A stretch of 63,641 bases of DNA, counting the filler, from Platydemus manokwari (lineage: Eukaryota), in NCBI GenBank assembly GCA_037951405.1. It is 6 parts of 6 records of this genome, joined end to end, with 100 filler letters (N's around TTAATTAATTAA, not from the genome) between each part and the next. Parts side by side here need not be neighbours in the genome. Positions count along the whole stretch, not along the records: positions 10,757 to 20,257 come from JBBMOY011239986.1; 5 more parts are not named here. The stretch is one strand, 5' to 3'. This document shows, piece by piece, positions 1 through 63,641 of this stretch. The notes beneath the pieces are model-generated. The model had not been told where the DNA came from. It worked only from the letters and a program-made list of their open reading frames with translations, and did not search any database. The position numbers were made by a program, and so were the translations under genes. The stretch's first letter is position 1. Every line of letters begins with the position of its first letter.

Positions 1-919
1 ACAGATTATTGCAAATGCTTTCACCCTGTTTAACAAAAGATACTGAAAATACTGTTAACTCGATGAATTTTATATGTATTTCACTTGATATATTCTCTCA
101 GAATTCATTTTTTTAAAGTAATCACTGTATAATTTAAATGATATTTAGGTAATCAAAATAAAATTCTGAGTTCTCTTTTGAATAAACACTTCTACCATTT
201 ATAACAGTGTATTTACTTTACACTCAAATGCGCTATATTTACGCACATTTACTGCAATAGTAGGATTATCCCTTGAACAATAGAGCTCTATCTTCAAAGC
301 CATTTTGCATTAGCCTCTAATATTTATATAGTAAACATACTCGATATTATAGCAATGTTTCTAAACAAAATTTCTAAAGTAAAAAATATACTCATTTTGT
401 TTTTTTTCTTTTGTGATGATTTGTGATGGATGGCTAAAATTTTACTTTATGACTTGGTAATAAGTCCTGATATAACCATAACGATAAATAAAACAACTAA
501 AATTTATTTGATGAGTCTAAAAATTAAATTGAAAAATAGAATAAAGACCTGAAATAAAATTTCATAATGATTCAATAGAATTAAATGATTTACAAATGCT
601 TAACAATTGGATATAAACAAATGCGTGTATTATGATTACACAAAACCTCTTATATAATGAGCGCCATACTAAGTATATAAAGTGACCTTCATTAATTATG
701 GTGACACACAAATCCACGTCACCATTGAGATTAGAGAAAAATACACACTAAATAAACCTGGTGTAATAGATCTTAGTATGAAGTTGTAATTCTGGTGTGT
801 ATTTTTTTATTCATTTATGTGTCACATATTTTTATGAAGATCAGCATACAATTAATTGCTGACAGCTTTTAAGTCTTAACCGGACTACCTACAATTTCTA
901 GACGAATCACACACCACTT

Positions 920-2650
920 TTACAATGTCTATCTAAACCGTATGATGGATTCACAGGAACATCACCTTTTTTGTCTCTAATCAATGAACGAAACACACAA
1001 TCTAATCTGTGGTAGAAGATCTACAAGTTCCTGATCGCCAACAGCGCATTTGTACCAAAGCATTTTCCACAAACGCATAACATCTACCTTCCGTAAGAAT
1101 TCGCTGTTTCTATGGTTTTATGGGAGCAGTAACCCCATTCAGACTGCATCTTGATCAACACAAAGCCAAAAATCTACAACTAAACCAATCACATGGGGTC
1201 AACAACCTTCCTGTTACAAATGAAAACATGAACTAACAATGAATATCAAGCCTCTCCATTCAAACCTACCTCTCAAATAAAATGGCAGATACCACAACCG
1301 GGCATCGCAATCATGATCCATGACTTCAAAACTTTCTATCTATCCTTTCCTTTTTAAAACTCTCAGTATGAAAAATGGTCTTTGGCTAATCCACTTGAAT
1401 GGAATAACTGGAGCCAATATATCGCTGACCAAGCCAAATCATGGTCTTTCTTAATCGATCTTGCAAACCAATATTTATTAAATTTCCAGGACTCTCTCTG
1501 GAATAAACTGGCCTCACTGCGATGAAACCTTCCTGCAGTCAAAGAATCCATCGCGTTCAAAAAATCATCATTTGCTGGCTTTCCAAAGCTACTCAACTTG
1601 TTCAACTGTCTTCTTTTTGGCATCCAACACATTCAGGACTACATTGAAGCGCCTGTGTTTCATACCCGTTTCTTCACAACTAAGAGATGATATCAACAAA
1701 ACGATATCCACCATTTTGTTATTTCGCAAACTTCAAAATGAACCAGAAATAAATAAACCCACACATCAAATGCTGATGGCGGCAATCAAAAACCTGAAAA
1801 CTGATGTCAGTGATCTAACACAAATACTGGTCATTGTTCGAGCTTGCTATAACCTCAATTGAGACACATAGATTCGCTTCGAAAAAGATTATAAACCCAT
1901 TAGTTCTTCACTTCTCAGGCCAATCTACAACGGATTACAAGCTTAGGAGTCAATTTCTTGTCCAATATAGAGTCTAAAAAACAATTAGAAATTAATTAAT
2001 TAATCAAATTATCCACAACACGCCTCTAAAATACATGATAACCAATTTTGTACTTTAGCCTACGATTCATGACTAGAAAACTAAGGAAACTCCAAATTGA
2101 TGTCGAATTCAGTTACTACGACAGAGAAATTCAATTGGTAACCTTGAAAAGATTTACTTATCAAAGAAATACTACGGGAAACTGTGTGAAATCCTCCACG
2201 ACTCGGGATCAGTAACTTTCTTCAACGATGAACAACCTTGAAAAAGCAAGACAGACTGATGTACTGTTTCTCGGCTTCATACATATCACAAAAACCGTTG
2301 AAAAATTTCATGTTATCCCCAGAAGCTTAGATTTTTAAGCACCAAGGACAGGACAATCTACTGTTGCTGAACTTCCCATCATAATTTATCAAATTGAATA
2401 AATCGACGTTTTGCGACTGCTGTAACACCGAACAGGAAACTGATGCATGTATCTTTATTCATTGCCTATCCGTGCAATTCTTCTGGACTACCTCAGCCAT
2501 TACTTAGAATCTCTTAAATATCGTACCGATATTGATACATCACCAGTATCAGATTCAAAACTAAGACCAGGTCTACATCGTGGATCTAAAAATACCTTTA
2601 GATATAATGAATAAATTTGAACGACACTGGAACCTGAGTTACGAAGAATA
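920..2650 (+). mobile_element. Degenerate non-LTR retrotransposon (L1/Tx1-like ORF2 fossil)
   Basis: Frame from 2400 reads KSTFCDCCNTEQETDACIFIHCLSVQFFW, the CxxC..ET..(H)xFxxC...FW C-terminal zinc finger (zf-RVT) of L1/Tx1 elements. Upstream are weaker decayed motifs in the expected order: ISTILLF (~PLSPLLF, ~1705), LGVNF (~1945), and a terminal FERHW (~2615). Many stops and frameshifts; boundaries approximate. Confidence 0.6.
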
Positions 2651-3059
2651 CAGAAATATGGCGGCTGAAATAAGTAAGAAATCACGATTCAACACCGGCC
2701 TAGATGTTAACTGGATCCTTAGTCTCACAAAACAGCAATGTCCTATCAAACATCGCCCTGAACAAATCACTGATAACTTTAATCTCAGGCTTACTAATAA
2801 CCTTCATGTTGAGGGATGCTGATCAGAGGAAAATGAAAATCCATCTTGGACACCAGCCTTCAAATCAATTACCATCATTGCATATCAAAACTAACAATGT
2901 AAACTCTTAACAAAAGAAGCTCCAAATGTCTATATAAAGGAATTGATTGTATAAATACCATAAGCAGACATGAGGATTTATGCCACAAAGTCGTGAGGAC
3001 TTTGATGTTTGTGCTAAATAAATTTTAGTTGTCGTGTATTTATTTTTTAATTTAATTTT

Positions 3060-4900
3060 TCGATAATAAAACTGTTCACAATGTCTGTAATACTGATCTT
3101 ACATTTCATATCGATTTCTTTTGCCTGAAAATTTTGTTTTTGCTTCTTTTCAATTGGATCTCATTACCAATTTTTCATAACTTATTATTTTCCTTCAATA
3201 ATTTTCCCATGATTTTGGAAAAGACTACATCTTATGATACCCTCGTTGTCCTCTTGAATGTTTAAAATAACTGTAAACAGACTAAAGTTTTCATCTTATA
3301 TACGACTCTGTAGGTTTTAAATTTAAGCTCTATCAATAGATTGTTTAAATTCGATTGTTTCAAAGTAATCTGGAATTCTGTTTAAAGGTCCAAGATCATG
3401 AGTCATAACTTTTGAAAAGTGCCTTAAATTGGTGATAGTCCAGATGGCATACGCCTAAAGCAAAATTGTCTTTCTCAGTTTGAAGATAAATTGTCTATCT
3501 GAAAATCTATTCTCGATTTCAACTTGATAAGAGGCGTTTACCAAATCAATTGTAATGGAAACCCGTGTTCAGTTGAGAACATCTGTCATTTCTGAAATAT
3601 TGTCAAACGGAAATTGCGGCATTTTGCTAGTTTTATTTGATTCTAGAAAACACAGACATATCCATATTAATCTTTATCCTCTTACTTTATAAATAAGTGT
3701 TTCAAATTGATTTTCATCTTCCAATTATTCTGTCATGTCCATTTCTATCATCTTATCATTAATTCTAGAGCCCATAACAACTCACGGCATTCATGCATTT
3801 ATTACAATTTGTTTTCAGTTAATTACAATTCAATGTCTAAATATTCCCGTTGATCATACCTCCTATTTATGATATATAAATCCATTTTTATATTTTTTTC
3901 ATCAGTTTTTCTCCTCTAACATTAAAAATATTAAGATTTCAAACATGGTTTTCTTTATCATTTCATTTTATATCATCTTTATAATCAATTCTATTCCAAA
4001 ACCTAAATCTAAGGCCATAAATATTAATTAATTTGTCTCATATGAAATTAAATAATTTGTTTCTTTCACTCATTGTCACTTCTATAAATATAATGCACAA
4101 GATTTTGAAATTGCTATCGTTAGTACAATTTCTCTTTATCATGCATTTGTCTATTTTATCTTTCGTATTATGTGAAAACATAATTGCATTAATATCTTGA
4201 GCTCAAGTATCTAATAAACAATTGGCCTCTTTTCTATCCATAGGTAAATAATTTCTATTACATTCATTACATCGTAAACAATATGTGATATGTGTATTGA
4301 TTTTAATTACTTTACTTAAGAGACGTACAATTCTAAATTTAAAAATCTGAATATCACGCATTATATCACGATTCACTTTAAGTAATTATATGAAATATTA
4401 ACACCTCTAGAACTCACACTTCTTTGAGCTGGTATTATTTCTCCTTGTGCCATCCTAGTGCCTTGTCTTTTGAATATTCTTCATTGGCTTTCCACAGATG
4501 TTAAGTCCAGTCGAAATCATATCCATTGTTTTGAATCTTCTAATGATCTCGGATATTTTGTTAATCTTAGTTTATCGAAAGTCTTTCCTTCTCCCTCCAA
4601 TTACTATTGTCGTAGGTCATTTTATTTAGACCTTGACTCGATTATTTTACTCTCCAGCACCGATGCAAGAAATGATAATTTTCTCTCATTGCTTGCAACG
4701 GAAATTATTTACGTTGCTCTCTAATATTACCAATTTCATCACAAGATCAACATTTACCACTTTTTTGTGGTTTGGAAAGGTCGACCTAGTGGGGTCTTCT
4801 TTTTAAGGATTTTTAGGTTTCTGTTTCGATATTGAGTCCTTTGAGTTCTATCGATCTATTGTTTTGATGTCTTGGTGACTTCAGCGAAACAGTCTTTTAT
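3060..4900 (-). mobile_element. Degenerate Ty3/Gypsy LTR retrotransposon pol remnant
   Basis: Minus strand 3400-3625 gives fragments PQFPFDNISEMTDVL, ITIDLVNASYQVEI, FRRMPSGL and TFQKL, which are decayed Gypsy RT motifs (YPLP.I; IDL..AYHQI; F.RMPFGL; TFQR). Outer boundaries are approximate. Confidence 0.6.
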
Positions 4901-7900
4901 GAATTGTTGTATTGGGTTCTCTCTCTCAACTTTAGAATAACTTTGTACATTTTTTTCGACTCAACTCATAAAATTGCTTTTACTTATTTACAATAGAATA
5001 AATGTATAATTAGAGAGCATTTTCCCATTTAAAGATAAATTCGTTATTTAATATACAGTCTAGAATAAAATATCTATTTACAATTTTGCAATTTTCTAAA
5101 AAACATCAATTCTACAAAATATTTCCCAATTCTCATAAAAAAATCTCAGATTCAAATATCAGCTATTTCAAAAGACCCAATTATCTTTTCGCTCAGGTTT
5201 TTGAATCTCTCTCACTAGAACGACTAGTGTCAATCTATCGAGACATTCTTAAAATCGTTTAATTCTTCACTTTATTATTATTAAAATTTATTTAAAAATA
5301 ACCAAAAAAATTTTTTGCATTTTTTATCAAAAATTACGTAACGATATTATTTATTTCTGAAATTTTCATTTTCATTAGTAGCTACTAAATGCTTTGTTAA
5401 TTCAAATGTTTTATCAAATAAATAAATAGTTTATTATCCCTTTGTTTATGAAAATTATGAACAAGACATTATTTTTTGTTTAACACGAAAAATAATAAAA
5501 TTCGGCTGATCAAAATAATTATTTTGATATATTTGAATCAATATCGAACTAAATTCATGAAAAAACAAACATATAACATTACATGAAGGAATCGAGGTCT
5601 TTGTATTTCGATTCGATTTCAAGCTCGTCGTGACCTAACTCGAAATAGAAATTTTAGCATAAATTGCATATGTGTGGTTTAGGACTATCTGTGTTTTTAG
5701 AGTAAAGAGCTTAGAGAGAATTATGTAGGTCTACATCCCATATAGCACCGATGAATTCTTCATGTATTTCTTTTAGCATTTTTGATTTCTTTTAATAATT
5801 TCAATAGCATTGCTTACTGTCTTTACATTTCTCATCTCCAGATCCTTTTTTAATTCACATCGTCAAGGTTGTTGACAGAGAAATAGCATTGTGACGTGAA
5901 ATATTGATATACTTGTTAATATTCAAAACAAAACAATTTGTGAGAATGGTTAATGGTAATGTCAATACGTAATTTGATTGAGAAACTTATCCTGATAATT
6001 GTCGAGTTTCATGCATTCATTCCAGTATATAAACCAAGAGATCCTTATCAAATCAATAACGAATTAATTTAATCAATATATAATTTAAAGGAATGATTTT
6101 TAATTTTTATTTATAGTTATTTTTTGCATGTTTGAATTTGCCGGAAATGTTGTGTTATTGAAAATATTAATATTTATTTTCACCGTACGCCATTTTGCAA
6201 GAAGAAAATTCTGTACATATATATCTATAATAATTTCTTTTGTGATAACAAATAATATTTGTATTTGGAGTAGATTCTGTGGGTTTAAATCAGTGTAGAA
6301 ATCCCAAATTATTTATCTTAGTGGAATTCATGAATTGATTGAAATCCTTCAAGAAACACTAAATGTTTAGGCGTCGAAATTAATAATATAATTTACAAGC
6401 TTTTCAATCACCTCAAAGTATTGATTGTTGTTGGCAGACTTCCTCGAATAATCAAACATTGATATTAAGATAAGTAGACAAGTTTTTCTTCTGTTCTGAA
6501 GCCTTCTTGTGATTTAAATGTAAATTTTGGGATTTAGTTTGTGTTTCGATAGAGGAATTGTGAAAGTCAAGATGTAAGCAATTGTAGATGATTGTAATTA
6601 TATTTAGAAATTAAAAATGGAGACAGTTAATTTAACAACTCATTGTCTAACTAAACACATTCACTTACAAAAATATGATATTCGAATAAAACTATTAATT
6701 TAAACTAATTATATTTTAATTTATAAAATTGCAAATAATCATTGATCTGAACATAAATTTAAAATTTTAATTCTCGTAATTCTCTGAAATTAACAAAGAT
6801 TAAGATATCTTGTCCTCGAACAAGAGTCAAGTTACTATAACGTGCTTGTAGCAACACTTTATTAAAGTTCGAATTAAAATCTTTATTCTTATTCGATTTG
6901 AATTTTCTAAGATGATTTTTCTTGGAGGGTTATGATTAACATGATATAAATATAATACAACTATAAATTCTTTAATTTATTAAAACTATTAAGCAATAAT
7001 TTATAAAGATGGTATAAGCTTTTACAGATTATAGTTAATAATATATTGTTTAAATTCATAATCATTTATAACGACATATTATTTTAGAGTACTTTTGATG
7101 TTTTCTTGTTACTAGTACGCAATAGATTTAAATCGATTCAAGTTTATTGTAATTCAAAGTAGATTTAACTTTTCTTATTAATTTCTTTTACAGAGTTCTC
7201 TGGTGCCAGAATTTTGTGGTGGCGCCCGTCGTCGAAGTGCTTTATGTGTATATTATTGTGTTGGTATGAAAATAAGTGTTTAGTTACCATATTTTTATCG
7301 ATCGATCAGACAGTGTTCCATAACATTTAATGATTTCCTGGAGGTACAGAACCACTTTGTTACTACTGAGCACAACAATGGATTTTTTGGAAAATTATTG
7401 TTAAGCTAATTTAATGATAAATTTGTTGCGAATTTTAATTGAGGACTCTGGAATACAGAGATTTTCTCCAGCATTATAAAAGCGATCCTCATAAATTTCC
7501 AAAATGGACAATGAAGTTCCCTAAAACTCCACAGTCTTTTGGGTTGACTCAAGGAAAATTTGGAGCCCCACGATAAGCTGCTGCTAAACATCAAATGTCA
7601 TTTTGATGAGCAAAGGAACTGAACAGCATGGTGTGGTAGTCTTTATTGAAATATTTAGGCCAATACATTCATTGTGATCAATATATGAAATGTGATGACA
7701 TAATCATCCTTACATTATGATTGTAGTTTCTGTAATAAAAAGTAATCTATTATAAAATAATAAATTATAATCAATTAGTTTCTGTCGACTATTCTTTACT
7801 CACTATAATAATATCCCCAATTATTATTAATTATAATTTATGTATCATTTTTACATCAATTTATATTTTGTTTTAATCAAACTATAGGCAATGGATTTAT

Positions 7901-10656
7901 TTTATTAAATTACAAATATTTTTATACATATGAAATTGCACTATTTAGAAATATCGACACGGTTATTCATAAGGATGAATTGGAAAATTCCTAATTATAT
8001 CAATTTATGACAAATTTGTGACGATTTTCGTTTAATAAGTTTGATCTTATTAAATTACTTATTTTAAGGAGTAGTAAAAATAATTTATATAAAGAAAAAT
8101 CAAACGCGAAATCATTTTCATATTTCTATTTTCAATTTCTGAGTTTAGTAATTTTATGTACAATTATTGTGGACACGCTTTGGCTCTCATTATTAGACAG
8201 TAAGTCATATTTCTGAAGTCAAATGGAGAAATTTTAGGAAAATTAATGTAATATGTTAGCACTATATATATATATATATATTAGCAGATATGCACGACCT
8301 TTATATTTGAATAATATATAAATTATAATTAATTATATTGATTATATTATTCATTAAATATTATATTCTTTTTGGGTGCCTAGCTCACTTGTGACTTGAC
8401 TGTTGTTTGAAATTTATTTTAGAACTGTTGACTTTGATTGTCTTTCATAGTATTTTACTTTTGTGTCACCATGATTTAATAGTAATAATAATATTTTATG
8501 ATGTTTTTTATTGTCACGATTTATATATTCGTTCACAATTTTAAATAAATTAAATCACAATATAATTCCTGATTTTGAATTACAAGATTCATTGCTGCAT
8601 TTTCTTGAGATGTCTCTGATGATGTTTTTATATGGCTGGAATAAGAATGTCAAAGACAGCTATGAAACCTTTGAAAGAGATTATCATCTTATTTTTCTCT
8701 TTATTATAATTGTTTCCTGTCTTTAACAATATTACAAATCTCCACATTTTAAATAGACCTTGGCTTGATTATTTTTTATTTAAGTCAATGACATAATCTC
8801 TGTTTTATTACTTATTCGACAAATTGTATTATCCTGTCTATATTTTACATTGTTGGATTCATTTTTTATTGATTTGTTCTGATTTTCAAAACTTATATTA
8901 AAAAATAAATACTTGTCCTCAAATATCGCGATATTGTTGGCCGAATAATTAAAACATGCTGTATTGTTTCAGTTAACTTTAGTCTGACATATTTCTGAGC
9001 TTATAGTTCACTGTTTTATTATTATCAACGAATTAGCAATAAATTATTATCATAATAATGTTAGTGATTATTACATCAGAATATAATTTAAAATTATTTA
9101 TTTATATATTATTAAAAAATTCCTTACAATAAGAGTGTTTCTTTTAACTATTACATATCAATCTTCTCGCAATTGGAATATTACATGATTAACCTTATTT
9201 CCTCCTTTATCTCTTACATGTTTGATATAACTTTCGAAGTATTTCTAATATTGTTACTTGAAGATATTCCAATTTTTGTGACTGAGTGTCTTTTCCGTCG
9301 TTTTCAATTTGTGTCGCTATTGGAATCCCTGTGTGATTGTTTATTGATATAGTTTTTCCACCTTCTTGATTATGCTTCGAACCTAAAAATCCCTTCACAT
9401 CAACATATTGACGGAGTTGTTTATGGGGGACCTTTATTCCATTACTATATGAGACCTATATAAATTATGTGATTCTATAATAAAAAAAAAGTAACAAGAA
9501 GTGGAGTCGAATCATTACAATCTTACTATCTACCCCATTAGTCTCAAGACTCCCATGATCATGAATAACCTGTATTTAACACATGATCACTCACTGAAGT
9601 TCTGAATTAACTTGCTATTTGAACAGCCAGATCTTTATACTTTCGGTAGTTTCTCTTAAAGTTATTCTTAAAGCTTTCTTGTCTGTCAAATTGGACCTTA
9701 AGGAAAGTATATTTTTTCAAGTTTTTACTAACCCGAAGTTTGGATGTCTTCACCTAAATTGGCAAGCATTCAGTATAGGCTATTCAAATCTTTAACCCGC
9801 GTTACAGAGAAAGGCCAGTAATTCAATGGTAAAAGGTTATTTTCATCCAAGACCAGGAAGTGCCAAACCTGAAGTGATAACACAATCGAGTCTAAGACTC
9901 CCATTAAGACCTTGTTGTTTGTTTAAGCGATCTCAAAACCCATTTCATTGTAAATTTCATTTGTGCAATTAGTGCTGGAATGGGCTTCAACGATATTTGT
10001 TTTTTTCTGGTTATACAGATTTTGTATGTTATTTTTTCTATCTTGTTCAATTACATTTCGATTTTTTCCCTTTTCGATGAGCATTATTCTTGAAATAATT
10101 GTAAGAAATATTCATATTCACAACAATTTTTTGATTATTTATATTTCTAGCTAATTAAAAGTTGTTCTTCATTGTTTTAAATACATGGGAAATTGGTAAT
10201 CTAAATCTATTTTGTATGATTTTTTTTCTCGTTCAATGAGTTTTTTTCTTGGGTTAGTAGCTTCATTTCATCCAATTTTACTGGATAAAATGATCTAGTT
10301 TTTACAAATGTTAAAGAGTAAATAAATGATATAGACATTGTCATAGAGAATTTGATACAGAGAAAAGTCAGAATAGATAGAAAATCAAAGATTTTAAAGA
10401 AATGGTGATTCGGAAATTTTAAAATGAATTAAATTATTCAAGATTTTTATAAAATTTTATAACATTAATTTATTTTAATAATTGTAGTAAAATATTTAAT
10501 TTTACGTAGTGGCTCTTCAACTTGTTTCAGTGCATGTGATACGTTTTGGGGTCACTCTCTTTTTATGATTTATTATTCCTTCTTTTGATTGATCGATACT
10601 ACGACTTAATCAGTGCTCTGAGTCCGTTATTGACCCTCAGGTAGTATTTTGACCTT

Positions 10657-10756
10657 NNNNNNNNNNNNNNNNNNNNNNNNNNNNNNNNNNNNNNNNNNNN
10701 TTAATTAATTAANNNNNNNNNNNNNNNNNNNNNNNNNNNNNNNNNNNNNNNNNNNN
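10657..10756. other. Artificial contig linker (N44-TTAATTAATTAA-N44)
   Basis: Exactly 100 nt with a core that gives stops in all six frames; identical linker occurs five times. Confidence 0.97.
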
Positions 10757-10955
10757 TATAACATAATCACCCATCAGAAGGATTTATTAATTGAAACATT
10801 TATTTATTAAATGTCATTTACAATAAACTGTATGAATAAATTTTTTACAAATTTTATTAATTTGGTAGTTGAGAACAATTGTAAAACAAGGAATAATCAA
10901 CATGTTTTATATTCTTCGAATTTTTTTTACAATAATCTTAAAATCAGAATCTTTT

Positions 10956-13900
10956 TCAATTGGACTGCAATGCTTTATCTTCATCGGTTGATTTCGGTGG
11001 CGACAACGTATCCGTCTCTTTGGATTTGGGTTTGGATTTGGGTGGTTTTGCTTTCGAATCTTTGTTACCTTCACTAAAAAATGGAACGGAGAATATATTT
11101 TCCTGGAAAATCAAAGCCAAACTTAATACACTGAAAACAACATAAAAAAATGTAAGTAACGGCACACAAAAATAAAATGTGCCAGAATAATCACTGGTGA
11201 CAATTCTTGGATTGAAAATTTTAAATTTCGCTGTTTTCGTAACACTGCCTCGTTCATTCCTGGCTTCGCACTGAACGACATAATTTCCAGAAAAATCCCA
11301 AGGTCCGATTAGTAGAAAATATTCGGAAACCGTCAATTGTGAAGGACCTTCTATTTGAGTCCAGGTGATTGTCGCTGGTGGAAATGCAACGACATTGCAT
11401 CGTAGATATTTTCGGTACATCATAATATGATGGAGGACTGTTATTGAAACGTTGTGTGGTCCCACTTCCACACGAATCAATCTTTCATCTCTCGCTGTTT
11501 CACCTTCACCAGCTGTACATGTAATTTTAATATTATTTCCAATATGTTTTTTAGTGAGAGTGAGAGAATGCAAAGTTTTCGGTTCAATAGGTTCTGAACC
11601 CCTTTGAATGTATAATACATAAGTAAGACCACTTTTGCATGACAGTGATTCAGTTGTACAGGTAATGATATCACCGACTAAAAACATTGATTTATCTTTT
11701 GGGTTGATCGAGATTGAAGGAGGATTTAAAGAACAGGCTGAATAATACATAAAATAAATTTAATACGGTTGTATTATGAATGATAGGACTATTATTATAT
11801 GGAACCAATATATTATCACAAAATGTGCTTATGCCTAATTGGTAAGTGATGCTAAAATTCCTTAGCGATAGAAATATCTAATGATTTATTTAAAGTTTTA
11901 CCCCTTACTGATCAGATGAAAGTACTAAAAAGTCGTTCTATCGGTGGTTTTTATTGGAATTGATAATAGTTTAGTTAAAAAATATAGCTCATAATCTTTA
12001 CGGGTGTCAATTAAAAATTGTTTCAGATATTAAAAATATATCAATGAAAATTAACATTTCATAGGTATTATCAGCATTTTAGTTTCATTACGTTCTTTAC
12101 ACCCGACCTTCACTACATAATCTGATATTTTGTAAAATCCTGATTTGTCAGGTCTCAGACCCTCTATGGGTGCTCTGACTTCGTCTTGCCAACCTGTTCT
12201 ATTAAATAAACCATCGGGATTTCTTACAATCATCGTAATTTTTGAATGGACCAAATTAACACCTGAACATGGCATTGGTTTTATATCCGTTGTATAATTG
12301 ACACATAAGTAGCATTTTAAAACATTACCCGGATAAACCTCATTGAGATCCAAGTTAAATTTCACATAGTAATTTCCTAAAAATGCAAAATCAGATTAAT
12401 TAAATCGTGCGTGATAAAATTTTACAAGCTAGATAGGCAGATATAATATCTTGTGAAAGGAAAACAGTGGCCCAGTGTAACTCAGCAACAAGTATTAAGT
12501 ATTTTTAAAAATTGTTATGATGAAATTAACATATTTTTCCCAAAAATTGTTTAATGCGGCTAGATAAATATGAAATTGTTTCAGTTAATCTATGATTTTC
12601 GACTAATTTTCTTATATTATAATTATCTTATAAATGATATATAAATAAATGTTAATGAAGTTCAAAATCGGAGTTAGGTCTGTACTAAGATACTTAAAAT
12701 TCATTTTGAATAAATAGTAAATTTTATTAATAACTTTACAAAATTTTCGTAAGAGGGTTAAACCAGTGAAAAACAAGTCACGATTTTTAATAAATTATGA
12801 GGTAGCATTAAGCACAACCATTGGCTCACATAATTATTAACAGCACATAATTATCACCTGACAGGTAATAAGATTTTAAAGTATTGTACTACTTACTATT
12901 CTGTAATACAAACATTCACGATTGGTATTTAAAAAATACGCTTTAAGAACTTATAAACATTGTTCTTACTATATTTGAGCTTCTAATTTTAAAAAGCAAA
13001 AAATAAACTTTAGAGTTTTACTTATTTGGCCTGTAATTTTATTTATCTAATTTCAATTTTGTCTCTATCATTAATCAACCATATTGAATGCCTAAATTTG
13101 ATACTTCTGTATTTATCGCTGTTTTATCTTATATAAACAACAATTTTTATTTATTTGTGTATACTTTAAAATTGGTAATTTGTATTCTTATTAAAATTGG
13201 ATCTTCAAGGTTATTGAAATTAAGCACTTTTGTAAAATTGATCATTTTGATTCATCTGTCTATTCATTAGCAATTCTATTATTTTTAAGTTCGATTTAAT
13301 TTAAAATTGGGAAATACTGAATAACTCGGTTTTGTCAATAGTTAATGCTTAAATTCCAAGTTCTTCTATTGAAAAAAATACCCCAAAACATTATTTCAAT
13401 ATTGCTGATACAGCTGAATTTTAACCAGGTTGGATAATTAGAATGCAAATGGAATTATGTTTCATGAAAGAATATTTACTAACCAAATCATCTTATTTAA
13501 CTGTAAAATCTCAAGAATTCAAATTGGGATATTAAATGATTGTTTGGAGGACTTGTATTATTTTGGTATAACATTTGTTCCCGATAATTTGTTTATAATT
13601 ATGAAATTAAAAATATTTTTCAATACATCTATTTAATAATATTCTGGAGCTATGCGTTGGTTATGTCATTTTATACTCTTAATATTATTATTACTATTAT
13701 TATTATTATGACAACATAAAATTAAATCACGTGAATTTTGTAGTAAAATTGAAATTGGTGAAAAGATAATTTTAATAATTTAATAAATTAAAAAAAATTG
13801 ATTTGCATAAATACTGGACAAAGTGACACGCAGTATCTTTAAACATCACTCCTTACTTGTTACTTGAACAGTTTTCCATTTGTTGAGACAGGTATATTGT

Positions 13901-16900
13901 TTATTAATGTAAGTCGGGCAACATCCTAGGAAATTAACTAACTGCTTAGGACCAATAATCGTATCGTTTCCCTGTCTCAGTGGGATTTCCATCAATTCAC
14001 CATTTTCATTAATTATTGGACCCTTATTGACTTGCATCTGGACGGGTATTATAATTGATTCAGTGACGGCCGATTGATTTTTTATAACCGTGAAAGACGA
14101 TCGGCATGTCAAAGAATCCAAATTATATAACTGGACAACTTTTGAAGTATCGATGTTGGATATTTCTGAAACTATAGAAACGGAGTTAATAAAATAAATA
14201 ACTAGAGACTTCAAAGAGTAGATTCCAAAAATAAATATTTAATTTTAGAAGACTCTGCTAATGTTCTAATAATAAAACTATACAAGAAACGGTGTTCAAC
14301 TTTTTCACAATGAATATGATTAATATACGGAGTTATTAACGTATTATTTTCTCATTAATTGAGAGAAGAAAACCTTTTTTATAATATTTCATACTAAGGT
14401 CTCCATTATCCAAAACTAATGAGGTAATAAAATTATATAAAGAGTCTTATTTTCGGGGGTCATACTAAGTCAGTTGTTAAGACCCATCTTATAATTGATC
14501 TCACTCATTTAGTAACCCTTATCACTAGTTATCTAATGATTCTCATAATTGCAAAAATAACTTAAATTGTGAAGTGTTTCATACATATTGATAAACTGAT
14601 TTATCATTTTATAAATTACAACAAATTCCAACTACCAACCGATAACCTTCAGCTTTATCTGTTCTCTGATGATTTCGTGCTTCGAAGTGACACCTTTGCA
14701 TTGATAAGTAACATCAACGTTCTTTTTTAAAGTTTTTGGAATTATCATTCGAATTCTTAACTGGTCTACTTTTTGAATATCCATTCGAGTATCCGGTAAA
14801 CAGTCCAGACAAATCAAAATTATATCATCAATGTTGGTACCATTACAATCAATGGTAAATCCCTCCAACTGGTACTCCGTAATCCACAATGGATGAACCG
14901 GAACGAATTTAACTTCCGGTCGGTCTGTAAAATGAAAATTCAGATGAAAACAATTGAAATTCAAAAACTTAATCACCTCCCGAATAAATAATTGCCGGAG
15001 TAGTGAGTCTATCGTTAACCAAACAAAATGCAAACATTCTATAATTTGAATACTTTTTCGTGAATATCAAAACACCACTAGTTGCATTATCGAACTTAGT
15101 ATCATTATAATTTGCCATTTGCGATTTTGGATAAGCATAGAGAATTCCATAAAGAATATATATAGGAATAACTGGAACGGGTGCTCCGGTCGCAGTTACG
15201 TAATATGAAGTGTTACATTTAATTACAGCACCAGGCAGAAAATCATAAACATTTATTTCTTTATCACTATTGACGAATTGAAGTTTAGTATAATACAATC
15301 CTAGATTAATAATATCAACAGGAATATCAAACCAATTCCAAAAGTACCCCCAATAAAAATCTTCACTTTCAACACTAAATGAAACGAATCGCTAACTGTT
15401 GATTTGTACACTCCAAAATAACATATCAACCCAAGTGATCCACTTGGTTTCGAAATCAAATTCTCCGGTATTTGGTAAACGGTTACATTCAGACTTAAGA
15501 ATAATACATTCTTAATAATAAGAATTATAAAATATCAGTAAAATATCATTAAATAAATTAAACATTTAATATTGATAGGTTCACAGGCACTCTTGAGAAT
15601 TATTTGAAAGACAAACAATAGACTTAATGAGCAAAAATATTCTTCATTGGAAAACGCAAAATAGCTGTATTAAGAAAAGTAAAGTCATACACAGTCGAAC
15701 TGTGAAAATTAACAGTCTATCTATATTATACCTAAATATCTATGATTATTTGCAGACAATTATATATATATATATAAACATCTAGAAATAATTATTATCA
15801 CCAATTCTCGTATTTCTACTGAGACTTTTTCGTAGTTTTTGAGATATTATTAGAGAAATATCACGAAAATAATCAAGGTTTGCATTTTTCAAAGAGTATG
15901 AAGTTGAAATATTAACAACGCGTTGAAATTATGTGTAACAAACAACAGAAAAAATTGGATTTGGTATTACTTATGAATTTGAAAACGTTTAATTTTAATC
16001 TAAATGGTTTGTTTTAGTAAAATGGCTTGTCTGCAAGAAAAAAGTGTTTTAGTAATGTTATAAATGTTTTTGAGTTACCGTATTTGTTTAGATTTGATCA
16101 GTTTTAAAGTTCGGTATTTATCTCATTAAATAAACTTGACAAAGATCAGGTGACATCGGAAATATGGATGAAATCGATATGCATGGAAATGAAATTTTTA
16201 AACAAAACGATTGTTTATTCAATAGCTCTGGTGAGTCAGATCCTAGGAACCGAATAAATTATTATAAAATTTATGAAACATTGGAAAGATTATATCAATA
16301 GTATAAGAGAAAGGTGGGAAAGAGAGCGATTATAGATCAGGATAAATATTGTGAAGTACCACTTATACAAAGATTAAACCCATTTCTGGGTTAGAGTTGA
16401 TATTTTGTATTTATGTTATATCAAGAAGTCGGATCTGGAGCTCTCTGGGAAACAATTTTTGATACTGAGTCTGATTTATTTGGTCATGTTTAAAAAGTTT
16501 AAATTATTAATACCGATGATGAAAATTTACACGTCTCTGGCAGATTGGCGTTAACTCCTACCATTTATTTGATATTTTAATTTCTTTATGACATTTAACC
16601 GAGGAAATATGATAATAAATTTTTAAAATATCCATTTCATTTTGTCTCTCTGATACAATAGTCCTGGAAATAATCATTTTTTTTCTAAAATTTATCAATC
16701 TTATTCTTCATTATAAACGAATCATATTGGTATTTCTAAATGTTCAGGTTCCTTGATAATTCATCTTAGTGGTAACGGCACAAAATGCTTCAAAATACAT
16801 TTCACATTCTTTAATGATAGATTATATAGGCCAAAAGAAAATCTATGGATCTATGGAAGCACGTATAGTTGAGATTACCAATTTGTTTTCGACTTAAACA

Positions 16901-19632
16901 TAAAACTATCAGAAAATGAAAATTTTTTCATTATAAAACAACATCAGATTCTTTTTTGTAAAACATTATTAATAATTTTCCAGAGACTCCGTTGGATTTT
17001 TAAATGAAAACTTATACTTAACACTTTCTGACAAAGTTTCGACTTGCCTAGCCGTTGGGCTTACCATAAATATCAATGATACTAAATATTTTATAAGGAA
17101 TACCTTGATCTTATGTGTATTATATAACCTGATTGATCGAGATCAACGAGATTTATGAAAACTACCGGTGGTGCACCGGTGATATTTGAAGAAACAGAAT
17201 TAGACCCATTTACTTGGCATGACACCTTTTCACCGGCATCATAGTTATGCAATGGATTCCGTTTTTTTCCTTCGGTAAATGAGGCTATCTTACCTTCGAT
17301 GGTTTCTATAATTACATAATTAAAAAAGTATATCAAATAAGATGAAACAAAATACCAGCTATATAGAACTTTAAATCTCTAGACTCCAGACTACCCGATG
17401 AGCAGGTTGCTACTACGTGTTTAGACAAGTCTTCGTTTTTCGATATATCTGTTTTGATTATTAGATTATTGCCTACAGCTTTCGCAATTGCAGGATTAGT
17501 AATTTTCGACCAGCTAGGAACTGTGGGCTTGCAGTTAGCCACACAGACTATCACTTGAGTTGGAAAGAAAAGTAATGAAGTAAGATTGGGATAGTGACCC
17601 ATTCCATCAAAACCAACAATCTGTAAGCGATGTGCATCTAAAATCGAATAGATAATTATGATATTATTTTAAGTGATATTTTAAAATGATATTTAAAATG
17701 TATGTGAAGATTTATATTGTTTATAAATTATTCTGTTTCACGATTGAATTGAGCATATTCTCGATTAAAATTATACCAATCTACAAAGAACAACTTTGTA
17801 TATCCTTTCAATTTAGCAACATTCCCGCGTATGCCATTCACCATGGTGACATTCAGATGTTTACGAATATTTTCTAACATTTACTTGTAAATTACTATCA
17901 AAGAAAAAATATTTAAAATTTCAATATTAACTCTCATTAGGAAATTCTTGTTCATAGATACCGCAACCAACGACATAGATTTCATCGAATTTTATTGTAG
18001 GTTTTGATATGAATTTAAGCATTTTGAATGAAGTACATGGATAGTCAGGATCCTTATTTATCCATCCTGCTAATATCAGACATGAAACAGTCTTAATTGG
18101 ATTGTCATGAAGTATAGAAACCACTTTGATGATTATAGAATGAGTATCATTTCTAACTATACAATGGCTGTACGTTGTGGATTCTTTCAACGTTAATTGT
18201 GGAGTACTACAAGCCGCATCTAAACAGAGTTGAATATGAAAAGCACTGCTCACACCACGAACTAGAAAAAATAAATTGTTTATTAAATGGTTTTATAGTT
18301 TAAAATAATTTTATATTCATATAAAATACCTAAAAATTGTAATTTCTAATTTTTCAATTTATCGACAAAAAAAATTTGACTGAGTTTCATAATTACAAGT
18401 ATTATGAAATGTATAAAATGTTCAGATAAAATGCCAAAATAGTCTTTGAATTCAATTTGAATTATATTTAGAAGATAAATGATTTCTGATTGGAAAAGTG
18501 GTGATTGATATGGACAAAGATTGTAATAAAGTTTTGAAAGGCTTAATGATTTGATAGTTCTCCCTCGAAATGAATCAATAAATATTTACCACTTTTAGGC
18601 GTCAAATGTTTTCGAGACGGTAACAATTGCTATGAATAGAATGATTCTTACGATTTTCAAAGATGGGTCAGATCGCAAGGGTCATTGTATGCCTCATCGA
18701 CTAATAACTAATAAATAGAAACTTACGATGTGAAAAGCAGAAATAGTTTGTTTAAATATATTGGTTCAAAATATATCTGATGTCGAGTAGTAGCAGACAG
18801 CAATAATTAATATTCTTTTTGGATTAATTTAAGAAAAGGGGTCTTTGATTGTTGTCTAGTAATAATGAATTTTCGCGCATGAGGTAATATATAATTTATT
18901 TTTATATAAAATCAAAATGAATAATTTTTTCGTCACACATTTTAGGATGTCTAATAAGGACAAAATATAGTTTTTAAACTAAGTTCCTATTCTAATTAAA
19001 ACCCTTCTACATAATTTTTTGATTTTGTAAAGTTTAACTCATGATAGGTTTAATAGTCTAACATTACTTGATTTTGTCAAATAATTGTAAAAGTTAAAAC
19101 TATTTCTCAATTCGTTTATAATTTTAAACAAATTTCAAAGAATTACAATTTGACCTAATTTGATCATTTTTTCAAATAATCAAATTTTAGGATATTTCGA
19201 ACCTCTGGTGTATTTAATATTTGATTTCAAACCACTAAATTTCTTTTTAAATACTTATATAAAAAATTCAAAATGTTTTTTAAATAATATAATTAAATAA
19301 ACTACACAGATTTTTACAAAACGCTCAACAAATTAAAAATTTTATTTTTATATATCTTTTCTGAATATTAGCCTACTTTTTTATTTTCTTATATTTTAAT
19401 AAACAAATAATAACATTTTTAATCATCATAAACAAGAAAATTTTCTATGATAATATTAAATTCGCAACTTAGAATTTTGACATCAATTTTTAATTTCAAG
19501 TCTTTAAAATATCAAAAGGAAAAAATGATCATGAATAATCATACCATAATCTGGATTGATGTCACAAGCCAAGATAGAATGTCTCAATAATAATTGTTCC
19601 AAAATGTAGATAATTAACAAACTAACGAGCAT
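10956..19632 (-). CDS. Multi-Ig-like-domain type I transmembrane protein (10 exons, ~1,015-1,025 aa)
   Basis: Manual GT-AG splice model with consistent phases. Exons: 19632-19545 (MLVSLLIIYILEQLLLRHSILA, signal-peptide-like; in-frame stop upstream), 18261-17932 (alternative donor giving end 17962), 17637-17356, 17305-17104, 15493-15348, 15300-14977, 14924-14640, 14171-13857, 12376-12056, 11737-10956. Repeated B-strand-like motif (FFPTQVIVC, YDAGEKVSC, FLPGAVIKC, YPGNVLKC, FLVGDIITC). Canonical last domain LRC..FPPATITW...SGNYVVQCEARN. Hydrophobic stretch FYFCVPLLTFFYVVFSVLSLALIF, then a ~49 aa tail. Confidence 0.82.
18837..19297 (+). repeat. Dispersed AT-rich repeat, copy 1 (intron 1 of the Ig-like gene)
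   Basis: Colinear similarity to 63141-63641; shared blocks include ATGAATTTTCGCG, AAGTTCCTATTCTAAT, TTTTCAAATAATCAAATTTT and AAAAAATTCAAAATGTTTTT. Confidence 0.8.
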
Positions 19633-20087
19633 AAACTTAGCAGGTTAATATTTAAAAATACCATGAATTAGAAATCCATAAATCAATTTCTATAGAAAAA
19701 TTTTATATTTTTCATAATAATTTATTTTACTTTTTAATTAAAATTTGAAGTAGAATTTTCATTGAAAATATTTACGAATAACATAAAAAAAACATTTTAA
19801 AAATAAAAATACTTTATTTAATTATAGTTATCGTTGAAGAATTATGGTTTGTATATTTTTAAAATGTTCTATATAAATATATTGGTTTAACATTTTAGTT
19901 CCACAGAAATAATAGTTCAATAATTTTGATGTTTCTAACAATATTCAGATAAAGAATTGATATTATTTTAACACATCTATGTTTTCAAATCTGTAGTCAA
20001 CTTAAACAAACGAGAATCAGATATGATTATATTATGGAATGCAGAATAAAACTGGCCTTGAAGACAATATAAAATTTTAATATATTA

Positions 20088-20257
20088 CTGTAAAATCCCG
20101 AGTATAAGCTGCAGCGCGTATTAGCTGCAGATGAAATTTTAAAAAAATGTATTTTTTAGTCGTATAAACTATTGAAGAAATTGAAATTGAAGAAAATGAA
20201 ATGAATGTGAACGAGTCTGATCCAAACATTGTAGAATTACTAGAAAATTTCACTTTT
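20088..20257 (+). mobile_element. Possible pogo/Tc2-like deleted DNA transposon end
   Basis: TA followed by CTGTAAAATCCCGAGTATAAGCTGCA resembles pogo/Tc2-type TIRs; an acidic reading (EEIEIEENEMNVNESD) follows. The second TIR is not seen because the contig ends. Confidence 0.3.
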
Positions 20258-20357
20258 NNNNNNNNNNNNNNNNNNNNNNNNNNNNNNNNNNNNNNNNNNN
20301 NTTAATTAATTAANNNNNNNNNNNNNNNNNNNNNNNNNNNNNNNNNNNNNNNNNNNN
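20258..20357. other. Artificial contig linker
   Basis: N44-TTAATTAATTAA-N44. Confidence 0.97.
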
Positions 20358-23300
20358 AATAATCTATATAGATTTTTGCAATACACTCCACAATTTTAAA
20401 ATTTTATTTTAGGACCCTTTTTTTAACTTTAGCCGAAATATCCTTAACTATACAAATCAAAAATAGCATTTTTAATAAATATTCAAACTAGTAATTTAAA
20501 ACAAACTCCTGGTTATTTGTTATTTTATATTTAATAATTTTTGATATTATATTATGTTTTGATTAACCAATTATATTATTTTGTATTATTTATTATCGAT
20601 TTTGATTTTATATTTTATAGTGCAGTATTAATTATATCGTGACTGCATCTAGTGGAGTCAGATTTTTAAATAAAAAACAATCGCCTATCAACGAATTTTA
20701 AATCATAAAAACTTATTAATTTTCAAATATTTATTACGTTCCTTTAGCTTCATAAATCTATTGTAAAATCATACAACCCACGAAAACATAACAATATTAA
20801 TAATGCCTGAATAATGCTGGAAAAATAAGGTAAATGGTGAGAAAGATTTGATTAGAAAGAAACGTCAGGGGTGTTTTGAGTGGAAAAATGCCATGGATAT
20901 TTCTGAAAATCTGTGATGTCATCATATGAATTGTATCTCTCATAATGAACCGGAAATTCGTGAATGAATTACCTTTGGAAGTTTTCAAATTTAAATTCAA
21001 ATATCGCTGACAATTTATTGAAATGAATTAAAAAATTAAAGAATTGAAAATCAACACAATTTGTTTCATTTGAATGAAAATATTTATCAACAAGAAAAAT
21101 GAGAGCAACCATTTCATTGGATATGGTTAACATTATCAGAATTCAAATGACTGATGAACCAATTATTAAGAATAACTCTCTATTTCTATCGCAGATTAAC
21201 AGCTGTTAGTCTGGTTGCTAAGACAGGAATTTTTAATCTCAGAAAATATGTACATTGTAAGCTGATATTCAATTTCATATAAGTTCACTCAGCTTGACAC
21301 CCCGCCGCTTGATCCAATTGAGAATTTATCTGAAAATCTGATTGGTTAAATTCAAATATTGTACTTCCATCGTTTAAATCAAATAATGTAATGTCATACA
21401 AGGCATCCCATAGAATATAATGGGGAGATTTTTTATTGGATTATAAATTGAATTTAATTATCTTATACATAATCGATTACTTTCATTTGATATTCATATT
21501 TTCTTTGATGGCCAACTGATATTTCACCGCAAATTTAAAGACTACTGAAACGGGTTCAAGGCTTTGATTTAATAATAAAAATATCATTATCTGAAATACA
21601 ATAACAAATCCTGGTGCAGAAAATACATCTTAATATTGATAATAAAAATAAATCCATTGATTTTTAGTTTTTACTAAAACCAATTTGATTTTTCAATGGG
21701 GAAATTTTCAAATAAGTTTACATCATATGTAATTGGTTTGCTCAAATTATTTGTATTTTATCGTATATAAATGTGATAATTATTGGTGATTATCGATCGA
21801 TTTGGAAATATTTGGTTTGGGAATTAAAATATAATTGATTTGCAATCTATTAAATATCGAGATTGAAACATTTATAAAACGAATCAAGAAAGATTATTTT
21901 AAATATTTATGATTGCGAATCAGGGATTGGACAATTGCAGCAGACCAATAAAATCATCGATATCGAATAGGCCTCCCAATCCTCCATACCATAATTTACT
22001 CTCTTATCGATTCAAATCTTCATCCATTTCACTCAGCTATATTTCAATTTACCGCATGGATGTTGGTAAATATTGTTACTGCATTTGGAATCCATGTTAA
22101 CGTGCCATTTAAAAATATTTTAGTGAAGGCTCTGAAACAAACGCAAATACAAATACTATTAACACTTGTAAATAACGAAAGTGATTCAAGAAAAATATGG
22201 CTCCATCATTGATGAGCATAAGGAACAAAATTTTTATGAAAAATCAGACAGATATAATTGGATATTAATTCCCAGAAATAAATCAAATAAATAATTTAAA
22301 ATAATATTTTGAAAAATAAACTAAAAATAAATGGTGCTCAATAAATTAAAACAATTTTAATCAAAATAAAACAAATTAACAAAATAATTTTTATTTTAAA
22401 TCAACACTTAATCAACACACATTCCATGAATAGACATGATACCATATGATTTGTGACACTTATATTATGCTTATGTATACGATCGAGTCGTAGAGATTGA
22501 TTATTAATTAACGCGGTGTATACATATGAGGAAATTTTAAGATTTCCTGACAATTTTCTATTTGGGATTAAAATTGTAATTCATCAGTCTTTGTATTGAT
22601 TTAAAAATAAATTTTCAAAGAAATTGATAAAATTATAAAATTTTGTTTACAATTACCAATCGATAGACATAGATAATTGATTGGATGAAATAATTTAATA
22701 AAATATGAACACATTTCAGTCTCTACCTAAAATTTTACTTTTTAACTTTTAATAAAATTAATTATATCAATATCATTGATTTGACTTGAAAAAATCTAAA
22801 AAAAAATTATTTTGATAATCTTGAATTTTTTTAATATGAAAATTTAAGTAACATTAAAACAATTTATTAGAATTATTGTAATCCAATAAAATAACAGAAA
22901 TTAATAAAATTTCTCAAATAATTCAAAATATCTATTCAGCTCAGTTGATTTGTTAAAGAAGCTTAAATCTGAAATATAGATTTATCTCAAATAAAAATTT
23001 GAAATATTTTTTCTTTAAAAATTTATTTTTTAAAAATTTTCCCAAAAATCATTATTGTTATTATTATTTGAATTCGTTTTGCCAGTGCTTATTGAATATT
23101 CATTACCGGTTATTTATATTTTATAATATTAACCCCTTATGAAAAATAAACTTTAGAATTTTATTCTTTTGTTTGGAAATAGTCCTGGACAATTATATTC
23201 TTCACATGATAAATTGTGAACATTATGAGAAGAATGAAGTAAATCAAAAATAAGAAAATAACAACGAGAGAGTTATATCACCAAAGAAAATCTGATAAAA

Positions 23301-24804
23301 AGTAAAAAATGAAATGGAGGATGAAACAAAAAATTACAAGCACTTGCGGATTATATAAAAATGAAAAACTGCAAAAAGGAAATAGAAGAATTTAATCAGA
23401 AGGAAAAAGAGAAATGGAAAATTAAATATTATTTACAGGCATTGAAACCCGGGCATTAGAGAAAATGAAAGAACACATGAACATTCATGAAAGCATCGAT
23501 TTGATGAACATAGAGTTTACTTATTTATGATAGGAAGTAAAATATCAAATAAGTGGAGCAATCATTTTTAGATGAAAAGGAATAATTACTATATATAGAT
23601 CACTCAGAATGCTGCAGTTAATTACAAATTTAATGGATAACAAAATCAACAAAATAACTGAGCGAGAAGAAGAAACAGAAATAATCAAAGAATAATGCGA
23701 AGAGGAAATGAATAATCATCCAGAATAGGCTAAATTAATAGAATCAACTTTAGAACATATGCTAGAAATTTGGAGCAGAAATGTCATCAAAGGAGAAACA
23801 GAAAACAGAAAGTAAATGTCTAAATATTTAATAATAGTGCAGGCATTATTGATGATGAATTCAATAAGATTTATAAGGGAAGTAGAAGCCGGAATAAGGG
23901 AATACAATTGCAAGAATTCGCAATGAAAACGAAATTTGAAGCTGCAATGTGACATTGATATGTACACTGACATAATAATAGCAGTGGCGTTAATAGTGAT
24001 ATGTGGAATGATACACACTCAAATAAGAAGAATTTCAAGAATAGCAACGTTAGTAATCACTTTGATAGATCTGCCTCGTACAATGTCATATGTAAGTCCC
24101 ATAATTGTGTTTAATTTCAGTGATAAGAAAGGGAAAATTGCGAAAAATTTTTGACAGCAAAATCAATAAAGGAATTTAATACCTGAGGTCAACAGTCCCG
24201 AAAATTTCCTGACGAAAAATAAGTCGAAATTATAAGAAATTATTAAATATATTTAGCCCGATTTATGTGATTATAAGCCAATAGGCAATCTGTGATATAT
24301 AATCTTAGTGATCAACTTATTTTTCTTTTAGAATCAGATCAATAAGTAGAGAGTATTGTTATGCTCTACATCAGGTAGACCCAACATAAATTGAAATGTT
24401 GCATCACAACAAAATTTAATGTCACTTTATTGTTATTTGCCTATGCATTCCGTGTTGTTGTCAAAGAATACTTTTGCGATTTTTGTTGAGGTTTTAAGTA
24501 TTGCCAAAATAAACTGTTCTCGAGTTTGTCTTTCTCTATTCTTGCTTGAAAGTACTTGTGTAAACTACGGCTAATTTCGAAATATTGCTAAAATTTTGTT
24601 TCGTAGACTACAATCATCTTTAATTGCTCACTTACCATTGGTGATTAAACTAGATAAACAGCACTTTTAATATTGACTTTCTGTTTTATTGGTTCATCAG
24701 TGATGTATTATTATTATTATTTAACATTCAAACAAACGATGTGATAACAATTTAATATTTATTTGTAAGCAATTGCCTTTGGAATTACAAGTTATAATTC
24801 TTCT

Positions 24805-25558
24805 TGTTAGCTGCTGACACTTCTTCATTTTTTTATGTTTAATTCAAAAGACATAATTTCACCGCACAAAATAATATATTTTTAAAATTATAGCAGCCCC
24901 TAATATCCACCTTTCTATCCGGAGGCTTGGGTTTTCGTTGTCCATTCGTGGTCCATTCCTCTGCTCCTACCATGTTTACTTTTCTTTCTTTATCTCGTAC
25001 TTCATCTAGCTTTTTTATGGTTTGTTATTTGATCCACTTCCTCAATGTCCCTCATCTTAATTTCCTTCTCTAACTCCACATCATACACAATCCACCAAGA
25101 CGAAAGCAGTTAGCTCCTCTTTAGTTATGTTGTGAGACAATATTTATTTCACTAGTTTATCGACCTTTTTAAAATACACGTCTGCCGGAGCGGCCTTCTT
25201 TCTAAACCTTAGGGCCTCCATCCAATCCTGAGCGAATGATTTCTTTTGGCCAAACGTCTTCCTCAGTCTGTCTTCGTACCCCATTTTGGAGTCTGTCGCC
25301 TCAAATTGCTCTACTATCCCCTCATCCAATCGTACTAATACAATAGCGTATTGGACGTGCTTTGAGATTTTCCTAGCCTCGAAATATCGATTACACTTTT
25401 TAATAAAGTGTTCGACATTATCACCCATTTTGAACCTAAGATCGCATCCACGTGCGTGGTTGCCATGTTAGTTGCTAACACTTCTTCATTTTTCATGTTT
25501 AATTCAGAAGACATAATTTTACCGCACAAAATAATAAAAAATAATATTATTTTCAGCA
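24805..25558 (-). mobile_element. Miniature LTR retrotransposon (TRIM-like or internally deleted Gypsy), 754 bp, with gag remnant
   Basis: Direct repeats 25466-25558 (93 bp) and 24805-24895 (91 bp), both TG...CA on the minus strand. PBS-like TGGCAACCAC immediately after the 5' LTR; purine-rich GGATATTAGGGGC before the 3' LTR. Perfect 4-bp TSD TTCT at 24801-24804 and 25559-25562. Internal gag-like ORF 25144-25428 (GDNVEHFIKKCNRYFE). Confidence 0.85.
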
Positions 25559-28500
25559 TTCTTTAAAATTACCTTTAAAATAGTCTCTATAAAAAATTAC
25601 TTTTAAAATAATTTTTATATAAAATTATTTTTTTTAATTTTATATTTTTTAATATAATCATTTAAAAATATTCTTTTATTACTAATCTTAACCTTTTTTG
25701 AATTTTAAACCTCACAATTCTAATAATTTACTCTGTTGTTCCATCTACCCACAGGCACAATAACATATATCACTCGTTTGTTTTCAACAAGAATTTAGAT
25801 TATTCCATTATATTATTATGTCCATTATTGATTCATGCAAGATTTCATAATTTTTTGACTGAGAAAATAAAAATATTAGTTTTGGAGTCATTTTTAAAAT
25901 ATTTAATTAGCCTCAGGAAAACAGAAAATAATTATTTTGTAAATTTAAACTTTTTTCGAGGTTTCATCTGAAACAAGAAGCGACTAAACAGATTTATTTC
26001 CATGCGAAAAAGGTTTTCCAAAACAAAATGAATAGAAATCACAAAAATAAATTAAAATCATTTATATAATTAATTAATTGATTGTTTATCATTACCGTTT
26101 GGTATAAAGTGTTTTCCGGAGACCACTTCAAAAATCTTCTGCCAATCACAACTGTATTTGGGGATCTAGTTACAGTCTTAATTGACTTTTTCTTTGAACT
26201 TGTATTTCTCTTTCCTTTATTGATTTATGACTTCTAGTAGAATTCTTAACGATTTTCTATATCTTAGATGGAGATTATAATATCTTGTCGCAATATGTGT
26301 ATAAAATATTTAGAACTTTCCTGTTGATGAAAGAACTCCGTGTGTTTAGTTACTTTCTTATCCAAAATTTCCGTGACCAAAAATAAATTTTTAATTACAT
26401 GAGTTTGGGATTATTATTATTAAAATTTAATATATAGTTTTAGAAATTCAGTCGATGTTTTATTACTCAGAAGTGTTTATTATCTACTTCTATGTAAAAG
26501 ATATGAATTGAAGAAGTGAGTCGTACACGACTGGTAAAATTATCATCAAGCAGCAAACAATAATCGATGTGTCTGACATGCTCGAGGAATCAATGTGTTT
26601 TTCGGTTGTGAATGTCATTCTAGTTTTTTTCAATTTAATGGGAAAATATGCGAAAATACAAACAGTCATGGATGTTTGATGTTCTTATATACAATTTTCA
26701 TAAAAAGTATAAATTTCCAATTGGTACCTGATCTTCACTTAATATATCGGTTTTCGCCTAGCAGATAAACCTCTTATAATTTTCTCAGGCATTTTCTTAA
26801 CGAATCAAGAAAATCTCATTGAAATATATTCATTACCATTTTATACAGATCTCTGAATTCAGCTGTTCTATTAATGTGTTCTCTATTGGTTCATTATCCG
26901 GCAATATTATTTTATCTGTTTCTTTAATAAATCGATCAACTGGCCTAAATCATTTGTAAAAATCTAAATCTGAAAATTTATTCGAGACTAAATACCATGA
27001 AAAATAATAAAATCAATTATTCATATTTTAGACAAATAAATATTAAAAAATTCTGAAATAAAATAAATAATTTTTCTGTAAAGATAAAAACATTTTTCGC
27101 ACAAAAAAGTATTATAAAAAATTTTCAAAAATAAAAATAAATAACCTGTTTAAATATATCAAATCGAAATTGTTTTGCCCACCTCAAGGTCATGGAAAAA
27201 TCATATCATAATCTAATTTTAGTAACTATGTTAGTGTTAAAAATAAAATATTCTAATTTAATAATATTTTTCGACTAAATTTATGGCTTGATACTAAATT
27301 TATTAAATTATTGTCATTTTATAAATTCCAGACTCACGCCTATTTCAAACTTCATGGTCTTTTAAAACTTGATAAGAACTCGCTCTTGGTTCTCCGTCTT
27401 TGTTTTAATTAGAGACATGGCAAGCTCCTTACTGTTTCCTCGAAGTTACTTTACATCCACATTAGAATTTCATTAATTATGTGTCAATTGTCTAAATTTA
27501 AATTTAATTTAACTAAATTCAATTTATTGATTTATTAGTATATATATTTTAAATATTATTTGATTATATTAACCGTAGTCGGAATAATTCAAAGATTTTA
27601 AAACCCTAATGATTTTTTTTTAATATTAAGCTTATATCATCAAATTTTTACAAATTGTACATTCGTATTTTGAACACAAAAATTTTCAAATCTATAACAT
27701 ACCAACGGCTTTGAAAATCCCGTTTGCTTCATATCAACTACTTTTATATAAATAACATAATAAATAGTTATTATTCGGTGTGATTACATTAGCTACTACA
27801 TAACTTGTCTCCACAATCAAAGCTGAATAAGTAAAATCTCAAACATATTTTTCAATTCTGATTTCCTTATACACGCACTGCATTAAATGACTTATCTGTT
27901 CAATGAATGGTATGATGTCAAACATTATTAATAAAAATAGCCAATTCCCAGTTTGTATCTCACGGCAACATCATTTCAACAATTGCCAGGAAATTCAATT
28001 GATTAGGGCTAGTTTATCAGAGAAACATTATACCATTTATGTATCATTTGGTAGATGTATCTGAGGCTCTTTTCATCGCACAATTTATTTAATGAGAATC
28101 GGTTAGGATCATCTATTTGATGTATGTTTCTATAAGCTTATAAAGTCGGTGTCTTTTCAAATTATATGATGCTTATGCATGTCTTGAAACAATGACTGGC
28201 TTGTTGGATGTCTTGCTTTGAAGTGAATATTTTTTTAAGATATTTTTAAAGATTTTTAAGAATATTTTGCAACTCAATTTTATTTCGCACTATATTGACA
28301 AAAAGAATATAAGTACAGATTTCATAATCCTTCGTACTTATCAGCATCCGGAAAGAATCTCAAATTCACAATTTGATAATTCTCACATTGGTGAATTCGA
28401 ACCCATCACCATTTTCCTCTAATACTTGCATTGATTGCATTTTGATTTCATAAAAGAATATCCCTGGAAAATATTAAAATGTACGATTTATTTCAAAAAC

Positions 28501-29519
28501 TCAACTCGAGTTTAAAATTAACCCCATTTATTATGGATTGAGTTTTCTCTTATTATGCTTTTATTTTCTTTATTAATAATCTTTTTACTAATCGATTTCT
28601 AGATTTCTGTAGTGCCGGCCTCTGGTAGTCCTTTTGGGACTGAGCAATATTTGCATAAATTAAATTAGCATTCTAATAAAAGAAATATAAATATTTATAA
28701 ATTCTGATCATGAAATATAAGAAAACCAGGGAAATCCGAACGGTCCAAATTCAACAGATAGAGCAGTAATATAAATTAATTCCCATTACGGAATAGCCTT
28801 ATTATTTCATTCAATTGCAGAATATACTTATCTGGGTTATCGATTATTATTATTGGTAATAATTTCAATTGAGTAAAAAAAATCGATAATTTTGTGACTT
28901 TAATTGCTAAATCAATAGATTATTATATTAAATATTATTTATTTAAATATTATTTTTAATTTGAATTTTATAAGAGACGAATTTAATATATTAATGCACA
29001 ATCTTAACAAATCAATGCGTCTCTTAAATTATTGTATTGAAATTCATAAAAGGTCTTATTTTTGTTCTGAACAAAAGCGCATCTGTCTATTAGTTGTATT
29101 TTAAGACACATGTCCTTATCTTCCTCTTCCTCAAAAAGTTGATAATTCAATTTATATCTGAAAGCTTACAAACCATATGATAATCCTTGTTTTATTTTAT
29201 TATTTTCTTCGCAAATTTCCAGTATAGTTTAGGCCATACAATTCACATAATAATATCATCGATTTTCAGAAATATTTTTGACATCTTTCATCTCAAAACA
29301 CTTCTAATATTTTTCTCTATCAAAAATTTCTCACCCAATCACCTTATTTCTTCAACATTATTCCATAAAATCAATGTTAATATAAGCATAAAAAAATTTA
29401 CCGTTTTCCACAACCAAATTTTAATTTTTTTCTAATCTATATATATATAATCTATATATTTGTGAAAATCGCTTGTGCAATTACACTACAAGTGTTAGCA
29501 AACCATATCAGAGCTTAAA

Positions 29520-30100
29520 CATAGTCTTCATCAGCTTCAATGACACTCTGGAATTGACGTGTAAAATTTTGAAACTCGCTTGTTAGTTTGGCCTCCGGAT
29601 GTTGACTCCAAATATTGACGAAAATCGTTGCTCATCTCTCCTGAATTACCGAAGTTTTTTACACGTAAGTAGCACTCGTAGTTCCTGGAAATAAAGCGAT
29701 CCATGAGGTTTGTGTCGGATGAGTAGTCCGGCGGTTTTAATAGAGACACGCGATGTTTTTCAAGCCAAAGTCAATGACCATTTTCCAAGCAGGTAGTCTT
29801 CTTTGAAAGTTTAAAATCATATTCTGCAGGAATTGTAAGTATCTGTCAGTGTTGATGGATCCACCATCGTGAAGAATTTCAAAATACGTGAGTAATTTTA
29901 CATAGTTGCTGGCAACAATAATCAGAACTTTGCGATCAGATATTGTCCGCCTCGCAATAGTGGGACTATCATCTGTGCCATCCATCGAAAACACGGTTGC
30001 ATTCTTTTGGAGGTACGTCTCAAAACTAAATTCATTCCTTAGCCCCTTTTGCTGAATAAACATTCAACATTTTTTGACAGTAAGTGACTCAGATTCTCTT
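29520..30100 (-). mobile_element. IS630-Tc1-mariner transposase pseudogene fragment
   Basis: ORFs 29737-30063 (KVLIIV..., GSINTDRYLQFL) and 29537-29749 (PPDYSSDTNLMDRF, compare PPYSPDLNP) match the DDE/D catalytic region. The middle (HDNA) block is missing and the frame is shifted. Confidence 0.65.
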
Positions 30101-30104
30101 CTTA

Positions 30105-31410
30105 TTATCCTTCGAAATGTGAGGAATCCATCTGCTGCAAAGTTACTTCTTTCCAAGTTATTTCAAATATAGAATGTTGAATTGAGCTATTATATGCTTC
30201 ACTGATAATAAATTCTATCCGAGGAATTAATTTATCCCAAGCCTTTTTTCCGGATTCCAGCGTTGTTACTATCACGTCACGGAGGGTTCTAATCATTCTT
30301 TTGGCTAAGCCATTTGTCTTGTGTTGGTGTGGAGAGGTAAATTCGTGATTTATTCCAAAAAGAGTCGCTAATTCTTTCACTTCCCTACCCTCAAAGACTC
30401 AACCTCGACTAGTGAGCATTTATTTTGGAGCACCATATTTATAGATCCTATTATCAGTGATAGACTTCGAAATACTGATTTCATCTTGTCGAATAAGTGG
30501 CACCAAGCTTTCTAACTTACTAACTCCTCATGAAGGTATGTCATTAGTTTCTGCGATCTTGTTCTTCACGTATTGTTTAGAGATTCCATGTGATTAACTA
30601 GTGCATGACGATATTCCTTTACACCAAAATTTATTTCCTGCAAGATTGGCTTGCTTTTTGAACGAAGTCTCCTTCTAAAGGCTTTTTCTTGGGTTGCTTT
30701 AAAATACCGACTGAGCATATGTCTTTTTGATGGCGTTTATCGGCTTCGTCAGAGTTAACTTCTCCATATTGACAACCAACTCTCTTCTCCTATCGTCGGA
30801 CATTGCAGGATCAAGAGAAAAACACTCTTTCAGTTTCTTGTTATTTAGACCTTGTAGAATAAATAGTCTTGAAATCTCTTCAAATGTGTTTTCCTTGTCA
30901 AACACCTTTGCCACTAATTTCTTTACCCAAAGTTGATAATTTCAGTACTTTTCATCAGTACTTTTTGCTGCAATACGGAACCTTGTCGTCGATTGTTTTG
31001 GCATATGAGAAAGTTTCCAAAAATCATTTCTCAATTAATTCATTTGAATCGGCTTCTTTGAAACTGCTGAATTATTGCCACAGTTGTTGGCGTCATTTCT
31101 CAACAGCAAGTCAAATACAAAGGATAGTTCGATTTAATTAAATGTGGCAAAATCCTTGGTAGTCTGGAACTATTTTTTAGAATCTTGGATTGATGCATCA
31201 AAACATAACGGCTTCGGAATCAATAACTCCTGAATTTTTTGGTGTCAGATTCGCAAAAATTTTCTGCCTCTCTTTTGTTTTGCTGTCGTAAAAGCATTTA
31301 TTTCGATGTGGTCGCCAGTAAAAACATTGTTCGTTTCAATCAAAAATTATTATATAAAAATTTATTGTTTCAGAAGTCACGAGCATTTTTTCGAATATTT
31401 AAACAAATAT
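30105..31410 (-). mobile_element. Internally deleted Ty3/Gypsy element (family A): 5' LTR, PBS, gag remnant, integrase fragment
   Basis: Integrase core FTSPHQHKTNGLAKRMIRTL (30105-30380); gag-like ORF 30699-30914; PBS TGGCGACCAC at 31317-31308; the adjacent ~31318-31410 resembles the LTR at 34263-34355. No protease/RT/RNase H between gag and integrase. Confidence 0.8.
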
Positions 31411-31480
31411 TAGGCTGAGTCAAAAGTTATTCATGTTTTTTAGTTGTTTAAAGTTTTTGTTTTACCAAATCATTTAAACA

Positions 31481-31580
31481 NNNNNNNNNNNNNNNNNNNN
31501 NNNNNNNNNNNNNNNNNNNNNNNNTTAATTAATTAANNNNNNNNNNNNNNNNNNNNNNNNNNNNNNNNNNNNNNNNNNNN
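31481..31580. other. Artificial contig linker
   Basis: N44-TTAATTAATTAA-N44. Confidence 0.97.
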
Positions 31581-31978
31581 ACAGTTAACTTTTAAAATAC
31601 AAAATTCTGGTGGTTTTAAATATTGTAATGTATTAATCGTAATTGACAATTGAAAAGATAGCACATAAATGTAAATATTAAAATAACTAACTTGTTTGTT
31701 GGAAACGGACTCATTCTACTTTCAAAATAAAATCCATTTGATACATTTTATATTTATTTAATATCAATTTTCTTTGTAAGACATTAATTTTTAAGATTTA
31801 TTTTAAAATAAGGCATCTACTTTACATAATATGCTGAATTAATTAACCTATTCTAAAACATCTACAATTCCATAATAGTTTGCATTTACTAAATTAACTT
31901 CTTAATGCCATCATAGGAATTTGTTAACAATAAAATTTGAAAAAGAAACTATTTAATTTTACTTTCAAAAATTCAAAC

Positions 31979-32398
31979 CTGATGACTTGTAATTTTTTCA
32001 ATTCCACTTGTTGAACCTTTGAGTTTAAATTGAGGAGAAATTCCAAATTTGAAAAAATTCTCTTTTTGTTCTGAAACATTGACGGGCCAAATATCACTCT
32101 GAAACTGTATTGATGAGCATTGTTGATCATCATTTTTTGCATTTGAATGCTTTGGCATCGATGATATTGAATTACAACTTAAAAGCGATCTACTTTTCTT
32201 TAAATTTGTATCGTTAACATCTTCCAAGTATCCTTCTACCTGTATTTCACACAAATTTTCACAAATATCATCGCATTTACGAAAATCATATTGGTTAACG
32301 ATTGTTGTTTTGAGAAGTTTATAAGAATTTACGTTAGCTTCATTTAAAAAGCTTTCGTGTTCTTTTAAAACAATTTTTTGGCTCAAATGTAAATCCAT
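31979..32398 (-). CDS. Probable coding exon of an unknown gene running off the contig end
   Basis: 140 open codons from an ATG in very AT-rich DNA, ending at a phase-0 donor CAG|GTTTGA. A candidate downstream micro-exon TAG|AAT GAG TCC GTT TCC AAC AAA CAA|GTTAGT lies near 31693-31716. No recognisable domain. Confidence 0.4.
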
Positions 32399-34262
32399 TT
32401 CAAATAAATCTCAAAATGTAGTTCGCCTTTAAAATAATTTCAAACCAAGTTTTGTAACTGGCGAATTTTAATATTTGCTTAGCGTTATTATTTTATTGAA
32501 TGGTTATTGATATTTTTATACCAAATAAAAGATTATGAACATGTTAATAATATACATTGATATTCATGGGGTTTAATTTTTTGATTAATTTTTTTATTAT
32601 AAAATTATGCTTGTATTTTCAGTGAAAACAAATATTTGATATAAATATCATCAAGCAAAGGTGAAAAATCAATGTTGATTTAATAATTCTTAAGGCTACC
32701 AATCTATTGAATTACCACTTCGTGTGCATATGATTCATATAATATTCAATGATATCGATGATATTGATCAACAATAACTGTGTGATTTTTTTAAGTAAAT
32801 AGCGGCTAAAATTAAACAAATAAACAAAACGTTTTAATAACCTAGTAGTGCTTTACAATCAAATATCTCTTATAGCAAGTCTATAATTCAATGATTTTGG
32901 TTTTCTGCAATTTTATTTCTCAAAAAAATCAAGATATTGATGGATCCTACAAACAATTAATTAAGATCTGACTTCAAAAAAGAAGGCATATATATTATAT
33001 TTGCTTGTGTACTATTGAGTACACCTACATATAAACTATACTTCACCAGATGTCGACCAAAACTTGGCTTCCAACTGGCCGTTGGCCATCTTTACATCGA
33101 TTTTTATATTCGAGGTCTGTATGTAATTTTTATGTCATGCTATATCATATTTTGATTCGATATTTGATTTTCCACGTTATTATTGTTTTTTAAAGTTTTT
33201 CCACATGTGGGATTGGTCAATCCCTGTGAATGCGTTGTTGTGTAGATATGCCACTTTTCCCAATTGTCGTTTACCATCTAACTTCACTCTGATTGGCTGA
33301 TTGGTGTATTGTTGTGAGGACATGTAAATGTTTAAAGTATTAAAACAGGGGTTCCAAGGTGAAAATCCGGTTTTCATTTTGGAGAATTTCATCTCATTCA
33401 ACAATACCCTTTAAACCTTTTAACTGTCAGAAGAGATATTAAAACATTTTAGAATAAGACTTGATAATATTAAATAATGAGACTTGATCATCGTTATTCA
33501 CTAAATACTATCAACAAAATGATGTAATATATTTACTTTGTATGGCAAATGAATGTAAACTAAATTAAATGAAATTCAGTTGGGTTTGTTAGTCCACGAT
33601 TACATGAACGTGTATAACTTTGTTTTCATCGAGTTTGTTCTTGTTGACCTTAAATATATATCTACCTTCTTATTGTTTGAACGCAAATGGTATTGATGAA
33701 AGTGTGGATTTTCTAATTGCTATTATTGTATTTGTTGCTTACCAAAGAATTGATTGTTTTTTCTTTCTAACATCTTTTAATTCTATAAATTGTTATCAAG
33801 TTAGTCAAGTACTCCTGCTAAATGTCTAATATTGTGATTTTTCTCTTAATCAAATGACCTTTTGTAATTAAATATTGGTTTGTTTTTTTCACCGGAATCG
33901 ATAATTCATAAATTCGTAAAACTAAATTTATTAATCAGGTTTCGCCTGACCTTCATTCATTTTTGCATATGACTTATTTTTATTTCTTATTTATGTATTC
34001 AACGTTTACTTTAATTTATATTTGCTTAAATTATATTGTAAAACGACATCTACCTAAACAGTGATAATCTACAGATTTCGCAGTACTTCGAAATGGTAAA
34101 TTTTAATTCAATTATTCCAACATAACAAAATATAAAATAAAATATCTGATATTCCGTTTTTTCTAAATAAATACAAAGCAAAGAAGATCGAATATTTTTA
34201 TCTATATTTATATAATTATTAATCTTGTACAATACCTTATAATATTTACTATAAAATAAAAA

Positions 34263-35760
34263 GTTAAAACATCGTTTGCTTCCATTAAAATTTATTTATT
34301 TTAAAATCACTCGCGTTTCTTTCAATATTCAAACAAAACTCATTTTTATCTAACATCCCTCTCCTGTTGATTTTGATATCCTTTTAGCCACTCAATTCTT
34401 CAAGGTTTTGGCTGTTCTTGGAAATCAATAAGTACTTGATGTGGGCTTAAAAATTTCAAAATTCTGTGAAGGACCTTCATAATGATCTCCACTCTTTTTT
34501 TATCTTGTGTGGTTCTTTCTTCACTTAAACTTCTTCTCCAACATCGAAAATTCTACAACCTCATTTTTGAGCATCAAATTTCCTTAAATTTGTGGTTACT
34601 GATTTTAGATAGTTTTCCGTTTCTTTGATGACATGGTCGCGGTGGCTTTAGTCGTAACCCATGCATATTAATTCTTAGTCCAAAACAATATTTCAAAAGG
34701 AGAATGTTGAATTGAAATCTGATATGTTGCATTGATGATGAATTCTATCCGAGGTATTAATTTATCCAAAGCTTGCTTCTTTGATACCATCGTTGTTACC
34801 ACCATGTCTCTGACCGTCCTAATTATCCTTTTGGCTATGCTGTTTGCGTGATGTTGGTATGAGAGGTAAATTCTTGTTTTATTCCTAAAAGTATTGCTAA
34901 TTCCTTCATTTCCCTTCCCTCAAAGACTCGACCCCAATCAGTGAGCATTGACTTTGGAGCAGTGTACCTATATATCCAATTTTCCATGATGGACTTGGAA
35001 GTACTGGTCTCGACTTATCGAATAAGTGGCACTAAGCTTAATAACTTACTGAATCTATCTACAAAAACCAACAAGTATTTGGTTTTAGTCACAAATTGTC
35101 CAAAGTACGCAACATCAACAACAATCTGTTTCAGAGGACCAAACTCTTCTCTTGGAATCATAATCTCTGTAGTCCGTCCAGTGTATACATTCCGTTTTGC
35201 ACAAATATCACAATTTCGTACCTCACGATCGATGCTTCGAGACATATTTGGCCAGAAGTAAATTTTTTGAATATAATCGACCAATTTCTTATTACCAATA
35301 TGGCAGAACTCCTCATGAAAGTATCCCGCTAGTTTTTGCTTATAAATCTCTGACACAACAATTCGTTTCTTTCCATTCTCATTATACACCACCATATCTT
35401 CAAACAATTCATTTTTCTCTAAACTGTTAAAATATTTGCTTTTCTTTACCGCTGAATTGACTTCTGTTTCTGTTTTCATTAATCATTTTCAAATGGAACC
35501 AACGACAGTTTAATCTTTTTTATTTCGTCATTATTTCCTATTGAATGCTCAACAACATTAATAAACCGACTTTTTGGTTTACCTTCTTTAGCCCCTTGGT
35601 GCGGAGTTAAGCATTGTGAACAAAATTTTTCGACTTTCCTTGAGAGTCCATTTACATTTCCATGATCTGATCCTTTCCTATATTGAAGTCCGAAATTAAA
35701 TCCGGATAAGTTTGCAAACCATGTTTGAAACTGAGGGCTAATCGGTTTGTTAGTATCTCT
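34263..35760 (-). mobile_element. Ty3/Gypsy 3' portion (family A): RNase H end, integrase, PPT, short 3' LTR
   Basis: WFANLSGFNFGLQYRKGSDHGNVNGLSR (RNase H end). HHCC integrase FHEEFCHIG..YFWPNM..CDIC and VDRFSK (ORF 35015-35479). PPT CAGGAGAGGGA at 34366-34356, then a TG-starting LTR 34355-34263. DNA is clearly similar to 30160-30520. Confidence 0.88.
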
Positions 35761-37612
35761 CTTTCAATAATGATTTATAATCCACTGTTTCCATATACTG
35801 CGTTACAGGTTTTTAATAATTCAAATGTATAGGCATATTGTTTATCCGTAAATACATGAAATAAAATGGTGTTTCTCATGTCAACTCATGTAATGCATTT
35901 CTATATACAAAAATTTCTATACAAAAATCTAAGTCACTTTCAGTTCTTCGGGTATATGACGATAGCATGCTGATTAAAATGTCATTGAATCTCTTTGGTA
36001 ATTCATCTGTTTATGGGTGATAAGGTGATGTATTTAATTTTAAGATCCAGAATAGATACGTTATAGCTTTGAATATTTCACTAAAAAGATTGGTACCACC
36101 GTCAGTTAGTAGTTTCCTAGGAGTCCCTAAATGAAAAACTATATTTTATTCAAATATATGTAATTGTTTCTGCTTTTTAATTTCTAACTACGGAAAATAA
36201 TTGCAAAATTCTAGTATATGTCTATTGCCATTTTTAGTTTCAGGGAATGGTCCAACTATGTCCATTGCTTTCATTTTCATTATTAATCCGTGCACCAGTA
36301 TTTTGCCTGGTTATATATACTTCTCAAAATGTTCACCAGGATCTAACATTCCCAATTGTAGCCCAATACTATTTTGATTTCAGGCTCGATAATATCTTTC
36401 ACGAGGATAAATGACATCCTTAAACACCGTCACTGTACTGCACAAGTAATATATGTTTTTGTTTTTGTGGTACCACCAGTAATATATATTTACCGATGTA
36501 ATATATTTATTAAATTTGTATATATTAAATATTCGGGCAGTATTAATTGTTTTGGGTCTACTTTGTAAACTCGTTTTTCCAGTAATAATTTGATTCGTTT
36601 AATTTCAATATGGTTTTCCTGATCCTCATAGATTTTTCATGCACGAGGTTTTCCTGGAGTCATTTCAATCTTCTTTCGTTACCAACAGGGTACCTACATT
36701 TGTATTCGATTTTCCGGATCTGTATGTGATTTTAATATCATGTTGAAGGAAGCGTCATGACCCATTTACTTAGTCTAGTACTAACATATCTATGATTCAA
36801 AAGCCATTTTAGAGGGTTATGATCCGTATTAGTTTTAGTCTTTTTGATTACTTTTCATTCTGTTTTTGACTTCCGGCGCTGATCCCATCTTGAGTGATTT
36901 TCTTTGTGAATTGTGAAAAGATTTGTTGTCGTTGCTGAGACTTTGAGTGTAATATTTTAGTTTATACAATTTTCAGATATAAATTTGTGATTGATAACCC
37001 ATCAAATGTGTTACTGCAAGAATTATTGCTGATGCTTCAATTCTATAGTCGAGTGATTTTTTTCATGTTTTGTCAAAGCCTTACTTGCATATTCATTAAC
37101 GCGGTCTTTTTCACCACCATCCTGAAGTCCCAATGCCAGTTAAATTGCAAATCCTCTTGCATCTGTGATTACAATAAAAGGTCACTTCCTACCTGGATGT
37201 CACAATATGGAGTTAGTGTCTTTTTTTAATAATTAAAAAGCTTCTTGTTATTGATTTGCCATTGAAATGGTGCATTTCTCTTTAATAGAGTGTTCATGAG
37301 GATGAGCAATATGTGAGAAATCTTGTTTAAATTTTGTATAGTAATCAGGAAGACCAAGAAAAGATCTAACTTCATCAACATTGGATAGAATCGGAAATTT
37401 TATCTACTCGCGCTGAGTTTGGTTTCAGATCTTCTCTGGAAATTGTATGGTAAATGTATAGCCCATCCCCACTGAGAAGCTCTAATTTTAAAGTTTGATA
37501 ATTTTAATCTTTTAAATCGAATGGTAATACATTGAATTCGAATAACCCATCATCATCGGCACACAATATCCTTTGTTTAAATCAATAGTAGAAAATATCT
37601 GGGAATTTCCTA
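35760..37612 (-). mobile_element. Degenerate Ty3/Gypsy pol (family B): RT, RNase H, integrase
   Basis: In order on the minus strand: IFSTIDLNKGY, GLFEFNVLPF, EVRSFLGLPDYY, LQHDIKITYRSGKSNTN, AMDIVGPFP, GTPRKLLTDGGTN, SPYHP. Multiple stops and deletions. Confidence 0.85.
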
Positions 37613-37918
37613 TTATTTTTTTATTGTATTAATTTAATTGTTTGCTTTTAATTAGTAAAGCAAAATTTCACATTCACCACAAATCATCGAAAAAGAAAAA
37701 ATTCACAACGATACACTTATTTTATTGAAAATTTATTCTTAAATTTTTCCGAATAGTGTCTGTGAAGTTTATTTAAAAATACTAAAAATAATTAAAATTA
37801 GTAAAGTTACAAAAAATAATTTTAAATAAAAAATAAGGATGTGAGCAATTTTATAATTAAAAAAGAAGTTAATCAGATGAAAACAAATTTTAATGTTTTA
37901 AAATTTGTTTAAAATGGA

Positions 37919-38006
37919 TGTATTATAAATATATATATTTTTTGTTTTGTTGAAAATATGTATTTTGATTTAAATATTAAAAACGAAGAAGTTTTAGCAA
38001 CTAATA
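37919..38006 (+). mobile_element. Diverged solo LTR related to the mini-LTR element at 24805-25558
   Basis: AAAAACGAAGAAGTTTTAGCAACTAATA matches the LTR end AAAAATGAAGAAGTGTTAGCAACTAACA and is colinear over ~88 bp; no internal domain adjacent. Confidence 0.6.
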
Positions 38007-39133
38007 GCATCATTATTTTAAGGTTGTTATATAGGAATTATCCAATCATAAATTCCTGTTTCAGTCTTTCATAGGCCTCAGATCAGACACATATAGGACT
38101 GAATCAATCTCTGAGAATGATTATTCCTAGCCGAGTTCTGATTTTGATTGATGATCTCAGTGAAATTTAATTAGAGATGAGAATTTTAGTTAATAATTAT
38201 ATAATTAATTATAATTAATATATTAATTATATAGGATGCATACGCACCCCCTGGTATATATAGCGAAAAAAATTCAAATAAAAAAAATTATTCTATCTCC
38301 AAATCTATGATTTTATATTGTCATGAGTGAAAAAGTTATAATTGATTATAATAATTTATTTTGCAATACATTTAAATTTTTTCCAATAAATTTTGATTTA
38401 TTTAATTTTATTTGAACATTAATGATAATTCTAAAATTAACAGTGTTAATGTTAGATATCGCTTTAATTTGTCTGAAATCTTTAATCGTAGGTCATGGCA
38501 AATGATCAATTTTTTGACCAACTGCTAATATTTTCCGTAATTGTGAATTTCTAATTCTTAGCTCGGTTTTTTGTTGTGTGGAAATGGTTAATGAATATTT
38601 TATATAAAACTCTAATGGTATGAGGCTTGGAATCTCAATTTTATTTTCAGAGTACATTATACGATACCAGTTTGCACCAACTCATGGTGAAAATTTTAAA
38701 GATCATATAATAGCGAGAGATAACTCAGATTTCCGTATTCTTTGTTTATGAAATGAGCTTCTTCATTTTTTCATGATATTTTCTGAGGGGATTTCACGTT
38801 TCTGAGGCGAAAAGATGCTCCGAAATACCAAAATTACATCCCAAAAACAATGATTCTCATGTCGGAGATTTTGTAAAAAATTTTAATGTCTCATTAAAGT
38901 GTGAACATACCTCTCATTTTAAAAAAATTACGTGTATTTCAAAAATACAACATCGTGTACATTGAATGCATTTTTGCCTATATAAACTTGCAAACGTAAC
39001 GAATACACACTCACTTAAGATTTAAGCAGTGAGTCAAATAAATTTATATTTATTTTTGTAGAACTCGAATAGGAATTTTTAACATCAGGTTAACGAAATT
39101 AAATTGGTGTATTGTAAATTTTAATTGAACAAA

Positions 39134-40591
39134 TTAGGAAGTTGCATCATTAATCATTAATTTTGATTTTTTTGTTCGATTCTTTCGTAATATTTGAGTT
39201 CTTAACTTAGTCAAAGTCATTAAAGATTTCAAATTAGGAAGAACAATTGATTTCCTGGTATGTTGAGGTAATAAATCGTTCGTAGGAGACAAAGTTGAAT
39301 AAAATAATTCCAAATGAGGAGTTGATACATCTGTTAACAGACCTTTGTGATCTTCTTCAAAGCTTGGCGTCGGTGTCTTGGATTTGGAGGAAGTCGATCC
39401 ACCAGACGATGATTCATCAGATATTTTTTTAATGTTCTTTTCGAGATCTAACAACTTTTTCCACATACTAACTTCATCAATCTCTACTTTATTAGTTTCT
39501 ACATAAGGTTCAAGTCGTTTTTGATCAATAACTTTAGTCATTAAATCTACCGTGTCTAAAACAGGTTTAGTAATAAAAGGCAATTTTATAGGTGAACACT
39601 GCTTAATGTGAGAACTTATATCTGAAACCATATTTCGAATTTTCGAATTTTTATCAATATAAAGCTTAATCAATTCGTTATGTATTCTCCATGGTAAGTC
39701 ACTCCATTCCTTATCAGTTTTGCATTTATCTTTGTCAATTGATAGAATTGTTGCTCTAATTAGCCAAACAAGACAATATCGGACTACTTCTTTCGTGTTT
39801 ATTGCATATGTTAATAAAAATAGAATCGAAGGCGGATTACATCCGTAATCCAAGCAGAATGCAAGTGTGGAATAAGCGATAGATAACTGTTTGTTTAGAC
39901 AATTATTGTTTGTAAAATAAAATAATGGAAAATGGAAAGGTTGTTCAGTGTCTTGATCAAAGGAAATTGATGTTGTTTCTCTCAGTTTTTCATTTCTGAG
40001 GTCGACATAATTCTGAATCACTGCCGATCCTTCGGTAATTATCATCAATAAAAAATTGCAAATTTTCTTGAAATATTTACCAAACACAAACGGAAATTTT
40101 AATACAATGATTGCTATAGTGTAACACGATTCTTCAATCTGAACTAGAGAATGAATTGAAAATTTCAAACTCGTCAATTCTATAATTAGATTCTCTGAAT
40201 TATCATTCATCCATTTTTGACAATTCTTCAATTGTTCCATATCACTGTGAAAGATAATTTGCCTTATATATTCGCAGGAATTTGAGAACTGATTTTTTTC
40301 ACAGAGATCGTCCAATGTTACCGACAATATATGTTGAAAGGGTCTGTCATCTTTAGGTTTTCGTCTATATGGAGGTATGCGATTTAAACGATTAAGGAAT
40401 TGTTGTTTTGGCATTCCATTTAAATCCAAAACCTTTTTTAAAATCGTACCCATATGAATAATTTCTTCTTCCTGAATTATTCTTTTATTCAATTCCTTTT
40501 CACATTGTTTTAAAATATCTTTGTCAAAAGATGTATTCAATTTACGTATTATTTCTAATAGACTTTTCGAATTTTCATTGCTAGCAAACAT
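39134..40591 (-). CDS. Intronless ~485 aa helical protein, divergent HEAT/TOG (CLASP N-terminal-like) domain with Ser-rich and basic C-terminus
   Basis: Uninterrupted 1.5-kb ORF (first ATG 40591). ESCYTIAIIVLKFPFVFGKYFKKICNFLLMIITEGSAVI, KEVVRYCLVWL and LIKLYIDKNSKIRN resemble, by eye, the CLASP TOG motifs EACITL...F...I...L..L.NSAKIM, VRRRCFEFL and IKKGIHDADSEAR. Coding status is much more certain than the product call. Confidence 0.7.
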   Translation of the reverse strand: MFASNENSKSLLEIIRKLNTSFDKDILKQCEKELNKRIIQEEEIIHMGTILKKVLDLNGMPKQQFLNRLNRIPPYRRKPKDDRPFQHILSVTLDDLCEKNQFSNSCEYIRQIIFHSDMEQLKNCQKWMNDNSENLIIELTSLKFSIHSLVQIEESCYTIAIIVLKFPFVFGKYFKKICNFLLMIITEGSAVIQNYVDLRNEKLRETTSISFDQDTEQPFHFPLFYFTNNNCLNKQLSIAYSTLAFCLDYGCNPPSILFLLTYAINTKEVVRYCLVWLIRATILSIDKDKCKTDKEWSDLPWRIHNELIKLYIDKNSKIRNMVSDISSHIKQCSPIKLPFITKPVLDTVDLMTKVIDQKRLEPYVETNKVEIDEVSMWKKLLDLEKNIKKISDESSSGGSTSSKSKTPTPSFEEDHKGLLTDVSTPHLELFYSTLSPTNDLLPQHTRKSIVLPNLKSLMTLTKLRTQILRKNRTKKSKLMINDATS

Positions 40592-41999
40592 TAATACTAT
40601 TATTGTATTTATAATATTTTTTTCAAAAATCAATGGTAATTATTTTAATTCGAATAGTGGTATCATGAGAAATATGGCAAACAATTTGACGGAAATTAAT
40701 TTTCCCAAAAATAATAGTTTATCACAATTAAGCTCTGTTCGATATTTTGTGTTTATTTGAGTCAATTACTTTTTATTTATTCTGTGTTTTCGTGTTGAAG
40801 ATTTATTATTTTGTACAGTTTCAGACAACAAATTATATACAGTTTATATTGTTTTTAAAGTCTAAAAGTCATGGTCATTTATTACTGTATTCAGGATAAA
40901 AGATCTGCTTTCTATATGTATGTTCATTTGATGTTTAGTTTTCAGTAATGTTTATTGGTTTTTTGAATTTTTACGAACTGTGCTTGTTTGATTTTGTGAG
41001 TTTGTGTTTCGTCCAGTTGAAATGTATACGGTTGCTTGGTTTCTGAGTTAAGATGTTTCAAAAATCTGTATCTTACATTGTTGAAAACAAACAACATGTG
41101 AGCATTTTAAAGTCCCAAAGTTCTAAATATCAAATTCAAAACATATTTTCACAATGAATTTAATTGATCTATCAAGTAACTCTAACTTCACACAATCAAA
41201 AATTATGATTTTACTATCTAAAACATAAAAGAGACGCTGTAGGAGGGAACAATTTCAAAAATTAAGATCAATAAATTTTAATAATAATGATAAATCTACA
41301 TGAACACAGTTATTAGCATGGTCGAAGTTTCTACCAATAGAATAATCACTGAAAATCTAATTATATCTACGATATTAGTAATCTGATTTAATGTGTTTTC
41401 AATAATTACAATTTCTCTCTTGCTATTGACGAATCTCGATAATACCATCTGTTTATATGCCCTAGTCAATTATTGGATTCTAAATATATAAATCTGATTG
41501 GTTATTAGCTATCCATGTATATCAACCGTTTGAAGGTCATTTCCACGGTTTCCTTGAATATTTTAGATGTTTTGTGACTTACCGAAAACCTATATAACCA
41601 TACAAAGATAGCAACTAACCAATTACAGAAGACTTAGATGAAAAATTCTAATTTGAAAAATGACAATAACTACACAGTAACACATAAATAGCGATTGACC
41701 AATCCTCAGCACACGAAATCAATATATCCAATTGGAACTTGAGATATAAAAGAAAAAAAAGTGGTAAACAAATTGAACAATTGGAAACCAATTTTTATGC
41801 TGTTGTTATGTATTGATTTATAGAACACTGTTAAGTTTTGGTGTCGTTTATGTACATACTGATTAATGCAATTTAGTAAAATATAAATTACAACCTTCAA
41901 TCCTTTTGGATCACAACAATTATTTACCAAGGCTAATATCGAACAAAAACTAACCTTATGATTTTAGGTAGTCAGGATTTGGACAACCAGATCCCTTAA

Positions 42000-43030
42000 G
42001 GATAATAACAAGTTCAATTTCAGATCAGAGCGATTCTAGAAACAGGCTTTACCAGCAGTCTACAACTACTAGTCGACTAATATGCAGGAGGTCCAGTGAG
42101 TCTTGTTGACTTCATGACACAATATTTCATTTAGCCTTCTGTTTAAGCGATGAGCCAAAAGAACAATGATCTAACGACTCCCTCTCTACTCAAAAGGCGC
42201 AACAAGAGAAGCCTAAAACAAAATTAATCGAAGAAATATAATCAGTGGACGGCCATGAAAGACGCACAATTGGAGTAATAGATCAAGAGAGATGTAGGCT
42301 CCATCATTCGGTCAAAATTTTCTACATATATTAGAAAGCCGGTGAAACAGTCGGTGATTTTGGATGCCACTTATCAACTCTAACAGACATTTTGACTGAA
42401 AACAGAATATCCAAACCCGAAAAGCGGTCGAGGATCAATTTTTAAAAGGAGCTCATCATCACATTATTACAATTCTCAGTCTCACCGACTACAATAACTA
42501 ATATGAGCTCATTAAAAAGACTCTGAGAGTAGAAATTAATTTCACTTCTATAATTCAACATCACGTCACGTATGCCACAGAAACTGATATTGCTACAATG
42601 TGTGAAATCGAAAGGTTATCACCCACAAAATTTATCGACAACACTAAGTCGAAATCCACATGAACATTTGCCAAATTTCAACTATCTTCAACCAATGACT
42701 CTCCAAAGAGGCAGTAATTGATAACATTCTTCAAATTTAAACGAATCTGGCGATATGCTAACCATTGCAAATTCGCATTTGCAAACAAGAATCCTTTAAA
42801 ATCTCAAAGTAGTTCCACTTTCCAAATTCTCAAACGAAAAGATTCACCAGTTAGAGATAATATCATGCTTCTAATGCGGCAGATATGGCCATTTATCTAG
42901 AGACTGCAAAGCAAGAATCATATGAAAATCACAGCAGAGACAATGTTAAAGCTCAATACCACATAAAATACTTTTCTTTGTGGTAATTTCGGGCATTTCG
43001 TTAGGTCATGTCTACTAAACGCGAGCAGAT
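42000..43030 (+). mobile_element. Decayed retrotransposon gag remnant
   Basis: FLCGNFGHFVRSC at ~42973-43011 is a CX2CX4HX4C zinc knuckle with the first Cys lost; lies at the end of a GC-richer, stop-ridden segment. Confidence 0.5.
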
Positions 43031-43733
43031 TCCAGTAATCTTCTCCAAAAGGTGGTGAGCTTTCACGCCCATCAATCCAGAGTTTATCTAATATAATCAG
43101 AATGTCATTTTTAGTGATAATAAAATTTTAAAAGTCGTTGTTATTAAAGAGAAGAACAAAGAATCTAGTGAAATTAAATTAATTAATAATAAAAATTGAA
43201 TATATTTAACAAAATCGAAGAACTAAAAGTAGGAATGTTATCCTTAAGCAATAATTTTTATGACAATTATAATGATATTTGGCGTTGGAGATGAAGTTAG
43301 AACCTTAATTGCTTATAATTACTCTAAAACGGAAATTAGAAGGATTTATTCATTAATGGGTATATACAGCATATCTAAAGACAATAATGAGCATTGGAAT
43401 TTGTTAGAGTTCAGGTCAAAAAGTTGATCAATAAAATTAAACTTTTGTTTTCCGCTGTAGTAAAGTAGAGTTACAGGTCATTATTTATGATGATAAATGT
43501 GATAAATTAGCATATTAGATTAACTACAAAGAATTATAAGTTTCAAAAATAAAACTAGGAAGGATTAAAGATAAAGTCCACAAGGTAACAAAAGATTGAC
43601 ACAGTATTTCAGTAATAAATTGGACTATACTCATCATTTTGGTCAAAACACGGTAGTTATAGGGTTTTTTAAGTTTTAAAATAAATTTTGCACAATTTAA
43701 GATAATTATTTACATGAATAAGAGAATTGTTTA

Positions 43734-43833
43734 NNNNNNNNNNNNNNNNNNNNNNNNNNNNNNNNNNNNNNNNNNNNTTAATTAATTAANNNNNNNNNNN
43801 NNNNNNNNNNNNNNNNNNNNNNNNNNNNNNNNN
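43734..43833. other. Artificial contig linker
   Basis: N44-TTAATTAATTAA-N44. Confidence 0.97.
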
Positions 43834-44154
43834 ATTCCATTTGATTCTCAATCTGGAATATGTCAAAATCTATTTCCAAATAACAATCTTTATTTAAATA
43901 ATTTTAAGTTATTTAATATAACTGATGAAGGTATATGTACAACGACCAAATGTGTAAATTACAATAATAGAGAAGCCAAAAATTATACCAAAAAGATGAA
44001 TAATAAAATTGATCACTTGGATTGTAATGCATGGAGAAATTCCAAATCTTTACCAAACAATGAATATCAAACCAATAAATTGAATGATGCAAAATTGTAT
44101 GTTGCACCAATTCATGCAAGTATTCCAATTTATTCTGACTTTTTTCTTTTTTGA
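43834..44154 (+). CDS. Possible 3' end of a gene truncated by the contig start
   Basis: Frame is open from the first base of the contig for 106 codons (IPFDSQSGICQNLF...APIHASIPIYSDFFLF*), Asn-rich; absent from the ORF track because it lacks an early start codon. Confidence 0.35.
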   Translation: MPFDSQSGICQNLFPNNNLYLNNFKLFNITDEGICTTTKCVNYNNREAKNYTKKMNNKIDHLDCNAWRNSKSLPNNEYQTNKLNDAKLYVAPIHASIPIYSDFFLF

Positions 44155-47100
44155 CTAGAGTTGAAGTTATTGGTTTCGCAATTTGTAATTTTTTTCTAAC
44201 CATACTTCAGAGTACAACACTCCATTTTCGAAGACTGCATAACACGATCTTTATTAGTATTGAGTCTGTAAAGTAAACTATACTTGAGTTATTTATTAAA
44301 ATCTTGGAGATTGGCACTGAGTACCCAATCAAGTTAAATCCAAGTTTTCTTATGCCATTTCACCCAACTCATTCGAAACCCTATTCCTATTCAAATCACG
44401 AACTCAAGTCTAAATTCAATCTAGATGTCTAAATTGAAAAACAAGCAAATATTAGTTCGGTCTAAATAATATTAATACACGGTCAGTAACAATGCAGACG
44501 CTCGATACAATCTGGTTGGGATTCAAAATCAATGAAAAAGACCAAATAAACCTTAACAAATCTGAGTATTTAATTTAAATAAACTCATGTTTGTCCAGAC
44601 ATTAGAGGACAATCAATTACTCAATTCTGCGAATATCATCAGGTATCACCATACACAGTCAATCGTTACACAGTTATTGAATTGACGAACTTTTCGATTT
44701 AGAGGTGACGATTAACTATCCTTTGTGATCCCTTTACGATTTAAACCTCAATGATTGTATATAATTTATCTTTTAACTTTTCATCTTCATAATATTGTGC
44801 ATATAAATTTTTTCGATGAACAGTTATTTGTACTTTTTATATTTGGTATTTAAAAAGTTGGTATTTATTAATTTTTATATTTTTTAAAAAAGACGAACTC
44901 ATGATTGTCGGAATGAATACTGAATAGTTTATAATAATAATTAAATTACAAATTCCTCTAAAGAAAATAATGTATGGATATTCGTTATAATATACACACA
45001 TTATTTTGCTAATTATAGAATTGTTCGTAAACAATTACATGTTGACTCAATTGCAATTGAAAACCAGAAAGTGTTTATACTTCGAAACCATTCCAGTTGC
45101 AATCTTCCGCGAAGCTATATAGGTAACATAATATATAAAAATCAGTTTCTCTACCCTGGTTTATCAACCAACTAAAGATCCTTATTTTGGCAACTATTTA
45201 TAAGTCGAATTCCTATTTAAATTGAATTCAAACCGATTAAATATTGAAATTTTACTTAATTAATAAAAAAAGTAATTTCGTCAAATTTAGCATCCCTAGT
45301 AGCTATGACAACATATAGATTCTACCTAACTTCAAGCGAGGAAGTAATAATCAAGGCTCTTGCAGATATTTTTGCAAGAGACTTTCGTTCTAAGTGAATC
45401 AGAAACCTAAATGGAATTATAAATAACAATATAAATTCTGATTCTTGTTTATTAATAATTTATTTATTTATTGTTGTTTTATTTGCTATTCAGTATTGAT
45501 ATTTAGCATCATTATTGTTGCTAATATTAATTATATTTTATTGAATAGATTGATTATTCTTAATCATTTATAATAAATTTATTGTCGACCATATTAACAC
45601 ACCAATTTCAGGAGTTAGATTGCAGCTAATAATATTTTATATATAATCATAAATATCAAGTGTCCGACAATATTGTATTATTTAAGAAAATTTAATATTC
45701 ATGAAAGCTAGAGAAAAAATTAAAATAACGATAATTTATGTTTGGCCTATTCTTATCGCAAAATGCAATGAATAGTAAATATGAAAAAATGAAATATATA
45801 TCATATTGCAGTCTGGTAGGATTAGAAAATCGTGATTTAAAAAATGCTATATTAATGGAACGATAAATAAAATATCATTTATTTTAAACACGGATAAAAT
45901 AAAACGATTGTTTAACTGGCAAAAACCCAACAAACCAAGACTATACAAACAGCCAGATTTTACACGGTGATCAAACACACGAAAAATTGTATATATCTCT
46001 CTGAATCATGGCGATACTTGAAACAGTTTTATTAATAGCCTGTGAAGAAAAATTTGAAAATTTACAAGGAAATTTCTAATTCGTTAAATTATGAAAAATT
46101 TAATACATTAATTGGAACGTTAATTCGTAGATTTAAGGTAAAAAAATTATTATCATTTATAAAGTAGAAAATTCGCTGTCAAGTTATACCGGTAGGATGA
46201 GTTAAAATCAATTGAAATTTAAAAGTGTAGACCTTAACGATATTCGTGTTTTTGACTGATTAACCCACTCAATCATTTTCAAACTAATTGAGTCAAACTA
46301 ATTTGAATTTATGTTAATTAAATAGTTTGCGTGATGGAATTTCTGTTGTAGTCACCGACAATAAGTATAATTCAGATTGACAAAGTTTGTGAATAGAAAG
46401 CAGAGCAAATTGAGTTAAAAGTAGCCAACCGAATTCTCAATTTATTACTTAATGTGATTGTTGGTGAACATCGTATCATTGTTAATTTTCATAATTTACG
46501 GTAATAGTAAATTATTTTAATCAATTGAGTTCATTACTTTGTGTTCGTAAATAAATATATTTAAAGAGATTGATAATAATTTGTAATAATAAAATTTGAA
46601 ACCAAATCGTTCTCTTGTTTATAGTATAATATCACTTCATTGGATTTTTTATATGTATTCTATACAAATTTGACAGCAATCGCCATCTAACAATTTTATA
46701 TTTTGAAAATCGAATTTAATTTTAATGTATTTTATTCGACTGTGTTTCGTTATTAACTATTTATAGTATTGTTGAAGTACCTTATTGATTATTGTAATCT
46801 GGTAAACAATTGATTAGTTTCTAAAAAATATGATGCATCTCTTCAAGCAATCATGCTTTATAAGAAATACGCTCAAGTGATATTGAATGATTTTAAGAAC
46901 AAAATATAACTACACTAATCAAATACGTGTCGTTAAGATATAGATTGTCATTTCCAAGTTATTCCAAGTCAAACTGAGTTATTTTGGTTTTAAGTATTCT
47001 CCTACAAAATTACCTTAAAATCACAATTTAAATTGAAGTATTATTGGGGTTACGAGCAAATTACTCTTCTCGAATATCGAATCGTATCTGAAATTGCTAT

Positions 47101-50100
47101 TTCATGAAAATTTTATGCAATAAATTGTATACTTAAATATTTTTATTAGTATTATAATTGCAAAACTAAATATCGCATATTTTTTTATTTTTCTGGAAGA
47201 CGGTAAGAAATGATAAAATTTGTAATCTTGAAAAGTAAATATTAAAAAAGAATATTAATTATTAAGACCAACTAAAATACACGCATAAGCCAACAAAGCA
47301 ACTGAAAAAAGTTAATAATGAAAAATGAAAATTATCATTATATCTTAAATTAATGGAAATTGAAACGAATTACTTCGAAACTTTCATAGCAACAAAATAT
47401 TGCCTTTATATTTTAAAAACCCTTTGAATTAAATACGATATTATCTTTTTATTAACAAATACCTAACAGTAAAATAATAAAAACTATAAAAATTAACTTA
47501 AGGATAAATATATCAACAAGCATGAAAAGCTGCTCAATAATGTAATAGAAACTGGTAGATCAATAAGCTCGTTAGAAATTGACATAACATTTTTGCAATA
47601 AGCCAAGAAAATATATACTGGAAGATTTCCAACTGCCTCAAAGACGCCATCAAAGGACATGTAAGATCCTTTCTGTAAATTCACATGCTTATTTAAAATT
47701 CTGTCTCACATTCTTCTTTTTAATCAAGTTGAACTCAAATTCCTCGAATATCAGTTTTACTCTTTAGTGGAGAATATTAATTGCCATCTTCCAGAAGTTT
47801 TATAGAAAGTAATTTGATTTCAGTGTGGATATTGATATTACATAGTAAATTGTTGTAATTGTGCCATATTTTATATTCATATTAAACATTTGAGAAAACA
47901 AAATTTATTTTGACATTGCCATGGGCAAAGTGCCATAAAAATGATATTTTCTATAAAATTATTATTCCTAATTTTCATCGTACCACCTTTTAATAAGAGA
48001 TTACCGTAGTTTGAATCGAAAGAAATGAATATTAAAATCATTGATACAACAATAAGAGTGTTGAGAATATTTTAATAGGATTAAATAACCGCTCATCTCG
48101 TCCTCATGAAATCATTAGAAGCGATCGAGGAGAAAAAATATCACAATTCTAGATTTATTACTACCCGTCAATCATCATGACTCTGGAGATTGCTACAAGA
48201 TGCGGTTGACAATAATAACTATAACAAAATCGATATTAGTCCCAAAGTAACAGTATTAGCTAATTACAATAGTAAGGTATATTTCATGTCACAATAATTT
48301 TGAGTATCAAAGTAATAAATATTTAAAATAATTCTAATAATCATCTCATTATACCTTCAGAGAATCAAAGCCGTTTTAAAAAGTCCTTAGTTTCACAAAT
48401 AAACTTTTATTTTATTCTTATTAATTTGATTATAAGTAGCTAGTATAAGAATCTAATTACCATATAAACGAAGAATTTCCCTACGTTTTATTTGATTCAA
48501 TGATGGGCAAATTTGATTTATTTGAAACATCGGATATTTTATATAATACAAATGGCTTCTTGTAACAATATAAAAACAAATTTTCGGATCTCAAATAAAA
48601 TGGATATGAAAAAGTATTATCATTTATAGCTGATCATTAGTGTCTTGTGATGATCTATTAAAGAATGTTGGTTTTGAAACAAACGTGTCCTGAATCTCCT
48701 GAGATAAATTTGAAAAAATTCCTATCTTCTTTTCTCTCAGATCTGGACAAAATATAGAGTTTTAACCTAATCGCACGCTAACTAAAAAAGTTCTGGTAAA
48801 AATACAAAATACTAATAGCAATCAACACTAAAGTTTGCAGTACTACAATAAATTCAGACATCCTTAATAAATTCCCAACATACGCTTTTCAATCCATATG
48901 ATGATGGTATCGATTAGAAAGTACTGCCAAGTCAGTAGCGGTAATCCGTTGAATCGTATTAAATCCAGTGAATGAATTTAGATTGACATAAACGCAATCA
49001 TTGATGTTGTTATAAATTGTAATCAATTTAGATAGATTGATTCAAGTCATGGTAATTTAAAGAACATAGCTTACATTTCGTTGTGAAGATTTATAATGAA
49101 TTGAAATTTAAAAATTTTAAAATCAGGATTTTATAAAATATTTCTTTGTTTGAATGTTTATAATTAAATTATAATTTGGTGTCGTGATTTTTCCAGTCAT
49201 TTCCAATGCGTGATTTATAAATTATAGTAACGGCTAGATTAGTTATCGTGATTACCATAACACATGAAAGTCTATATTTTGTAGATCCTGAACAGTCATA
49301 CCAAAGATATTCAATGTCAACCATGTTGACAATTTAAAAGTCAAATCATAGTTCAATGACAGTAAAATCAACAAATATTAACAATCAAATTACAATTAAT
49401 CCCAACCATCAATATTCAAAAATCGATCTACAAAGTAATAAAGTTAAACGAAATCTAACTAATTACATTCTGGTACTTGTATTCGGTTAACAATAGTTCG
49501 TACGAAACTGTTTTTGCTTCTCAAATAAGTCTCAACTACCTTTATTATATTAAATTTTGTTTTAAACTATTATTATATTGTTGGGTAAGACTTTATAATA
49601 ATAATTACATAAAACTGTTTCAAATATTTCATTGACTCAGTATCAAAAATTTAAAAAATTAGATTATAAAATTAAATTACAAAAATAGAATTACTTAAAA
49701 AACATAATCAATAAGTTGCTAAATATAGCAATCATAACATTAAGATAATAAATAATGATATAAATAGCAAAAATAATAATATTATAAAGTAAAAAAATAG
49801 AACATGTTGGGGATCTGAGGAATAGGGTGCAGATAAATAATTAAAAACACAATTGACATCAATATATAATTGTATCAATTTATAATAGGTGTATAATGTA
49901 ACTAAATTTTACTTTGTGGTTTAATTAAAAATGTATCAATTAATCAGTGTATCATTTCATGCCTTTGAGTTTTATTCGGAATGTATCAATAAACTACCAT
50001 AGTATTTGATGCATAAAATCCTTATTGTAATAATTTTTATGAAAACAATGTTTTATAGCTTATTTTTTCCTGGAAAATTGGCAATGCGAATAAATAATTA

Positions 50101-53100
50101 ATTAGTACAAAAATAATTATAAAAATAAAGTTTATAATTATTTTCTAAAAGATAATAAGATATTATGTAATAATGTTAAAAAAAATTAGTTAACAGATTA
50201 AAATTATTATTATTTAAAAAAATAAAAACTTGATTTTAACAGTAATAATTACTAAAAAATAGCAACGATTATTTTTCTATAATGAGAAATGAGTTAATAG
50301 AAAATTAAAACTAAATCCTTTGAGAGTTAATAAAAAATTGTAACGAAATTAAAATATTCCGAAATATCGGATTAGTTTTTGTAGGGGATAAAATCACCAG
50401 AACCTTTGCTCCTTTTATCAATCACAAGAAACCACTAGATGTATTTCAAGCATTTGCTCGTAGTCATTATTTGCAATTTGCCCAAGATATTTACAGTAAA
50501 CATGAGTTCGATTTTTATGTAAACAACTGATCGGTATTATACAATATATGGTATATCATTTTATTATCGAACTTTGTCTCACCTAACACTCTTAAGGTAT
50601 TCGGTTTTGCTCCACGAGGAGGCAATTAACCGTTGCTTATTCCTGAAATTGCTAAGTTTTCATCGTCTAGGAATTTTTATTCAGTGAATAGTGTATTGTT
50701 AAAATCAATTGTCTATTGTAATTTTTATATCAATTGTTGTATTTGTGTCTACCAATAAGTTTTTGTATAGTTAAAGAGGGTTTATTGATTGAAGTTTATA
50801 AAATAATCCATATATGAAATAAGTTAGAGTAAAATGAGATTGATAGGAGTAAAATCAATAAGAACATTGTTGCCACTCCATATAATATTGAGTGTCAGCT
50901 GAAGAAAGAAAATATAAAAGGTTTGAGTTTGTACATTGGGTTTTCATCAGAACTCATAGAGATTGATCAAGACAATAGTGATCTTCAGCAAAATAATATT
51001 TGAGATCAATTAGATAAAATAAAATTACAAAGCCCCAAAATGAACAAGCATACAAAGCATAAATGAGACAAATAGAATAGACTAAATAGAAAAAATCACC
51101 TTTTGTTAACTACAATAGCTACGGACTCTATTAATTATTCGATAAACAATAGCTAGTAATTAGTTAATTCTTATTGCTAATCGAAGAAGACAATTATTTC
51201 AACTGCATCAAAGAACAAACCAATCAGTTCATAGCAGCGGAATTAAAAACCAGGCCATATATGTCGATCACGAATTTAGATTAAGAAGTTTATTAAAATA
51301 AATATAGCTCAGATTTTTAGGATTCATACCACACACGAAAAAACGAGTTTCAGAATTAAATTAGAATAGGAACATAATTTTATAGAACATAAATTTATTC
51401 ATTGTTACTTGTTAGTAATCAAACAAAAGGTTAAGCTAACATTGTGCCAACTCACAATCGTTTAACTAGAAATTAGTCACTGTTCCGAATTCAAGAATTT
51501 CTCAACAAGTAACATTTTTCATATTATAACATCATCGTAACTCTAATAAACATCCTCTATCTTCATTATAGAAACGTCAGATTTAACTCGATTCAACAGG
51601 AGTATAAATAAATTCGAAACTAATATTAAATTGGAGTCCCAATAGTAGTGGTTACGGTATCATAAGTCCTAACCACCGATAAGTTACTAACAATTTAAGG
51701 CTCTTAAAATCACATCGTTCTATCACAATGGAAACAAAAAATAGTTAAATTAAGTAATCAACGACTTGCTCCGAGTAGCAAAATAATTGTATATCTTACT
51801 TCATTATTGTATTACGATTTCGTCTTATGATTTTTGTGTAATCCAATTTTGTAATAACCGTTATTGTCATATGAATTGATATATTTTATTGATAGCAGAT
51901 TATTTATTTATATTTTATATATTATTTCGTTCATAATATACATAACTTTGGAGTCAGGTACCTATTTAAAAATAACTACAATTAACATAAAAACATTAAA
52001 TTTATTAATTTAAATTATTCATAGAATATATGTAAATATTTAATTCTTTTATAATTTTCAATCTATTTTAATCTATTGTATCTCAAATCTTAAAACTTAA
52101 TGAACTCAACAATAATTTATAAGACCACTTTGGATTGTATCACTATACCACAATCCTATCGGACACTTATTAGTGGATCTTAATATAATTTTGTTATTCT
52201 CTCATCACTTCCTATTTGCTTATACATATTAAGTCTTTTAAGCATATATCCTGACAGATATAGGTAAATATAATCTCAAAGTTAATTTAATGATTCATAC
52301 CCTCAAACACTCAGACAAATTCCAGTTAATGCCATGACTATCATCGAATATCGATGATGAACAAAATCTTTAATTAAAGTAAATATAAAGTAAATGTTTA
52401 AAACTCTGTAATTTACAGTGTTTAAAGGTATGAGAAAAGTTTTATGTGATAAGTATAAATTTTTATGAAACTTATATATTGATGTATTTAATAAATGCTC
52501 TTGGATAAAGTGCATAGTGAAAATAATAATAATAATAATAAAATAAGCAAAAAATAATTACAAAAAAACAATAATTAGAAAAATAGAAAATATTATTATG
52601 TTTATATAAAAACAATATTAAGATAATTAATCAAACAGAAAGAAAATTTTTTAGAAAAATACAATAATATCCACAAAATCAATATTTGCTACATAAAATT
52701 TGAAAATTAATCAAAGTATACAATGAGAAATTTTCAACCCGTTTTTCGATCAATGGAAATAATAGAGGAAATAATTAAAAAGACAGATGGATAAGGGAAC
52801 TCAAACAACGAGCACTTACATAACAGATGGCCTTGCTCATAAAATTTTATCCTATTGTTTTGTGAAATAACTTCCGAAGAATTTTAAAGACTCAATTTCC
52901 TATTGTCAATAATCGTTATTAAACTATCACGAGTAGCATTTAGTGACATTCTTATAATAAATCTTTAAATTTATTGAGCAACATTGTACGAATTAAAATC
53001 TGATTTCTAATATTACAATATATCATACCTTTTTAGTTTAATCAATTATATTAGCTGGTAATATTTTCAAAGCTTAATTTATAAAATCGTTAATAATAGA

Positions 53101-53850
53101 ATTATATATTATATTAATTGTCATATGATTATTTCCCGTATTCTTTGCACATTATCGCACTAACCCACATAATATAGTGCGACACGAAATTAGCCAAATA
53201 ATAAAGACAAAAAATAATCAAAAATCTGAATTTTTAATATTTTAATGTTAAGGACCATCCAACATAGAATCTCCAGTAAAATAAACGCCCCAATGTAAAA
53301 TCCCAAAAGCCAATTTACTCAGTAACAGCCTCAAGTAAAAAAACCTAACAATGTATATAGAAATACTTAACCCGTGTATATATGTACATAGATTATAAAT
53401 ACGTTACACCTTGATAATAACCCAGTTTGACAATGCTCTACAGTATTCCAAGCAACAATGAAGATGACAGTGGGAATCGAGCAGTAAAACATTTAACAAT
53501 CGTGGTGAAAATTGAACTAATGATTTAATATTTTTATGTTTCATAATATAATTGTCTTTGTATATCTTGAATTATGCTAATATTTTTGAAATTTACAATT
53601 ATATTTTGACTTGATATGAAAAATAGTAGTTATATTGTGACTAAATATAGTTCATGGTTGCAGTTCTGAATGTATTTCATTATTATGGTTATGTAACCGT
53701 ATTAAAGGCGGAGTGCAGAGTGTGAGCAGAGGGATGAACGTCGACACAAAATAATAAGTGTAAAGAGAGATAAAGACAATAGTCAAGATTAATAATGAGT
53801 AGAAAGAGCGTATTAAGAGAAAATATAAAAGAATAAAATAAGCAGAATAT

Positions 53851-53950
53851 NNNNNNNNNNNNNNNNNNNNNNNNNNNNNNNNNNNNNNNNNNNNTTAATT
53901 AATTAANNNNNNNNNNNNNNNNNNNNNNNNNNNNNNNNNNNNNNNNNNNN
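53851..53950. other. Artificial contig linker
   Basis: N44-TTAATTAATTAA-N44. Confidence 0.97.
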
Positions 53951-53957
53951 TAATAAC

Positions 53958-54024
<67 letters not shown>
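53951..54024. repeat. (TAA)n microsatellite at contig edge
   Basis: About 24 near-perfect TAA units directly after the linker. Confidence 0.95.
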
Positions 54025-57000
54025 TAAATATAGTGATTCTATTACAAAAATAATATTCTTCTACCGATCAATAATATATTATATTGTTAAACAATAAAAT
54101 GAAGCTGCAATGTCAAGATTTCGATAGATCATACAGATGCTTAGACCACATGAATTTCATTTTACAAATGCAGAGAAAACCATCAAATTGTTGTCTGATT
54201 TCACTTGAATATTTGATAGGATAATTTTATCCTAGAAATGGAAATTCTTTAGATTCAACTATCATTGGAACCGAAAACAATTTTTATTAACTTCTCGATT
54301 ACTTTTGAGATTAAAATGTATGAATATTCTCACTGTTCATCACTATCATGATTGTTTCTTTGGAATTTTTGACTTTTTTGTGATTCTTTATATTTTTTTT
54401 ATGTTTAGGTCGTTCTTTGATTTTAAAAATCTTTCATGCGTTTACTTAATTAAATTCATTATTGGTAATTTAATTTAATGTTTTTATTCTCATTAAATTT
54501 ATAAAAGCACTGACAAGAACCAGTGGTTTCTTTCTTATAAAAAGTGTGACTAAAATAAATGTCCCTTACTCAATTTAAGTAATTTAGTTACAAATTGATT
54601 CAAAGAGAGTTTAGGATATGAGAGAATGAATCAATAGATTTAATTAATAACGAATATCTTTATCTTTTGGTCTCCAAAAATAGCTTAGATTCAATTTTAA
54701 TTGATATGTTCATATGATTGATTGCCATCATAGTGCCAGAAATCAACATCATCACAGTAAACCACTCAATGGATTGTTGGCAGTTTGCTGTTCTTCAACA
54801 TTTTTATTTTCTTTGTCTGGTGTGCATTTTTCTTTCCAACCCACAATACACGCAATACAATGAAGTCCAGTTATTATGCAATCACTGACCGTTTAGAAAT
54901 CACATAATTTTCGGAAATTAGTTTTAAAACCTTTAGTATTATTTTAGTATTTTTTAATTTAATTTCTGGACATTTGAAACATGTTGGGATGGCGTATAAT
55001 TATCGCTCTATATTTGGCGAGATTTATTATCAAGTTATAATGTTAAATTTTAGCCCATAATCTCAAATCGTTAAAAAAACATATTTTGGTAGAAATTGAT
55101 GCTGAATGTCTTTATAAATGGAGATATTGTCACAGACCAGACAATGCTTGATAAATTATAAGAAATCTCTCCCCTTACGCCATAACAAACGATGAAATTA
55201 TAATGTCTAACTTACTTGAAATTTTTAAAATTATTAATTTCTTTTTCAGTCCTCTTTCTTGTCGATTAATCATGATTATTGGATGTTTTGTTTAAAATTC
55301 ATTGAATAGGGGGTTAGGTATTTCTCAATTCTGATTATAAAATAAGTTATAAAATAACACTACCAACTCCATATTTTAAAGTCCTAATCATCACATGATA
55401 TACCACAGGTTAAAAGATGATTTGCCGATGAATATGAGCTTCATCGTCTTTCAATTATAAGAAATTTGTCATGATATTTTTATCCGAGGACTTACCATAT
55501 TTTGAGGTTAAATATTCATCTGAAAATCAAGTATGTGTGAAATTTTAATTGAAATTATAATGATCAGACTAGTAAAATCAATCAAATTGCTTTGTTCGTG
55601 ATAATTTCTAGTAACTACTGTTGTCATTATTATATTTGCTGGTTTTGTTCAATTTAAATAAATAATTAAATTATCTGTTTTGGATGAATTATTATGTTTT
55701 ATTTAACGATTCATTATATGTGCTACATTTTTATCACGTTTATTACTTTTCGGAGTCGTTAGTTTTTTATTACAACAAATTGTATTTTTCTATTATATTG
55801 ATCCTCATTTCTATAACTTACATCGGCCAGTATGTGTGTGTATTAGATACACCATTCACTATTATCAAAAAGGTGATAAATGACAATGATAATGATTTAA
55901 CACAACGAACATTATGATTCCTACAGGCACTTTGCTAATTAACAATAGAACACAGTTACTAACGAAAACATTTATTGACAATGAAAAATAAATTACACCG
56001 ATTTTAAATTATACTTTCAAACCCTTGAATGTTTGGGTTGCATTTATTATATTTTCAAGGAAACTTTCTGATCAATAAACTCTTTTGTGACTATTGGGGA
56101 AATATCTTTCTCAAGATTGAGCATAGGTCTCTAAAAAGTGGAGAATAATTTTACCATTGATTTTGTTTTAATGAATAGATTTATTATAGAGTAAATTTAA
56201 TGGATTTTATTTGTCAATATAAATTCTAGGTTTTATTAATAACAAGAATTATTATTTTGAATTCAATTAATATTATACTTTATTTATCTTGTTCATAAAG
56301 TTGCAATAATCGCCATAAAAATATTCAACATTATTTTTCATGCAAAAATACTTCTATACATCTAATAATATTTTATACATCGATACATAAATCAATGTAC
56401 CATTATGGTCAGATTATTGTAATTTATAATTGTTGATAGCCTCAAATTCCAACGTGTTTATTTATTATATGTCCTTGGAGTATTAGGCAAAAACTATCAA
56501 AATATTTGCAGAAATCATAGGAACAACCTTCAAAAAGTCGATATACACAAGTAAAATGAATCACATCCCAATGGCCAATCAGATTCCTTATGCCGCACAC
56601 CAACAGTAGATATCTAACGTCTAGGTGCGCAGGAACATGAGAGGTAGAAAGAAAAATGCCTTAATACATTTTGAACAAATTAAACAAACACACTAAACAA
56701 TGTATACAAAAAGAGTCAGATTTCAAGCTCAACTGTCAGTCTTTCATGATCGATAAACTCTGTATCTGTCGTGATTCTTCTTGTTATCATCCTAGCAACC
56801 AGCCCTTCAGGGTCGGTAATTTCTGTCGGTGTTTTTATCTTTCGTCTGCTGATCCCATTATGATTTGGAATTTGACTTTTGGAACTTTTATATATCTGAA
56901 TAACTTTGATTTACGATTTTTGAGTGTTGTAAGTTGATAATATTGTTGCATTTGTGCAAATTCTGATTTTACAATAATAGTTTTGTCCAATCAGTGTTAA

Positions 57001-59348
57001 TAAAAATTTAAAGCTATCCAATATGCTAGAGATGAATAGGAGCTAATCCAATGATGACATGTTCTCAATGTTTACATCAAATTAGAAATTTTCATAAAAA
57101 TTTCGTAAAAATCTTAAAATTTTTAAAATACTTATCTAATTTATCTAATAAAGTATTTATTTATTAAATCATTTACTTAACCTGAGCTCTCAATAGTAAT
57201 TGTTATTAGGATATTATTAATCATAGGGTCTATTTATATTATTATGCATTACATTTATAGAAAAAGCTTCTTTCTCCAATCAATTTCAAAATATTTCGTT
57301 AATGAAAATCAGCAAATTTATCTAATCCTATAAATAACTAATCAAACCAATAAACTTAAAATCGTTATCTCAAACTACATATGCAATATTATAGAATTTG
57401 TCGGTTGAGTAGTTTATTATTGTAAAGACTTATTGGAATTTTATTTAATTTAAAGGCCGTGCAAATCATACGCATGATCTGTAAATCATAAGAACATCAT
57501 AATCAAAGCTTCAATGTGCAATTTGTGATGATTCGATGCTGACATAATGATTGATATTTACTATAAATTGTAATAAATATTTTCTATCTTCTTTGATTTT
57601 CATTTATTAAATAAAGCAAATCCATTGAAAATTAATTTGAGAGAAAGAATGGTTTGAACAATTTAACGGAATCACAATATTCGGTTCTTTTACAGTAAAA
57701 CAAATCCAACTGTTCAGAATTAGAACTTCATTGAAACTGTTGAATAGTCAGCTTCAATATTTCGTTTTCTAGTTTATTGAATTTATGCAATAACTTTAAT
57801 GGTACAGTTTATCAATTTGTATAAATTTATAATTCGCCTATGAAAATTCAGTAATTTATGAAATAATTTTAAAATATTTCTTGATTAGAATTATTAACAG
57901 CATACCAAACCATTATCAAATAATTTTTTCCACTGAGCTACCAATTGCACTGCGAGATAGGTCTTGAAATAGTATTTAAAATTTATACTAATGGCGGGAA
58001 GCTTTAATTTTGTAGAATATAAGTGTAACACAAAAGTATATTTAGTGTAAAAATTTTAATTTAAAAATGAAGAACAAATTTTTAAAGATCTGATAAATTG
58101 AAAATTGCTGATATTAAGAGTCCGTTATTTTGATAAAGGCCTTTAATGCAATCATAATAATTTAATTACATATACTTTTCGTTTCGTTTAGAAATCCATT
58201 CACATTTCATAATTTGTAACATGAAGTTCTTTCATTGAATTTTAAGGTATTTTGATGAAATTTAATAAAAAAAAAACGATTACATAATGTTTTAAATTAA
58301 CTTTCTTTTTGGATAATGATTGTTAATACGAAAAGAATCTTTTAATAACATTTAATCTATCAAAATAATTCTGGATAAAATTAATCATGCTTAAAATCAT
58401 GACGTCAACATTTGTGGAATATATTACAATTATTTGTCGAGAAATTTTTTAAAAATGAAACATATTGGATTTAATTTTTTTAAAATGGTGTAATTCTTGA
58501 TTGTGAATGCCACTGAGAGAAATTAAAATTTATCCGTCACATACAAACGTGTGGTTTATTTTATTTTATTTACTCGAGTCTTCGGTTATACCCTGAATAT
58601 TTTTATTTATTTGACAAAATTCTTTTGACTACCAGTTGTATTCTCGCATGTCATCTTTTTAAACGACTAAAACATGAATTTTAAAAAGAAAAGATTAAAT
58701 TTTTGTGGTATTTATCGAAGAATTATTGAAGGTAGTCATAGTGTATTTAGGTGGCTCTCGGAAATAAAGTAGACAAATCAAGTCTTGTTTAAGTTTACCA
58801 GATCTTGATCTATTAATGGTAAGAATTTGGTTATATATCATCGCAAACCTAATGTTGTGAACAATCGTGTAAGATTTGGCCAAGATCTTTCATAATTTAT
58901 TACCCGTAAAGGTATTCAAAAAAAGAATTTCATATTTAGTTCATACGCTAATCTATGAAATAAGTTAATTATTATCGCAAAATTAATTATTGATTACGTC
59001 ATAATTAATCCAACTCATCTAAAGCAGTATCCAAAGCAAAGGATTACATAATCGATTCTTTGGAGATGTGATTTGATAGTGCTATTCGTTTCTGTAACTA
59101 TATCTTTCCAGAATCTGTTGATGCAAATAGTAGTACAAATTTTCAGAGAAAACGAATCGCATAATTATTTTTTTATTTTCAAATTTATCACAGATCACTT
59201 TCAAAGCCATTTTCACAGCCTGCCAATCGGAAAAAAAATTAAAATCAATCGACCGTACAAAAAAAACAATGATAACCCTAAATAATATATAGTAATAATA
59301 TCTTTCTATGTACAGTAATAATAATTGTGGAAGGAAAATTAAAAAAAA

Positions 59349-60816
<1,468 letters not shown>

Positions 60817-60959
60817 TGAGATGAGAAACTGTCGGACAGTAAGTAGCGTACTACTATTGAAGAAATGACGACAACAACAATGATTGAAATAAATATCACA
60901 AATGACTTGCAAGCAGGTTTAATAAATAAATTTCTTCACACTTGACAATTTAATGATTC

Positions 60960-61240
60960 TCAAATTTTCTGATTGATTGCTTGTTTATGACTTTCGGGTA
61001 ACCCTTTTCAGCGATTCTATGGATTCTGTATATTTTTAATTATCAAATTTTTTTACTGGATCTTGCGCACTGTGCGCTTTATATTGATGAGTTGTATTGC
61101 ACTGCAGCGCGACACACTGACACCCACACATTTCTGTTGTTCAACCACCGATGCTGCAAATGAACAATTACAGGAATCGAGATCTTTTGTCAACTATGCC
61201 AATGTGTGTATGAGTTGAGAGACACACACGCTATCATTGT
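60960..61240 (-). promoter_or_regulatory. Putative foxJ1 proximal promoter/enhancer
   Basis: Locally GC/CpG-enriched patch 150-420 bp upstream of the ATG (TGCGCACTGTGCGC, GCAGCGCGACACAC), with a forkhead-type TGTTTAT (~60982) and an RFX half-site-like GGTAAC (~60997). Confidence 0.35.
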
Positions 61241-62215
61241 TGGTGATAAAAATTAAAATAAATTAATTCATCAATTAAATATTAATTTATTAATACGAGA
61301 AATTTGATAAAATCTTGATAAAATCGCTTTTGTTTAAAACATTAAAACAAATGTTTTCGATTTGATTAAAAAATTCTACAAATCGTAGAAGGAATGAATA
61401 CCATGGGAATCAATATTGAATTCTTAGACCAAATCGATAAATCTGATCTCCTTTCGAGCTTTATAAAATCTTTTTTAGTTGTGTATTTTGTTCCCGTTGT
61501 TTTACTGAATTATTTTCATTAATCTTGTTCATGTATCTTCATTTTATGTAGCACTTTTCGAAGAATCGATTAATCAAATGACAGAAATTGTACATCGATT
61601 GGAGAATATTCAAAATCAACAATTACATTCAATGACAAGGTCATCTAACGGACTCGATGACGTCTGTCTTCAGTGAAATGCACAAATTCACGTTTAAAAA
61701 ATAACGATTTTAATTGCTAAAATTATAAAATCAAGGTCAACCATTGACGATTTGAAAAAAAAAATATGCTCAGAGGAGAATGATTTAGCACGCACCACAA
61801 TGAAACTCAGTTGAATGCCAAATTCAAAAATAATGATTGAAGGTTATCAAATTATAACTTCAGAAACAAATCAAAAATTATTGTTAAGAGTCAATATTTG
61901 TTTAACCACACTAATAACACATACGACCATTCACAAACAAAAACGATTAGAAATGGCGGTACTTAGGTGCGAGACAAAATCAGGAGAGAGCAAATGAGAG
62001 AGAGATAGAGTGAATGTGAGTGTGCTGCGATTTAACAATGGCTGGTAGCAGAAATAAAATGCAAGCTTTTAATAATTCAACATGTTAATAATCACTTTAA
62101 ATGGCATTTTGTATTTTTTTTGTCAATCTCTCACCTTTAGAAAGTACAATAAAATTTGGTATTAAACATTGTTGTGACACACATCGTTACGATAATTGGT
62201 GCATCACTATTATCG

Positions 62216-62268
62216 TTGATGATGATGATAATAATAATAATAATGATAATATTAATAATAATAATAAT
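62216..62268. repeat. Compound (GAT)n/(AAT)n microsatellite
   Basis: GATGATGATGATAATAATAATAAT... trinucleotide run; source of spurious poly-D/N/I/L ORFs. Confidence 0.85.
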
Positions 62269-63140
62269 ATGCAGAGTAATTGATTTTGATTATTATTGCA
62301 GTGGTTTGAAACCAACTGGTGATTTAAACAGCTCTCAGTTGACGTTTTGACCAAGTGACCATCGGTAGAAATCATCAAACGTTTTATTAATGATTAAAAA
62401 CAAATGCTTAAGTGGTCATTTATTGATGTCGATTTTCAGGTTTCTGTGCATTCTAACAAGCAAGTATTGAAAATGGATAATCGAAGCCAATGAAAACATA
62501 AATAATTTACTGAATATCCAATAATATTAAAATCTGTAAAAATGGTGGTTAGAATAACAATTATAATACCAATTCCAGGACAGAAGATTCTATTTCTAGA
62601 AAATTTCAGATGCTTAATGGTAGATATAATTTTCGGTCCAACGGTGGTCTTAATTGGTAGTTAGTTACTGAATGAGTGATTGCACACACCCATACACATA
62701 AATATATACTTTAATTTAAATTCCTTTCCGGAATTAGATATTTTTTTATTGATTTTGATAGAGATTAAAATTATCTCGCTCATTATGTGATCACACATAT
62801 TTGATGAATAAGTTGTGATCGAGGCATTTAAGAGTTGTATTATTTTAGATCACTTGTAGATTGTTAATTTGGCATATAATATAAAATTCGATTCTCTATT
62901 GTGGTAATGAATAATTTTAATTTTTTTAATGGTTTCTCATACGTATACACTAACCAATGATAATGATGGCGAGAGATATTGATAAATCGAAAAGACTACA
63001 ATATCGGTCTATCACTGTACTACTTGAGAGCACTAATAGTTAAAAATACGAATCATTGATAATATTTGCTTTATTTATATTAATATTTTAAATTTAATAG
63101 AAAATAAAGAAATAATTTAATTGGTTTTAATTTAAAACCC

Positions 63141-63641
63141 GGGTTCTTTGACCTACTTACGTAATGATGAATTTTCGCGTATTAAGTAATTTCATAACAT
63201 AATTTTTTTTTTTATATATAATTGCGTTGTTTGATTTATTGGTATAATTCAGTTAATATATCACTTTTAAGACGTTGAATAGGGATAAAATATTTTTATA
63301 AACCAAGTTCCTATTCTAATCACAATTCTATATGAGTTTTTCATTTTGTAATTTTAAATTCATTTAATTATAAATAAACACAAGAAACTCATGACATGCA
63401 TAATAGTCTAATATCATTTGTTTTTATCAAATAATTGTACATATTTAAAGCATATCTAAATTTGCTTCATCGCTAATTTTCAATAAATTGCAATTTGTCA
63501 TCATTTGATCAGTTTTTCAAATAATCAAATTTTGGGAGATTTTGAAGTTCTATTCTATTTAATGTTTGATTTCAAACAACTAAAATTCTTCTTAAGTACT
63601 TCAATAAAAAATTCAAAATGTTTTTAAAGAATATAATTAAA
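63141..63641 (+). repeat. Dispersed AT-rich repeat, copy 2 (runs off window end)
   Basis: Colinear similarity to 18837-19297. Confidence 0.8.

Follow-up and report, generated by a model that had tools for sequence, protein, structure and literature searches.

Gene structure and coding potential

The window (the whole stretch of Platydemus manokwari DNA that was analysed, 63,641 nt with filler) holds on its minus strand, from 19632 to 10956, a gene that we rebuilt by hand from three-frame translation and splice-site tables. The model has ten exons, and the joined coding sequence of 3,075 nt specifies 1,024 amino acids and a stop codon. The original prediction had proposed a spliced minus-strand frame of about 1,020 residues, which the ten GT-AG exons found here bear out. 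Splicing itself is deduced, since the only sequencing run that holds the locus is of DNA, none being of RNA. The exons and adjacent features are listed below.

19632-19545, minus strand: exon 1 (E1), start codon and hydrophobic leader MLVSLLIIYIL...ILAC; phase-1 end, donor GTATGA
18261-17932, minus strand: exon 2 (E2), module D1, 110 aa with six Cys; phase 1-1
17637-17356, minus strand: exon 3 (E3), module D2, 94 aa with a canonical Cys-Trp-Cys Ig pattern; phase 1-1
17305-17104, minus strand: exon 4 (E4), N-terminal half of module D3, through the putative B-strand Cys in KVSCQV; phase-2 end
16811-16892, minus strand: rival or relic open frame "A" (SRKQIGNLNYTCFHRS...), with a phase-2 acceptor and an F-strand-like motif
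15493-15348, minus strand: exon 5 (E5), C-terminal half of module D3, with the putative F-strand Cys in GLICYF; phase-2 acceptor, phase-1 donor
15300-14977, minus strand: exon 6 (E6), module D4, 108 aa; phase 1-1
14924-14640, minus strand: exon 7 (E7), module D5, 95 aa; phase 1-1, preceded by an intron of 52 nt
14171-13857, minus strand: exon 8 (E8), module D6, 105 aa; phase 1-1, donor GTAAGG
12376-12056, minus strand: exon 9 (E9), module D7, 107 aa; phase 1-1
11737-10956, minus strand: exon 10 (E10), modules D8 and D9, transmembrane (TM) helix, tail and stop
10783-10858, minus strand: three AATAAA motifs, candidate polyadenylation signals by sequence only, 100-175 nt 3' of the stop

All nine introns are bounded by GT and AG; eight are in phase 1, and the remaining one, in phase 2, interrupts module 3. 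This is the classic layout of an immunoglobulin superfamily (IgSF) gene, in which the leader has an exon to itself and the modules occupy single phase-1 exons apart from one that is split, and in which exon 10 encodes two Ig modules, the TM helix and the tail together. An in-frame TAA sits four codons 5' of the first ATG, the intron after exon 5 is 47 nt long, and exon 8 has an alternative in-frame acceptor at 14165.

The predicted module 3 rests on exon E5 being preferred over the rival open frame at 16892-16811. E5 restores the frame to give the 1,024-aa product and has a positive codon-usage score. The rival frame was rejected as the module 3 exon: it reaches a TAA, lacks a usable donor and has non-coding-like codon usage.

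The coding signal is far above chance. Exons have a GC content of 35.9% versus 24.6% in introns, and eight stop-free segments of at least 90 aa occur on the minus strand versus none on the plus strand (shuffles lead one to expect 0.36 per strand). The locus is predicted to be an intact ten-exon protein-coding gene, with splice junctions read from the sequence.

Domain organization of the predicted protein

The hydrophobic N-terminus that follows the first ATG is a predicted leader peptide. Beyond it, nine modules each carry a Cys pair in the positions of the Ig B and F strands, one Cys at relative position 22-34 and the other at 71-100; in 5,000 shuffles the pattern arose in a mean of 2.3 modules and in at most 7. 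N-x-S/T sequons number exactly 15, as originally counted, versus 8.1 +/- 2.6 in shuffles. The leader, the nine Cys-paired modules and the single TM helix were likewise found as described, and the tail, put at about 49 aa, has 48. The membrane-proximal part comprises the following features.

11481-11737, minus strand: module D8, predicted Ig fold, from AlphaFold with alignment A1, tandem-Ig matches in Foldseek and family conservation
11196-11480, minus strand: module D9, putative I-set-type Ig domain (Cys, Trp, Y-x-C), from sub-threshold Pfam matches, the family profile, AlphaFold and Foldseek
11103-11183 (about aa 950-976), minus strand: TM helix, Kyte-Doolittle maximum 2.38, the strongest hydrophobic segment
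10956-11102 (stop at 10958-10956), minus strand: cytoplasmic tail of 48 aa and stop; Lys/Pro/Ser-rich, with a KPKS repeat

On predicted structures, the Ig fold is demonstrated directly for D8 and D9 only. AlphaFold modelled D8-D9 with a pLDDT of 77 from the 11-sequence alignment A1, and Foldseek returned at least 500 matches to this model at E <= 0.001. All of the 50 matches listed have tandem Ig domains, and most belong to adhesion molecules (CEACAM5, JAM, contactin-2, NCAM2, neuroplastin). As a single sequence, D9 matched Pfam Ig_3, Ig_2 and I-set at E 3e-5, under the gathering scores, and was the only module to match. The family profile built from A1 matched neurofascin, contactin and Dscam in the PDB (E 1e-17 to 7e-20), and against a generic Ig HMM both D8 and D9 scored above all 200 shuffles. 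The originally anticipated confirmation of Ig folds by AlphaFold and Foldseek was therefore obtained for D8-D9, and the single-sequence model of D1, with a pLDDT of 49 and a predicted N-terminal helix, is uninformative.

For modules 1-7, an Ig-like nature is suggested by the Cys pattern common to all nine modules, by the exon structure and by weak HMM signals. D2-D5 beat most shuffles against the generic Ig HMM (their scores were reached in 1 to 7 of 200). In D2 the B-strand Cys and C-strand Trp fall in register with this HMM, at a score reached by 3 of 200 shuffles, and in D5 the putative F-strand VTYQC does so. The full Cys-Trp-Cys set is in register in D2 and D9. D1, D6 and D7 scored no better than shuffles against the same HMM. 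In a relative from Spirometra, described below, five of ten modules beat shuffles in this comparison.

D9 adjoins the TM helix directly. The helix (FYFCVPLLTFFYVVFSVLSLALIF) contains no charged residue and coincides with a helix that AlphaFold places at residues 176-214 of the exon 10 product. In the tail, a conserved juxtamembrane motif, FQEnxFxvPFFS, lies upstream of the Lys/Pro/Ser-rich stretch. The tail gave no Pfam match and no known signalling motif was found in it; it lacks any tyrosine, and thus any ITIM- or ITAM-type motif.

A family of flatworm proteins

A HMMER scan of 1.84 billion representative sequences returned family matches with E values from 3e-93 down to 3e-5. Those other than flatworm relatives are generic Ig repeats (hemicentin-like, VCAM-1 and CD22-like proteins), and every match in which D8, D9 and the TM helix align in register is an unnamed flatworm protein. 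Among named species, the parasitic flatworms Spirometra, Dibothriocephalus latus and Protopolystoma xenopodis provide the nearest relatives, which fits the originally suggested flatworm source. These flatworm relatives carry neither a name nor an assigned function.

The overall plan is shared with Spirometra sp. Aus1 KAL7057384.1 (1,019 aa), a protein of similar length whose gene likewise sets the leader apart in a phase-1 exon, gives each module a phase-1 exon of its own and ends in an exon for two Ig modules and the TM helix. The last intron is also in phase 1 and at the identical position, a single residue ahead of the conserved Cys with which the last exon begins. Unlike the window gene, the Spirometra gene has ten modules rather than nine, so that module-for-module orthology is unproven, and its tail is only about 8 aa long. 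In a local search of the retrieved matches, D8, D9 and the TM helix matched the flatworm relatives at E 1e-15 to 1e-12; the others include S. erinaceieuropaei VZI04163.1, Dibothriocephalus latus VDN39199.1 (UniRef A0A3P7REQ0) and Protopolystoma xenopodis VEL21160.1 (A0A3S5A6I6). Further members are P0046 (64% identical) and P0001 (58%), both from a single ENA sample, P0002 and P0008, both from a single SRA run, and P0004 from UniParc. Two divergent members of the family occur in each of two separate samples.

Conservation between the window protein and its flatworm relatives is confined to the last two Ig modules and the TM helix, which align in register together with an F-x-x-x-N juxtamembrane motif, the hallmark of the family. 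In alignment A1, C113, W125 and L134 are invariant, and C73, Y152, C156, N160, F171 and N175 nearly so. Purifying selection acts on the last exon, where dN/dS is about 0.2 across D8, D9 and the TM helix; in the tail, dN/dS against the closest relative is about 0.9, almost neutral. These alignments point to an uncharacterized IgSF family so far seen in flatworms alone. Its conserved core consists of the membrane-proximal Ig pair and the TM helix, and its distal modules have probably diverged past sequence recognition. The gene had been described as orphan-looking, a label that the Spirometra gene contradicts by sharing its plan down to the last intron. The accompanying proposal of a lineage-specific family fits the relatives, all of them flatworm, and the paired divergent members.

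Inferred function and alternative interpretations

We consider it probable (roughly 0.7) that the locus encodes a single-TM surface glycoprotein with nine Ig modules, belonging to this uncharacterized flatworm IgSF family and having a putative adhesion or recognition role. The product would be a type I membrane glycoprotein, in which a cleavable leader precedes nine tandem Ig-like modules, a TM helix and a short unstructured tail. By analogy with Ig-only adhesion receptors, its role may be in adhesion or recognition at the cell surface. In this picture a rod of about nine domains would stand on the conserved proximal Ig pair and TM helix, which would anchor and orient it and may also hold a partner in cis; its variable distal modules would be the site where a ligand or counter-receptor binds. 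Signalling, if any, would depend on an associated protein, given that the tail is short and poorly conserved and that the tapeworm relatives have almost none. VCAM-1, ICAM-5, CEACAM5 and CD22/Siglecs are comparable in that several Ig domains in series are followed by a single TM helix and a short tail, and the A3-B3 domains of CEACAM5 are the top structural match to D8-D9. The similarity to these proteins is generic to Ig domains (13-20% identity), with no orthology, and the window protein, unlike them, has no tyrosine motifs in its tail.

The original proposal of a fast-diversifying receptor family for self/non-self discrimination, gamete recognition or immunity, analogous to Hydractinia Alr, is an unlikely alternative that several observations nonetheless favour; hypervariable distal Ig modules, subject to diversifying selection, would here be carried by a conserved stalk. 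D1-D7 cannot be aligned to the Spirometra protein, whereas D8 and D9 reach shuffle z-scores of 9 and 22.6. D7 is already unrecognizable against P0004 despite 31% identity in D8-D9. A word search with the D1 and D4 exons gave no homologues, whereas the last exon gave two, and divergent members are paired in both of the samples noted above. This divergence may reflect plain long separation of the taxa, and the missing D1 and D4 matches may come from fragmentary assemblies. In the sole DNA run with the locus, one contig of 5,290 nt spans exons 2-7 without a variant and that sample accordingly shows no heterozygosity, and no second family member is annotated within 10 kb on either side of the Spirometra gene. 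The tyrosine-free tail also speaks against an Alr-like receptor, and the dN/dS of about 0.2 was measured on the last exon only. Hydractinia Alr proteins are built of about three domains and bear tail motifs, and their genes lie in a large polymorphic complex; high allelic polymorphism, clustered paralogues and homophilic allele-specific binding mark this family. Compared by description, Alr1 and Alr2 resemble the window protein in being lineage-restricted and single-pass, with an Ig-like ectodomain barely recognized by standard HMMs; they differ from its nine modules, its motif-free tail and the absence of polymorphism in the one DNA run. We regard as similarly unlikely a recognition system specific to flatworms, in which fast-diversifying distal modules, presented on the conserved two-Ig stalk and TM helix, would serve self/non-self, mate or gamete, or host-interface recognition, the window gene being one of several paralogues.

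It is quite unlikely that the gene, instead of being a lineage-specific invention, is orthologous to a named, conserved IgSF protein from which it has strongly diverged (a basigin/neuroplastin-type auxiliary subunit, or a neural I-set adhesion molecule with its FN3 domains lost). For D9, a typical I-set domain, the nearest resemblance is to Ig domains of contactin, neurofascin, Dscam and Robo, and the D8-D9-TM model aligns over about 225 columns with neuroplastin in PMCA complexes. With 12-20% identity, these resemblances are of the generic kind that I-set domains share. The full HMMER scan yielded no one-to-one orthologue and no reciprocal-best match among named IgSF proteins, in agreement with the original view that the protein fits no named family. 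The Ig-only architecture also stood: Pfam searches of every exon found no FN3 (at E <= 10), kinase or phosphatase domain. The Dscam, Robo, DCC, L1CAM, nephrin and sidekick type was rejected on the absence of FN3, the abutment of D9 on the TM helix and the 48-aa tail. Receptor tyrosine kinases and receptor phosphatases were rejected on a tail of that length with no Pfam match, closed by a stop and then AATAAA signals. Basigin, neuroplastin and embigin have two or three Ig domains and a TM helix bearing a conserved charged residue; this group was rejected on the nine modules, the uncharged TM helix and the generic nature of the structural match. The window protein shares an I-set D9 with contactin-1/-2, neurofascin, Dscam, Robo, DCC and NCAM (family profile E 1e-20 to 1e-10), but the match is to one domain, and FN3, a GPI signal and a long signalling tail are lacking.

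We consider it no less unlikely that most N-terminal modules are other beta-rich or novel folds, so that a two-Ig stalk would carry a different ectodomain. Modules 1-7 have no match in Pfam or among PDB sequences, pairwise comparison of the modules with hhalign detected no similarity between any two, and the poorly folded D1, like D6 and D7, stays at shuffle level. Against this, the Ig-positioned Cys pair has its h-x-C and Y/V-x-C contexts in all nine modules, and the modules occupy phase-1 exons of 282-330 nt. D8, too, has no Pfam match and is yet predicted to adopt an Ig fold. The register of Cys and Trp in D2 and the resemblance of P0004 D7 to window D8 (E 0.004) point the same way. D6 and P0004 have the motif GCC..YIN..C in common.

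Very unlikely, finally, is an artefactual spliced frame or a decaying pseudogene: the locus is covered by DNA reads only, the F-strand-like frame "A" in intron 4 runs into a stop and module 3 requires an unusual phase-2 intron, yet ten exons are free of stops across 3,075 nt, exons and introns contrast strongly in GC, long open frames stand on one strand only, purifying selection acts on the last exon and the exon plan is kept in Spirometra.

Implications for flatworm surface molecules

Taken alone, the window gene is an ordinary IgSF gene and a new member of the superfamily, with a function suggested by analogy. Surface and recognition molecules of flatworms are poorly catalogued. Of the nine or ten Ig modules in this family, standard domain scans detect a single one, and members are consequently filed as hypothetical, unnamed or "Ig-like domain-containing" proteins. 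The family is now defined by its Ig-Ig-TM core and exon plan. With alignment A1, further members can be sought in the genomes of parasitic flatworms, and the question can be addressed of whether they serve in adhesion, at the host interface or as recognition receptors.

Gene structure and coding signal

The window encodes a single-pass protein of the immunoglobulin superfamily (IgSF) that belongs to an uncharacterised lineage-restricted family. Its gene lies on the very AT-rich piece at positions 10757-20257 (19-37% GC per 500 nt), where the minus strand holds eight stop-free stretches of at least 90 aa and the plus strand none, against a shuffle expectation of 0.36 per strand. Using splice-site tables and three-frame views, we built a model of ten exons, which encode nine modules numbered D1 to D9 from the N-terminus.

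Exons of the window gene
19632-19545, minus strand: exon E1
18261-17932, minus strand: exon E2 (D1)
17637-17356, minus strand: exon E3 (D2)
17305-17104, minus strand: exon E4 (D3, first part)
15493-15348, minus strand: exon E5 (D3, second part)
15300-14977, minus strand: exon E6 (D4)
14924-14640, minus strand: exon E7 (D5)
14171-13857, minus strand: exon E8 (D6)
12376-12056, minus strand: exon E9 (D7)
11737-10956, minus strand: exon E10 (D8, D9, transmembrane (TM) segment and tail)

The joined coding sequence of 3,075 nt translates to 1,024 aa. All nine introns are GT-AG, three of them short (47, 50 and 52 nt) and the rest 294 to 1,610 nt long, and all are in phase 1 except the phase 2 intron between E4 and E5, which splits D3. 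GC content is 35.9% in exons versus 24.6% in introns. An in-frame stop lies four codons 5' of the ATG, and three AATAAA hexamers occur 3' of the stop codon. The protein carries 15 N-x-S/T sequons (8.1 +/- 2.6 in shuffles), and its hydrophobicity peaks at about aa 950-976, beyond which a tail of 48 aa remains. In length, sequon count, TM helix and tail, the original prediction of a spliced frame agrees with this rebuilt model, and evidently had reached the same one. The gene is intact and has the architecture of an IgSF gene.

Two in-frame phase-1 acceptors sit 6 nt apart at the start of exon 8 (14165-14171, minus strand; TATAG/TTTCAG/), and two residues could be gained or lost by NAGNAG-like alternative splicing.

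The junction within D3 offered a choice. Downstream of the phase-2 end of E4 lie two candidate phase-2 acceptors, one at E5 and the other at an open frame, 'A' (16892-16811, minus strand, in intron 4), that includes a textbook Ig F-strand motif (QIGNLNYTCF) and terminates at a TAA adjoining an ATTAAA hexamer. With E5 the reading frame resumes; this exon has its phase-1 end 47 nt from the start of E6, and the module that it completes is 116 aa long and contains a Cys pair. Because 'A' reaches its TAA without a phase-compatible donor and has non-coding codon usage, E5 was preferred. Frame 'A' may be a relic left by the decay of a duplicated half-exon; alternatively, it may serve as the terminal exon of a secreted isoform with three Ig modules. 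Codon-usage scoring revealed no other coding-like open frame in any intron of the gene that might supply a tenth module or a further hidden exon.

Ig domains

Structure and database queries were made exon by exon. For the product of the last exon, AlphaFold supplied with A1 (an 11-sequence family alignment of D8-D9-TM) predicted a pair of beta domains and, after them, a long helix, with a mean pLDDT of 77. In a Foldseek search of the PDB, the D8-D9 model had at least 500 matches at E <= 0.001; all 50 of the matches listed are tandem-Ig structures, among them CEACAM5, JAM-A, contactin-2, NCAM2, neuroplastin, MuSK, nectins, sidekick and Dscam. The A1 profile matched neurofascin, contactins, Dscam, titin and Robo in the PDB at E 7e-20 to 1e-15, via D9. 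Given these structural and profile matches, D8 and D9 are Ig domains. Pfam gave sub-threshold matches (Ig_3, Ig_2, I-set) to D9 only; since D8 is an Ig domain with no Pfam match at all, the absence of such a match is no argument against an Ig fold here. The protein had also been described as lacking FN3, kinase and phosphatase domains, and this is borne out by Pfam searches of every exon at E <= 10, which found none of these or any other non-Ig domain.

A Cys at relative position 22-34 (h-x-C) paired with a Cys at 71-100 (Y/V-x-C) occurs in all nine modules, compared with a mean of 2.3 and a maximum of 7 of nine in 5,000 shuffles. We scored each module against 200 shuffles with a generic Ig HMM, built from 360 domains of retrieved matches. 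The real score was reached by 1 to 7 of the 200 shuffles for D2-D5 and by none for D8 and D9; D1, D6 and D7 did no better than shuffles. D2 aligns with the HMM in register at its Cys and Trp, and D5 at its F strand. With the same HMM, 5 of the 10 modules of the relative from Spirometra sp. Aus1 (P0042) beat shuffles. D7 of another relative, P0004, is similar to D8 of the window protein (E 0.004). AlphaFold of D1 without an alignment was uninformative (pLDDT 49), hhalign detected no mutual similarity in any pair of window modules, and sequence searches of the PDB found no Ig match for D2, D4 or D5. The nine Ig modules of the original prediction therefore stand in part: D8 and D9 are demonstrated by AlphaFold and Foldseek, and D1-D7 are seven modules with an Ig pattern, hence putative Ig domains.

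Residues 13-45 of translated exon 3, within D2 (17529-17627, minus strand; GHYPNLTSLLFFPTQVIVCVANCKPTVPSWS), gave a 33-residue match to designed WD40-like WRAP-T repeat proteins in the PDB. The whole-sequence E was 1e-5 with no single stretch significant alone, and we judged the match spurious, its score probably inflated by identical repeats in the targets.

A flatworm-restricted family

A HMMER scan of the last exon product against 1.84 billion representatives gave 41 matches at E <= 0.001. Those aligned in register are unnamed or annotated just as 'Ig-like domain-containing'.

Relatives in register with the window protein over D8-D9-TM (identity to the window protein)
P0046: ENA assembly ERZ27257134, 64%
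P0001: ENA assembly ERZ27257134, 58%
P0002: run SRR33002330, 30%
P0008: run SRR33002330, about 24%
P0004: UniParc, 31% over D8-D9 (E 7e-21)
P0031: NCBI assembly GCA_052370215.1, 28%
P0010: Spirometra erinaceieuropaei, 1,008 aa, about 24%
P0042: Spirometra sp. Aus1 (KAL7057384.1), 1,019 aa, about 24%
P0045: Dibothriocephalus latus, about 25%
P0025: Protopolystoma xenopodis, about 29%

The other matches are generic Ig-repeat proteins of fish and corals (hemicentin-like, VCAM-1, CD22-like). Where Pfam matched family members at all, it matched the last Ig domain alone. The D4 and D1 exons had no matches in a word-index search for homologues, a JGI metagenome scan with alignment A2 found no relatives, and full-text literature searches found no description of a D8-D9-TM flatworm family. 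The window protein belongs to a flatworm-restricted, unnamed family.

The Spirometra gene spans 30 kb. Its leader exon is followed by eight exons of one module each, and two further Ig modules share the last exon with the TM segment, for a total of ten modules against nine in the window gene. Its junctions are in phase 1 at every one that could be read (all but one), and in both genes the last intron falls exactly one residue before a conserved Cys.

Two observations concern individual relatives. The D8-D9-TM exon of P0008 is preceded, about 430 nt upstream, by an open frame of 205 aa (L005:2-619, Logan SRR33002330) with three beta-like segments that contain Cys. No similarity to the window protein was detectable in this frame, which may be a single exon with two modules; exon fusion would then differ among family members. 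The first ~70 residues of P0010 are unlike the signal peptide with which the Spirometra sp. Aus1 orthologue begins, and look like a reverse-transcriptase fragment (KSPGSDEIPAKILKEL); the first exon is likely mis-annotated in VZI04163.1.

Conservation, selection and possible function

Between the window and Spirometra proteins, homology is recognisable only in D8 (z = 9) and D9 (z = 22.6). Against P0004, D6 keeps the GCC..YIN..C motif alone, and D7 was not alignable on its own. In comparisons with the two closest relatives, in which dS is near saturation, D8 and D9 have a dN/dS of about 0.1-0.3 and the TM segment, where estimable, one of at most 0.3; for the cytoplasmic tail, in the closest pair, it is ~0.9. 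The gene is under purifying selection, as measured on its last exon. A juxtamembrane FQE-x-x-F-x-x-PFFS is common to the three closest sequences, and the tail is ~8 aa in tapeworm relatives versus 48 aa here. Conservation of D8-D9-TM, together with divergence of the distal modules and tail, makes Ig-Ig-TM the conserved family core, with a labile distal ectodomain and tail.

Within the tail, the fastest-evolving part of the last exon, a 12-nt tandem repeat (11019-11043, 2.1 copies) codes for KPKSKPKS.

One TM helix and a short tail are predicted, and we infer that the protein is of type I topology, its leader cleaved off and its ectodomain glycosylated. Such a protein would probably act as a surface adhesion or recognition molecule, in which the distal modules would bind a partner and the conserved stalk and TM helix would anchor the protein or engage a partner in cis. 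A narrower role, as a member of an allorecognition, gamete or immune receptor family, had been proposed from the sequence; the results in its favour are limited to the speed at which the distal modules have diverged and a modest degree of paralogy in the family, and we consider it improbable.

Polymorphism, expression and a repeat in intron 1

The locus is present in only one public run, a DNA run, and in no RNA run. Over 14300-18969, a contig of 5,290 nt from this run does not differ from the window, and exons 2-7 show zero variant positions; this is weak evidence against heterozygosity at the locus, as minor variants may be lost from contigs. Scans for Rfam families, tRNAs and tandem repeats gave nothing relevant.

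In intron 1, summed contig depth in the same run climbs from ~13 to up to 100,000 over 18825-19367, where hundreds of short contigs, 85-95% similar, and many internal joints map. Neither tRNA nor Rfam searches matched this segment, an AT-rich interspersed repeat present in very high copy number in the source genome. Positions 19267-19319 and 19769-19826 are linked by weak inverted repeats.
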